DNA of 64,000 nt from contig CDPCPM010000029.1 in the NCBI GenBank assembly GCA_976551045.1, forward strand, positions 682,001-746,000, in the 5' to 3' direction. Source of the DNA: Glaucostegus cemiculus (taxonomy: Eukaryota). Position 1 is the first letter of the stretch; the number at the start of each line of letters is the position of its first letter. Shown here one piece after another: positions 1 to 64,000 of the stretch. The notes beneath the pieces were generated by a model. The model did not search any database. It worked only from the letters and a program-made list of their open reading frames with translations, and was not told where the DNA came from. Position numbers and translations under genes: made by a program.

Positions 1-149
1 CATTAAACTTCTTTGAAAAGTAAGCTACAGGATGGTCAATATCATCAAGATCACTCTTCTGCAACAACACAGCTCCTGCATCACTGGCATCTACTGCTAA
101 TGAAAATGGCTTTTCAAAGTCAGCTACTTCATAACACTATGATGAAGGG

Positions 150-2136
150 CAAGGCTAGCAAGTTTAAGGAACCCTGGTTGATGTGAGGTATTGAGGCTCT
201 AGTTAGGAAAAAGAAGGTGTAGGCAATTGGGAATGAGCAAATCCCTCGATGACTATATGAAGTGTAGGGGCACACTTGAGGAAAATCAGGAGGAGAAAAA
301 GAGGATATGAGATGGATCTGGCAGACAGGGTTAAGGAAAATCCCAAGAGATTCCGTAGGTACATTAAGGGTAAAAGGGTGGCTCGGGAGAGAATAGGCCT
401 CCTTAAAGCTCAACATGGCTGTCTATATGTGAAGCCACAGGAGATGGGTGAGATTTTTAATTAATATTACTCTGTGGAGAAAATGATGGATGCAAAAGAA
501 ATGAGGGAAATGAGTAATGATGTCTTGGACTACATACGAATTACCAGGGAGGAGGTATTGGTGACCTTAAAGCACATTAAGGTGGATAAATCCCCAGGCC
601 CTGACTGAATGCATCCTGGGATCTTGTGGGAAGCTAGGAAGGAAATTGCAGAGGCCCTTGCAGAGAAATATGCTTCATCTTTAGCCACAGGTGAAGTTCC
701 AGAAGACTGGAGGGTGGCTAATGCTGTACCGTTATTTAAGAAGGACAGCAAAGACAAGCCAAGGAACTACAGGCCGGTGAGTCTGACACAGTCCTGGCCA
801 AGTTACTGGAGGGACAGGATCTATCAACATTTGGATAGGCAAAGACTAATTAGGGATAGTCATCTCAGCTTTGTGCGTAGAAAATTGTGATCTGACAAAT
901 CTCTTTTTTGAGGAGATAACCAAGAGGATAGCTGAGGGTAGGACAGTGAATTTTGTCTTTATGGACTTCAGGAAGGCCTTTGTCAAGGTCCCACATGGCA
1001 GGCTAGTCTGGAAGGTTAGATCACATGGAATCAAGGGAGAGTTAGTTAATTGGATTCATAATTGGCTCAATGGCAGGAAGCAGGGAGTGATGTTCAAATG
1101 TTGTTTCTCAGACTGAAGGCCTGTGACTGGTGTTTTGCCACAAGGGTTGGTGCTCAGACCTTTGTTGTTCGTTATTTATATAAATGACTTGGATGTGAAT
1201 TTACAAGACATGGTTTGTAAGTTTGCAGATGACACTAAACTAGGAGGTTTCATAGACAGTGAAGAAGGTTGTCAAAAATTACAGGAGGATCTTGATCAGC
1301 TCGGAAAGTGAGCCAAAGATTGGTAAATGGCCAATTCAGATAAGTGCGAGGTGTTGCATTTTGGGAAGTTAAATCAGGATAGGATTTGTACAGTGAATGG
1401 TAGTGCCCTGCAGAATGTAATCGAACAGAGGGACTTAGGAGTACCAGTACATGGTTTGCTGAAAGCAGCGACACAGGTAGACAGGGTTGTGAAGAAAGCA
1501 ATTGGCATGCTGGCCCTCATCAGTCAGGGCACTGAGTATAGGAATTAGGACATTATGTTGCAATTTATAAAACATCTGTGAGACTAAACTTGGAGTATTG
1601 TGTACAGTTTTTGTCACTGTGTTATTGGAAAGACATCATTAAACTAGAAAGAGTGCAGAGTAGATTTACAAGGATAATGCCAGGACCCAAAGGCCTGAGT
1701 TATAGGAAGAGGTTGGGGCAGGCTTGGACTTTATTCTTTGGAACATAGGAGTTTGAGAGGTAACCTCAGAGAGGCGTATAAAATCAGTGGGGGTATAGGT
1801 AAGGTGAACGCACATAGTCTTTTTCTCAGGGAAGGGGATCTAAAATCTAGAAGGCATAGACTTAAGGTGAGAGGTGAAAGATTCAACAAGGACCTTGAGG
1901 GGCAACTTCTTCACGCACAGGGTGGTGCGTATATGGAATGAGCTGCCAAGGAAAGTGATTGAAGCAGGTACAATGACAGTATTTAAAAGATATTTGGATG
2001 AGTATTTGGACAGCACTGGTTTAGAGGGATATGGACCAAATACAGGAAAACAGGACTGGAATGGTGGGCACCCAGGTCAGCATGGACGAGTTGAGCCGAA
2101 GGGCCTGTTTCCATGCTGTATTACGCTATGACTCTA
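150..2136 (+). mobile_element. CR1-clade LINE, 5'-truncated, degraded ORF2 (reverse transcriptase)
   Basis: Broken frames contain KSPGPD, PEDWRVANAVPLFKK, NYRPVSL, DFRKAFVKVPH, PQGLVLRPLLF and KFADDTKLGG; the 3' end reads GGGCCTGTTTCCATGCTGTA...CTATGACTCTA. Confidence 0.92.
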
Positions 2137-3804
2137 TTCTTGCTAAGTGCTCGTGCAGCCAGTCAGACAAAGCCAGGCCACTACAGGAGAGAGCCTGGAA
2201 AGACCTAAGAAAATCCATCATTTTACCACCTCCCAATGCAGTAGGCAGCTTCTTGGGAAGTGGTTCAAATTCTGAAAAGCTGAGGCAAATCTAAACATAA
2301 GCAGCCTGATTTCAGTAATCAAGAAGTAGAATCTCTAAAAGAGATTTTAGATGCAAGATTTAGAACACAAAGCAAAAGTGCACAAAGTTATGAGGCTGAT
2401 ATTTTGCTTCCAAGGTTAATGTCTGAAATAGAAACACTCAGTGTTCAAGATGACAGATCAGGGCAGATAATGAATTATGATTATTTGCTTGTCATTGTAC
2501 ATGTGGATTGCTTAGATCGAATGTTCTAGTTTTATGCTGTAAATTAACATATTGTTAAAGTTTTGGGACCTCTTGCAATTCTGAATGCTTCATATCAGGG
2601 ACTCTCTTTAATTTTCCATTCATGTTCCCTGAGGTATTAGAGGGGCAAGAATAGGGGAAGTGAGAGAGAGGAAGACCGTGATCCACAATCTCCCCTTGTA
2701 TTTCAAGGGCAAATGGTTAAGCAGAATTTAGCAGCATCAGATGTGGAAATGACCAAAGCATATCATGGCTATTCTATCCAAGTTTTCTAACTGAGATCAT
2801 TATCAAACACTGGAAGTAATTTAGGGAAGTTCTCTGAGGCTTATCCACTCTCAGTTAAGAGCTTTAAGCTTTTCATGTTGGAAAGATTATTTTATGGAAG
2901 ACAGTTAAAGATATGAAGAACTAAGTCCAAAATGATATTTTAAATTTAATTTGAGAATAACATAAAGTGACTAGCTTTAATTTGTTAAATTGATTTCGAA
3001 GTTGGCTTCGGAAATGTTTCATTATCCATCGCGAATTCAAGGCATGGACTACACTTCAAGATGTGAAAATGGAAAAACTGGAATTATGTTGGACTCAATT
3101 GGGTGCAACATTGGGTAGATTATGTTGTGAAATAAAGGTGGAAGATGCTGGAAAAACTCAGCATATCTGTGTTTCAAGCATTTGAAAGATGAGTTAGAAT
3201 TTCTGGTCTAATTATCACAATTGGCCATTTCTGAAAAGGTTGTCACTTGAAACTTGGATCATTTACAAAAGTAGTTTTATTTACTAATTTCTCAGCCCTA
3301 ATTTACATTTTGCAACTTCATTTACAATTTTAGCATCTATTCTTTCCTTTCTATATGGAAAACTTTCTCCCTAGTACACAGCAGGAAAAAAAAGGAAAGT
3401 TTTCTAATTCTTATAGTATATTCCGTTAAGTGATTCCAGATGGTGAGAGTTCAGTTGCCAAATACTGATTTTTCAGTTATTAGTGAAATTGGATGTTTGC
3501 TTGTAACCAGATTTACTAGGAGTGATGTAATCTTAGCCTTAAGTAATGATATTCATTAGTACTTAATTGTCCATGAGCATTTGTAACCAATTTTGTAAAA
3601 CATTACTTCGAAAATGTTATTTAATTTGTTAGATAATGGAACATATTAAAACATTTTTAAATTCAACTTGTGCAGTGCAGAGGTTTAGCACATGCAATTA
3701 GATCATGACTGTTATCTTTCCTAATATATATTTATAGTGTAGCATATACAGAAATCTGTACTTAATAAATGTTATCCAGTCTGTGTTTGCTGAATGGTGA
3801 TTGT

Positions 3805-4100
3805 TAGTTCAGTCCTGACCTCAGGTGTCGTCTGTAGGGAGTTTGCAAATTCTCCTTGTAATTTTGTGGGTTTCCTCTGGGTACTCCAGTTTCCTCCCAT
3901 ATCCCTAAATCATGCAGGTTGTTAATTGTTCACTGTGAATTGCCTCTGGTGTGTAGGTGATTGAAAGAATCTGTAGGAGGAACTGATAGGAATGTAAGCA
4001 GAGTAAAATGGGGATTGGAGTAAATGAGTGCTTGATGGTCAGCACAGATTCATTGAAGTTAGAGTCTGTTTCTGTACAATCTGACACTATGAATCTATGA
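3805..4100 (+). mobile_element. Old V-domain SINE (HE1-like) with CR1-type tail
   Basis: V-domain GGAGTTTGCA..TTCTCC...GTGGGTTTCCTCTGGGTACTCCAGTTTCCTCCCA; tail ...CTGTTTCTGTAC...CTATGAATCTATGA. Confidence 0.75.
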
Positions 4101-4534
4101 GCAATGAATATATCCTCCCAATTTTCATAAAATAAAAGAATGAGATTTTAGCATAGGCATAAGAAAAAATTTATTTTCAGAATTAAAAGTCCTATGAGTT
4201 TTCCTCTTTGAAAAGATTTTTACAACCCATCAGTCTTTTTACCCTGATGCTACTTTTGCCAAGTTTTCAAAGGTGGCTCTATAACCAGACTGAAGTATAA
4301 TATGCCACATGCACATCTTTTCATTAACATTTTGAATGTATCGTCACAGGCTGAGACTTCAAATAATTGAAGAAAAGAACTGATTATCTTAATGTGGTCA
4401 GAATAGAAAGAAAACTTGAATAAGCACAATGGTATCCTGATTAGGAATCCATTTATTGGGGCTGGTATGCCATAAATGTGAAAGAACTAATTTTACAGAG
4501 AAACCATACTGCACAATAAAATACTGGAATAAAA

Positions 4535-4640
4535 TACAGTCAATATATATACTGAATATATATAGTCAGTATATATACTAATATATACTGAATATATTTA
4601 TATGTTAGTCTAAATATATTTTACTGACATATAGTCTGCA
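4535..4640. repeat. Degenerate TA-rich simple repeat (cagt/actg units plus (TA)n)
   Basis: cagtcaatatatatactgaatatatatagtcagtatatatactaatatatactgaatatat... Confidence 0.7.
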
Positions 4641-5154
4641 TGTCCACAGTCTGACTTATGGACTATAGGTCAGTAGAACATAGTTAGGCAGTGAGTGGGA
4701 AGCAGTTATCTTACTGGTTTGTTTGGAAGTTTTCAATGATTTTAATAAAGGTATTGGTATTAATATGCTGGTGTTGGAATGAATACCATTTACCAAGTTA
4801 ACTTATTTTCATTGCAGTATTAATAACAGGTTGCTCGATTTGATCCATTTTAAGATTTGTTTATTTTTGTCTTATGGATGGTATGAATTTCTGAGATCCT
4901 ATTTCAGTTAACTTGTCTTTAATGCAGTTTATTAAAGTGGAAATGAATGTGTAGGCTTCCCATTGGTGATATTATGCAATAATAGTTTTGACTCGGCAAT
5001 AGAAATCATAGCATTATCCAAATCATGACAGAAGTCATGATTTTTGAGGCATATTGGAGAAGTGCAGATGCTAGTTATAACTGATACTTATACTTATGGA
5101 TTTAATTTATTTTGTGGAACAAATAACCTATCCAAACTTTGCAAAGGTAATAAG

Positions 5155-5375
5155 TACAATACAGAAGGAGGTCACTTGACCCGTCAGAACAATCCCATCC
5201 CCCCCCACTAATTTTCCCATGACCTATTCTCTCACAAGTGCCCATTAACAACCCCTTCACCCTGTTTCTCTCACCAGCCACCAGGGATAACTCAGTGTAA
5301 CCAATTAACCAAACAACTACAAGTCTTTGGTGTGTGCAAAGAACACCCGGGGTAAACTGAGAATCTGGCAATATC
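5155..5375 (-). mobile_element. Highly decayed V-SINE remnant
   Basis: Resembles the 13335-13590 copy (gtctttgg..tgtg...aacacccggggtaaac, a reverse V-domain trace). Confidence 0.45.
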
Positions 5376-5456
5376 ACAATCAATTGTTTTGTTTTCCTTC
5401 CAAGAAGTAAGGAAACCAATCAGTATAAACTTTTAAGCTAATATTTATATTTACAG

Positions 5457-5660
5457 GATGGGTTTCCATCTGCTGAGGAGGCATATAACTTCTTCACCTT
5501 CAATTTTGATCCTGAACCTGAAGAGTTAGAGGAAGAGACAAAAGTGGAGAATCAACCAGAAACACTTCATAAGGAAGGCCAGAGTGAAGAGGAAGAGTTA
5601 GAGGATGGTGGTGAAGAGTCCGCAGTCAGCAAAGATGGGGAAAAGGAGGAAGAAGAAAAG
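5457..5660 (+). CDS. CC2D2A: CC2D2A window-exon 1 (204 nt, acidic N-terminal region)
   Basis: ttacag|GAT GGG TTT CCA...GAA AAG|gtatgg; [27 protein letters not shown]...EEEEK. The exact acceptor cannot be phase-checked because the upstream exon was not found in the window. Confidence 0.92.
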
Positions 5661-5860
5661 GTATGGCATGGCAGAATTTCCAAGGAAATACAAATTGTCT
5701 ATTGGTTCAACGATCTACCAGAATAATTCTTTTTCAAATTTATGAGAATACTTTGCTTCTGGCATTTGCTGTCAAATTTCCTTCCAATTAGCTTGTGGAT
5801 GCTGAGTAAAGACAGAAATCAGCTCAGCTTCACTTCCTTGGCAGTTGTTTAGTGATTATT

Positions 5861-5949
5861 GTGGGCTGCCCCCAGAACACTCTACATAAAAGATGCATTT
5901 CAGTGTGTATTTCGATGTACATGTGACTAATAAAGAAATCTTAATCTTA
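5861..5949 (+). mobile_element. 3' fragment of V-SINE family B
   Basis: GGGCTGCCCCCAGAACACTCTAC...TTCGATGTACATGTGACTAATAAAGAAATCTT matches the tail of the 16051 copy. Confidence 0.85.
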
Positions 5950-6680
5950 TTGTTGAGGTCTATGAATGCATTATCAGTCACCTGGGGAGCAGGTAGCAGA
6001 GATCAGCAATTGCTGGTAGAATCCCATCAAGAGAGTTAATGCTTTCATGACAGTGGCAGGGAGAAACTAGAAGACATAAAAGATATTTCTTAATTACAAG
6101 TGAGTGTGATCATCGCTGGGAAGAATAGGAGGATGGAAAGATAGAAGGATAGGACAGTGGTGCAACTAACAGAGCAGCTGCCTCACAGCTCGAGTGACCT
6201 AGGTTCAGTCGCGACCTCGGGTTCTATCTTTGTGGAATTTGCTTGTTTATAATGTGTAATGATTACTATTTTTGGATCCAGTGGTACATTTTTATGACCA
6301 GTGCAGAGTGAAAGTACCTTTTCCAGCTGAATAAGGAGGAACAATGGCTTCAACAAAATCATCGTCCAAGTCAGGGTGCTGTCAAAAGCAGAAGTGGTTG
6401 TCTTCACATAATTTATATGACAAAAAAGAAACATCATTTTTATATTCAAATAAAGTGCTTTCAACCTTTCACTAATGCAATGATATAATAACGGGTACAA
6501 AATTGCCCAGATTGAATTTTAAGAAGCAATAAATTCAGTTAAGATAAATAACAACAGAATGCATCTTGATCTAAATATTTGGTTGAGATATGATGCATAG
6601 CCATATCCCTGTAAGATCACTAAGAGATGTGAAGATGGCACTAAAGTAGTTAATATGAAATGTAAAAATGTTGAAAAGCA

Positions 6681-7005
6681 AAAAACTGCAGGTGCTGAAC
6701 ATCTGAAATAAAAAAAAGAAAATGTTAGGGCTTCATAACAGGTCAGACTGCATCTGTGGACAAGGAAACCGAGTTGTTTAATGTCTTTATCAGAGATCTG
6801 CTTTCCTGTGTCTTATCCATCCATTCCCCACCTTCTCTCCAACTTAAAGCTAACTTGCTTCCTCTCTTGCACAATAGTAATGGAGAGCCTTTGACCTGAA
6901 ACATTAACTCTATGTTTCTTTCCATAGATGTAGTGTAACCTGTTGATGGTTTCCACATTTTCTGTTTTTATTTCAGATTTCCTGCACCTGCAGTTTCCTT
7001 TTTGA
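6681..7005. mobile_element. Palindromic Penelope-derived non-autonomous element (two inverted pLTR fragments)
   Basis: The left arm aaactgcaggtgc..atctgaaataaaaa..gaaaatgt is the reverse complement of the right arm acattttctgtttttatttcagat..gcacctgcagttt; the arms match the ends of the PLE at 43550-45350. Confidence 0.75.
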
Positions 7006-8669
7006 TTTTCTTTCCCAGCAATTTTATTTTTATTTATAATGTATTACAGATGGTTATGTGTGAGCATGAATGGCATTGTTCCATTTACATAACACTTTCC
7101 CATATGTTCTTGTCCATTCATTGTTAATTTAACCCTGAAGGATTATGATGGGAAAAATCTGACATCAAAAGTACAGCTGTCAGTAACTTGGGTGAGGTCT
7201 GTACAACTGATTATACAATTGAAGTAAAACAGAGTCCTGCAAATACTCAGCATGTCAGGCAGCACTTGTGGAAAGGGAGAATCAGTGTTAATCTTTCAGG
7301 CAGATGACCTTCTATCTGAATATTAATGAATGATCAGCAATCTGTTTGCAATGGACTGCTGGCCAGCAAGGCGGCTCCTCAGAGTACTAAGTAACTTGCC
7401 TGTTGACTGTCTATCTTGAGAAAGTGTATGGTCCAGGAGCCCCGTTTGCCTAGAGAAGCTTTTTTTTTAATTACTTGTTTTGAATCAACCTATTTTTAAT
7501 CCTAGTTTTTGTTCTCTCACATAGACCCATTTATCACCACATTAACCCAGCATGTGAACAGTTTAACAAACAGGAAATATATACTATTAAAAAATAAAAT
7601 TTTATTAAAATGTTACTTGCTTTTCTCTTAAATATCTGATCAGAACGTTTTGCTTATCTAACATCAAAATGAGAAAAACTTAATTCTTGATGCTGGATGC
7701 ATGCTTTATCGATATTTCAAAGATGACCAAAATCTCGCAACGCATGATTTATTTCCCCAGTAATCTTTATCTGAAGGTAGTGGAGTACAGATTCACTCAC
7801 AGTCTTTTGGTGTTATGTTAAAATGAGTACTTTTCATCTGACCTGAGACACGATTTACCTATAGGCTGTCAGAAAAACTGAGCTAGCATGTGTGCATTTC
7901 TGTTGGGTGGAATAGAATGCTGAAGTTTGACAATTCTGACATTTTGGGATTTTTCTAGAATCACTTGCTCAGTCTTGCATCTTACACTGTACTTAATTAT
8001 GATTAGTTATGGATATCACAAAATTCTCGGCCAGCCCACAGCCACTCTGCATTCCTCACAACATGATCTCAATTAACTGAAAGCCAACGTTATTATAATG
8101 AAAGCATGCATATCCAAGGGAGAATCACATCCGGCTGTTCTCCAGTTGGCGACTTCCAGACTGTAATTGGCAGAAGAATGTAATTGTATCCCCTGCCAAA
8201 TCTTCTCTGCTGCAGGTGTGGCACAGGAGGACCTGAGGAGTGAAGACATTTACCCAAAAACAACAAAAATAGAAATTGTTTTTTAATAACAATTTACATT
8301 GTTTAGTTCAAGGTTATATGACATGACTGAGTATTTGAGCAAGGTAAAAAAGTTTAGGAGTAGTAATTCAGTGTACTTCCAGCATTTGTCCCCAGAAAAA
8401 ATAGCCCAACTTTGATTTACAGGAATTATCGTCTCAAATGGCGATCAGTTTATTATATTTAATTACCTGTATAAATTTAAGAGGCTGGAAACAATACAAA
8501 ACAAATGGTTAAGGGAGCATGGAATTCCAAACAGTAAAGACAAATGTATCACCTGTAGCAGCTGGAAAGCATTACTGAAGAAGCTTTAGGCCTCCACATT
8601 ATAGAGTGTGCCATGTGTTTGTTTAGTATGTGTCTGTGCACTTAAAACAATGTTCTTTAATTATTGCAG

Positions 8670-8841
8670 GAAGAGCATCAACCACTTGTAAGAGAAAATG
8701 GGGATGATGAGGATGACTATCTCTTTATAATTGATCAGACAGCTCGTGATTTTCTTGTAGTGAAAGCTCCTGATTATGAAGGCTACCACAACCAACGGGA
8801 GAAAGATAGAAAAGTCCTTTTTACCCCCAGTATTCTCTCAG
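8670..8841 (+). CDS. CC2D2A: CC2D2A window-exon 2 (172 nt)
   Basis: ttgcag|GAA GAG CAT...CTC TCA G|gtaact; EEHQPLVRENGDDEDDYLFIIDQTARDFLVVKAPDYE...LFTPSILS; phase 0 to 1. Confidence 0.92.
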
Positions 8842-9304
8842 GTAACTTATTTTGTAGTTTGTTTCTAACATCAAATTCTGTAGGGAAAAAAATGGTGGAT
8901 TATATTCCAGGATATTTTTTCATGAGTAAAATATAGCTTTAAGTTGAAAAAACATATTTTATGATACAAGTTAAGTTGTCTGAAATACCACTGTCTAGTT
9001 ACTTAATGAAGTTGTTAACTCACTTAAAATAAAGATTAAATCATGTCTTTCTAAAATTCCAGGTAGTTGAATCTTAACAAATTCATTAATAACGATGCAC
9101 ATTGCCCAGCCATTTGTGAATACTTGAGCAAAAACAGGTTAGGGGGAGTTTTGATATTTACATAAACATTCTCTATTATAAATAAGCTAATAGAAAATTG
9201 TCATTGAAATACTTAATACATAATGTAGGACAAAAACAGGAGAACGAGAAGTCAAATGTTCCAGGCTGGAGATGTGTGCAGGCATTTAATTTTGGCTCCA
9301 GCAT

Positions 9305-10490
9305 CAGAATCAGAATCAGTTTTATTGTCACAACCATATACATACATTGTATACATAGGAGCGAGATACCGTCCTCCTCAGGTGCTCGTCCCATCAAATA
9401 ACAACCGACAGAGACACACATACACACCTGACAGAATAAACATTAAAAAACATTAAACATTAAAAACTACAGAAGTTAAAATTAAAATAGTACGCAGATT
9501 AAATTAAAAATGGCCGGTAAATAAATAAATAGTTATTAAAGTGAACGGGCTGGTGTCGGGCATTTAAAGTGCTGGTGCATTTCTGTGCACCTAGCATCTC
9601 TTAGTGTTAACAAAGGAAGATGGAAGGATGAGAGAGTTTGCAGTTCTGATGGCTTGCGGAAAGAAGCTATTGTTCAGCCTGGTCGTTCTTGCCCTGATAC
9701 ATTTAAGCCTCCTCCCTGATGGCAAAATTGTAAAGAGGTGGTGGGAGGGGTGAGAAGGGTCAGCCATTATGCTTTTGGTCTTCCTCATACAACGGTCTTT
9801 GTATATGTCTGCGGGGGATGGAAGCGAGACACCTATGATCCACTCCGCAGCCCTAACTATCTTCTGGAGGGACTTCCGCCCAGCAGCTGAGCAGCTTCCA
9901 AACCAAACAGTGATACATTGAGTTAGGATGCTCTCAATGGTCCCCCTATAGAAGGTTTTCATGACAGAGGGATGGGGGTACGCTTTCCTCAGTCTCCGCA
10001 GGAAGTAGAGGCGTTTCTGAGCTTTCTTCATGAGGGCCGTAATGTTAGTGGACCAGGTCAGGTCGTCAGTGATGTGCACCCCCAGGAACTTAGTGCTGCT
10101 TACTTGTTCCACAGCAGACCCGTTGATGGTCAGCGGGGCGTGCACACGGTGACCCCTCCTAAAATCCACTATCATCTCCTTGGTTTTATCCACATTCAAG
10201 GAGAGGTTGTTGTCATAGCACCACACGGCTAGTTGTTTCACCTCCTCTCTGTAGTCCGACTCATCGTCATTCATGACAAGACCCACCACTGTTGTGTCAT
10301 CGGCAAATTTAACAATGCGGTTGGAGCTGGATCTGGCCTCACAGTTGTGAGTCAACAAGGTGAACAGGAGCGGACTGAGCACACAACCCTGTGGGGAGCC
10401 AGTGCTCAGTGTGATGGTGCTTGAGGTGTTTTCACCAATTTTGACTGACTGTGGCCTGCAAGTTAGAAAATCCAGTATCCAGTTGCAGTA
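9305..10490 (-). mobile_element. Young Rex1/Babar-clade LINE, 5'-truncated, open RT C-terminal frame
   Basis: Frame open from 10490 to the stop at 9591 ([58 protein letters not shown]); (CTGATT)n tail; TSD TCCAGCAT at 9297-9304 and 10491-10498. Confidence 0.93.
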
Positions 10491-10914
10491 TCCAGCATGT
10501 CCTCTGGGCAGTGCCCCAAGCTTAACAGTCTTCAGCTGCTCTATCTTTTAATAATGTATTAGTATTAATAGTAAGTAGAATTTACAATACAATGTCATTT
10601 AAAATAAAGCAACTCTGACAAGAAATTTCTCATGTTACATTGGCACTTTTCAAGCTACTGAGAATTTTATTTTAAGTTGTTGGGCACTAAAACCTACTAA
10701 TCTTCCGACCTGGTTGCTCAGTCAAGGAAAATCTGTGTTCACCTTGAAATTGTCTGATAGTTGTTATGGAAAAAACTTGCACAAATCTCATAGAGCTGAA
10801 TGGGTTTAGTATACCCAATTCAACAAAGTTGGGATCTTTTGCTTTTAATGTCTTTCCCTAAGATGATTACCAGTAAATGGGCAACCTTTGTCTAAGTTGC
10901 ATTCTGATGTTCAG

Positions 10915-11051
10915 TGTCCACGTCGGAGAAAGTTCCTGAAAACATGCAACCAAGGTTTCTTGAAGATGAAGGTATATATGTTGGAGAAAAACCAAAAGTT
11001 TCCCAATTAAACCAGAATATTATTGAGAATCGACTACTTAAAAATGAGGAG
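10915..11051 (+). CDS. CC2D2A: CC2D2A window-exon 3 (137 nt)
   Basis: gttcag|TG TCC ACG...GAG GAG|gtaagt; [24 protein letters not shown]...NIIENRLL; phase 1 to 0. Confidence 0.95.
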
Positions 11052-11169
11052 GTAAGTGAAACCAACATGGAGTATGTTTTCCCATATTTCCCATGTATAA
11101 AAAAGTTGCATTTTTTAATAACTTGTGAACATATAAGCTTCATAAACACATTTAATTTTATCATTCTAG

Positions 11170-11301
11170 GGAAAGACATGGTTTGGAAGTGATGGCAGAA
11201 TTATAGCCTTAGCTAACCCAATTAAACAGACCAAAACCAGACCTCCTATTTTCTCTCCCCACGATGAAGTGGATCCTGCAATAGAAACTTTATATAGAAA
11301 G
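11170..11301 (+). CDS. CC2D2A: CC2D2A window-exon 4 (132 nt)
   Basis: ttctag|GGA AAG ACA TGG...AGA AAG|gtaagt; [19 protein letters not shown]...IETLYRK; follows a 118-bp intron. Confidence 0.95.
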
Positions 11302-11591
11302 GTAAGTAGCCCCATTGTGTTCATTCTAGCCTGATAATCAGGTTGTTTGATTAATTTTAAGATACATTGCATATTTTCTGATTGAAAGGCTATACTTTAC
11401 AATAATTATTCAAATGCCAATAGAACCATACATTGATGAAATTTAAAAAAACATTCCAAGCTACAGGTGAAATGTGTTTTATGTAGATCAGATTAAGATT
11501 GTAGGTTTAAGGGAACATTTTCATGTTGTAGTTTGTTTCTTCATTTCTTGGGTGCCCACTTGTGGAGCCAAGTTTAATCTCCACTTATCTG

Positions 11592-11840
11592 AAAGCAAAA
11601 TACTATAGAAGTCTGAAATCAAACAGAAAATGAGGGAAATACTCAGCAGGTTAGTGGGGAGAGGGAGAGAAAGAGAGGGAAAGGGGGAGGAAGAAAGGGT
11701 TAATATTTCAGATCAATGACTTTTTATCCAGTTCTAATGAAAGGTCATCCACCTGAAACATTAGCCCTGTTTTTCTCTCTGCCTGAACTGTCAGATATTT
11801 CCAGCTTTATCTGTTTTACTTGTAATCTGCACTTTTTTGA
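11592..11840. mobile_element. Palindromic Penelope-derived element (head-to-head pLTR fragments)
   Basis: The centre ttaatatttcagatcaatgacttttta|tccagttc|taatgaaaggtcatccacctgaaacattag is an imperfect inverted repeat, and the outer arms are also complementary. Confidence 0.7.
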
Positions 11841-13334
11841 TTTTCGGCACCTATATTTTCATGCTCCAACTTTTTATGCTGTTTCTAATGAGACTCCAGT
11901 AATGTTACAGTATCAAATTACGAAACAGAGAATATCTCAGAATGACTATTACTTTGTACTTATAAGAAGTCACTTAGTATGATTTCATATACTGAATCTT
12001 TCCATGTATTTCATGACGCATTCACATAATTTTTGAGTCTCCTGAAATAACTTAAAGATCTTTTGAGCCAAATCTGCAGGGATGGGTTTAAGCAACTCCT
12101 TTTGGAGAAAGTCTAAGAGCAGTACCCTGATTTCTTGGGCACAGTTCTTGACAGAAATAATTGGATCTGGACTATGATATCAGCAAAATAAATCTACAGG
12201 AAATAAGTTTATTAAATTACTTTTGAGCATTTGAGTTCCCTAGCTGTATCAATAATAAAATATGTTTAACCCACATAAATACATGGACAAAATTAGAATT
12301 GAAAAGCTTGCAATTCCTAACACTTGCTACATTTAAAATAACAATTAAATCAACAAAGTATGACCTTTATGTCTGTAATATGATTGACTTAATTTTCAGT
12401 AAATATGCAGATCTTAAGTTTGGGTGTGGTGCACAACTGGGAAAATACGGCCAGGGTATTTAGGACACAACATCATTTCCTCATAATGAGATTGCTCTCG
12501 CATTTATGCTCGTGCTCTTTAGCATAAGCCCCAATACCAGAAGTCAGCAAAATTGAGTTGAGTGGATTATTAACTGGGACATGTTTTGCTGAATAGATTT
12601 GAAAATGTGTCCCAGGTCATTCTCGTAGTTGAAGAAACAAGCCACATTTTATTTCACTCGTTTAATTAAACCAATGCCAAATCAGTTGACTGCTCTTGAA
12701 TTCATTTAAGTTGAATTTAAAATAATTGCAATTAATTGTAGCATCAGTATGAGAAATGGGTCTGAGGGAGGCTTCAATTAACTCCTGGTCAGGATCAAAC
12801 CTGGGTCGCTGGAGCTATATGATAGCAGCATTAATTCAACATCGCAGCATTACAGTTATCCCAGATGAAGTTTAAATCCATTAAAATTATTGCTCAGAGG
12901 CTTCTTGTGCTGGTTATTAACAATGGATTTGTGCTATTGTGAGGGTCTATGTGTCTTGAATTCTGGGCATTGTTTAACATGAGCAGCTAGAGGAATATTT
13001 AGGAGAAACACGGCACACCGACCTGCAGATGTGCTCCATTTTTGTGAGCGGGGTCTGTTTTAGGGCATTTTGAATTCTGAACCAACAATAAAGATTGTGG
13101 TAACTCAGCATGAACAGTAGTTGGCATATCTTGGTTGTGTTTAATTCTGAGGATCTTTTGCATTACTACTGACAATTCTACCCATATGGTGCTGTTGTCT
13201 TGGTGGAATCCTGTGGAAAATCCAGGTTCTTGCCTACAAGTCACGTGGTTTGCAAGGATTAATGTAAAGTATTTTCATTTTTGTGGAGAAGTTGAAACTT
13301 GGCAAATTCCTGTCAAAAATTAGGTCAGCTTCAT

Positions 13335-13590
13335 ATTTCAAGATAAGGCGGTTTGGCCCATTGTGTCTATGCCAGCTCTCAGAGAATTCCTCCCAGTCCC
13401 ATTCCTCCTCTTATCTCCCTGTAGCCTATTCTCTCTCACACGACCATCAACTTACCCCTGATTCATCTGCTACCCACCTACACTAGGGACAATTTACAGT
13501 AGTCCGGTAACCTACTAATATATCTTGAGATGTGGGATGAAACCAGAGCACCTGATGTTGGATCATGCAAAGTCCAACGGACAGCAGCTA
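13335..13590 (-). mobile_element. Old V-SINE
   Basis: Reverse V-domain gatgtgggatgaaaccagagcacctg; B-box-like gaacccaggtc; CR1-like tail ttcggccca-like. Confidence 0.6.
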
Positions 13591-14654
13591 AGGGCATTAC
13601 TGAACCCAGGTCGCTGCAGTTCTGTGGCAGCAGCACTAACTGTCATTCTCCTTGATGAGGTTTGGATACATTAAAGTTATTGCTCAGAGACTTGTGTGAA
13701 ACCAGCACTTTAACCAAATTCAAGATGCATGAAGCCATTGAACACAGATCCATATCAGGAGTACAAGATCTTAAAGTCTGTCCTTTAATATTGTACATTC
13801 ACTGTTCAGATTAAATATGAGGACATTTTAGATCTGTTTTAAAACATGTAGAAATTAATATTATCTAATGATTAATTAGATTGTAACATTGATATTGCTG
13901 CCTTCCTTATTCTCAACAATATCACTTAAGTTTATTAAAGATTCAAGATTGCTTTATTGTCATTGAGCCGTTGAGACAACAGAACAATGAGATTTCATTG
14001 GCACTCCCACATCAGACAACAGGCACAATACTTAAATATTAAATAAATAGAGAATAAATTAAGTTAGAGTTTACACTGTAGGGTTTACTTGGTGTACTAG
14101 AGGGAGAGAAGAAGCGAGAAAGAACTAGTGCAATCTAGGAAATATATTTCATTTTGCTATGAGGGTAATTTCACAGGACATTATCTGTTGTTTAATTATT
14201 GTAATGGTTCAATTTTGCATTTAAAGTTTAATCCTTAGAACCCTGAGTAGGTTCAGAGGAAATCTAGTTTATTTTGCAAATTGAAATAAAGATCAGAACT
14301 ACAGTATTGCAGCTATCAATGCAAGAGGAATGGCTTCTATTAACAATAAGCTGCCAGAAATGCCTAAAAATACAAAACCAATCAAAAAATGAAAGGTTAA
14401 AAGTTGTAATTGGGCAATGGTATTTTCTACCTATTTGTATGCACTATTTTGTTTAAATTTAGCTTAAACTTTTTGCCACTTGTGGACTTACTGAACCCCT
14501 CCCCCCACCCCTCTCCCCAAACCACTCATGCTTTGGGCTTTACACTTATTTTGCTTCTCTGAAGCGCTTTTTCATATTATTGCCATACAAATGCTGCTAT
14601 CTAGTTACCAGGTGCTTACAATAGTATTTATCTGTCTACAAAGAATAAGAAAGG

Positions 14655-14885
14655 TTTACATTTCTATACCATTTTCACAATGTCAGAACATCCCAAAGTG
14701 CTTTAGAACATTACTTAAATGTTTGTATTGTTGTAATATGGGAAATGCAGCAATCAATTTGAACACAACAAGCTTACACAAAAGTAAGCTGATAATCACC
14801 AGTTATATATTTTTTTAAATGCAGTACTGTTCAAGAGGTAAATATTGATCAGGCCCCTGAGATAAATTCCCTGCACTTCAAATTC
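14655..14885 (-). mobile_element. Deu-domain SINE remnant (SacSINE1/AmnSINE1-like)
   Basis: The reverse complement resembles the Deu core and tail as I recall them (CAGGG..T..CTC..GG..CCTG..CAATATTTA.CCTC; AAGCTTG.TGTG..CAAATTG..TGC.GC.TTTCC.A.ATTACAACA; AAAGCACTTTGGGATG). Confidence 0.65.
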
Positions 14886-15090
14886 GTGATTTTTCACGTA
14901 CTTGCCATGCATTAGTTTGTACCTGAAGGTTGTCTAAGTTTTGCTACTTGCAGGCATGGACTGCTTCATTTGCTCAGGAGTAATAATTCAGTCTCTCTTG
15001 GTCTCCACTCTATTAGAAACACCCTCATTGTTCTCCCCATCTATTCCCCTTCTCTGCAGCTAATAATATGTTTGTTTTGTAACTTTTACA

Positions 15091-15190
15091 AGTCTGATGA
15101 AAGCTCATTTACCTGAAATGATAATTTTATTTCTCTCTTCATAGATGCTGCCTGGCCTACTGAGTAGTTCCAACAGTTTTCTGTACTTTT
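15091..15190 (+). mobile_element. Penelope pLTR fragment with hammerhead-like core
   Basis: agtCTGATGAaagctcatttacctGAAAtg followed by catagatgctgcctggcctactgagt..ttccaaca. Confidence 0.7.
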
Positions 15191-15284
15191 TCCCACACTT
15201 ATAGCATCTACAAAACTGTGATTAGGTAGAGGGGAAGGTCCAGATGGTGTTGGCTGTTAACATTACTATGTATTTAATTTTTCT

Positions 15285-15529
15285 TTTAATTTTTATTTAC
15301 AGCGTGATAACAGGCCCTTTCGGCCCAACGAGTCCGCGCCGCCCATTTTAAACCCCCAAATTAACCTACCCGTACGTCTTTAGAATGTGGGAGGAAACCG
15401 GAGCACCTGGAGGAAACCCACGCAGACACGGGAGAACGTACAAACTCCTTACAGTCAGCGACGGGAATCGAACCCCGATCGCTGGCGCTGTAACAGTGGC
15501 GCGCTAACCACTACGCTATCGTGCCGCCC
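15285..15529 (-). mobile_element. Young full-length tRNA-derived V-SINE, family A (CR1-type tail)
   Basis: Minus strand: GGGCGGCACGATAGCGTAGTGG (A box)...GGTTCGATTCCC (B box)...V-domain...TTGGGCCGAAAGGGCCTGTTATCACGCTGTAAATAAAA; CpG-rich; near-identical to 62655-62912. Confidence 0.9.
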
Positions 15530-15839
15530 TAAATGTAGGTAATTCATCCAACATCAGCAGTGTAGACAATGAAGTATTTAATTTCATGTCTAAGGGTTGT
15601 ATAGTTTTTTGTTATATATTTAAAATACAAAAAAAATGGCAGACATAATATCATTCCTCAGATTAAAAAGGAAACAGAAGAATTCTGGGAACCTATTGAT
15701 CATTCAGCTTAATGTCAAGGTTAGGAAAGATATTAGATTTCCTACTTAAAAGTGCAGTTGAGAAGTATCTAGACTTTAAAACTATAGTAAAAACTAATCA
15801 ATAAAAGGAAGTTGTGCTTGACCAATCTTTTGACTTATT

Positions 15840-16990
15840 TGGGAAAATATATAGAAAGGGTAGGTGAAAGTAATTCAGAATATAATTGAATTTTCAAAAA
15901 GGTCTTGTTAAGGTACTGATTTACAGATTCATAACTAAGGTCAAAGAATGTAGAATTAGTGGCAGAAAAGGAAACAAAATGGCCACAAGGCAGAAAACAA
16001 CATGCAAAAATTTAAGATGGGTACTTAGATTGCTGGGAAGAGATGAGAGTGGGGCAGGCACGGTAGTGTAGCGGCTAGCATAACACTTTACAGCACCAGC
16101 GACCTGGGTTCAATTCTGGCCACTGTCTGTAAGGAGTTTGTGCATTCTCCCCATGTCTACATGGGTTTCCTCTGGGTGCTCCGGTTTGCTCCCACATTCC
16201 AAAGACGTACAGGTTAGGAAGTTGTGGGCATGCTATGTTGGCGCCAGAAGCGTGGCGACACTTACAGGCTGCTCCCAGAACACTCTACGCAAAAGCTGCA
16301 TTTCACTGTGTGTTTCGATGTACATGTGACTAATAAAGATACCTTATCATCATCTTATGCATGGGTATCTGTGCTGAAACTGCTGTTGTTCAGTGTTTAC
16401 ATAAAAGATTTGGATATGGTAATCAAAATTTATAGATGACACCAAACAATGTGCAATTAGTAACAAAGAGGTCTGGAGAATTGAGTGACAATGGTGGTAC
16501 AATTTTTGTGGGTTGATGGAAAAGGGCCGTGTATTCCTTGGAAAATAGGAATGGGGTAGAGGCACATAAGGATCTCAGCAGATGCATTTCACAAGGCATT
16601 ATTAACAACAATGCTACTTAATAAAGCCATTAAAAATTGCAAATAGCATACTGAGAAATCTATTTCCACAAGAAAATAATTCAAATTGAGTTAAAACCTT
16701 TGGGTAAATGTATAACAAAAAGAGCTATAGGGAGAAGGAGTGGGACTATTCTGACTGATTTGACATGTAGCCTGTATGAACTCAGTGGGTGATATGCCCT
16801 CCTTTCATTGCTGTGAAAATGGATATAAATTCCTACAGAAAATGCTAAAAGGATGTTCCCTGCACTGAGAATCTAAGACTGTCATGAAAGACATTGAACA
16901 GACTGGAACAGTTTTTTTCTATAAAGGAGAAAACCTGAGAGGTGACCAGATAGAAGTTTTGCTTCTACATAGTGTAATTGAAATATGTTT
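15840..16990 (+). mobile_element. Ancient CR1 remnant interrupted by a SINE
   Basis: Traces NFQKGLVKV (DFxKAFDKV-like), GSVLKLLLFSVYIKDLD and DDTK flank the 16051 SINE. Confidence 0.55.
16051..16357 (+). mobile_element. Full-length tRNA-derived V-SINE, family B (Rex-like tail)
   Basis: GGGGCAGGCACGGTAGTGTAGCGG (A box), GGTTCAATTC (B box), V-domain, tail ATTTCACTGTGTGTTTCGATGTACATGTGACTAATAAAGATA.CTTATC. Confidence 0.9.
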
Positions 16991-18454
16991 GCAACATATT
17001 TCCAGTGTAATAAGGAAGGAGGCAGTGCCGGAAGTATTTCTGAGCAATGTGTGTCGGTGAGAGAACATTTTGAGAGCAGTGGTCATGAAGTTCGGTTTGA
17101 AGCAATAGTGGAAAAGGACAAGGACAACAAAAATTCAAGTGTGAAAACATTCAACTGGAGGAGAGCTAAATTCAGTGATTTTATAAAGTGATCAGGCCCT
17201 GTTGGATTGGAATCAAAGACTGGCAAGTAAAACTAAGTGAATGGCCATCAGAGGTGTTTAGGTATGAGGCACATTCATTCAAGGAAGAAAGGAAGGATCT
17301 CAAAATCTAGAGATTCTTGCTGAAGTAAAGATACAGTGCTTAAAATGAAACAAGAAAATAAAATTATATTTATAATTCATCAAAGGACCATGTATACAGA
17401 GAACACCAAATGTGCAGGGGAGATATGGAAGAGAAAAGAGAAGAAGATTAGTTGCTTAAATAAAACACATCCATGTTCTCTTTCAGAAACATATAACAAA
17501 CAGAAGGGTCAGCAGATACGGGATCAGAGGGGGCTTGATCTTGTAGAGGCAGAGTTGAGAAGCCCAGCAACTTTAGTAAGCCAATGTCCATGTTAGTGAG
17601 CTCATAAAGATATTATTTTAGGATAAAATCAATGAACTTATGGAAAAAATTATTGATTAACAAATTGAAACCAAATCACATTAAAGGCATAAAGACACAA
17701 GAGACTGCAAATGCTGGCATCTTGAGCAAAGAAAAACTGCAGGAGGAACTCAGTGGGTCAGGCAGTTTTGGAGTTCTTCCAGCAGTTTCCTTTTAGCTTC
17801 ACGTTAAAGGCATATTATGTATGACTAACAAGTTCTTTGAAGTAATTGAGAGGTTGTTAAGGGCCATGAGGTTTATGTAGACATTGTGGGCGTTCAGTGG
17901 CTTTAGACAAAATAATACAAAATATCAGAAGTAGTGAAAAGCATATCTACTTCCTCTCTATGTATGTGACGAGGACCTGAATGCATGGCAAACTTTGAAT
18001 GTTTTCAGATAACACAGAAAATGGAAATGTAACATATTTCACATTTCTGAAGAACATAGATAATTTGCCAAAATTAATTGGGGATACATGAGGGTGGAGG
18101 GCGAGAAGACATATGAAAATTGAAATTTATCACAAAGAAGTGTATAGAGGTTAATTATGATGGGAAAAATAGGAAACACTAATCCATCATGCCCTTTTTA
18201 TATTTGATCTCAGAATGTGTGTGTTGTTGGCAAGGCTGTCATTGTCCACTGAAATGTCCGTAATATATTAATTCAAGAACTGAAGGCTCAGTACAAATCT
18301 TATCACTATTCATCAACCAGCCAAGAATATCCTTGCTGCCTGCCTCACATCTCCCATCCAATTAGTGACTTATGTCATACATCTCCAATTCTGTGCCATT
18401 TCATTTTTATTAGTAGTCTCTTGTGGTAAACCTTGAAAATCAGACTCTCAGACA

Positions 18455-18735
18455 AGTTAGACTATTGAACGGTTCCTTATACGATAAGATGGACTCTTGA
18501 CCTCACAATCTACCTTGTTGTGACTTTGCACCTTATTGTCTACCTGCAATGCACTTCCCTGTAGGTGTGACACTTTACTCTGTACTCTGTTATTGTTTTT
18601 ACCTGTACTAACTCAATGCACTCTGTACTAACTCAATGTATCTGTACTGTGTAATGAATTGATCTGTACAAATGATATGCAAGACAAGTTTTTCACTGTA
18701 CCTTGGTACATGTGACAATAGAAAACCAATACCAA
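18455..18735 (+). mobile_element. 3' UTR fragment of Rex1/Babar family 2 LINE
   Basis: Matches 33860-34110 and the reverse of 40685-40930 (gacctcacaatctacctt...tttcactgtaccttggtacatgtgacaata). Confidence 0.85.
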
Positions 18736-18890
18736 AGTTATAAGCTTGTGCTTTTGTGTGGAATTGTTTCCTGGCTGCACTTCTTGAGCTGACTTGGGCA
18801 ATTCATTTCAATATGGATAAAATTGGATTTTTTAAAAAATATAGAATAGAAACTACAAAGGACTCACTAATCTTCATGTTGTAATTTCAG

Positions 18891-19100
18891 GCTGAGAAGC
18901 CCAAATACAATAATCAATATATCACTGGCTCAGCAGAGCTACAGGGACACTTTCAACTGGACATTGATGTTGCTGGTATTGTACACACCCACCACCCAAT
19001 GTTCAGTCGTGAACATGTGTTGGCAGCCAAACTGGCTCAACTGTATGATCAGTACCAACTTCGACAACAGAAAAACCTTGCCAGCCTGTACTCTGACAAG
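18891..19100 (+). CDS. CC2D2A: CC2D2A window-exon 5 (210 nt)
   Basis: tttcag|GCT GAG AAG...GAC AAG|gtatga; ...GHFQLDIDVAGIVHTHHPMFSREHVLAAKLAQLYDQY... Confidence 0.96.
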
Positions 19101-19881
19101 GTATGAACATTTTACCAATAAAGAAGCAATATAACCCAAGAGTCACAATGTGAATAAGAATAAGGATTAAAGTATGAACAGTTTGAAGATCACAGATGGT
19201 TTACCCATTTGCAGAAGTGATGAAATTTTAGTCTTAACTTGCAGGGTAACATCAGCTGAATATCAATATGTGTAACTGCCCACCAAAAGGGCTGTTTTCA
19301 ATTTTTATTTTTGGTATAATATGCTTGTTTGAATATATCGGTGTTGCTTATACTTGCTGTAAATCAGAACAAGAACTGGTTCAGAAATTCCTAGGGACAA
19401 ATAACTTGAATCTACACAGTCAGTAGGCACTCAAAAATGGATTGATCAGTATATGCAAAATTATTGTTGAAAAGATAATAAGGTTTTCAATTTTTTTGTT
19501 AATCTAAAAAGACTATCTTTGAACAAGACTAAACCAACTGTAACTCATTGAAGTATATGTGAAGTCTAAAACTAATGAATTGATGGCATTCATTCAATTT
19601 ACCAGTTACATTTCTTCTACATTTTCATGCAAACTTAGAAGTTTTTGGGTTTTTTTTAATGTTTTTTGTTTAAAATGCTTTTTAAAAACATGTTTTGGAA
19701 GTTGATTAATATTATATGGGACATGACTTAACACTTTAAGTTGAAACATTCTTTACAATATTGTTTATTGTCAGGCATTTATATTGGGTTAACTAGCATT
19801 AAATTGGTTATAGGCATATATTTATAATAAGGTATTTTAATTTATTTGTCATGATTATTTTGCAATGGTCTACGTTTATAG

Positions 19882-19982
19882 TTGCGTGCTCTAAGGAATG
19901 CAATGAACAACATTGCAGATGGCCGAAGTGTGCAGAATTCATTGGCACAGCACAGACTTGTAGAATATAAATCAGAGATCCG
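19882..19982 (+). CDS. CC2D2A: CC2D2A window-exon 6 (101 nt)
   Basis: ttatag|TTG CGT GCT...ATC CG|gtaagg; LRALRNAMNNIADGRSVQNSLAQHRLVEYKSEIR; phase 0 to 2. Confidence 0.93.
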
Positions 19983-21641
19983 GTAAGGGAGATCTTTTTA
20001 TGCTTGAATTTTGACATGCTAAAATCTTTTTATTGTACTTTTAAGTTTCAGTGGATACAGATCAGAGATGATCATTAATCCAATCCACTAATCTTAACAA
20101 AATACGGTGTGTATAAGGCAGATTTAAGAGTATTGCTAAATAAAGAAATCTGTATGCATTGGTATGTTGGTATCCCTATGCTCTTTACAATGCAAGTGCT
20201 TGTTCATATTTAACATTCAAATGTTGCAATTCCCATTTATTTCTATTAATTTTAGGAGCAATTTTAGAATGATACAATACTAATATTGCATCATTCTCCT
20301 TTTGCTCCAGCTCTCACTGTTAAAACTTTCATAACCTTACATCCAGTTTTTCAGAAACCCTGAATTCTGAATGTGAGCTGGGGGTCCAAAGTATAAGCAG
20401 AGTGTGCAGTCAGGGCTGGGGGCCTGGAGTGTGGCCAGAGCCACATATGTTGCCAGAGCTGGGATAGGGGTCCAGCACACTGGGAGTCAGCAATATGGTT
20501 TGGGTTACAACCTTAGCCAGGATCTGGAGTGCTTGTATATTTCCTGTTCCCTTTAAACTCATTGATTTTCACTCGCAAATTTATTATACTAGTGTGTAAA
20601 GTGTTTTTTTTTAAGAAAAGTGGAAATAAAAGTTTGTTTGGATGTTAATGGGAATAACATTCAGCAGTCCAGAAAATCTTTTAGTCCATCTCTACCATAG
20701 TCCCTGGCATGCTGGATTATCAGTTTTATTCTACTGGTATTTCAGTGGTGGATTGTACGAGTTGGGGGGAGAGGGCGTAGTTATCAATGAGGATTATAAT
20801 TTTCCTCACCTTTCCTCGCATTCTTCCTGAATGGAGGCTGCTGATGTGTTACCCACCACAGTCTGGTGGTGGGGGAGCAGAATTCCATTTAGTGTTGACA
20901 TTCATCACGTGCTATTGGAAGGGGAATCTCTGTGGAATGGGGCAGCAGCGCCAGGGTCACAGAACTTCCACTGCAGCTATTGGGTCAGCGTTTACCATCC
21001 ATGAAAGTGGATGATTTGAAGCAGCTATTATCCAAAATACAGAGTTTGAAACATATTATTTTAGAGTATTTGGAGGTATATATAGTACGTTGTGTGGTAT
21101 TCGTATTTAATGTTTTATATTTTTGTATACATGTGGCAATTTCTCTGTGTTGAATGATTTTGCTGGCGGTGTTTGATATCAGCCACTTGGCACCCACAAT
21201 GTAGTAGTGCAAAGGAAATGCATCTGGCAGGAGAGGGTCACAGCAACAAAATCATTTGCAACAGTTCTTTTCCTGCTTAAAAACTACTGAATGAACACTC
21301 TGTAACCTGTGAGGGTAAGGAAGAAGAGGTGGGAGTGAGCTAATCCATTTTTGGGTGGTTTGGGCACAATAAACTGAATGGCTTCCTTCTGTTGCATTAA
21401 ATGCTTTCACTCCTTTCTCTAACTAGGCAGCTTTTATCAGATATAGCCCTGCAAATGTGGCAGATCTTGCAATAACCTATCCACATGATAATTCTGCATG
21501 TGTGAATACATATCGTATCAATTTGCATTTGACAATGGATTCTAATACCGATGATTTATACTTGTGTGTTATCACTACAGTTACACTCATCACAGGAATG
21601 GGAACTGATCAGGAGCTACAGCCAATTTTTGCTTTTGTCTC

Positions 21642-22495
21642 TGTCACGTATCAGCAATGAAAGAAACACACTGAGTCGTGTATAAGTGTTAAAACTATTT
21701 TATTAGTAACTACTTATGATAATAAGAAAAGTAAAAGTAATAATGTTAGAATGTTAGAAGTAAAACTGTTAGGTCATAAACATTAACCCCAAAAATTAAA
21801 CTCGAAGTGTGTGTGTATGGCAAATTCCCAAGCTCCAAGTCTAGGAATAGTTCTCAAAGTTCAGTTCAACAAGCCGTAAGGTGAAATGTGAGCAAAGGTT
21901 TCTTCAAAAGCCAGCGTTGACTGAAGAGAAGATGTAGAGAGAAAATAGAGAGTAATTACAAAATCCTAATGTTCCACGATGGAACCCATACGATACCTCA
22001 ATCACTGATGATATCCATTCCTTTGTTCTGAAGTATCTGCCACCCCAAAAGGCACTAGAGATGTAACCGTCCACACAAATACCTGTTTCCTTCTGCCGGT
22101 TAATGACAAAGTGGAGTCCACTGGATTATTCCAAAAATACATATGTGGATTGTAATGACAGACACAGTTATTGTTTTTCATCCATNNNNNNNNNNNNNNN
22201 NNNNNNNNNNNNNNNNNNNNNNNNNNNNNNNNNNNNNNNNNNNNNNNNNNNNNNNNNNNNNNNNNNNNNNNNNNNNNNNNNNNNNNNNNNNNNNNNNNNN
22301 NNNNNNNNNNNNNNNNNNNNNNNNNNNNNNNNNNNNNNNNNNNNNNNNNNNNNNNNNNNNNNNNNNNNNNNNNNNNNNNNNNNNNNNNNNNNNNACATCC
22401 TTTATCTCCTGCTGTTGTCGTAATCACGCCACACACACACACTACTGTACTATGTCTTAAAGGGACATTCACCAATAGTAACCTAATCCGTAACA
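21642..22495 (-). mobile_element. LTR (solo or collapsed; Gypsy-like) spanning an assembly gap
   Basis: Termini TGTCACGTA...TCCGTAACA (TG..CA, imperfect inverted); 4-bp TSD TCTC at 21638-21641 and 22496-22499; AATAAA on the minus strand at 21698-21703. Confidence 0.7.
22186..22394. other. Assembly gap (209 N)
   Basis: Run of N. Confidence 1.
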
Positions 22496-23248
22496 TCTCC
22501 CAGCCAACACCATGAGCAATTATATTGAACCAACTGTTAAACTAATACTAAGCTAATTCAGCACAAAGCAGAATTAAATCTGATGCTATCTGGTGTCTAT
22601 AAATTATGTTAATCTGGCCGAGTATTCAGTTGTATGACCACAGGGAGAATGAGATTTATGACATAAATGTCGCTTGAAGCAATGATATTATCCAGAGCCA
22701 TAGAAAACAACTATTGCTCAAAACAGGGAATTTGATTCGATGATTGTGTGGAAAACCTAATGTTACCACCAAGTGCAAATAACATATAAATCTAGAGTAA
22801 AAAATAGGCACACAAATGGTTTGAGTATCAAGTTAACATTGCTCATTTTTTTTCATATCATTTGCCAGAAATAATTGATTCACAAGTAATATTGGAAATT
22901 GTGTAAATTGGTGCCTTGATTTTAAACCAAATAGGATATCTTTTAATTATCATGCTCAACAAACACTGAAGTGTTTTCAAACATGAAAAGAATTATGTCT
23001 GCATTTTTGCTGAGAATACAACTCTTTCCTTAAGTCATTATCCTTCTTTGGGAAGGAGTCTAAGTTAATAAGCAGTGAAGAAGTTTACCTTTGAAAAGAG
23101 TCAGCCAACAATGCAGAGTAATAAAACAATGGATAAAAGCCTTCACAACTGAAATACAAATATAAATTAGCTGGACAAGGAGTCTTTTCATTAGATTTAA
23201 GTTTGATGCAATCAAAATACAAAAATAAATCCAAATATCCCTTCACAG

Positions 23249-23389
23249 AGCAACCCGAAGAATGTGTCACGTGGAACAAGAGAAGGATCGGACCTTGCTG
23301 AAGAATATTGTCAAAGTATGGAAAGACATCAAGTCACTTAGAGAGTTCCAGAAATTCACCAACACACCAGTGAAACTACATCTTAGAAG
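23249..23389 (+). CDS. CC2D2A: CC2D2A window-exon 7 (141 nt, coiled coil)
   Basis: tcacag|A GCA ACC...AGA AG|gtgagg; [46 protein letters not shown]; phase 2 to 2. Confidence 0.95.
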
Positions 23390-23434
23390 GTGAGGTGACT
23401 TTTGTTTTACAATTTTCATCTGGAATCCAGATGA

Positions 23435-25730
23435 AAAACGCAATGATGCTGGAGGAACTCAGCAGGCCAGGCAACATCCATGGAGAGAAGCAGGTGTCAA
23501 TGTTTTGGGTTGGGACCCTTCTTCAGGACTGAAGATAGGTAAAGGGGAAGCCCAATATATAGGAGGGAAAAGCAGAGCAGTGGTAGGTGGACAAAAGAGG
23601 GGAGGTGGGGTGGGCACAAGGTAATGATAGGTAGATGCAGGTGAGAGATAGTGAGAGGCAGGTGCAGGGGAGGAGGGGAGAGCAGATCCACCAGGGGATG
23701 GGTCAAAGGAAAGGAGAGAGGAAAAAAAAAGGTAGAAAAAAAGAGGCTAGGAAAGGGAAGAAGAGTAGCATGCTGGGGGAGGGTTGTGGGGGAGCGGGGT
23801 GGGGATTATTTAAAGTGTATGAATTCAATGTTCATGCAGTTAGGCTGCAAGGTTCCAAGATGGAAAATGAGGTGCCGTTCCTCCATTTTGTGCTTGGAAT
23901 TTTCCTGGCAGTGGAGGAGGCCAAGGACTGACATATCAATGATACTGTGGGACGGGGAGTTGAAGTGACTGGTCACAGGGACGTGCAAATCGTAGTTATG
24001 AACAGACCACAGGTGTTCTGCAAAAGAGTCGCCTTGTCTGTGTTTAGTCTCACCAATGTAGAGGAGGCCACACTTGGAGTAGCAAATGCAGTAGATGATA
24101 TTAGGAGCTCAACTCACCTGAAAGGACTGTTTGGGTTCCTGGATGGAGGTGATGTAGCGGCAGGTATTGTACCTATGGTGGGGTCAGTGGAAGGTTCCCG
24201 GGGTGGGAGCAGGATGGGTGGGGGAGTCAACGAGGGAGTCACGGAGCGTGGAGAGACCGGTCCCTGTGAAAAGCAGAAAGGGGTGGGGAGGGGAAAATGG
24301 TGGAGTCCCGTTTGAGGTGGCAGAAGTAGCGGAGAATGATGTGTTGGATATGTAGGCTGTGGAATGAAAAATGAAGACAAGGGGAACCCTATCCCTATTG
24401 GGTATGGGTGGGGTGGCGGTGAGAGCAGAGATGCAGGAAATGTCAGAGATATGGGTGCGGGCTCTTTTGACCACAGTCAGGGGGAAGCCCTGGTTAGAAA
24501 AGAAGTTGGACATCTCGGATGTCCTGGAGTGGAAAGCCTCATCATGGGAGCAGATGAGGTGGAGAAATTGAGAAAAAGAGAGAGAATTCTTGCAAGGGGC
24601 AGGGTGGGAGGAGCTGTAATCGAGGTCGCTGTGGGTGTCAATGGGTTTGTAGAAGATGTCAGTGGATAAGGAATCTCCTGAGATAGAGATGGAAAGATTG
24701 AGAAAGGGAAGAGAAGTGTCAGAGATAGTCCGAGTGAATTGGAGAGCAGGGTGAAAATTAGCGGTGAAGTTTATGAAACTGTTGAGTTCTACACAGGTAC
24801 AAGAGGTGGCACTGATGCAGTCATTGATATAGTGGAGAAAGAGTTGAGGAGTGAGGCTGGAGTAGGCTTGGAACGGAGACTGTTCCACCCAGCCAATGAA
24901 GAGACAGGCATAGCTGGGGCCCATGTGAGTGCCCATGACCATGTCCTTGGTCTGTAGAAAGTGAAAGGAGTTGAAAGTGAAGTTGTTAAGGGTGAAGACA
25001 TGTTCAGCCAGGCGGAGGAGAGTGTTAGTGGAAGGGGACTGGTTCTGTCTCTGGTCAAGAAAGAAAGAGGGTGGTGAGGCTGTCATGATGGAGAATGGAG
25101 GTACATGGGGACTGGATGTACATGGTGAAGATGAAGTTGTGTGTGCCGGAGAACTTAAAACTATAGAAGAGTTGGAGAGCGTGTGATGTGTCACGGACAT
25201 AGGTGGGAACTGATTGGGCTGGGGAGACAGGGTAGTGTCCAGGTACGAGGATACAAGTTCCATGAAGCAAGAGCATGTGGAGACAATGGGTCTGCTGGGA
25301 CAGTTCTTCTGGGATTTTGGGGAGGAAGTAGAAGTGGGCAGCCCTAGGTTACGGGACTATCATGTTGGTAGCTGTTGGGGGGAGATCTCCCGAGGTGATG
25401 AGGTCAGTGACGGTGCCAGAGATAATGTCCTGGTGGTCCTAGGTAGGTCATGGTTCAGGGGTAGGTAGGAGGAAGTGCCCGAGAGTTGGCATCTAACCTT
25501 TGCAAGGTAGAGGTCAGTACGCCAGACTACCAAGGCACCACCTTTGTCGGCTGGTACTGGTTAGCGCGGAGGGAGTGGAGAACAGAGTGTTCAGAAGGGT
25601 AGGGTTGGAGTACGTGAGAGGGGCAGGGAAATCGAGATGGCTGATAGCGCACTGACAGTTGGTTATGAATAGGTCCAGGGAAGATAACAGGCCCCGGTGG
25701 GGGAGTCCAGGTCAAATAAAGGAGCTGGAG
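23435..25730 (-). mobile_element. Penelope-like retroelement (RT plus GIY-YIG remnant, 3' pLTR), degraded
   Basis: LLRLAEHVFTLNNFTFN..FLQ..MGTHMGPSYACLF, YIND (YIDD-like), FHPALQFT, LPFL, IFYKP..HS.LDYSSSHP; C-terminal KMEERHLIFHLGTLQPNCMNIEF; pLTR at 23435-23530. Confidence 0.9.
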
Positions 25731-25977
25731 GTTTATCTGTTGTTGATTCAACATGAGGACTAACTGGTGATTGTTAAAGGACCATAAGAGATCATTCCTA
25801 GATGCTGCTGCCAATTATCCTGTGTCCAGCTGTTCACCAGTGTGTCTGAAAATGAGGCCCAAGATAAGACCTGTTTGGATTTGGGGTTTCCAGCACTCCT
25901 CTGATGCTGTAGACCAATTTCTAACCTGATATATTTAATGAGGACAAAACATGTATGATTTATTATTTGTGTTACAG

Positions 25978-26134
25978 GCAAGAGGTTAACAGGAAAGCTG
26001 ATGAAGTAAGTTACGAATGTGAAATCCAGGCTGAGGTTGCAGAACTTCTGGAAGACTATCAAGAAGACTATGAGAGTAAGATGGAAGAATATAAAATAAA
26101 GTATGAGGAATGGAAAACCTGGAAAAAGGCAAAA
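25978..26134 (+). CDS. CC2D2A: CC2D2A window-exon 8 (157 nt, coiled coil)
   Basis: ttacag|G CAA GAG...GCA AAA|gtgagt; QEVNRKADEVSYECEIQAEVAELLEDYQEDYESKMEEY...WKTWKKAK; phase 2 to 0. Confidence 0.95.
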
Positions 26135-26429
26135 GTGAGTGTTTGCTTTGTTTTGCTAACAAGTTATGATTATTTTCTATACAATGAAATGTGTGCTTCA
26201 ATCAAACTTCTAATTAAAGTAACTTTATTGACAATAATTAATAATGTTTGATCGAAGCACACATTTAATTCCACAGTAGTCCTCCGCCAAACTAACATGT
26301 CCAGTTTCGTTTACATTCTACATGCTTAGAGTTTTCTTCTTGTGTGGTGTATGTTTTTCCATTGATGAAGGCAGAGAAGGGGATTGAATTTTCCAGTTAT
26401 CAAGATGATTAATTTCCTATTAAAATTAA

Positions 26430-26535
26430 AATACTGCAGTTGCAGGAAACCTGAAATAAAAACAGAGATTGCTGGAAGTGCTCAGCAGATCAGACGGAAT
26501 CTGTTGGAAGAGAACCAGAGTTAAAGTTTCAAATC
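26430..26535 (-). mobile_element. Penelope pLTR fragment
   Basis: aaatactgcag..gcaggaaacctgaaataaaacagag..tgctggaagtgctcagcagatcag...agagttaaagtttca; same family as the 6681 arms. Confidence 0.7.
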
Positions 26536-26540
26536 AATAA

Positions 26541-26770
26541 CCGCTGTCTGTAAGGTTTTTGTACATTCTCCCTGTGTCTGCGTTGGTTTCCTCTGGGTGC
26601 TCCAGTTTCCTCCCACATTCCAAAGATGTACGGGTTAGTAAGTTGTGGGCATACTATGTTGGTGCCGGAAGCACGGTGACACTGTGGACTGCTCCCAGAA
26701 TACTCTACGCAAAAGATGAATTTCACTGTGTGTTTTGATGTACATGTGACTAATAAAGATATCTTATATC
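26541..26770 (+). mobile_element. V-SINE family B, 5'-truncated
   Basis: V-domain plus family B tail GTACATGTGACTAATAAAGATATCTTATATC. Confidence 0.88.
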
Positions 26771-27832
26771 TCCTTTGAACTTTTCCCTTCTCACCTTAAA
26801 TGCATGCCCTCTAGTATTAGACATATTGATCCTGGGAGAAAGATAGTGACTATCTACTCTATCTATGCCTCTCAACTTTATAAACTTCTATCAGGTCTCC
26901 CCTCAGCCTTCACTGCTTTAGAGGAAACAAACATAGTTTGTCCAACCTCTCCTTATATCACATACCCTCTAATCCAGGCAGCATCCTGGTAAACCTCTCC
27001 TGCACCCTCTCCAAAACCTCCACATCCTTCCTATGATAGCACAACCAGAACTGAATGCAGTACTCTGAATGTGGCCTAACCAGAGTTTCATAAAGCTGCA
27101 ACATAACTTCCTGACTCTTGAACTCAATGCTTTGACCAATAAAGGCACACATTCCATACACCTTCTTTACCTCCTATTGACTTATGCCACCATTTTCAGG
27201 GAGCAATAGACTTGGATCCCAAGATCCTTCTGTACATCATCACTGTTAAGGATCCTGCCATTAACCATGTATTTTTCCTTTACATTTAATCTCCCAAAGC
27301 GAAACACCTCACACTTGCCTGAATTAAACTTCATCTGCCATTTCTCCACTCACATCTGCATCTGATCTATATTTCACTATATCCTTTGGCAATCTTCTAC
27401 GCTATCCACAATGCCACCACTCTTTGTGTCATCTGCAAACTTACTAACACACCCATCCATGTTTAAGTCCAAGTCACATATATATCACAAACAGCAGAGG
27501 TCCCAGTAAGGGTCCCTGCAGAACTAGTCACAACCTCCAACTAAAATAAGACACATCCACCACTACCCTCTGTTTTCTATGGGCAAGCCAATTGTGAATC
27601 CAAATGGCTAGATCACCATGGATCCCATGCATCTTAATCTTCTGGATGTGCCTGCCAAAAGGGACCTTGTCGAATGCCTTACTAAAATCCATGTAGACAA
27701 CATCCACTCCTCTACCTTGATTGATCACCCTCATCACTGCCTTGAAAAACTCAATTAGTAATTAGGCCGTGCTTTTCCAAATACTCATAAATCCTATCCC
27801 TAAGAATCCTTTCCGATAGCTTTCCTACCACT
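26771..27832 (-). mobile_element. CR1 LINE fragment
   Basis: Minus frames VDVVYMDFSKAFDKVP, WIHNWLAHRKQRVVV, LYETLVRPHSEYCIQFW, LERVQERFTRMLPGL. Confidence 0.9.
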
Positions 27833-28214
27833 TTTTCTTTCACATTTTTCCTTGCATCTCATCCACCAAATTTCACCAACCACAATTAATACAGGAGAGG
27901 GAAAATATATATTCTAGGTTTGTAGATTGTAAATCAACTCATGGAGATTATATGAACATCAGCTCATGGAGATGATAGGAGCGTTATGGCCTAATATTCT
28001 ACCTGTGTCTGACTTCTACAATTGCCTCCATGGTCCATTGGCATCAGTCATTATAGGAACTCTTTAAGCAGAAATTTGTATGTATTTAGAAAAAGTACTA
28101 TTTAAAATAGTAAAATTTATTCTTGATTTTTCAACATGTTACTAAACATGCTTAGTTGATCTTGGTATCGATAGATTATTACTAAGAATTTAGCTTGGCT
28201 CTGCTCATTGACAG

Positions 28215-28450
28215 AAAGCAAAGAAAAAAAAGAAGAAAGGTGCAGATGAGCAGCAGGCTGATGACACAGATGAGAGTTTGATGGTTGAAGAATTTCCAAA
28301 GCCTGATCCTCCAGAGCCGGTTGATCCTTCAATCATAGAGCAGCAAGTCCGGGCAACAGCCGCCAGAATTTATCGGAAACCAGGAGAACCTGTCCTGTCT
28401 CCGGAACTGAGCATGACAGCTACAGTAACACCCACCAGTCAGTGCCCAAG
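28215..28450 (+). CDS. CC2D2A: CC2D2A window-exon 9 (236 nt)
   Basis: tgacag|AAA GCA AAG...CCA AG|gtaggc; KAKKKKKGADEQQ...KPDPPEPVDPSIIEQQVR...RKPGEPVLSPELSMTATVTPTSQCPR; phase 0 to 2. Confidence 0.94.
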
Positions 28451-28739
28451 GTAGGCCACATTACTAATATTAGGTGGTATGTCTGCCAGGACTAGGAGCA
28501 GATAAGCAAAAGGATTACACTACAGTGCTAAGCCCTTTGAAATGAAATATCTCTTTAAGCTATTTAAAACTATTTATGTCTGAGCACACAGGCCTAGAAA
28601 CTTGGTTGCATGGCTCCCAAACAATAGTGTTGTGCAGTTAAAAATTAGCTTAACCCAGAGTATGGCAATGCATCCATTTTTTTTTTTTCATTTTTGTCAA
28701 TGTGTGATGAGATTCACTCTAAGAGCAAATTGAGAATTA

Positions 28740-28973
28740 NNNNNNNNNNNNNNNNNNNNNNNNNNNNNNNNNNNNNNNNNNNNNNNNNNNNNNNNNNNNN
28801 NNNNNNNNNNNNNNNNNNNNNNNNNNNNNNNNNNNNNNNNNNNNNNNNNNNNNNNNNNNNNNNNNNNNNNNNNNNNNNNNNNNNNNNNNNNNNNNNNNNN
28901 NNNNNNNNNNNNNNNNNNNNNNNNNNNNNNNNNNNNNNNNNNNNNNNNNNNNNNNNNNNNNNNNNNNNNNNNN
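28740..28973. other. Assembly gap (234 N)
   Basis: Run of N. Confidence 1.
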
Positions 28974-29361
28974 GGGGTGGAGGGCTAATTAAACATGGGT
29001 TTCCCAGGGCGTCAAGTTCTTTGCCCAACCACTTTGGTCAGCTGCAGCACAGAATCACAGATTGAGGGATCTCTGAGCATTTATCATTTCACAGAAGCCT
29101 CAACCTGTTCAAAGTGTTTGCAAAAAGAAATGTTTATGGAAGCTAAAAATTACAAGTGATGACAAAAATGATATCCTGGGAGGTAGATTGTAATCATAAA
29201 TTTTAGTATTTGCATAATTCATCTGCAATGAGATTTTCAGTTTCATTGGTCTGAAAAATGACAGTCCTTATTTACTCAGAAAACAACTGGGTTTTGCCAA
29301 CTTCTCCCCTGAAGCCATGCTTTTTAAGGGAAAACATTCAAGCTGCTTTGAAAATCAAAAA

Positions 29362-29480
29362 GAAAACTGATGATGCTAGAAATCTTCAAAAAAAAAGCAA
29401 GAAATGCTGGAAATACACAGGCCGCATCTGTGGGAAGATAAAAAGAGTCAATGTTTTAGGTCAGGGACCCTTTGTCAGAA
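29362..29480 (-). mobile_element. Penelope pLTR fragment
   Basis: gatgctagaaatc...aatgctggaaatac..caggc.gcatctgtgg...agagtcaatgttttaggtcagggaccctttgtcag. Confidence 0.65.
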
Positions 29481-30256
29481 ACTCAAACTGTTCTGTTTGT
29501 CCTCATTGAGATCTGTGACCTCCTGGAAGTCAGGGTCACTCTCAGTTTCTTAGCCTCAAGACCCTTTGCAGACTGCTGTTGCCAATCTCCGGCACATCCC
29601 AAATTCTAATGCTGATTGATATGTATTAGAGGTCACCCAAACTCCATATTTCAGGACGAGGAACTTGCAATTTTCCATCAGGCCACAGAAGCATTGCAGG
29701 CTCACCCAAACTTCAGGCATGCATTAAGTGCAGTCATGTCATAACAAGGACATCCCTGGCACCCTCCTGCCAGAAGCACCTGCTGCAGCCTTGGTCTGTG
29801 TCCCCTTTGCACCAGTAATCTGTGAATCTGATTGACAGAAATAAAACAGTAAAAATCTGCAAAGTGGCATTCTCCAATTTTTCTACTGTTTTTGGCAACA
29901 ATTTCAAATTATAGTGGGTCTGGTTTTCCTGTAGTTCCTTGTGTATTTCTTTCTGCCTTATTTGTAAAGGAGATGTTAATTTTTTATTAAAATTGTTCAA
30001 CTCGTGTAAAAAAAATTGGGGTATATTTGAAAAAGATCTATTTGCTTTTCACCCAACATAGAATGCTAAATTTTGTTGAGGCCAGCATGTTGTTCCACTT
30101 TGTTTTAAATATATGGATATTGAAAAATCATTCCCCTGTACTACTATGTGTGTACTACTAAGTATTCCAAGTGTGTTTCCAGCAAAATTGATTTAGAGTG
30201 CAGGAATGAAAACTTAAAATGCAATTTGAAAACAAATTGTTTATTTTCTTCTCCAG

Positions 30257-30434
30257 AGGAGAACAACTGCGAAGACAGGATGTACAGCGATGCACTCTAT
30301 TTGCTAAAGTTCTCTTTAACAACAAAGGGGTATCCAGGACTAGTAGTCGAACATTGGGTGCTGATTTTAGAATTCATTTTGGGCAAATCTTCAACTTGCA
30401 AATAGTCAACTGGCCAGAAAGTATAAAGATTCAG
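30257..30434 (+). CDS. CC2D2A: CC2D2A window-exon 10 (178 nt, N-terminal C2-type domain)
   Basis: ctccag|A GGA GAA...ATT CAG|gtattt; [43 protein letters not shown]; phase 2 to 0. Confidence 0.96.
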
Positions 30435-30602
30435 GTATTTTTACAAGAATACTTCCTTTGACCCAACTAATGTTCTTAAAGGTGATATTTATTTAAATAT
30501 TGAGCAGATTTCTTTAATTTGTATTGCTGCTGAACCATTCTTTTTGTAATTAGTTCCAGCCAAGAACATCATGAGACAGGTGAAATTGTTTCTTCATATG
30601 TA

Positions 30603-30812
30603 CCCATGTCTGTGTGGGTTTCCTCCGGGTGCTCTGGTTTCCTCCCACATTCCAAAGACATACGGGTTAGGAAGTTGTGGGCACGCTATGTTGACACCAG
30701 AAGCGAGGTGACACTTGCGGGCTGCCCCCAGAACATTCAACACAAAAGATGTATTTCACTGTGTTTCGATGTACATGTGACTAATAAAGATATCTTATCT
30801 TATATCTTATCA
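30603..30812 (+). mobile_element. V-SINE family B, 5'-truncated
   Basis: V-domain plus family B tail ending (ATCTT)n. Confidence 0.88.
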
Positions 30813-31232
30813 AATCTTTTTAATATTTTAAGTAGCTCAAATATACAACTTCTCATCTCCCAAGTACAAAAATAGATCCTAATCTTTAATTAAACCTATG
30901 AGTCCCAGCATCCTCCAGGTGAATCTGTATTCAGTACTGTACACTGAGATGCAGTGTACAGTACTGAATACAATATTCTCGAGGGTTTGAGAGAGACTCT
31001 GTACAACTGAATAATTGAGCCAGATAGTGCTTAATCCAGCAGGAGCCTGTTCCCTGCACTGTTCATATGGCTGCAGCTTTTGCAGCTCTTCTGGGCCACT
31101 TAAGCTGTATGATTCACAGCAGCAGCTATTTCCTGAGGTGGAGGGTTCTGCCATTGGTGACAAGGCCTCAGATGGTGGATCCTGAGGTGCAGGACAGATC
31201 AAGTGTAATCTGGCCCATTGAGATCAAGTATG

Positions 31233-31515
31233 ATGGTAGCATAGTTGTTAGCACAATGCTTTACAACGCCAGCGACCGGGGTTCAAATCCGGCCACTGTC
31301 TGTAAGGAGTTTGTACATTTTCCCCATGTCTGTGTGGGTTTCCTCTGGGTGCTCTGGTTTCCTCCCAAAGACGTACAGGTTAGGAAGTTATGGGCATGCT
31401 ATGTTGGCGCCGGAAGCGTGGCAACACTTGCGGGCTGTCCCCCAAAATCACTGCGCAAAGGATGTATTTCACTGTGTGCTTCGATATACATGTGACTAAT
31501 AAAGATCTTATCTTA
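31233..31515 (+). mobile_element. V-SINE family B, near full length
   Basis: tRNA-like head (GGTTCAAATCC), V-domain, family B tail. Confidence 0.88.
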
Positions 31516-32096
31516 AAATAGAGAAAAAGAAATAAAGCACTTACTTACCTGTACTTTTTGTCAATGATGATGTTTCCAATCAAATCAACGGGAAAGTGCC
31601 AAATGTGGTATTCTGGAGGAGAACTAAGAGGCTAGATTGGAATTGCATCAGACTTCTCAGCTCATGATGTTTATGTTCCACCCTGGATTCAGTGCTGGGT
31701 CCAGCAGTGGGGTGGGGTTAGGTGGGGGTCAAGAGTCAAGTGCACTGGCCTCTGACCTCCGACTCATTCCTGAGTTCTGCATTGCAGTGCACAGACACAA
31801 AAATTAAAAGCAACCAAATACCTGTAAGTGCAGCTGGCCAGTGATCCTATATGGAGTCACCAGCTGGTGAGAAGCACCAGCTAGCCTAGTCTATTGTGTT
31901 CCTGTACTGTGCACTAAAGTGCCTGTAAGTCCATTATTCCCAGTAAAACAAAACGCGTAGAATGCTATCTTCCAATGCGATTTTAAAATGATATAACTTA
32001 AGTAACTTTATTAAATTTTGAAATTTTCTGTGCCGACTAAAGTAATGCGATTTTGCTTATTTCTATGTTTATATGTTTCTTCTCTCTCCCCTATAG

Positions 32097-32247
32097 ATAT
32101 TCGAAACTGTGGGAACAAACACCACAAAGATAGAAGTCTTTGTTCCCATCCCAGAAACCAGCGTCCTCACAGGGAGTGCTCCAATTGATGAAATCGAGTT
32201 TAGTAGTGATCATCGTGTGATGTTTGACCATGAAGGCGTTGGCAGCG
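32097..32247 (+). CDS. CC2D2A: CC2D2A window-exon 11 (151 nt)
   Basis: ctatag|ATA TTC GAA...AGC G|gtaggt; IFETVGTNTTKIEVFVPIPETSVLTGSAPIDEIEFSSDHRVMFDHEGVGS; phase 0 to 1. Confidence 0.95.
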
Positions 32248-32654
32248 GTAGGTTTCAAATGCAAGGTTTTAATCTAGTAACTTTATTCAATGAGGAAAAA
32301 AAGTGATTATCATATTGGTGTCTTTCCTCCTCTCCTCATTTCCCCACCTCCCCTCCTTATTCTGCTTAATAATTTTCATTAAACTAGGCATACTGGGAAG
32401 AAAAAATACAATATTTTGGTAAATATGTCAATGCTCTGAAATTCAGTCATATAGCACTGTGTCTCTTGGTTCATATTTCCCCAATAATGACCATTTCCAG
32501 GTTGTTTTATGGCCCTTCAGAAATTTGTGTAGCACTGACTGATGCAATAACACAACACTCCTGTAAATTAACACCCTTAGGTTCCCCTCTCCAATGCCGT
32601 CCCCCACTTCCAGCGTCTCAAGCTGAGGCCCTGCCGATCCTACTGTCTCTATAA

Positions 32655-32753
32655 GAGCAACAAACAATCTGCAGGGGGAACTCAGCAGGTCAAGCAGCAT
32701 CTGTGGGAGGAAAGGAATTGTGGCTGTTTCAGGTCAAAACCCTGCATCAGGAT
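32655..32753 (-). mobile_element. Penelope pLTR fragment
   Basis: gaactcagcaggtcaagcagcatctgtgg...gtttcaggtcaaaaccctgcatcagga (minus strand: CTGATGCAGGGTTTTGACCTGAAAC). Confidence 0.7.
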
Positions 32754-33494
32754 CCTTAAGAGCTATAATTCTCTATAAGAGCTCTGATCACCATCTTTCG
32801 CACCCTCTGTTTAACACTAACTAAAGCACAGTTCTTGACCATAGGACCCAATTCTTCCAAACAATTTCTCCCTTCACTGACACACTCCCCTAGTCCTAAA
32901 GAAAGGTCACAATCATGGTCATCTGCCACCAGCCCTTCCTCTCCATCTCTTCACTACCATACCCATCCTTGGTCCCTGCCGGCACACCAATATGGACTAT
33001 TAAGACTTCTAACTTTCAAAAAGGTCATCATGTGGCTGGAGTTCTCTTGTGAAATATAGAACTGTTTAACTTATCTTAAAAAAACATAAGGAATGTTTGC
33101 CCACCAAGATCATTGTTTTGATCTTTTGATCCGGCAGTTGTAACTTATAACAATTTTGCTATAAGTGTGTTTCTCTTTACTTTCTAGAATTATTTCCTTC
33201 ACTTGTTGGTAGGTTAATGTAAAGCTCATATTTGTTCCTCTCTCCAGCCAACGTCACATGTTTGAATCTATATACTCTATGTATTTCCAGCTTTGTTCAC
33301 CTCTTTAGTATCAAATGGGTATTTATATTACCAAGCGTTGGCACCCTTCAAACTGTGGTCTCCAATGATAACTGAAAGATGGGAGGACTTGTCCAAGAGA
33401 AATTTTTGGTCTTTCTTTATTCTGTTCTGTCCTTCATATTATCTTTAAAATCCTCCTGGATATTCATCATACCATAATAATTGGGTATTTCCTT

Positions 33495-34110
33495 CCTCTA
33501 CTTCTTCAGGAGGCTAAAGAAATCTGGCATGTCCCCTTTGACCCTCACCAATTTTTATCAATGCACCATAGAAAGCATCCTATCCAGATGCATCACGGCT
33601 TGATATGGCAACTGCTTTACCCATGACTGCAAAAAACTGCTGAGAGTTGTGGACACAGCTCAGCACATCACAGAAACCAACCTCCCCTCCATGGACTCTG
33701 TCTACACTTCTCGCTTCCTCCGTAAAGCAATCAGAATAATCAAAGACCCCACCCACCCCGGATATTCTCTCTTCTTGCCCCCTCCCACTGGGCAGAAGAT
33801 ACAAAAGCCTGAAAGCATGTACCACCAGGGTCAAGGACAGCTCCTATCCTGTTGTTATAAGACTATTGATTGGTTCCCTGGTACAATAAGATGGGCTGTT
33901 GATCTTACAATCTACCTCACTATGACCTTGCACCTTATTGTCTACCTGCACTGCACTTTCTCTGTAACTGTAACACTTTATTCTGCATTCTGTTATTTTA
34001 CCTTGTACTACCTCAATGCACTATGGTAATTGATTGGTATGAACGGTATGCAAGACCGTTTCTCATGATGTTTTTCACTGTACCTCAGCAAACCAATTTA
34101 ATATACCAAC
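33495..34110 (+). mobile_element. Rex1/Babar family 2 LINE, 3' part
   Basis: YFFRRLKK..LTNFYQCTIESIL..CITAW.GNC, IIKDPTHPG; 3' UTR shared with the 18455, 40685 and 59123 copies. Confidence 0.88.
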
Positions 34111-34447
34111 CTTTTTGCTGGGTGAATACAACTAGAAAATAATTATCCAAATATTTTTCTTTTAAATATGTAGTCTTTGTAATTTAATCATTTTTACTGT
34201 GACATGGAAAATAGAATTATTGATTCTTCTTTGCATCCTTTGCTGTCTTCACCTATGGTTTAATTTTATTGTTAATACTTACTTTATTTTATTGGATGAA
34301 ATACAAGAAATTAATATTCACAACCAAATGGTGAGAAGAACCAAGTATTTATTGCACTTGAAAAGCTGCCTCATTATCTTAATCCAGTAACTGCTCAAAC
34401 CTGTTAGTTTCTAGAAAGGTAATCAACTTTATTCTCCTTGGTTCCAG

Positions 34448-34595
34448 GTGTGCCATTTTCCTTTGAAGCTGATGGAAGCAATCAGTTGATCCTATTGACC
34501 TCCGGCAAACTAGCTTGTAGTGTGTCCTGGGCAGTGGGTGAGGATGGTGTACCTTTGGTGCCTCCAATGCTTCGAAAAAATTATGGGATTCAAAG
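34448..34595 (+). CDS. CC2D2A: CC2D2A window-exon 12 (148 nt)
   Basis: ttccag|GT GTG CCA...CAA AG|gtaaaa; [40 protein letters not shown]; phase 1 to 2. Confidence 0.95.
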
Positions 34596-35344
34596 GTAAA
34601 AGATTCAACTTAGTTTGAAATGTGTATTTTCTAATCTAGAGGCAAAATTAGTTCTTCTTTTGGAGTATGGAGAAAAAATAATCAATGATTTAGGCTATGA
34701 AAGTATGTGTAAAATTACAAAATTTAAAGCACTTATTTTTAGTTTTAAAATAAGATGTATTTTCATTAACAATGATGGTTACTGCTGTCACATGAAGGAA
34801 TGTTGAATATCTCCATAACGTAAGGAGCTGAAGATGGTCACTTAAGTAAAAAAAAAAGCACTCAGTTAAACAAGGTCAGATAAGCTCTTATTGTCCAATA
34901 GGCTACCATTAATAATTAATGATTTCCTCCTCATCAGTTAGTTGTCTGTATTATATTATTAGGTTCTATTAAATTCAGGTAGTGTTTGTGAGGCTGGACT
35001 TAAGATTAGTTCTTATTGTTCCAGTGCAATGGTTAATGAGTTTTTAAAAATCAGTTTTAGATCTCCAGCTATTCATTTGCTTCAAATATTTGAAATTATG
35101 CAAAAAGAAGTTATGTTTTCTTTGTTGCTTTTCTGATTACAATAGTATGTTCCATAAACTAATTCAAATGGTACTGTACATCTGCACTTAAAATAGTAGT
35201 CTGACGATGCAGACTAAGTGACACTGATTAACGTTGAAGAATTCTGATAACTATGTTGTTGAATCCATGACCTACTTGTTGGAATGCCAAAGTAATGATT
35301 AGAAGATACCAGAGCCTTGAACGAGCATTCTGCATGTGTGAGTT

Positions 35345-35660
35345 CTAATTTACTACAACCATTAGAGAACTTAGATTCAATAACAATTGAACTAAATTGA
35401 AATAAAATCACTAATAGTGACCATAAATGCACAGGATTATCATTAAAGCCCATCTGTTCAATAGTGCCCTTTCAGGGAAGGAAATCTGCTGTCCTTGCCC
35501 AATCTGAGCTCAAAGTGATACAGATCTGCAGCAATGTGGTTGACTCTTTGAGTAGCTAATGCGGCACGGTAAACTGCTCAGTTTAATGGCAATTAGGGAT
35601 AGGCAACAAATACCAATCTTCCCAATGACATCCACATCCTGTGAATTAGACAAAAAGAAT
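35345..35660 (+). mobile_element. Ancient SINE-like repeat (family C; second copy at 59690-59950)
   Basis: Shared blocks gaccat.aa...caggat.at, ttcagg.aaggaa.tctgc.gtc.., caatgt...g..tctt; tail gcaattagggataggcaacaaat. Confidence 0.55.
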
Positions 35661-36806
35661 TGAATTTAAATAGAGTGCAGGCAAATGTGAATTGCTTGGA
35701 CAAAACTTATTGCTTTTCTTGAATTATTGTTGCATGTACACTGAAAACTCAATCCAAAAAATTATACATTGGCCTAAAGCATGTTGCTGTTGGCAAGCTA
35801 TAGGCACTCACCAGTGATATGTGCATCAACTGTGAACCTACTTCTCATAAATCCTGTTATATTGACTTGCTATTGAGTATTGAAGCAATCCCAAATAGCA
35901 AGGCACTGTGTGATGGCAGGGTCTTGCGCAATATAACATTGCTATGTGAGGGAGACAGGATGAGTCCACAAAACAGCCAGCAAACCCTGGCTTTCAGTAA
36001 CTATTAAAACTTCAATTATATGATTGAAATAATAAATTACTAAAGATTTATTCTTTAATGAATAAAAGCAGTTATTGATGCTTTTAAATAATTAAAAGCA
36101 AACTCAATTAATTCAAAAAATTCAAATTTTTGTATAAATGCCATTCTACATTCCTCTTCATTCAGATAATTGAGCTTACTCTTCCTGCACCAGGTCTAAC
36201 CTTGCACAGGTTCATCAGGTGAATCCCTTGGTGTAGCTGCGTGGAAACTGCATCAAATTCTTGCTTCACCACTGGATTCCATGTAGAGTCAGGTGTTGGA
36301 ATGAGACTGGAAGATTGCCAGCAGGGCTTGGCAGGCAAGTTCAGGACGTCATGCACATGGAAGCCCCAAACCTCCTGATATTTGCCAAGCGTTGGTGCTA
36401 GTGTTTCTCAGTAAATCCTGCCCATCGTGCTCAACTTTGAAGGTGATATTTCTAGCTGCATTCTGATTTTAGATTCTAAATGGAGAACTGATGCAGTATC
36501 CAAGTAGTCACCCCTAGGAATCCAGCCTGTGGACTTGTGCCAGGTTAGAATTGGTGCAGAAATAGTAAGCCTGTTCATTTGAATGAAGAGGAATGGCTGT
36601 GAGGGGTGAGGGATAAGAATATGATAATGTACATTTTAGTTTTCATTAATTGAGTTTGCTTTAATATTTTTAAGTCTTAAAGTGACTTTAAAATGTTTCC
36701 CAGTAGGTTCTGGCCTGTACGTCTATGTGGCTTTGATTGCTGTTTTAAAATCCTACTTGCATGTAAGATCAACTTGTTTATCATTTTTCACGCAAATATA
36801 TATTAG

Positions 36807-36945
36807 CACCTTAAAACACTTGGATGCCATTTCATCTATTGGAGCAACTGGATTGACGGACACAAAGAAACTGGCTAAGTGGGCAGCAGAGTCGAGGCTT
36901 GATCCAAATGATCCCAGCAATGCAGCTCTAATGCAACTAATAATG
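36807..36945 (+). CDS. CC2D2A: CC2D2A window-exon 13 (139 nt)
   Basis: tattag|C ACC TTA...ATA ATG|gtaaga; [46 protein letters not shown]; phase 2 to 0. Confidence 0.95.
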
Positions 36946-37099
36946 GTAAGATGACTTAACTTACCGGGGTATAGTCCCTCCAAGGTGCAACGGAAGTGAA
37001 GTGTTAACCATGATAAACTCTACCTCTTTCCAACACTTGGAACAGTTATAGAATATTAAAGAATATTTTATTTACAGCGCGGTAACATTTATTTTATTT

Positions 37100-38330
37100 G
37101 CCGCACTGCCTTGAGGCATGAAAGTTTCCTTTCTGCATAGTATTCCACAGCCATCACTCCAGAGGTCTGAGCTTGCATTTCAGCAACATGAACATCCATT
37201 CCAGCACTCAAGGTGGCTGCTGCCTGCGTTCCAGTGAAAGCTGTGAGAATGGCCTTCTGACATTGTTTTAAGTCTACACCAGAAAGGATAGACTTCAATT
37301 TCTGCATTAAACTATGTGCCAGATTGGTGTTGGATTGCATGTTCTTAGAATTTGAATGCGGGCTTTCCAGAGCACCGAGCGTTTCATTGCCGGTGTGTAT
37401 CACTGTTTTTGGGAGGGGTGGTTAAGGAAAGCAGTGTTAGTTGGCAGGGTAGTATGATGTTGTGAGGAGGGCACAAGCCCTAGAAATACCTCTGCAACAG
37501 TGAAGGAAAATTGTGCTGTGCAATTGAAAGTAGCTTAAACCAGAGTAGAGCAAAACTGCACTTAGTCTCAGTTTCTTTAGGCCCTGTGGGAAATTTGACT
37601 TTCTGGCAGAACTTTCAGAACTCAAGTGTGAAAATTCTCCCAAATGATGTCTACAATCATTTTCATAATAGTTGCAATGGGAATTTCAACCTAATTCTTG
37701 TTTACTCAAAGAACAACCAACTTTAACTCTGCCTCCCCAGAAATCATGCTGTTTGAAGGGCCACCACTCAAATGACATTCTTTGCTAGTGTGCCCACAGT
37801 ACTCAGGACCCACACTACTCACCCTTAAGAAGTAGCCTCCTTTGCATCATCAATGATTTTTCTGCATTCCAACTTGATATTCAACAAAGATTTGTCTATT
37901 ACCTAGTTGTCGTCTTGCTAAGTGGCATGAAGGTGGACCATAGGGTTCAGGGACATCAAAGAGGGTGGGGGGAAACATAAGGGAGGAGGCACAAGAGGTG
38001 CACTATATAAGATCTTATCCAATCAGACAGGGAACATATAGTCATGGCCAGAATTCTTTGCGGGGCAATGTCCACACACACAGGCTTGGCAAGACCATCC
38101 TCATTGAGATCTTCCTACAACCTCGGTCTCATGCATTGCCTGGACTGTTTTGCTTGTGGGCACCATGGTCACTGCCACTTTTGGCTTCCTGACCTTGGCG
38201 TCATTCTAGGCGGCTGCTGCTGCGGCTGCTAATCTTTGTCACATCAACAGTTTGCTGCACATTGGGTAGGTACCCCAAGCTCCACACCTCAGAATACTTC
38301 ATCCACTTTTTCTTCAGCCAACAGAAAGAA
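37100..38330 (-). mobile_element. Possible decayed PIF/Harbinger Myb/SANT-like gene remnant
   Basis: Helical 104-aa ORF at 37089-37403, plus frameshifted KYSEV-ELGV and PKVAVTMVPTSKT...QCMR traces upstream; resemblance recalled only. Confidence 0.3.
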
Positions 38331-38469
38331 ATGAAAGGGGGCGAGGGGATTGATGAAATTGTCGGCCTCTGCAATCTGCAGGATTTCATAGGGTTGTAGC
38401 CCTTGTAGGTCTCCATGGCCTCCTTACATAGACAACACACCTCCAGACTTCTTGACACCAGGTAAAAGA

Positions 38470-39720
38470 CTGTGACCATCCACCTTAACTATGCCTCTCG
38501 TGATTTTATAAATCTCTGAAGGTCACCCATCAGCCTCCTTCACTCCAGGGAAAACAGTCCCAGTCTATCCAATCTCTCCTTGTATCTCAAGCCTCCAGTC
38601 CCGGCAACATTCTTGTGAATCTTTTCTGTGCTCCCTCTAGTTTAATCACATCCTTCCCTTCATATGGCGACCCGAACTGCACACTAGCTTCCAGGTGTGG
38701 TCTCAGAAATGTCTTTCACAGCTGCAACATGGTATCCCAACTCTTCTGCTGGGTACCCACACCAATGAAGGCAAGAGTGCCATACACCTTCTTCATTACT
38801 CTGTTTATCTGTCACCACTTCAAGGGAACTATGTAACTGTACCCCCAGATCTTTGTGTTCTACAACATTCCTCAGGGCCCTGCCATTCACTCTGTACTGT
38901 ATGTCCCGCCCTTGCTTTACTTCCCAAAATGCATCACTTTGCACTTGACCAATTAAATTCCATGTGCCATTTCTTTGCTACTTTCCCAGTTGACCTAATT
39001 CTTCTTTTAACCTTACAAAACCTTCTTTACTGTCCACGACACCACCAATTTTGGTGTCATCTGGAAACTTATCAATCGTGCCACATATATTCTCATCCCA
39101 AAATTATATATGACAAACAACATAAGACCCAGCACCAATCCTTGCACAGCACCACTGGTCACAGGCCTCCAATCAGAAAACAACCCTCCACCAGCACCTC
39201 TGCCTCCTACCACCAAGAAAATTTTGTATCCATTTGGCTAGCTCACCCTGCCCTTGTCACTCTTCTTTGTCACCTCTTATAGAAACTCAATCAAATTTGT
39301 GATGTGTGATTTTCCCATACACAAAGCCATGCTACCATCCCTTGCCTTTTCAAATGTAGATGGATTCTCCCTCTTAGAATCCCCTCCAATAATGTTCCCA
39401 TCACTGATATTAGATTCACTGGCCTGTAGCCCTGGCTTGTCCATGCAACTCTTCTTAAATAAAGACACAACATTAGCAACCCTCCAGTCTTCTGGTACCC
39501 CACCCGTGGCTAACAAAGAAACAAAAATGTCCACCAACGCCCCAGCGATTTCTTCCCTTGCTTTCATCAACTTCTGAGGATACACTTGGTCAGGCCCTGG
39601 GGATTTATCTACCATTATGCCCCTCAGGGTCACCAACACCTCCTCTTTCATAATGTCCACATGTTTCAGAATATCACTGTTCGCTTTCATGAACTCACTA
39701 GCTTCTATGACCTCCTCTGT
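38470..39720 (-). mobile_element. CR1 LINE fragment with internal deletions
   Basis: DKSPGPDQVYP, EEIAGALVDIF, VPEDWRVANVVSLFKK, WRPVTSGAVQGLVLG. Confidence 0.9.
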
Positions 39721-40289
39721 GGTACAAGGCTTCTGATCACACATGGAGTACAGCAGATAGTTTTGATATAATTATTTAAGGAAGAAAGTTCTTGCCTTGG
39801 AAGTTCACTAGTTGTATTCCTTGGAGGAGATTGTTATCCTATAAGGAGCTATTGAATGGGCCCATATACTCAGAGTGCAAACAAACTAGAGGTGATCTCA
39901 TTGAAACCTATACAGGAAGTGCAAACTTGCACTGTCTACGACTGGTAAACCTGAAGACCAGGGAGCTGAAAAGGAGTGGACCATGACTAATGGATTTGGT
40001 ATGGTGATATCAATTCATTCAATGGTTCATCCACATCATTGACCATGCCCTCATCAGTTGCCTACCCAACATTGTATAATACTGGCTCCTCTATGAAAAT
40101 GAGACTTACTGGCACATCTTCGACCTTCTAGTCAGTTTCTACTGTGTTCAGATGTATACCACCTTGTCAGTGAATGTCATGGAGATCATTCGGATGAAGC
40201 AACTGTCGTAGTTAATTAGTCTTTACAAGTAGCCTTCACATGGAAATATTCCCACTGTTTGTGCCCTTGTCCAGGAAGTGTAGGGAAGA

Positions 40290-40680
40290 TGGATTGTGTA
40301 TATTGGAAATCAGCAAGAGGATTTGAGTACAGGAACAAAGATGCCTTGCTACATTTACAAAGGATTTTGGTGAGAACACATATAGAGTATTGTGCAGCTT
40401 CTATCTACTTACCTAAGAAAGTAAACATTTGCACAGAGTACTGCAGTGAAGATTCACCTGATATTCCTGGAATAGCAGGGTTGTTGTATGAGGAGAGATT
40501 AATTCAACTATATCAATATTCACTTGAGCTTAGAATGGTGAGAGAGATCTATTTGAATCTTACAAAGTTATGACAGGGCTAGACAGACATGTGGGAACAA
40601 TTGATTCTGGCTGAGGTGTCTACTGTGAATGGGTCATAGTCTTTGGTTACAAGGCAAGAAACTTAGGACTATGATGAGAA
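40290..40680 (+). mobile_element. Ancient CR1 3' fragment
   Basis: ARGFEYRNKDALLHLQRILVRTHIEYCA...LLYEERL. Confidence 0.7.
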
Positions 40681-40684
40681 TTCC

Positions 40685-42940
40685 TTGGTATTGGTTTTAT
40701 TATTGTCACTTGTACCAAGGTACACTGAAAAACTTGTCTTGCGTACCAGTCATTCAGATCAATTCATTACACAGTGCATTGAGGTAGTACAGGGTAAAAA
40801 CAATAACAGAATACAGAGTAAAGCGTTACAGCTGCAGTGCAGGTAGACAATAAGGTGCAAGGTCAGAACAAGGTAGATTGTGAGGTCAAGAGTCCCTCTC
40901 ATCGTATAAGAGAACCATTCGATAGTCTTATCACAGTGAGATATAAGCTGAAATTGAGCCTGGTGGTATGTGCCCTCAAGGCTCTTGTATCTTGTGCCTG
41001 ATGACAGAGGGGAGAAGGGAGAATGACCTGGGTGGGTGGGGTCTTTGATTATGCTGGCTGCTTCACCAAGGAAGTGAAGAGGTATAGACAGAGTCCATGG
41101 AGGGGAGTCTGGTTTCTGTGATGTGCTGGGCTGTGTCCACAACTCTCTGCAGTTTCTTGCAGTCCCGGGCAGAGCAGTTGCCATACCAAGCTGTGATGAA
41201 TCCAGATAAGATGCTTTCTATGGTGCATCAATAAAAGTTGGTGAGTGTCAAAGGGGACATGCCAAATTTCTTTAGCCTCCTGAGGAAGTAGAGGCGCTGG
41301 TGAGCTTTCTTGGCCATGGCATCTGCATGGTTGAACCAGGACGGGCTGTTGATGATGTTCACTCCTAGGAACTTGAAGCTCTCAACCCTGTCGACCTCAG
41401 CACCACTGATGTAGACAGGTGCATGTGCACCACCCCTCTTCCTGAAGTCAATGACCAGCTCTTTTGTTTTGCTGACATTGAGGGAAAGGTTGTTGTCATG
41501 ACATCATATCACGAAGCTCTCTATCTCCTTCCTGTACTCTAACTCATCATTATTTGAGCTACAGCCCACTACGGTGGTATCATCTACAAACTTGTAGATG
41601 GAGTTAGAGCAGAATCTGGCCACACAGTCATGAGTGTATAGGGAACAGAGGGCTGAGGATGCAGCTTTGTGAGGCACCAGTGTTGAGAATAATTGTGCTG
41701 GAGGTATTGCTGCCTATCCTCACTGATTGCAGTCTGTTGGTCAGAAATTCAAGGATCCTGTTGCAGAGGGAGGTGTTGAGTCCCAGGTCTCAGAGATTGG
41801 TGATGAGTTTGCTTGTAATTATAGTATTGAACGCAGAGCTGTAGTCAATAAACAATTGTCTAATGTAGGTGTCTTTACTGTCCAGATGCTCCAGAGATGA
41901 GTGTAGGGCCAGAGAGATGGCGTCCGCTGTAGACCCATTTCAGCGGTAGATGAATTGAGATAGTCAAGGTTTCCTTGGAGGCAGGAGTTAATGCGTGCCT
42001 TGACCAGCATCTCAAAGCACTTCATGATGGTAGATGTCAGAACCACCAGTCAGTAGTCATTAAGTCATGTTACCTTGTTTTTCTTAGGTACTGGGATGAT
42101 AGTGGTCTTCTTAAAACAGGTGGGAACCTCAAATTGGAGAGGTTAAATATGTCTGCAAATACCCCCGCCAGCTAATCATCACAATATCTGAGAACACAGC
42201 CAGGGACACCATCTGGGCTAGATGCTTTCCTCCAGAAAACTGAACTTGTGTCCTCGACGGTGACCGCGGGTTCAGTTGCATTATAGACTGTCAGGGTAGG
42301 TGGTGACAAACCAATCCCCTTCTGTTCAAAGCGTGCATAGAATGTGTTAAGCTCATCAGAAAGGGATGCACTGTTGTTGACAGTGCTTCCTGATTTCATT
42401 CTGTAGCCTGTTATAGCATGTTAGTCCTGCCACAACTGACAGCTGGTCTGGGACTCTATTTTGAACTGGTAATATCTCTTGGCATCTCTTATAGCTTTAT
42501 GGAAGTTGTATCTCTATTTCTTGAAAAGGTCAGGGTCACCTGATTAGAATGCAGCAGTCCTTAACTTTAGTAAGGAGTGGATCTCCATGTTCATCCATGG
42601 TTTCTGGTTTGGGAACACTTATATTGTCCTCATTGGTACACACTTGCTGATAAAGTCTGTGATGGTGGTGACATACTCATCTAGGCTGGCAGCTAAGTCT
42701 TTATACATGGACCAGTCCACTGACACAAAGCAGTCGCATAGAACTTCATCAATTTTCAGTTTCTGTTTGTATGCAGGGAGGAGGAGCACAGCCTGGTGGT
42801 CTGATTTACCAAAGTGAGGGTGGGGAGATGGTTTGGAAGGCATGGTTGATGGTGGTATAGCAATGGTCAATGGTGGAAGGGCCCTTGGTGGGACAGGAGA
42901 CATGCTGGTAGTACTTTGGTAACACAATCTTGAGGTTGGC
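40685..42940 (-). mobile_element. Rex1/Babar family 2 LINE (endonuclease end, RT, 3' UTR), degraded
   Basis: PHFGKSDHQAVLLLPAYKQKLK, LSDELNTFYARFE, KASSPDGVPG, VLTSTIMKCFEMLVK, IIKDPTHPGH; tail gtgacaataataaaaccaatacc. Confidence 0.9.
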
Positions 42941-43549
42941 TTTTCACCCTTTCACTGAAAGTGTGGTGAATTTTAAGAATTCATTACACAGTCACACTCT
43001 CCAATAGTTGAAAGAGCACTGGTTCTATCGTATGCTAACTATTGGCAGCTGCAAGTTCTTGCAATAGGTTCATGAAATAGGATGTTATACTGTAACTAAC
43101 AAAACATGACATTACACATCAAGCATGTTTTGAGCTGCAAGGGGTTATGAGGAAAATGTGGGAATGTGATATTGAGAACAATGGTTGTATTGAATGGCAG
43201 GGCAGTAAGGACTACTGCTCCTATGTTCTATTTATTTTCTACACAACCGCAGTTCAGTGAGTTTAAAAATCAGCTGCAAGTAAATCTTTTGAACTCAGAT
43301 ACATTTGGAAATGCCTAGGTTAATAAAAGTTGACCTGTACAGATCTGGAAAATCTGTATCTGTTCAGATAAGAATGACTGACGACATGTGGAGGATCTTG
43401 GGTATAAGCCTTTATCCGACCATATGGTGGTGCAACAGACTGAAGTGGGTTTATTTGTGTGTTATTTTCCATCATCAACTCACTTGGCATGGTGCTGCTG
43501 CTCATTTCGGTTTAAACGCAGTCACCTTTGGCATAGCTAATTGAAATTT

Positions 43550-45350
43550 AAGATGCTGGCAATATCAGCCACATCTGTGGGTAGAAGATCAGAGTTAACA
43601 CTTCAAGTCAAATGCCCTTTATCAGAACTGGGAGGGAGAAAAAAATAAGGTTGTTAAGCTGCAGGAAAAGTGTAGGAGAGCAGGAATGTCTCTGATATGG
43701 TAAAACACCAGGGTGACTATGGAGCTAAACTGTAAACAAGGTTATCTGGTCAATGAGTGAATGGGAGCAGTTAGAGAGGGCGAATGTAGACAAAAGAATG
43801 TAAATGTTAAAAGAATGGAATTAGAATAGGAAGACATGCCCGGCAGATCAAGCTGGCCATATCCTCTACTTCCAGAGGGAAAAAAGGAAAAAAATGGGAA
43901 AGAAAAAAAACAAGATGAGCCAATATCGTAAGTCAAGTTAACTAAAGTGTAGAATTCACTACTGAGTTCAGAAGGCTGTAACCTGCCAAAACAGAAGATG
44001 AGGTGCTGTTCCTCAAGCTTGCATTGGACCTCAGTGTAACAGTGTAGGAGGGCACACATCGATAGGTCAGAGTGGGACTGGGATGGGGAACTAACATGGC
44101 ATGCCATGGAAAGCTCAGAAGTCACCCGACCTGCATTTGGTTTCTCCAGTGTAGAGGACACCACGCTGTAAATACTGAATGCAGTACACTAGATTGGAAG
44201 AAATGCAATGAATGGCTGCTTCACCTGGAAGGACTGTTTGGGTCCCTCGATGGTGTGATGGGGAGAGGTGAAAGGACAAATGTTGCGTCACCTGCAATTG
44301 TAAGGGAAAGTATTGTAAGAAGGTGTTATTTAGTGGGAATGGAAGCATGGATCAGGGAATCACAGAGGGAAAGGTCCCTTCCAAATACTGAAAAGGGAGG
44401 AGAAGGGAAAATGTGCCTGCTGGTGGAGTCTCTTTGAAGGTGATTGCAGAGAATAACGTTTTGAATGTGAAAGCTGGTGGGGTAGAAGGTGAGGCCAAGT
44501 AGAATTCTAGCCTTGTTCTATGATGGAGGAAAAAGGTAAGTTGGAGGAAATGGATGAGATGTGATAACAATGGTAACGGGAAGCCATGGTTCAGAAAGAA
44601 GGAAGACATTTCAGAGACACTTGTATGGAAACTCTCATCATTGGAGCAAACATGACGGAGATAGAGGAACTGGGAGGATTGAATAGAGTGCCTACAGGAG
44701 GCAGAGTGGAATAAACAGTAGTCAAGATAGCTGTGAGAATTGGTAGGTCTATAATGGGTGTTAGTAGCTTGCCTGTCTCCTTAAATGGAAACAGAGATCC
44801 AGAAAAGAAAAATAAGGATCAGAGACTGACCATGTGAAGATGAGAGCAAGGCGGAAGTTGGCAGCAAAAGTAATGAAATTATGAAGTTCTGCATAAGTGA
44901 GTGCAGGAGGCAGCACCAATGTAGTTACCAATGTACCAGAAATAGAGTTGAGGGAGTGGGCCCAGGTAACTGAAACAAAGACTGTTCCACATATCACACA
45001 AAATGACAGGCAAAGCTTTGGCCCTTTGATCTGGAGGAAATGAGTGGAGTTAAAGGAGAATTCCGGTGAAAACAAGTTCAGCCAACCAAATGAATGTGTT
45101 GGTGGAGGGGAACTGATCAGGCTCTGCTTGGGGAGAAAGCAGAGGGGCCTCAGACCATCCTGAAGTGGGATGGAGCTATAAAGAGATTGTATGTCCATGG
45201 TGGAGATGAGCCTGCTGGAACCAGGAAACTGTAAACAGTCAAAGTGGTGTAGAGCATCAGAGGCATCATCTGTGAGGTGGCCTGACCTGCTGAATAGTTT
45301 AAGCATTTTCTGTTGTTATTTTAGATTTCCAGCACTGCAGTTTCTTTTGA
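43550..45350 (-). mobile_element. Penelope-like retroelement with inverted pLTR fragment at its 5' end
   Basis: TMDIQSLYSSIP, FSFNSTHFLQIKG, NFITFAANF, SSNLVYCIQ..G.LYTGETK (GIY-YIG), KLEEQHLIFCFGRLQP; pLTR pieces at 43550-43630 and, inverted, at 45280-45350. Confidence 0.88.
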
Positions 45351-46362
45351 TTCTCAGCTAATTGAAACTTGTCTACTTTGATGACTTTAATCAAGATGTT
45401 TGTTCATTTTCCTGCTGTCTGCTTTTAGTTTTGTTATTTTTTGTTTTGTATTTGCTTTATTTTCCTTCATTCAGTCATAAGTTGCTGAAATGAAAATTGA
45501 ACATTCCTTTTGTACTTAGTTCTTCAGTTCTATCTTTCATTTACTGCTTTGTGGCCTTTGATGTTCTTGTTTAAAGCTAATCATTACCTCCCACGTATGT
45601 CACTTCTTTATCTTCCTCTTTTTCTCTTGTTCTTCTTTACGCTTTCTAAAGTCAAACTAATCCAAATTCAAAATTGGTCAAAGTTAACTAAGCCACCTGT
45701 CATCAGATCTAGCTTGAGCATGTTAAACCTTTGATGTTATTCTTTTCTTTCCCCTGATACCTCCTTTCCCCTGACTCTTCTGAGCAAATTTGCAGTCTTG
45801 ACATTCTGTGTAACCTTGATCTGACCTGCGAACTCCTTGTTCTCTCCATTACCGAGCATATGTGCATCAATTCAACATTGCCTACACCTTTATCATAAGC
45901 TCAGCTGCAGTTCCAAAGCATTTAAACAAGCCTTTTTGTCTACATTGGTCAAAGGTATTTCATACTACTTGCCCTGTACCAGCACTGCTCACCATGCCCC
46001 ACATCTTTGTTGACCTCCATGTTGTATCAGGTTAAGTTCTAAATCTTTACATGATACAATCTTTACTAGTGCTACAATCTCAAATGATTTGCTCTATAAA
46101 GTATACCCTTCATTACAAAGTCCCACTCTTTTGCCTTTAGTGATTGAGGATCATTAGCTGTGCTGTTCCTATCATTTGGAATTTTATCTGATGGCATAAT
46201 CACTTTCCCTGCATATTTCCACATGTCTGGCCATCTTTTAAAATATCTTAAGGTTCTTTCATATGATTTCTGCCTTGGTTCCATTTTCTTTCTTTATGAA
46301 GCACTACAGTGCACTTCTTTGCACTGAAATAAACTTTTAAACTCAAGTTATTTATTTTGTAG

Positions 46363-46566
46363 TCTGCCACAAATGGTGAGGAACAGGACAAAGATTACTT
46401 CAGGCTTGAGCACCTGCAAGAAGAATTTAACTTTGTTTCAGAAGAAGATTTGAACAAATCCAAGAGATTTCGACTGCTACAGCTCCGAAATGAAAGAGTG
46501 ACAGAGTTCCTGAATTATAAACAAATTCCCATTCAGGATTCTGAGATTTCTGAGAAGATTTTCCAG
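46363..46566 (+). CDS. CC2D2A: CC2D2A window-exon 14 (204 nt)
   Basis: ttgtag|TCT GCC ACA...TTC CAG|gtaaga; [42 protein letters not shown]...EKIFQ. Confidence 0.95.
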
Positions 46567-47070
46567 GTAAGATTTGTAGCATTTCATAGGTTTACTGGTG
46601 CCCTAAGCTGTGACCTTGCAAAGCACTACCTCCAGAAAATACGGTAAAAGCCAGATCAACTCCAGTTATTCAGCACGTATGATTGATGAGCCACAACCAT
46701 GAAGTAATGTCTCCAGCCTAACAGATAGTAAAGTACATTACCTGGATGTTACCAAAAATACAGCAAAAGAACAAATGACTCCATATTAATATCTCCTCAT
46801 TGGATTGAGCATATTTTATTCAGCAGCTTGGTGTTATTAGTGCTTTGGCACACCAGTGTTCAGTTTTGATTGCTGACATGCAGGGTTTCTATCCTCAGTC
46901 AGGCACTTGGGGTCATTAAAGATACTCCTATTTATAGAACAAGATATTGAACGGAGGAGTAAGATGACAAATAATAAGAAACAATTTGTTAATTTAAAAA
47001 AACATTTGCAAATTAACCTCACTTTATGCATGCAGTGCTGCATTTTGTTTTGTTTTTACCCCTTCTTTAG

Positions 47071-47163
47071 GAATACAAGAAGAAACAATGTGAAAGAGAG
47101 ACAGTTGATATGACAAGCCACCTCGATGCCCAAAGAGCAAAGGTAGCAAAATACCTGCAAAAG
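47071..47163 (+). CDS. CC2D2A: CC2D2A window-exon 15 (93 nt)
   Basis: ctttag|GAA TAC AAG...CAA AAG|gtaatc; EYKKKQCERETVDMTSHLDAQRAKVAKYLQK. Confidence 0.93.
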
Positions 47164-47394
47164 GTAATCTAATAGCACTGAAAATGGCTAAATATTTTTT
47201 TCAGATTATAAAAGGCTTTTGACAGTTTGCAGTTTAAAATTAAAGACATGTACTTCATTTATTGCATGAATACTCACCATCAAATTTGTTACTAAGTGAT
47301 TTACAGAGAGGGGTTCAATTTACAAAAGTTTTTTTTGTCTATCTTTTACAATCTGGTATTGTATTTGATATTTACACTGGTAGTTACTACAACT

Positions 47395-47600
47395 ACCAGA
47401 ACATGGAACACTACAGCACAGTACAAGCTCTTCAACCCATGATATTGTGCTGACACTTTATCCTGCTCTATGATCTATCTAACCCTTCCCTCCCACATAG
47501 CCCTCAATTTTTCTATCATTCGTGTGGCTATCTAAGAGTTTCTTAAGTGTCCCTAATGTATCTGCCTCCACAAACTCTGCCTCCACAAACCACTGTCAGT
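47395..47600 (-). mobile_element. CR1 3'-end fragment
   Basis: gaacatggaacactacagcacagtacaagctcttcaaccc is the reverse of a CR1 tail. Confidence 0.7.
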
Positions 47601-48299
47601 GCTCATCTTTGCTGAGTATTTATTAATGATGTAAAAAATGGACACAAAATAGCACCCTAGTGGTTAGTGACCACAAAACAAGCGAGAATAATATGACAGT
47701 GTAGTCAGAACTAAGATGAAGAAGTGAAGTTGGCACATTGCTTACCAACTAGATTAAATTGAGCATTCAGTACTACTGAGGCATACTTTTAAAATTATGG
47801 TGTTACAGGATAAGAGAGACCAAAATCAGTTAATGTTACTTTAAAGTGAGATAATTAACATATTTAAAACTGAACTGAACTGGAAGTTTGGCTCTTATTG
47901 GGCCAAGAGCAATAAATGCTGCTGGTTAGGCATTTTCCTGCATTGGAAGATGCTTTCTTGCAGTAAATTAATGGAAATGGGGAACAATGGGACATTTAAG
48001 ACACCAACTTTATTTCCTCAAAGAATTAAATTTAAGATTTGAGAACATAAAAATATTGGAGGAGTGTGAAGTTAAGTCAGATCACGTAAAGGACAAATAA
48101 AGAGAAGGAAAATGAGATTAGATTAAGAGAGGATGTAAGAGTCAAACAGGAAAAATAAAACAAGTGTTTAAAATCTGATATTTTTTTCTAAATTGTTAAA
48201 GACTAACTCTGAATGAGAATGAGGACTATACATAATTTATTTAATGAGTAAGGGAAACAATAAAGAACTATTGTTCTTAGAATATTGTTCTAAGGACAT

Positions 48300-49192
48300 T
48301 GTGGTGTGGATCCAGAACTGACTGGCCCACAGAAGGCAAAGAGAGCTGTTGAAGGCTCGTATTCTGAGCGGAGGTCGGTGACCAGTGGTGTGCCTCAGGG
48401 GTCTGTACTAGGACCTTTACTCTTTGTGATTTTTATAAACGACCTGGATGAGGAAGTGGAGGGGTGGGTTAGTAAGTTTGCAGATGACACGAAGGTTGGG
48501 GGTGTTGTGGATAGTTTGGAGGGCTATCCCGCAGCCTGCGCAGGTTGACTCTGTGGTTAAGAAGGCATATGATGTATTGTCATTCATCAGTCGCGGGATT
48601 GAATTTAGGATCCAAGAGGTATTGCTTCAGTTATGTAGGTCCCTGGTCAGACCCCAATTGGAGTATTGTGCTCAGTTCTGGTCACCTCACTACAGGAAAG
48701 ATGTAGAAGCCATAGAGAGGGTGCAGAGGAGGTTTACGAGGATGCTGCTTGGAATGAGGAGCATGCCTTATGAAAGCAGGTTGCGGGAACTCGGCCTTTT
48801 CTCCTTGGAGAGAAGGAGGATGAGGGGGGACCTGATAGAGGTATATAAGATGATGAGAGGTATTGATCGGGTAGATAGTCAGAGGCTTTTCCCCAGGGCT
48901 GAAATGTTGGCCACAAGAGGACATAGGTTTAAGGTGCTGGGGAGTAGATATAGAGGAGATGTCAGGGGTAAGTTTTTGTACTCAGAGAGTGGTGAGTGCA
49001 TGGAATGGGCTGCCGGAAACAGTGGTGGATGCGGATACAATAGGGTCTTTCAAGAGACTGTTAGATAGGTACGTGGCGCTAAGTAAAGTGAAGGGCTGTG
49101 GGTAAGCCTAATAATTTCTAGTGTAGGGACACATTCGGCACAGCTTTGTGGGCCAAAGGGCCTGAATTATGCTGTAGTTTTTCTATGTTCTG
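48300..49192 (+). mobile_element. Relatively young CR1 LINE, 5'-truncated, internal deletion near 48525
   Basis: [65 protein letters not shown]; tail GGGCCAAAGGGCCTG..GCTGTAG..TTCTATGTTC. Confidence 0.93.
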
Positions 49193-49510
49193 TTGTATTT
49201 CTTACATTCTCAGTCACCTTACCTGGCTTGATGCAGTGAGTTTAATGAACAAATCCAGCATGATCTTAAAAATAGCTTGGAAACTAAGAATGATTTCACA
49301 GTTGTGGAAAAGAACTGTGCAAGACCATCATCTAGGTTTGGAAATTCATAGCTTGTAATATTTACCTTGAACACACTAGCCAATTTGCTTGATAATAACA
49401 GTGTGCATTACTTGTACTTCACAGCGTTTCCAGCAAAGTTCAGGCCAGTGTTGTGTGGAAAAAAATTAAAAGGTTGACTTAGAGATCTAAACACTGTATG
49501 CTTAGTGAGG

Positions 49511-49675
49511 CCTGGATGAGGAAGTGGAGGGGTGGGTTAGTAGGTTTGCGGATGACACAAAGGTTGGGGGTGTTGTGGATAGTTTGGAGGGCTGTCAGAG
49601 GTTACAGAGGGACATAGATAGCATGCAGAGTTGGGCTGAGAAGTGGCAGATGCAGTTCAACCCAGATAAGTATGA
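49511..49675 (+). mobile_element. Internal CR1 RT fragment without 3' tail, flanked by AGTGAGGC direct repeats
   Basis: The first 83 bp match 48443-48525 with 3 differences, then continue CQRLQRDIDSMQSWAEKWQMQFNPDK; repeats at 49504-49511 and 49676-49683. Confidence 0.85.
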
Positions 49676-50569
49676 AGTGAGGCTAAACATACAGTGAATA
49701 AAATACTTTCAGTCCACAAAGGTAAGAGAGTAATCAGAGAGGTGAGAACCATAAGGTATGCAAATTGGTTTGCGCAGTGTCTGATATAAATTCAATGAAG
49801 GCTAAGTGGTTCAAAACAAAAGACTTTGTGAGTCATTAGTACGTATCCCTGAGTGTTGACAAAGGACAATTGGTGAGATTTTGGCCATCATTATGAAAAA
49901 ACTAATGTGCATTGGAGCAATACCAATACATTTAAAATAGGTCTGGAAGTTGCAAATTATTTGTACTTTATTTTGTGCAAATTAGTTGAATTATTTATCA
50001 TATAACACTTCAAACTTGGGTAAGTTTTCAAATGCTGAGATATGGATCATCAGAGGTCACTTTGGAGTGATCCAGAATTTAGATCCATAAATAAATGGAA
50101 GGCAAATTTCAGTGGGAAGAAAGGAAGTGTGACAAATTATTAATCCGCCAGAAAAAATATCAAGTTAAGCACATCTGAAATATATTAAATACAAGATTGT
50201 TAACTATTTCAAGCCTTCAAGAAGGAATTTTGTCAAAGGCTTTAGTACTGTGAATGCTTATGAAAAAAAATATGATTTAAACATTAAAGAGAGATGATCC
50301 ATAAAAGAAGAAAGTAAACAAAGAAAAGTGTTACAAAGGCTGAAAGAATGCAATTTCACCATGAAAGGGAATAGTTTTGTTTGTTGCACACAATGTATTG
50401 GTAATCAAAGAGGGGATGGGTCCACTTCTGGAGGGAACAGCAAAAATGTTATAGTAACTTGGTTTAGTTTTTACAAAGGCAGTTTAGACTATAGAGCAGA
50501 TGGTGGAATATGTGAAAGGCAGGTATTCAAAAGGCAACTATGATGAAAGAAATGGACTGAACTTGAAAA

Positions 50570-51350
50570 TACAAAAGTTCAGCTGGTGCACATCAACAAT
50601 TGCTGAACTAGGTATGGCGGAAATTAATATTTCGAAAAATATTTAGAAGCAACTCATGCCGGAAGATCTAGTGGTGGCAAATGTTGCCACTCCTTATTTA
50701 GGGAAGTGGGAAGGGATCATCCAAAAAATTTCCCTGTGTAATTATTGGTAAACTTCTAGAAGTTATAACAGAGGTGGCAACTACATGAGACAATAATGGT
50801 CAATCAGTATAAGTTCATAATGAACCCAATTAATTTTATTTTCTGACAAAGTTAGTGTGTATGGAATGAAACATGATAACTAGGGGACAGAAAGCAGAAG
50901 TAACTTTTTTAACTGTTAGGTTGAGAGAAATGAGTTGGTAACAGATGATTTTGATATAGCCACAATAATATCACAAGCTGTGAATATAGCTATTTATGAG
51001 GCATGGCAAATTATGGCAGAGAATACGAGACTTTTCAGTACGTCATAGACAAGTATTTGGCAAAGGTCCATTGCAGACAAAATAGACCATAAATAAAAAA
51101 AAATAGCACTGAGGATATTAAACATTAGAGTAGTGAACATAAAACCAAGGAAGTAAAGTGATGTTTGTACAAGATGTTAATAAGGCCAGTGTAGGAGTAT
51201 TTTATCCACTTCTGGGCACACAATCATTTCAGGCATATGGGAGCCATGAAGAGTTTACAGCAAAGCCTCGCTAGAGTGACATGAATAATAAGAAGTTATA
51301 GTCAATAAGAATAGCAGAGAAGTAAAGTTAAAATTATTATTTTTTAAACA
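50570..51350 (+). mobile_element. Ancient CR1 remnant
   Basis: Traces PEDLVVANV, ADD, YKMLIRPVxEYFIHFWA. Confidence 0.55.
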
Positions 51351-51814
51351 GGACTGTTAATTAGCCTTTTTCCTGAGATAATTGTCATCTTCATTCTCTC
51401 TTTGACTCCAATATGGATGCGTATAAGGGCTCTATGACTGGACTATGATAACAATAACTAGGATCACCTCCCATACTGTCAAAGTGATTTATCTCAAGCA
51501 GAACTAGTTTTATTTTCAGTCCTTTCATTGCCATTGAATTTGAATTAAGAGCTGCAATTGAATTACACCATACACATCCTCGCCACAGGCAGAACTTCCA
51601 AATTTTTCTTTTCAATGTTTTGTTTACTCAAGATTTTTTAATTGAAGAGAAGTTTGTTTGAAGTTTAACCTTTCTTCCATCAAAACAAAACAACCACCGT
51701 CCTCCACACAACACTGTAATTCAGAAAATAATTTTAACTTCTCTGCTTCACTGTCAATAAAGTTATTAGTGTAGAAATTTCTATTCATTGAGTTCCTGAA
51801 TCAAAGAAAGATTG

Positions 51815-53050
51815 CACATGGTGAAGAGGCTATCTGGCCCCTTCAGCCCATGCCAAGTTTATGCAAGAGCAATCTGGCTGGTCCAAGCTCTCCTCCATTG
51901 CCTAGCAATTATTTTCCTTTCAATTACTTATCTAATTTCCTTTTGAATTCCAAGATTGAATCTGCCTCCACTTCTCCAGTAGTCATTTCTTCTTCACATT
52001 CGAACTGTTGGTGATGCAAAGAAGTTTTTTCTCCTGTTAGTTTTGGTTCTTTTGCCAATCACATTCATAGTATGTTCCCTAGTTCTTATCCCCTCTCTAT
52101 CTCCCCTAAGTATATCCCTCATGACTGTAAATACTTGTATCAAATCTCCTTATAACCTTAACAGTTCTGTGGAGCACAGCCCAAATTCTCCAGGCACTTA
52201 AGGTAACTAAGAGTCCTTCAAACCTGAAATGATTCTAGTAAATTTCTTCTGTAGCTTCTCTAAGACTCGCATCTTTTCTAAAATCGGATGTCCAGAACAG
52301 GATGTAATACTATAGTTGTGGCACAGAAACTGTCTGATAAAGATATATGACTTACTTGCTTTTGTACTCTGTGACTCTGTTTATAAAGCCCGACCCAAAT
52401 GCTTTTAAAACCACTTTCTTAACTTGCCCTGTTATTTTAAGCAACGTGAATTGTGCTGTCTAGTTTGTATTGTCTCTCCTCATTCTTCCTACCATATTTT
52501 TGTGTGTTAAATTTCTTCTGTGATATGCCTGCCCATTCTGTTATCTATTACTTTCCTGTTCACAATTCATTAGACGTCCAAGTTTATGTCATCAGTAGGG
52601 TTGCAAATTGTACTCCCAAGTCCAAGTCCTGAATATTTGTAAAGCAAAGCAATTGTTTTAGTACCAAACCCCTGTACACTTCCCTCCAATTCAGTAAACA
52701 GTGGTTCACTACTATTCTTTGTTTCCTGCTCCTTAGCCAAATTTTCTGTCCATGTTGCTAATACCATCTTTATTAAGTGGGTTCCAGTCTTGCTGATAAG
52801 CCTTCATGCAACTTTTTATACATCCTGCCAAATGCATTTGCCTCATTAGTGCTCTCTGTTAGATCATTAAAAAAATCTCTTATGAAGTTAAATAAGATTC
52901 ATCTTCAACAACCTCGTGCTGTTTTTTCCTGATTAATCCACATTCAATTGGCTGTTAATTCTGATCCTGATTATTGTTTCTAGAAGTTTCCCCACCGTAA
53001 AGGTTAAACTAAACTGGCTGATTTGTAGTTGTTATGGTTACTTTTATACA
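51815..53050 (-). mobile_element. Ancient CR1 remnant
   Basis: Reverse tail gaagaggctatctggcccc..cagccc; minus-strand ICNPTDDINL (FADDTKL-like) and EYYILFWTS traces. Confidence 0.55.
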
Positions 53051-53167
53051 TATTTATAGATTACATAGAACTTGCAAAAGCATGCATGTGTGTAGGAAGT
53101 GCATTGAGTAACAAAGGAGCTGATCCAAAACTGAGGAAAAACACTTGATAAATATTTGTCCTTTTAG

Positions 53168-53259
53168 GTGCGGGACTCTGTAACAAGTAGATTTCTGCTG
53201 GCAAAGCATCATTATACCTTGTCAAATATGGTTATTGAGGAAGCAGTCCCCAGCATAAG
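53168..53259 (+). CDS. CC2D2A: CC2D2A window-exon 16 (92 nt)
   Basis: ttttag|GTG CGG GAC...ATA AG|gtaaat; VRDSVTSRFLLAKHHYTLSNMVIEEAVPSI; phase 0 to 2. Confidence 0.94.
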
Positions 53260-55289
53260 GTAAATATAATGAGATATTCTGAGTATAACCTGCATTTTAT
53301 CTGTTTTGGATGAGATTAAATATTTTCTTGATATTGAATGTCTGGAGGCGTTGTTCAGCTTCTCATCATTTCCTCATGATATAGTTTAAGAAAGCAACCA
53401 TTGCACATCAAAAGGCAGGAGAACTAATCAAGGCAATGTTTGTCTTGGACCTTAGAATTCTCCTTCAATTGACAATCATATGAATCATTTTTGTTGTATT
53501 GTATGACCTTTAAGTTGGAGCACAAATAGAAATCCTTGCCTCAGGAAATGCTTTGACAACTGCTTAAGCCGCTCCCTCAGTTTTACTGGTCAAAATCTGT
53601 AAATTCCTCTGATATTCACAGACATTAAAAAATATATTAAAAAATCTAATGCACTGGAAAACACATTAGTTATCAATAAATTTAAATTACCTCAAATAAA
53701 GAGTAAATTTCAATTTTACTTGTTCCTCTCCTTCACTTTCATAGAACAGGCCTTCAGACTACAATGCCTGCGCCAAGCATGATGCCAAATTAAACAAATC
53801 TATTCTGCCTGCACGTGATCATCTTTTTTTAAAAGAATGTGCTTGTTAGATTTGCATCAGGTCTAACTTAGTGCAGGCTCAAAGGGCGGAATTATCGGCT
53901 TAATTGCTGGGAAGTCTCAGGAAGTCCATGCTCTTCCAAATAGCTGATTGGCAGTTTGCAGTCCTGTAAGTAGCAATGGGTAGTGCAGAAGTTCAGGATG
54001 GCTACCTGCTTGGGTAGTTCAGAATTTGCACACAGTTACACAGATTAAGGAAGCATTTTCATGCAGCACTGTTGATTCTTTGATGAAACATTCGGGCCAA
54101 TGTGCTTGGCTGTCTTTGCAAATATAGAGCATCAAATGGACAAGGATTCTCTGTTAGAAGAATTAATGAATTTTCAGAGGAGCAAGGACCTGACAGCACT
54201 TTATTTCAAAATTCACATTGAATAAATTGACATATCACAGTATATTTCACTTACTGACAGTTGAATGCTATATATTGCAAGGATGCAGTGAACATTGCTT
54301 GTATTCCTTATTGTTTTATTAATTTTTTTATCCATTTATTTTCAGGATTATCAGTTTTAGTAAAATGAGCACCTGGTGTTCTGTATACTGCATGTAATGA
54401 ATAGAAAGTTTTACATTTCAAATTATAAGAATATTTCAATTTTTTTTTAAATTTTCTCTGAGTATATGTTCACTCCTTCTATAAAAATTGACCTTGCAAA
54501 GGCCATTCTGACTGAGAAAAACAACTGTAATTGGATTCTGGTGTCGTGAACTGTTATTGTATTATTTGTTTTACTATGTGGGGCATATGGCCTAGTAATT
54601 ATAAATTACTGTGATTTGCAGTGGTAATTTTATCAGCTGTGTATACAATTATTATAATTTGATAATTCAGTCAATTATTAATTATCTTATAATGTATAGT
54701 TTAGTCATCTTCTTGGGAACAAAGTGTGGGATGATAGCCCTTTTGCCAAAAAATATCCAGTGAATAATAATGAAGAGTAATGACTATAATAGCCTGTTGG
54801 TGTCCTGTGTCATACATCTGTTTATAATCTAAACAATGATTGTACCCATTGGAAAAGCAATATTTATAGGATGTAGAAATGAAGTCCAGAATATTGTAAG
54901 GGGGCTTGATGCTGATCCACCATATGCTTATATTCCAGTAATCTTAATTTGTATTAAATATTTTATTTGGATCTAAAGACTCAGTACATTACCAGATATT
55001 GTGTATGTCATATTTCTGGCCCAAAGACATTATAAAGATTTGTTTTTCTGGGATAAGTTTTTACAACTTGATATTGAGAAAAATGTCTAAGTAAAATCTC
55101 AAAATGTAACACAAAACACATTCTTTCCAATCTTATATTTTTATCTTAAACCCAGTTCAAACTTCTGATACTTGCCTCTTATTGTAATAACTATCTTTTG
55201 TACTAAGTATTGTGTCTTTCTCTGCTTTAGTTTTGGTTCCTTTTCATATATCTTGGTGTCTCTCTTTATTTCTTGCATTTTCTGTACAG

Positions 55290-55304
55290 TTCTGGTGAAT
55301 CACG
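55290..55304 (+). CDS. CC2D2A: Candidate alternative 15-nt microexon of CC2D2A (adds SGESR)
   Basis: Long pyrimidine tract with TGC, then tgtacag|TTCTGGTGAATCACG|gtatgt; frame-preserving in the phase-2 intron between window-exons 16 and 17; no transcript evidence. Confidence 0.5.
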
Positions 55305-55550
55305 GTATGTTACGTTATTCTCATCATTTCCTTTCCATGTTATCACTTTAGATGATTTATATTAACTGTTAATAATTATTTTAACATTAAAACCATATTT
55401 TATACAATTGGTATTAATTTTGAAATCAATATTTTTGTTTGATCTTATCTGACTTTTTTTAAGTCTTGGCAAAGTTAAAACTAACCAGAAGTTTAAAAAA
55501 ATTGGTGAGTACATGAAAATATATTTTAAGATATACTTTCTTGCTTATAG

Positions 55551-55718
55551 TGTGTTAGGTGTCAATCTGTTCAAACTGGCTGAACCAAGGAGGCCACTTA
55601 GACCACGAAGAAAAGAAAGGAAGAAGGTCACTGCCCAGAACCTTTCTGATGGCGATATTAAACTTCTGGTGAACATTATCAGAGCCTATGACATACCAAT
55701 ACGTAAATCCATAGGAAG
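55551..55718 (+). CDS. CC2D2A: CC2D2A window-exon 17 (168 nt, start of C2 domain)
   Basis: ttatag|T GTG TTA...GGA AG|gtagga; [52 protein letters not shown]; phase 2 to 2. Confidence 0.96.
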
Positions 55719-56074
55719 GTAGGAGATTCCAAAGAGAGATTTTTCCAATCGTCTTTGTAATGTTATATCTTGTTTCAACAATTCTTCATGCCAATATTTA
55801 TCAGTGGACAAATTATCATTATTTTGCACAGTAAAAACTTCACTGAAGCAAATCATTGGAAATTTGAACTTTTTATATGTAACTAACAAAATATTGTGAC
55901 ATTTTTCTCATGGGAGCTATTAACAATATTTTAATCAATCTTATAAAGTTTACCTATATTAATCATTATAATTTTTATTTATCATTTCATCAATTTGAAT
56001 TAATTTTCTTTGAAAAAATTATGTGTTTCTAGATCTATTTAAAAAGAAATAACAAATAAGTAAGAGTCATTTAG

Positions 56075-56225
56075 TTGTAAAGTATAGAAGGCCCTTCAGT
56101 CCACCATGTCTATGTCAACTGTTGTGTCTATCTATTCTAATCCCATTTGCCTGCATTAATTCCATATCCCTCTGTGCCTTCCTCATTCAAGTACCTGTCC
56201 AGATGCCTCTTGAATGTTTGTATTG
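56075..56225 (-). mobile_element. CR1 3'-end fragment abutting the exon 18 acceptor
   Basis: gaaggcccttcagtccaccatgtc...tcccatttgcctgcatta.ttccatatccctct...aagtacctgtccagatgcctcttgaatg. Confidence 0.75.
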
Positions 56226-56246
56226 TTTTTGTTACTTTTCCTTCAG

Positions 56247-56352
56247 CAAACCAGCACTAAGTTCCAGATCGGCTAGATCTATTAACGAAACGTTTTCAAC
56301 CTCTCAGCCACCCCAGACATCCTCTCAAAGCCATGAGTGGTTTACTGACCAG
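56247..56352 (+). CDS. CC2D2A: CC2D2A window-exon 18 (106 nt, Ser-rich C2 insert)
   Basis: cttcag|C AAA CCA...GAC CAG|gtatga; KPALSSRSARSINETFSTSQPPQTSSQSHEWFTDQ; phase 2 to 0. Confidence 0.9.
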
Positions 56353-57134
56353 GTATGAAACAACCAAGAAACACAAAAGCATATGGAACCTGTTTGTGCC
56401 CAGAGAATAAATACAGGTCCTCCCCAGCTGTTTTATGTACAACCTGTATATACGAACAAGCATTTGAGAGACCTACAGGATGGATTTGCCAGCTGCTGGG
56501 GGGTCTGCGGACATATTCTGCCATGTGGGAACTCAGTTCACAGCCACATTTCTGACTCAACCTGTTCAGAAAGAACTGAACCCTGCCATAACCTGGGGAG
56601 GACTTGTAAGTCATTTTCTCAGTCCCGTCATCTTATAAGTGACAAGTCAAACTAAGGATTCTTCTGCTCTCTCCACTGAACTTAATGGTTAAGTTTATCT
56701 TGAAGAGCAGCAGAGAAATTATCACTGGCATCTTAATCAATATTTATCCAATAATCTACATCACGATGATTGTGAAAACTAAATTAAACATCATGTTTTA
56801 CTGACATGTATCCAAATCAATTCACTCTATGTTACATCGAGAAGTACCAGACACTGTGCGCGGTAGAGAATTATCTGTTCCTTTAGCCAGGCTTTTCTAT
56901 TACAGTGACAATACTTGAACCTAACTGACAATATGGAATATTTTCAATGTAAATCCTGTTTCCATAAAACAGGATAAATTTGACTAAAATAAGTCATATC
57001 AGCCTTCTTCCAACCTTCAGAAAATGCCATCAATTGACATCTGCTCATCAAGGTTCAGTGTACTAAACACTCAATATTCTATGCTCTAAGAGAATGGATA
57101 CAGCAAACAAGTAAGGAGACAAACAGTATGTTAT

Positions 57135-57710
57135 CTAATCATGAGGATTAGAGTACAAGAGTAATTATATTGGGGCTCAGTATGAGCATCTGGAATATTG
57201 TGTACAGGTCCTGATTTCTAACCCCTAAGGAAGGATGTACTTCCAATAGAAGAAGTGCAGTGAAAGTTCCCCTTATTTATTTCTAGGATGGCAGGGGATT
57301 CTCCTGTGGGAAGAGATTAAGCAGACTAGACCCTAGAAGAAAGGGGGATAATGTCATTGTAACATTGACAGAGTTTTTGCAGGGATGATATTTTCCTGCA
57401 GGGGATTCTAGAATCTGGGCTCACTGTCTCAAAATAAGAGGCTGGGTATTCAGCAGTGAAATCAGAAGAAACTTATTCATCCAGAGGACAGTAAATGATT
57501 GAATTCACTATCCAAGAGGGTTGTGGAGATTCAGTTGCTGAGTATTTTCAAGACACAGATCAATTGATTTTTCCTCATTAAGGAAATTAAAGGACATGTG
57601 TTCAATACTGGAAACTGGTGGTAAAATGAAAGATCAGCTAGGATCTAATTGTATGTTGGAGCATGCACCAGGGACTGAATGGCATACTCCTGCTATTTTT
57701 CATGTTCTAA
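57135..57710 (+). mobile_element. Ancient CR1 3' fragment
   Basis: RIRVQ/GLEYK-like, HLEYCVQ and IEEVQ traces; 3' UTR gactgaatggcatactcctgctatt. Confidence 0.65.
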
Positions 57711-58857
57711 ACCTCATCACAGCCAGAAATAGATGCAAGAGCTAAATGTAAGATGAGAGTTGCAGATAGCTGCTCTCAACATAAAAGAAGCATTCAACTG
57801 AACATTGCCTCAAAAGCTGTTGCAAAACTGATCGTCAAAGACAAAATTCTCTTGTAGAAGGCAACATTTTCTTGTAGTGAGTCAGAATCATCCAGCAGGG
57901 AAACGCCCTTTGGCCCAACATCCATGCCAACATGTAGATGCATTCAATGGTGGGGAGTGATAGGAACCCTTAGTGCATTTTGTCTAACCCAAACAGGTTT
58001 GTAATTAGCTTCAACTCCTTATACATTTATTTGGGTAGCCTTGGAAAGACGGGACAAGTAGGATCCTTGTAGCCTGCACACGAGATGTTACTGTTACAGA
58101 CCTCAGAGCTGTAATCTTCACAAATGAAGGCAATTGCTGTTGCAAAACGCCTCTACCAAAGTCATGGAACATTGCCTCAGTGCCTTCTCAGTAAAGCTTT
58201 ATCAGCCCAACCATTCTCAGAAGCTTCATCAGCAGCTTCCCATAAAGCAAAAGATTACAAGCTTTCCTGCCAGGTCCTGCAGAAGAAACCAAATGACTCA
58301 ACCTCAAAGTGGTTTTCAGGTGTCACCATCAACAGCAACCAGCAAAATCCTGTCAGTGCCAGAAGCTATGCCCTTTTACATTTCTAAATTTCCAACTAAT
58401 TGTTGATTGCCCTATAGCCTTACCCCTATAACCATTTTACTATCTGATGAAGTCTGCTAATACAAAAAAGCCTGAACAAATGACCACCAGATAAACCAAT
58501 TTCACTATTCTTCCTTGAATCTCTCCACCTCTCCTCCTCCTCTGTCGGGGCTGTTCACCATCTACCCAAATGTTTCTTACATGAGACGGTACAAACTTCT
58601 GTTTAATAGATTATATATTTTGTACCTTGATATATTTTATTTTGTTGAAGGTGAATTTAGACATTTCTGCCATTTAGTTCATTTAACTCACATGGTTAAT
58701 CAAAGATGAAATATTATGAAGTGACCACTGTCCTCTGATATTCCGTAGCCTGAATGGTTGTTGCTTTTATGGGTGTGGAGTGTAAGCATTGTGTGAAAAC
58801 TGAGGAAGATCTTATGAAAGGTTAAAAAAAATAATTGGGATGTTTGTTTTGTCAAAG

Positions 58858-58967
58858 ATTACAGTGCATCCTTTTGTGGAGGTTTCATTCCAACGTACAG
58901 TTTGCCAAACTGCTACTCTAGATGGTCCAAATCCTAACTGGAATGAAGAACTGGAACTTCCATTCAG
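58858..58967 (+). CDS. CC2D2A: CC2D2A window-exon 19 (110 nt, C2 domain)
   Basis: tcaaag|ATT ACA GTG...TTC AG|gtaatt; [37 protein letters not shown]; phase 0 to 2. Confidence 0.93.
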
Positions 58968-59122
58968 GTAATTCATAAAAAAGATTGACTTGAATGAAGA
59001 AGGTCAATTAGGTCCATTTCATTTTTCTTCCTTCCAGAATGCCAACATTACAAGCTTCTAATATCCACCAGAAAAAAACCAGACTGGATCATTGTCATAA
59101 GGTTGGACAGTGGTACAGTGTT

Positions 59123-59650
59123 TTTGGTATTGGTTTATTGTCACTAGTACTGAGGTACAGTGAAAAACTTGTCTTGCATACTGTCCATACAGATCAATTC
59201 ATTACACTGTACATTGAGGGAGTACAGAGTGAATTGAGGTAGTACAAGGTAAAACAATAACAGAATACAGAGTAAAGTGACAGAGTTACAGGGAAGTGCA
59301 TTGCAGGTAGACAATAAGGTGGAAGGTCAAATAAGGTAGGTTGTGAGGTCAATAGTCCATCTCATCATATAAGGGAGCCATTCAATAGTCTTATCACCAT
59401 GGAATCGAAGTGTCCTTGAGCCTGGTGGTCTGTGCCCTCAGGCTCCTGTATCTTCTGCCCGATGGGAGAGGAGAGAAGAGAGAATCACCCAGGTGGATGG
59501 GGGTCTTTGATTATGCTGGCTGCTTCACCAAGGCAGCGAGAGGTATAGACAGAGTCCATGGAGGAGAGACTGGTTTCCGTGATGCACTGGGCTGTGTTTA
59601 CAACTCTCTGCAATTTCTTGCAGTCCCAGGCAGAGCAGTTGTCATACCAG
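59123..59650 (-). mobile_element. Rex1/Babar family 2 LINE, 3' part
   Basis: WYDNCSAWDCKKLQRVVNTAQCIT...RCLGEAASIIKDP; near-collinear with 40685-41190. Confidence 0.88.
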
Positions 59651-59689
59651 AGTGCAGGAGTGTAAATGAGTTTAATGACAGGACCAACA

Positions 59690-59950
59690 ATCCAAATGAT
59701 TGAATGTGTCCTGAGACACAAATTCACATCCCATCATAGCAGTTGGAGAATATAAATTCAATTAATTAATTAAATTCTGGTATTAAAAGCTGATGACCAT
59801 GAAGTGTCAGGATCATTGTAAACCTTAATGTATCCATTTCAGGAAAGGAAGTCTGCCGTCTCTTCCCTTCTGGCCTTTTGTGATCCCTGTACCATATCAA
59901 TGTAATCGGGTCTTAACTGCCCTCTGAAATGACATAACACGCCACTCAAG
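59690..59950 (+). mobile_element. Ancient SINE-like repeat (family C)
   Basis: Homologous blocks with 35345-35660; tcttaactgccctctgaaatg. Confidence 0.55.
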
Positions 59951-60746
59951 GACTTGTTATTAAATCATTTACTGGGGGCATTGTATCCTGGCAGGACAGT
60001 GTTTAATGCTGATTTGATGTCTATGGTGTGTGGATATTTATTTTAAGGATTGCCTGCAGATGTTGCAGTAACTCAATCAATATAGTTACCGTTTCAGCCT
60101 TGACTCCCAGAGGGTGGTAGATCTCAAACTTAGGAAATGAAATTGTTCCCAATGGTGGGCCAGTGGCCACTTCAGTTATGCCCTTCCCTCAACACCACAA
60201 ACTGCAATAGCTCCAAAAGCCAAAAAAATTATTGAGATTGACATTTACAAGAGCTGTTTCGCAATTGTGAACAAGGATGAGTTGTGACAATATATCACAC
60301 TAATTGCCAACTGTTTACTACTGGAGAATGTATGAATAGTCTGCCAGATTGAAACAAATCATCTAATTATTACATTGGATAGATTATTTTTATTGTCTTC
60401 ATTATCAATGTTTCCAGTATCAGATACTAATATTTTGATATTTGAGAGCCTTTCCTAAGGAAATATCTAACAAAAATTGTATTTGTCATTTGTTGGACAT
60501 ACTTTTATAAAGGAATCAAAGAGAACAATGGGTAAGAGCAAAAGTGTGGGACTAAATGGATGGCTCTTTCAAAGAGCAAGGAGAAGAACCGGCCAGAATA
60601 GCTTTCTCTAATAATTCAAAACACTTTTTAGAAGATTGTTCATTTTCAGCTTCTTAAGGAGTTGCCAATAACTAGCAATAATTGCAGAGTTGTAAATCAG
60701 CACTCTGTAATAATGGATGCCTGATTTATTTAATGTTTAATTCCAG

Positions 60747-60843
60747 AGCACCAAATGGAGACTATAGTACTTCCAGTCTGCAGTCTGTTACAGATGAAGT
60801 TTTTATCAATGTTTTTGATGAAGTTGTTTATGATGTTCTCGAG
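60747..60843 (+). CDS. CC2D2A: CC2D2A window-exon 20 (97 nt)
   Basis: ttccag|A GCA CCA...CTC GAG|gtaaaa; [32 protein letters not shown]; phase 2 to 0. Confidence 0.96.
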
Positions 60844-60937
60844 GTAAAAACATTTTTCTTTTAATTATTTACCAAAATTATCCCAATCAGTATGATCAAT
60901 GTGTAAACATTTTCAAAAATATATTCTGTGTCTTCAG

Positions 60938-61036
60938 GATGAAAGGGAACGTGGAAGTGGTATTCACACCCGTATTGAGAGACACTGGTTGGGTGTTGTC
61001 CATATCCCATTTTCTACTATCTATTCCCAGTCCCGG
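60938..61036 (+). CDS. CC2D2A: CC2D2A window-exon 21 (99 nt)
   Basis: cttcag|GAT GAA AGG...TCC CGG|gtaagg; [33 protein letters not shown]; follows a 94-bp intron. Confidence 0.96.
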
Positions 61037-61639
61037 GTAAGGATTTTATTCTGCATGAATATTTACCTGCAGTGAATGGTAGTTGTAAAATCCTGAGAAG
61101 CAAATCTTTGGGAGAAATACGTGTTGTTACTTGATGTATCTGAAAGCTATTCTATGCAGTTTGTGTAGTACAGTTTCAGGACAGATCTGAGGTAATCATA
61201 TATTGCAAATTCCATACTGATTTTGTGGTAGCCACAGTCATACAGCGTACAACCTTTAGAAATTATAGCTTATAACAATGCAAATCATACAATTACATGC
61301 ATTCAATTTTATAATCCAGTAATAACTTGTGACTGTCTTTGTGCATTTCTTAATAGGGCCTCCCACATCTCCAATCCCTTTTGTTCTTAGCTGTTTCATT
61401 GATATTTACTCACTCCTACCATAAAAGATGTTTTATTTTTCAGCAAAACAAATCAATGGACAAGAATTCAATTTTCCCAGACTTGGTTACGTACATAAGG
61501 CTTAGCAGTTAGCTAATTTGGAAATTTCTCCTGAAGAGATTTTGCAGAAATCTGGATCGAAATCCTTTTTACATCATTTACTCTCTGCCTCCTTGATTTT
61601 TCTTCTTGTCCTCATTGTCTATGTCCTGAGATGTCCAGG

Positions 61640-62302
61640 GGGCAAGTCCATGGCTCATTGTAAGTGGCTACATAGGTAGATAGGGTAGTTAAGAAGGCTT
61701 ATGGAATGCTTGCTTTCGTTAATCGAGGTATTGAGTATAGGAGTCAAGAAGTTATGATGCATCTCTATAAAACTCTGATCAGGCCATATTTAGAGTATTG
61801 AATGCAATCCTGGTCACCTCACTATAGGAAGGATGGCGAGACTTCGGAGAAAGTGTAAGGGAGGTTTACTAGGACGCTGCCTGGATTAGACGCCATGTGC
61901 TATCAGGAGAGGCTGGACAAACTGGGGATCTTTTCTCTGGAGTGGCGGAGGTTGAGGAGTGATCTGTTGGAGGTGTATAAAATTATGAGGGCATTGATAG
62001 GTTGGACAAGTAATATCTTTTTTTCATTATTGAGCAATCCAGTACCAGAGGGTTTGCATAAAGGTGAGAGAAGGGAGGTTCAGAAGAGATGTGAGGGGTA
62101 TGTTTTTAACTCAGAGAGTGGTATGCGTTGCCTGATAGGGTGGTGGAGGCAAATTCATTGGGGGCTTTTAAGAAGGGCTTGGATGGGCACGTGAATGAGG
62201 GGAAAATGGAAGGATATGGGCACTCTGTAGGTAGGAGGGATTAGCTATGTCAGCACTACCTTGTGGGCCAAAGGGCCTGTGCTGTGCTGTACTGTTCTGT
62301 GT
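61640..62302 (+). mobile_element. CR1 LINE 3' part
   Basis: VKKAYGMLAFVNRGIEYRS, LYKTLIRPYLEY, YQERLDKLGIFSLE; tail GGGCCAAAGGGCCTGTGCTGTGCTGTACTGTTCTGTG. Confidence 0.9.
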
Positions 62303-62454
62303 TATAATGGTGGGATAGATTACACAGGAATTAGTTACTTTGCCGGCATTGGGAACACAAACTGAATTTAAGATGCATTTGTTCAAATTCCTTTTGCTTT
62401 TATTGCCTTAGAAAAGTCTTTTGTCAGGAACCGGGAATTTTCTTTTTAATTTCC

Positions 62455-62648
62455 TGTGTCTGTGTGGGTTTCCTCCGGGTGCTCCGGTTTCCTCCCACTT
62501 ACCAAAGACGTACAGGTTAGGAAGTTATGGGCATGCTATGTTGGCGCTGGAAGCATGGCAACACTTGCGGGCTGCCCCCCAAAATCACTATGCAAAAGAT
62601 GTATTTCACTGCGTGTTTCTATGTACATGTGACTAATAAAGATCTTAT
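62455..62648 (+). mobile_element. V-SINE family B, 5'-truncated
   Basis: V-domain plus family B tail; shares diagnostic variants with the 31233 copy. Confidence 0.88.
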
Positions 62649-62654
62649 TTTATA

Positions 62655-62912
62655 TTTATATTTTATATTTTTATTTACAGCGTGGTAACTAACAAGCCCT
62701 TTCGGCCCAACGAGTCCGTGCCGCCCATTTTAAACCCCCAAATCAACCTACCCATACATCTTTTGGAATGTGGGAGGAAACCAGAACACCCGGAGGAAAC
62801 CCACGCAGACACCGGAGAACGTACAAACTCCTTACAGACAGCGACGGGAATCGAACCCCGATCGCTGGCGCTGTAACAGCATCGCGCTAACCGCTACGCT
62901 ATCGTGCCGCCC
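62655..62912 (-). mobile_element. Young full-length V-SINE family A
   Basis: Near-identical to 15285-15529; A and B boxes intact. Confidence 0.9.
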
Positions 62913-63299
62913 TATATTATGATATAGCATTTTAGTACTCCTGGAGAACTAAGTATGCAAGTCCTTTTGATGGTGCATACTTTTGATTTGTTTTTTCCAG
63001 CAGTTCTGCACAGAGCTGCCAGTATTTCTTGGTGCAAGGACTCAGGTTTGAAGCCTATGCTGAACCATGACCAATAATTTCCCAGCTGTACTCTGCCACT
63101 GAACTTTGCATCAGGGCTGACTGCAGAACAGGAACTTACAGAGATCTTTAGCCTTCCCACCAGATTCAGAAATTCATGGATTCCATTCTTACTCCAGGAC
63201 CAGAACATGTGAAAATGAGTTATTGCTTTGCTGAACGTTGTGTGCCACTATTTAGATGAAATAGTATCCAAGATCCCAGGGTGCAGTTGGATTATTTAT

Positions 63300-63460
63300 T
63301 AAAAAGTAATCCATTCAAAAAAGTAGATTTTTTTTTCCCAGCATCTTGGCTAACCTCCCTCCCTCAAATAACACCAAACAACAGGCTTGTTCTTTCATAT
63401 CATTGCTATTTGTTGGGTGTTCATGTGCAATGTGCTCACAGATTAATGATGCTTTTACTT
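63300..63460 (+). mobile_element. Deu-domain SINE remnant
   Basis: gcatcttggctaac...tccctcaa..aacacca...cattgct.tttgttggg...tgtgc.cacagatt resembles the Deu core; a shorter trace lies at about 56698-56765. Confidence 0.5.
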
Positions 63461-63565
63461 CAAACCCCACCTTTTATTTGAACCAAACCAACTTTATACC
63501 TGGGCACTTTTTCAGTAGATCTTTTGGCAGTTTTTCCAAAGGTGTTTTAATGATTTGCTTTACAG

Positions 63566-63742
63566 ATTGATGGAACCTTCAGAATTAATACACCCCCGGT
63601 ACTTCTTGGATACAGCAAAGAGCGTAATCTAGCCAGTGAAAGAGGATGGGAGGCAGTTCGGAGTTTAAGTGAAGGTTCTTATTTGTCTCTCTTCATCACT
63701 GTTGAACCTCATCTTGTACCTGGAGAACCTGTAGTTGAAAAG
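63566..63742 (+). CDS. CC2D2A: CC2D2A window-exon 22 (177 nt)
   Basis: ttacag|ATT GAT GGA...GAA AAG|gtaatg; [59 protein letters not shown]. Confidence 0.96.
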
Positions 63743-64000
63743 GTAATGTACATTCTTAATTTAAAACTGCTTCCATCAAGATCATCTTCAGCTTCCTTGT
63801 CAGACTTTGTTACATCTCCCATTTGCAATGTCAAATTAAAGTCAAGTAATTGTTGTGATTAAATGCATATGCTCTCCAGAGAAGTCAACATAGTTTAAGA
63901 GTGGAGTTATTTTAAAAATATAATTGGTACGCTTTGCAGACACGTCAGTTAAGAAAAAAGAACAATGTGCCAGTTTGATGCAGCATAGATGGCAGTGTTA

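What the first reader, a model, noticed from the sequence alone, without database searches (positions are those of the whole stretch)
55230..55312. Candidate 15-nt frame-preserving CC2D2A microexon with an SRRM3/4-type signature
Seen in sequence: ...tctctttatttctTGCattttctgtacag|TTCTGGTGAATCACG|gtatgt. The tract upstream is pyrimidine-rich and has no AG for about 57 nt. A TGC lies at 55274-55276, 14-16 nt upstream of the exon. The acceptor is CAG and the donor ACG|GTATGT is good. The unit sits in unique sequence 246 nt upstream of exon 17. In this phase-2 intron it would change ...VPSI-S-VLGV to ...VPSI-S-SGESR-VLGV with no stop, just N-terminal to the basic stretch and C2 domain. Established knowledge: neural and photoreceptor microexons (3-27 nt) activated by SRRM3/SRRM4 carry a UGC close upstream of the 3' splice site, and ciliary genes including mouse Cc2d2a have photoreceptor-specific exons. 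I cannot say whether this is the same exon. Inference: a tissue-specific isoform of a transition-zone protein in a chondrichthyan, which automated annotation would probably miss.
Basis: partly seen in the sequence, partly recalled or inferred. Interest (0 to 1): 0.72.

Follow-up and report, generated by a model that had tools for sequence, protein, structure and literature searches.

The report
Known retina microexon of ray CC2D2A
This 15-base piece of a ray's cilium gene CC2D2A matches a tiny exon already catalogued as retina-enriched in human, mouse and zebrafish and already present in gene models of other sharks and rays, so it is very likely real but ordinary; it is predicted to add a five-residue flexible spacer to the protein, likely in photoreceptors.

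Summary
Real, but already known. All coordinates check out. The unit lies between 92- and 168-nt exons; the mouse 15-nt Cc2d2a retina microexon has flanks of exactly these sizes, and published human and zebrafish RT-PCR primers sit in the same two exons. It is thus the orthologue of HsaEX0012807/MmuEX0009425/DreEX0019276 (human retina PSI 95 vs 0.6), not of the knocked-out mouse 'exon 32' (21 nt). Of 210 parseable CC2D2A proteins, 27 carry exactly +5 residues here, 183 none; the same peptide is in RefSeq models of two rays and a shark, so annotation does not generally miss it. SRRM4 induces the human exon in cell lines, but the zebrafish orthologue is not consistently reduced in srrm3 mutants, so SRRM3/4 control is only partly supported. 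Length, not sequence, is conserved: likely a Gly/Ser spacer before the C2 domain. No RNA of this species was seen. Side result: the sister 21-nt microexon, 3.7 kb beyond the window, has GG instead of its acceptor AG. The scan's earlier notes hold no report of this exon.

The parts
53168..53259 (+). Upstream constitutive CC2D2A exon, 92 nt, ends in phase 2
   Evidence: tblastn and junction fit; same size as the mouse upstream exon 43715753-43715845
55231..55287 (+). 57-nt AG-free, pyrimidine-rich tract (75-80% C/T)
55274..55276 (+). TGC (UGC) at -16 to -14, candidate SRRM3/4 eMIC site
   Evidence: sequence; function inferred from Ciampi 2022 and Bonnal 2025
55287..55289 (+). CAG acceptor
   Evidence: matrix score 8.1, constitutive range -0.5 to 14.2
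55290..55304 (+). 15-nt microexon, adds SGESR; orthologue of HsaEX0012807 / MmuEX0009425 / DreEX0019276
55305..55310 (+). Donor GTATGT after ACG
   Evidence: matrix score 8.1, constitutive range 5.0 to 12.1
55349..55351 (+). Single TAG at +45, the only Musashi-type core motif in the downstream intron apart from the acceptor
   Evidence: function untested
55551..55718 (+). Downstream constitutive exon, 168 nt, basic stretch and first strand of the central C2 domain
   Evidence: same size as the mouse downstream exon 43718552-43718720

Best explanation
The 15 bases at 55290-55304 are this ray's copy of a microexon of CC2D2A conserved across jawed vertebrates, likely skipped in most tissues and included mainly in photoreceptors, likely with help from SRRM3/SRRM4 acting at the upstream UGC, and predicted to insert a five-residue flexible spacer just before the basic stretch and central C2 domain. 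Steps. Shown: splice signals, open frame, position, and alternative +5/0 protein forms in relatives. Taken from papers on orthologues: retina-enriched inclusion in human, mouse and zebrafish; SRRM4 is enough to raise inclusion in human cells. Inferred: the same tissue pattern and regulators in this animal. The exon is too short for efficient recognition by default; in photoreceptors high eMIC activity (SRRM3 and SRRM4 able to stand in for each other), with low levels of repressors on the TC-rich tract, would commit the 3' splice site early. Inferred from conserved length but free sequence: the peptide works as a Gly/Ser spacer, not as a binding motif, loosening the link between the helical segment and the C2 domain of this transition-zone protein; the effect is likely subtle.
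For: Flank sizes 92 and 168 nt equal those of the mouse 15-nt exon. Human and zebrafish validation primers encode peptides of the two flanking exons. Dataset S1 of PMC9303857: 15-nt CC2D2A exons with retina vs other PSI 95.4/0.59 (human), 90.75/1.11 (mouse), 41.5/0.63 (chicken; orthology inferred), 38.0/0.88 (zebrafish). Human exon dPSI on SRRM4 expression 13.7-52.7 in 7 of 7 experiments. 27 of 210 parseable proteins carry +5 and none another length: SGESR (Rhinoraja, Hemitrygon, Stegostoma), SGDSR (two Chiloscyllium, Scyliorhinus canicula), SHGSG (Callorhinchus), GPGAG (Alosa), SSGSG (Pyxicephalus), SEGPG/SEGAG (birds); 19 of 229 proteins had no parseable junction. G000 has two loci over the SRRM_C (PF15230) cut-off. 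AlphaFold2 model of a Hemitrygon fragment puts the insert (residues 121-125) in a coil with pLDDT under 50 (113-128) between a helix (78-102) and C2 strand 1 (161-171); no Pfam domain covers it.
Against: No RNA evidence from this species. Zebrafish orthologue DreEX0019276 is not consistently reduced in srrm3-mutant eyes (+7.1 at 5 dpf), unlike the sister exon (-55.1). SRRM3 gave dPSI 0 in HEK293. In mouse, WT vs Aipl1-/- retina dPSI 0.376 had FDR 0.16. UGC is neither rare (27% of candidates) nor strictly needed. The segment around the insert keeps a nearly fixed length in distant homologues (24 residues in 45 of 75 rows), which fits a constrained motif better than a free loop, and the model is unreliable there. 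RefSeq XP_ models are predictions whose read support I could not see.
Confidence: 0.68

Rival explanations
1. Real retina-enriched microexon, but in vivo it is driven mainly by something other than SRRM3/4 (Musashi acting downstream, release from PTBP-type repression, or another factor); the UGC is secondary.
For: No consistent loss in zebrafish srrm3 mutants, where srrm4 is reported low and not up-regulated; classed 'AS', not 'MIC_Neural', in PMC12626424; 12 TCTT/TCTCT motifs in the 250 nt upstream.
Against: SRRM4 raises the human exon in 7 of 7 experiments and MSI1 gives 0 in 2 of 2; only one TAG lies downstream here; the mutant values are noisy (-28.7 at 60 hpf).
Confidence: 0.2
2. Real microexon, but in elasmobranchs it is broadly neural or used in other sensory or ciliated cells rather than photoreceptor-specific.
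For: Orthologues show 7-14% inclusion in neural samples; the tissues behind the shark and ray models are unknown to me.
Against: All four bony vertebrates in Dataset S1 show strong retina bias; 14 of 21 cartilaginous-fish species fetched lack a model with it, as expected of a narrow pattern (isoform lists incomplete).
Confidence: 0.08
3. A relic or chance look-alike that is no longer spliced in this species.
For: The sister 21-nt exon here has lost its AG, so decay of CC2D2A microexons can happen in this lineage; one intronic candidate and one antisense candidate score as well on splice sites alone.
Against: All signals intact and the peptide is identical to that of three other elasmobranchs, at the same junction.
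Confidence: 0.04

Closest known systems
CC2D2A 15-nt retina microexon: HsaEX0012807, MmuEX0009425, DreEX0019276, probably GgaEX0021252 (Ciampi 2022, PMC9303857; Murphy 2016 table, PMC4991804)
   Same: Same gene, same intron (92/168-nt flanks, primer positions), same length, frame-preserving.
   Different: Species; peptide sequence differs between lineages (SGESR here, SEGPG birds, GPGAG shad); inclusion not measured here. Human and mouse peptide sequences were not retrieved.
RefSeq isoforms XP_078257188.1 (Rhinoraja longicauda), XP_072921083.1 (Hemitrygon akajei), XP_059502664.1 (Stegostoma tigrinum)
   Same: Identical five-residue insert at the identical junction, with skipping isoforms in the same species.
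   Different: Other species; predicted models with no tissue information.
Mouse Cc2d2a 'exon 32' (21 nt; MmuEX0009427, HsaEX0012804, DreEX0019277; Murphy 2016, Matalkah 2022)
   Same: Same gene, retina-enriched, frame-preserving, flanks the same C2 domain (on its C-terminal side).
   Different: Different intron (177/204-nt flanks), Musashi- and srrm3-dependent, deleted in mice without a detected phenotype; its copy in this genome has GG in place of the acceptor AG.

Membership tests
Orthologues of the CC2D2A 15-nt microexon (HsaEX0012807 group) | Same host gene | tested here: met
   29 junctions fitted to a Hemitrygon CC2D2A protein; 1451 codons without a stop
Orthologues of the CC2D2A 15-nt microexon (HsaEX0012807 group) | Same intron | tested here: met
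   92/168-nt flanks as in mouse; human and zebrafish primers in the flanking exons
Orthologues of the CC2D2A 15-nt microexon (HsaEX0012807 group) | Same length and frame, intact AG/GT | tested here: met
   +5 in 27 of 27 insert-bearing proteins
Retina-enriched microexons (RetMICs) | Length 3-27 nt | tested here: met
   15 nt; definition in PMC9303857
Retina-enriched microexons (RetMICs) | Inclusion biased to retina in this species | not testable with these tools
   No reads of this species could be laid; orthologues meet it
SRRM3/4 (eMIC)-dependent microexons | UGC between branch point and AG, long pyrimidine tract | tested here: met
   TGC at -16, 57-nt AG-free tract; present in about three quarters of targets and not strictly required
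SRRM3/4 (eMIC)-dependent microexons | Regulator genes present | tested here: met
   Two SRRM_C matches over the cut-off in G000; not assigned to SRRM3 or SRRM4
SRRM3/4 (eMIC)-dependent microexons | Inclusion rises with SRRM3/4 and falls without it | tested here: inconclusive
   Published orthologue data only: rises with SRRM4 in human cells, not with SRRM3 in HEK293, no consistent fall in zebrafish srrm3 mutants
Musashi-dependent photoreceptor exons | UAG enrichment in the proximal downstream intron and response to MSI1 | tested here: not met
   One TAG at +45 in 246 nt besides the acceptor; human orthologue dPSI 0 with MSI1 in 2 of 2 lines; in vivo need not excluded
Orthologues of mouse Cc2d2a exon 32 | 21 nt (15 in teleosts) between 177- and 204-nt exons | tested here: not met
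   That intron is 63743-68071 in window-extended numbering; its exon lies at L002:5707-5727

The most novel reading that the evidence does not exclude
This ray is a natural experiment on the two photoreceptor microexons that bracket the central C2 domain of CC2D2A: it keeps the 15-nt spacer exon, which is length-conserved from chimaera to mammals, escapes srrm3 dependence in zebrafish and has no knockout that I found, while the well-studied 21-nt exon has lost its acceptor AG and is either dead or respliced 9 nt downstream as a 12-nt in-frame exon. The 15-nt exon would then be the one under selection and could explain why deleting the 21-nt exon left mice unaffected.
Probability: 0.15. Interest if true: 0.5.

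Novelty: already known. Interest (0 to 1): 0.22.

Why it matters
[quoted passage not shown] The useful points are secondary: the exon conserves length rather than sequence, the mouse knockout removed the other CC2D2A microexon, and this genome carries an acceptor change in that other exon.

Tried and rejected
RNA evidence: the look-up of sequencing runs on 53100-56400 listed no RNA holder; this blank is no evidence either way, and no reads were laid. Identity with mouse exon 32: rejected by length and flank sizes. RNA structure around the exon: none beyond shuffles (z -0.52). Solved structure of CC2D2A: none found by sequence. Top-scoring rival candidate 61180-61191 (12 nt, TGC, but AG-free zone 4 nt): no insertion there in 67 cartilaginous-fish proteins. 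First search for the sister exon demanded AG and missed it; a peptide-similarity scan found it. Supplements of PMC13281805 hold no cc2d2a rows. PMC11450717 and PMC12626420 gave nothing on this exon. Literature searches listed no paper on a CC2D2A microexon in cartilaginous fish and no deletion of the 15-nt exon; the library lacks most subscription papers, Supplementary Fig. 6 of PMC9509328 is a picture I could not read, and the orthologue table of the Bonnal preprint (which includes elephant shark) was not seen. Human and mouse peptide sequences were not among the 120 of 675 hits listed. Earlier scan notes: none holds both words.

Full report
Observation. Every stated detail is in the sequence: CAG acceptor ending at 55289, 15 nt at 55290-55304, donor ACG|GTATGT, TGC at 55274-55276, 57 AG-free bases, 75-80% pyrimidine, 246 nt to the next exon. 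The flanking exons are 92 nt (53168-53259) and 168 nt (55551-55718); the intron is phase 2 and inclusion adds SGESR without a stop. The host gene is CC2D2A: 29 junctions were fitted across the window and two neighbouring stretches of G000, giving 1451 codons without a stop; the closest of 67 aligned cartilaginous-fish proteins are Mobula and Hemitrygon at 91-92%, so the animal is a ray in the broad sense.

Chance. In 67,913 intron bases there are 1805 frame-keeping AG-GT candidates of 3-27 nt. The finding ranks second on a splice-site matrix trained on 28 of the gene's junctions. Two of 1805 pass a combined filter; the second has a poor donor. One of 1386 antisense candidates passes, and one antisense candidate has a higher site score. 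The filter was chosen after seeing the finding and TGC alone occurs in 480 of 1805, so the signature is suggestive, not proof.

Orthology settles it. (a) Proteins: a search with the downstream exon found 675 relatives, 120 listed; two cluster look-ups added isoforms. Of 229 proteins, 19 had no parseable junction, 183 lack an insert and 27 carry exactly five extra residues; no other length occurs. The same SGESR is in Rhinoraja longicauda, Hemitrygon akajei and Stegostoma tigrinum, SGDSR in two Chiloscyllium species and Scyliorhinus canicula, SHGSG in Callorhinchus milii, and Gly/Ser-rich five-mers in shad, a frog and birds. That is 7 of the 21 cartilaginous-fish species seen, with incomplete isoform lists. 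Skipping isoforms exist in the same species. (b) Mouse: an rMATS row in the supplement of PMC4991804 gives a 15-nt Cc2d2a exon at chr5:43716936-43716951 with 92- and 168-nt flanks. (c) The human and zebrafish validation primers of PMC9303857 encode peptides of the two flanking exons, and both reverse primers match best inside 55551-55718. (d) PMC12626424 pairs DreEX0019277 with the human 21-nt exon on the + strand, which leaves the upstream DreEX0019276 as the orthologue of this exon (inference). Dataset S1 of PMC9303857 lists these 15-nt exons as retina-enriched: PSI 95.4 vs 0.59 in human, 90.75 vs 1.11 in mouse, 38.0 vs 0.88 in zebrafish, and 41.5 vs 0.63 for a 15-nt chicken exon whose orthology I infer. 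The mouse exon tested by RT-PCR and deleted by the Stoilov group is the other one, 21 nt between 177- and 204-nt exons; its deletion gave no detected phenotype.

Mechanism. Shown here: signals, frame, two SRRM_C loci in the genome. From papers: the eMIC domain of SRRM4 binds UGC near the 3' splice site; UGC is found in about three quarters of targets and is helpful, not essential; neural microexons have a lengthened branch-point-to-AG region; retina microexons are proposed to be low-sensitivity SRRM3 targets. For this exon the data are mixed: SRRM4 raised the human exon by 13.7-52.7 PSI in 7 of 7 experiments, SRRM3 and MSI1 by 0 in HEK293, and the zebrafish orthologue moved by -0.3, -28.7, +19.9 and +7.1 in srrm3-mutant eyes while the sister exon fell by 55. 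I commit to eMIC-assisted inclusion with SRRM3/SRRM4 redundancy (about 0.68 for the whole account), with another main activator as the chief rival (0.2). On the protein, the insert keeps its length but not its sequence, and is Gly/Ser-rich, which points to a spacer (inference). An AlphaFold2 model of a 434-residue Hemitrygon fragment (75-row alignment, mean pLDDT 78.9) puts it in a low-confidence coil between a long helix and the basic stretch that leads into the C2 sandwich, and puts the 21-nt exon in a helix just after the last strand. Against a free loop, the spacing here is 24 residues in 45 of 75 rows of that alignment, so five added residues may shift a constrained motif. No solved structure was found.

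Side result. The sister 21-nt exon lies 3.7 kb past the window (L002:5707-5727). It encodes MSEMLKK, close to the MTEMLKK of Hemitrygon, with a good donor, a TGC at -13 and several downstream TAGs, but its acceptor reads GG. G000 gave one match. The next AG, 9 nt on, would give an in-frame 12-nt exon with a poor acceptor score. Models of other rays and sharks include the exon. A recent loss, a polymorphism, a shifted acceptor or an assembly error cannot be told apart here; PMC9509328 notes that this exon is absent from several species.

Verdict. A correct sequence-only call of a known exon. Novelty: already known; interest 0.22.

Papers seen. PMC9303857: main-text passages and supplement rows, no figures. 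PMC9509328: passages and supplement rows; one PDF unreadable. PMC4991804: passages and supplement rows. PMC12626424: search listing and supplement rows only. 10.1101/2024.09.17.613571: abstract, section 10, passages; supplements not seen. PMC12871342: abstract and section 20. PMC10987577, PMC11450717, PMC13175383, PMC12626420: passages. PMC13281805: supplement search, no hit. The names of PTBP, NOVA and RBFOX motifs scanned are recalled.

Noticed in passing
L002:5707-5727 (G000:C29:749707-749727, 3.7 kb past the window end): Second CC2D2A retina microexon (21 nt, orthologue of mouse exon 32). Exon, donor, TGC at -13 and pyrimidine tract are intact, but the acceptor reads GG, not AG; the next AG would give an in-frame 12-nt exon.
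   Followed up: partly
window 61180-61191: 12-nt frame-keeping AG-GT candidate with the best splice-site score and a TGC, but an AG-free zone of only 4 nt and no matching insertion in 67 relatives' proteins; probably chance.
   Followed up: yes
L011 (G000:C42:1417095-1417238) and L012 (G000:C50:7388237-7388383): Two SRRM_C (PF15230) matches over the cut-off, presumably SRRM3 and SRRM4; not assigned.
   Followed up: partly
window introns 19101-19881 and 26135-28214: Narcine bancroftii models alone carry 35- and 6-residue insertions at these two junctions; not looked for in this genome.
   Followed up: no
window 46363-46644: The donor fitted at 46575 (TTT|gtagca) looks doubtful and was left out of matrix training; the true border may be a few bases off or non-GT.
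   Followed up: no
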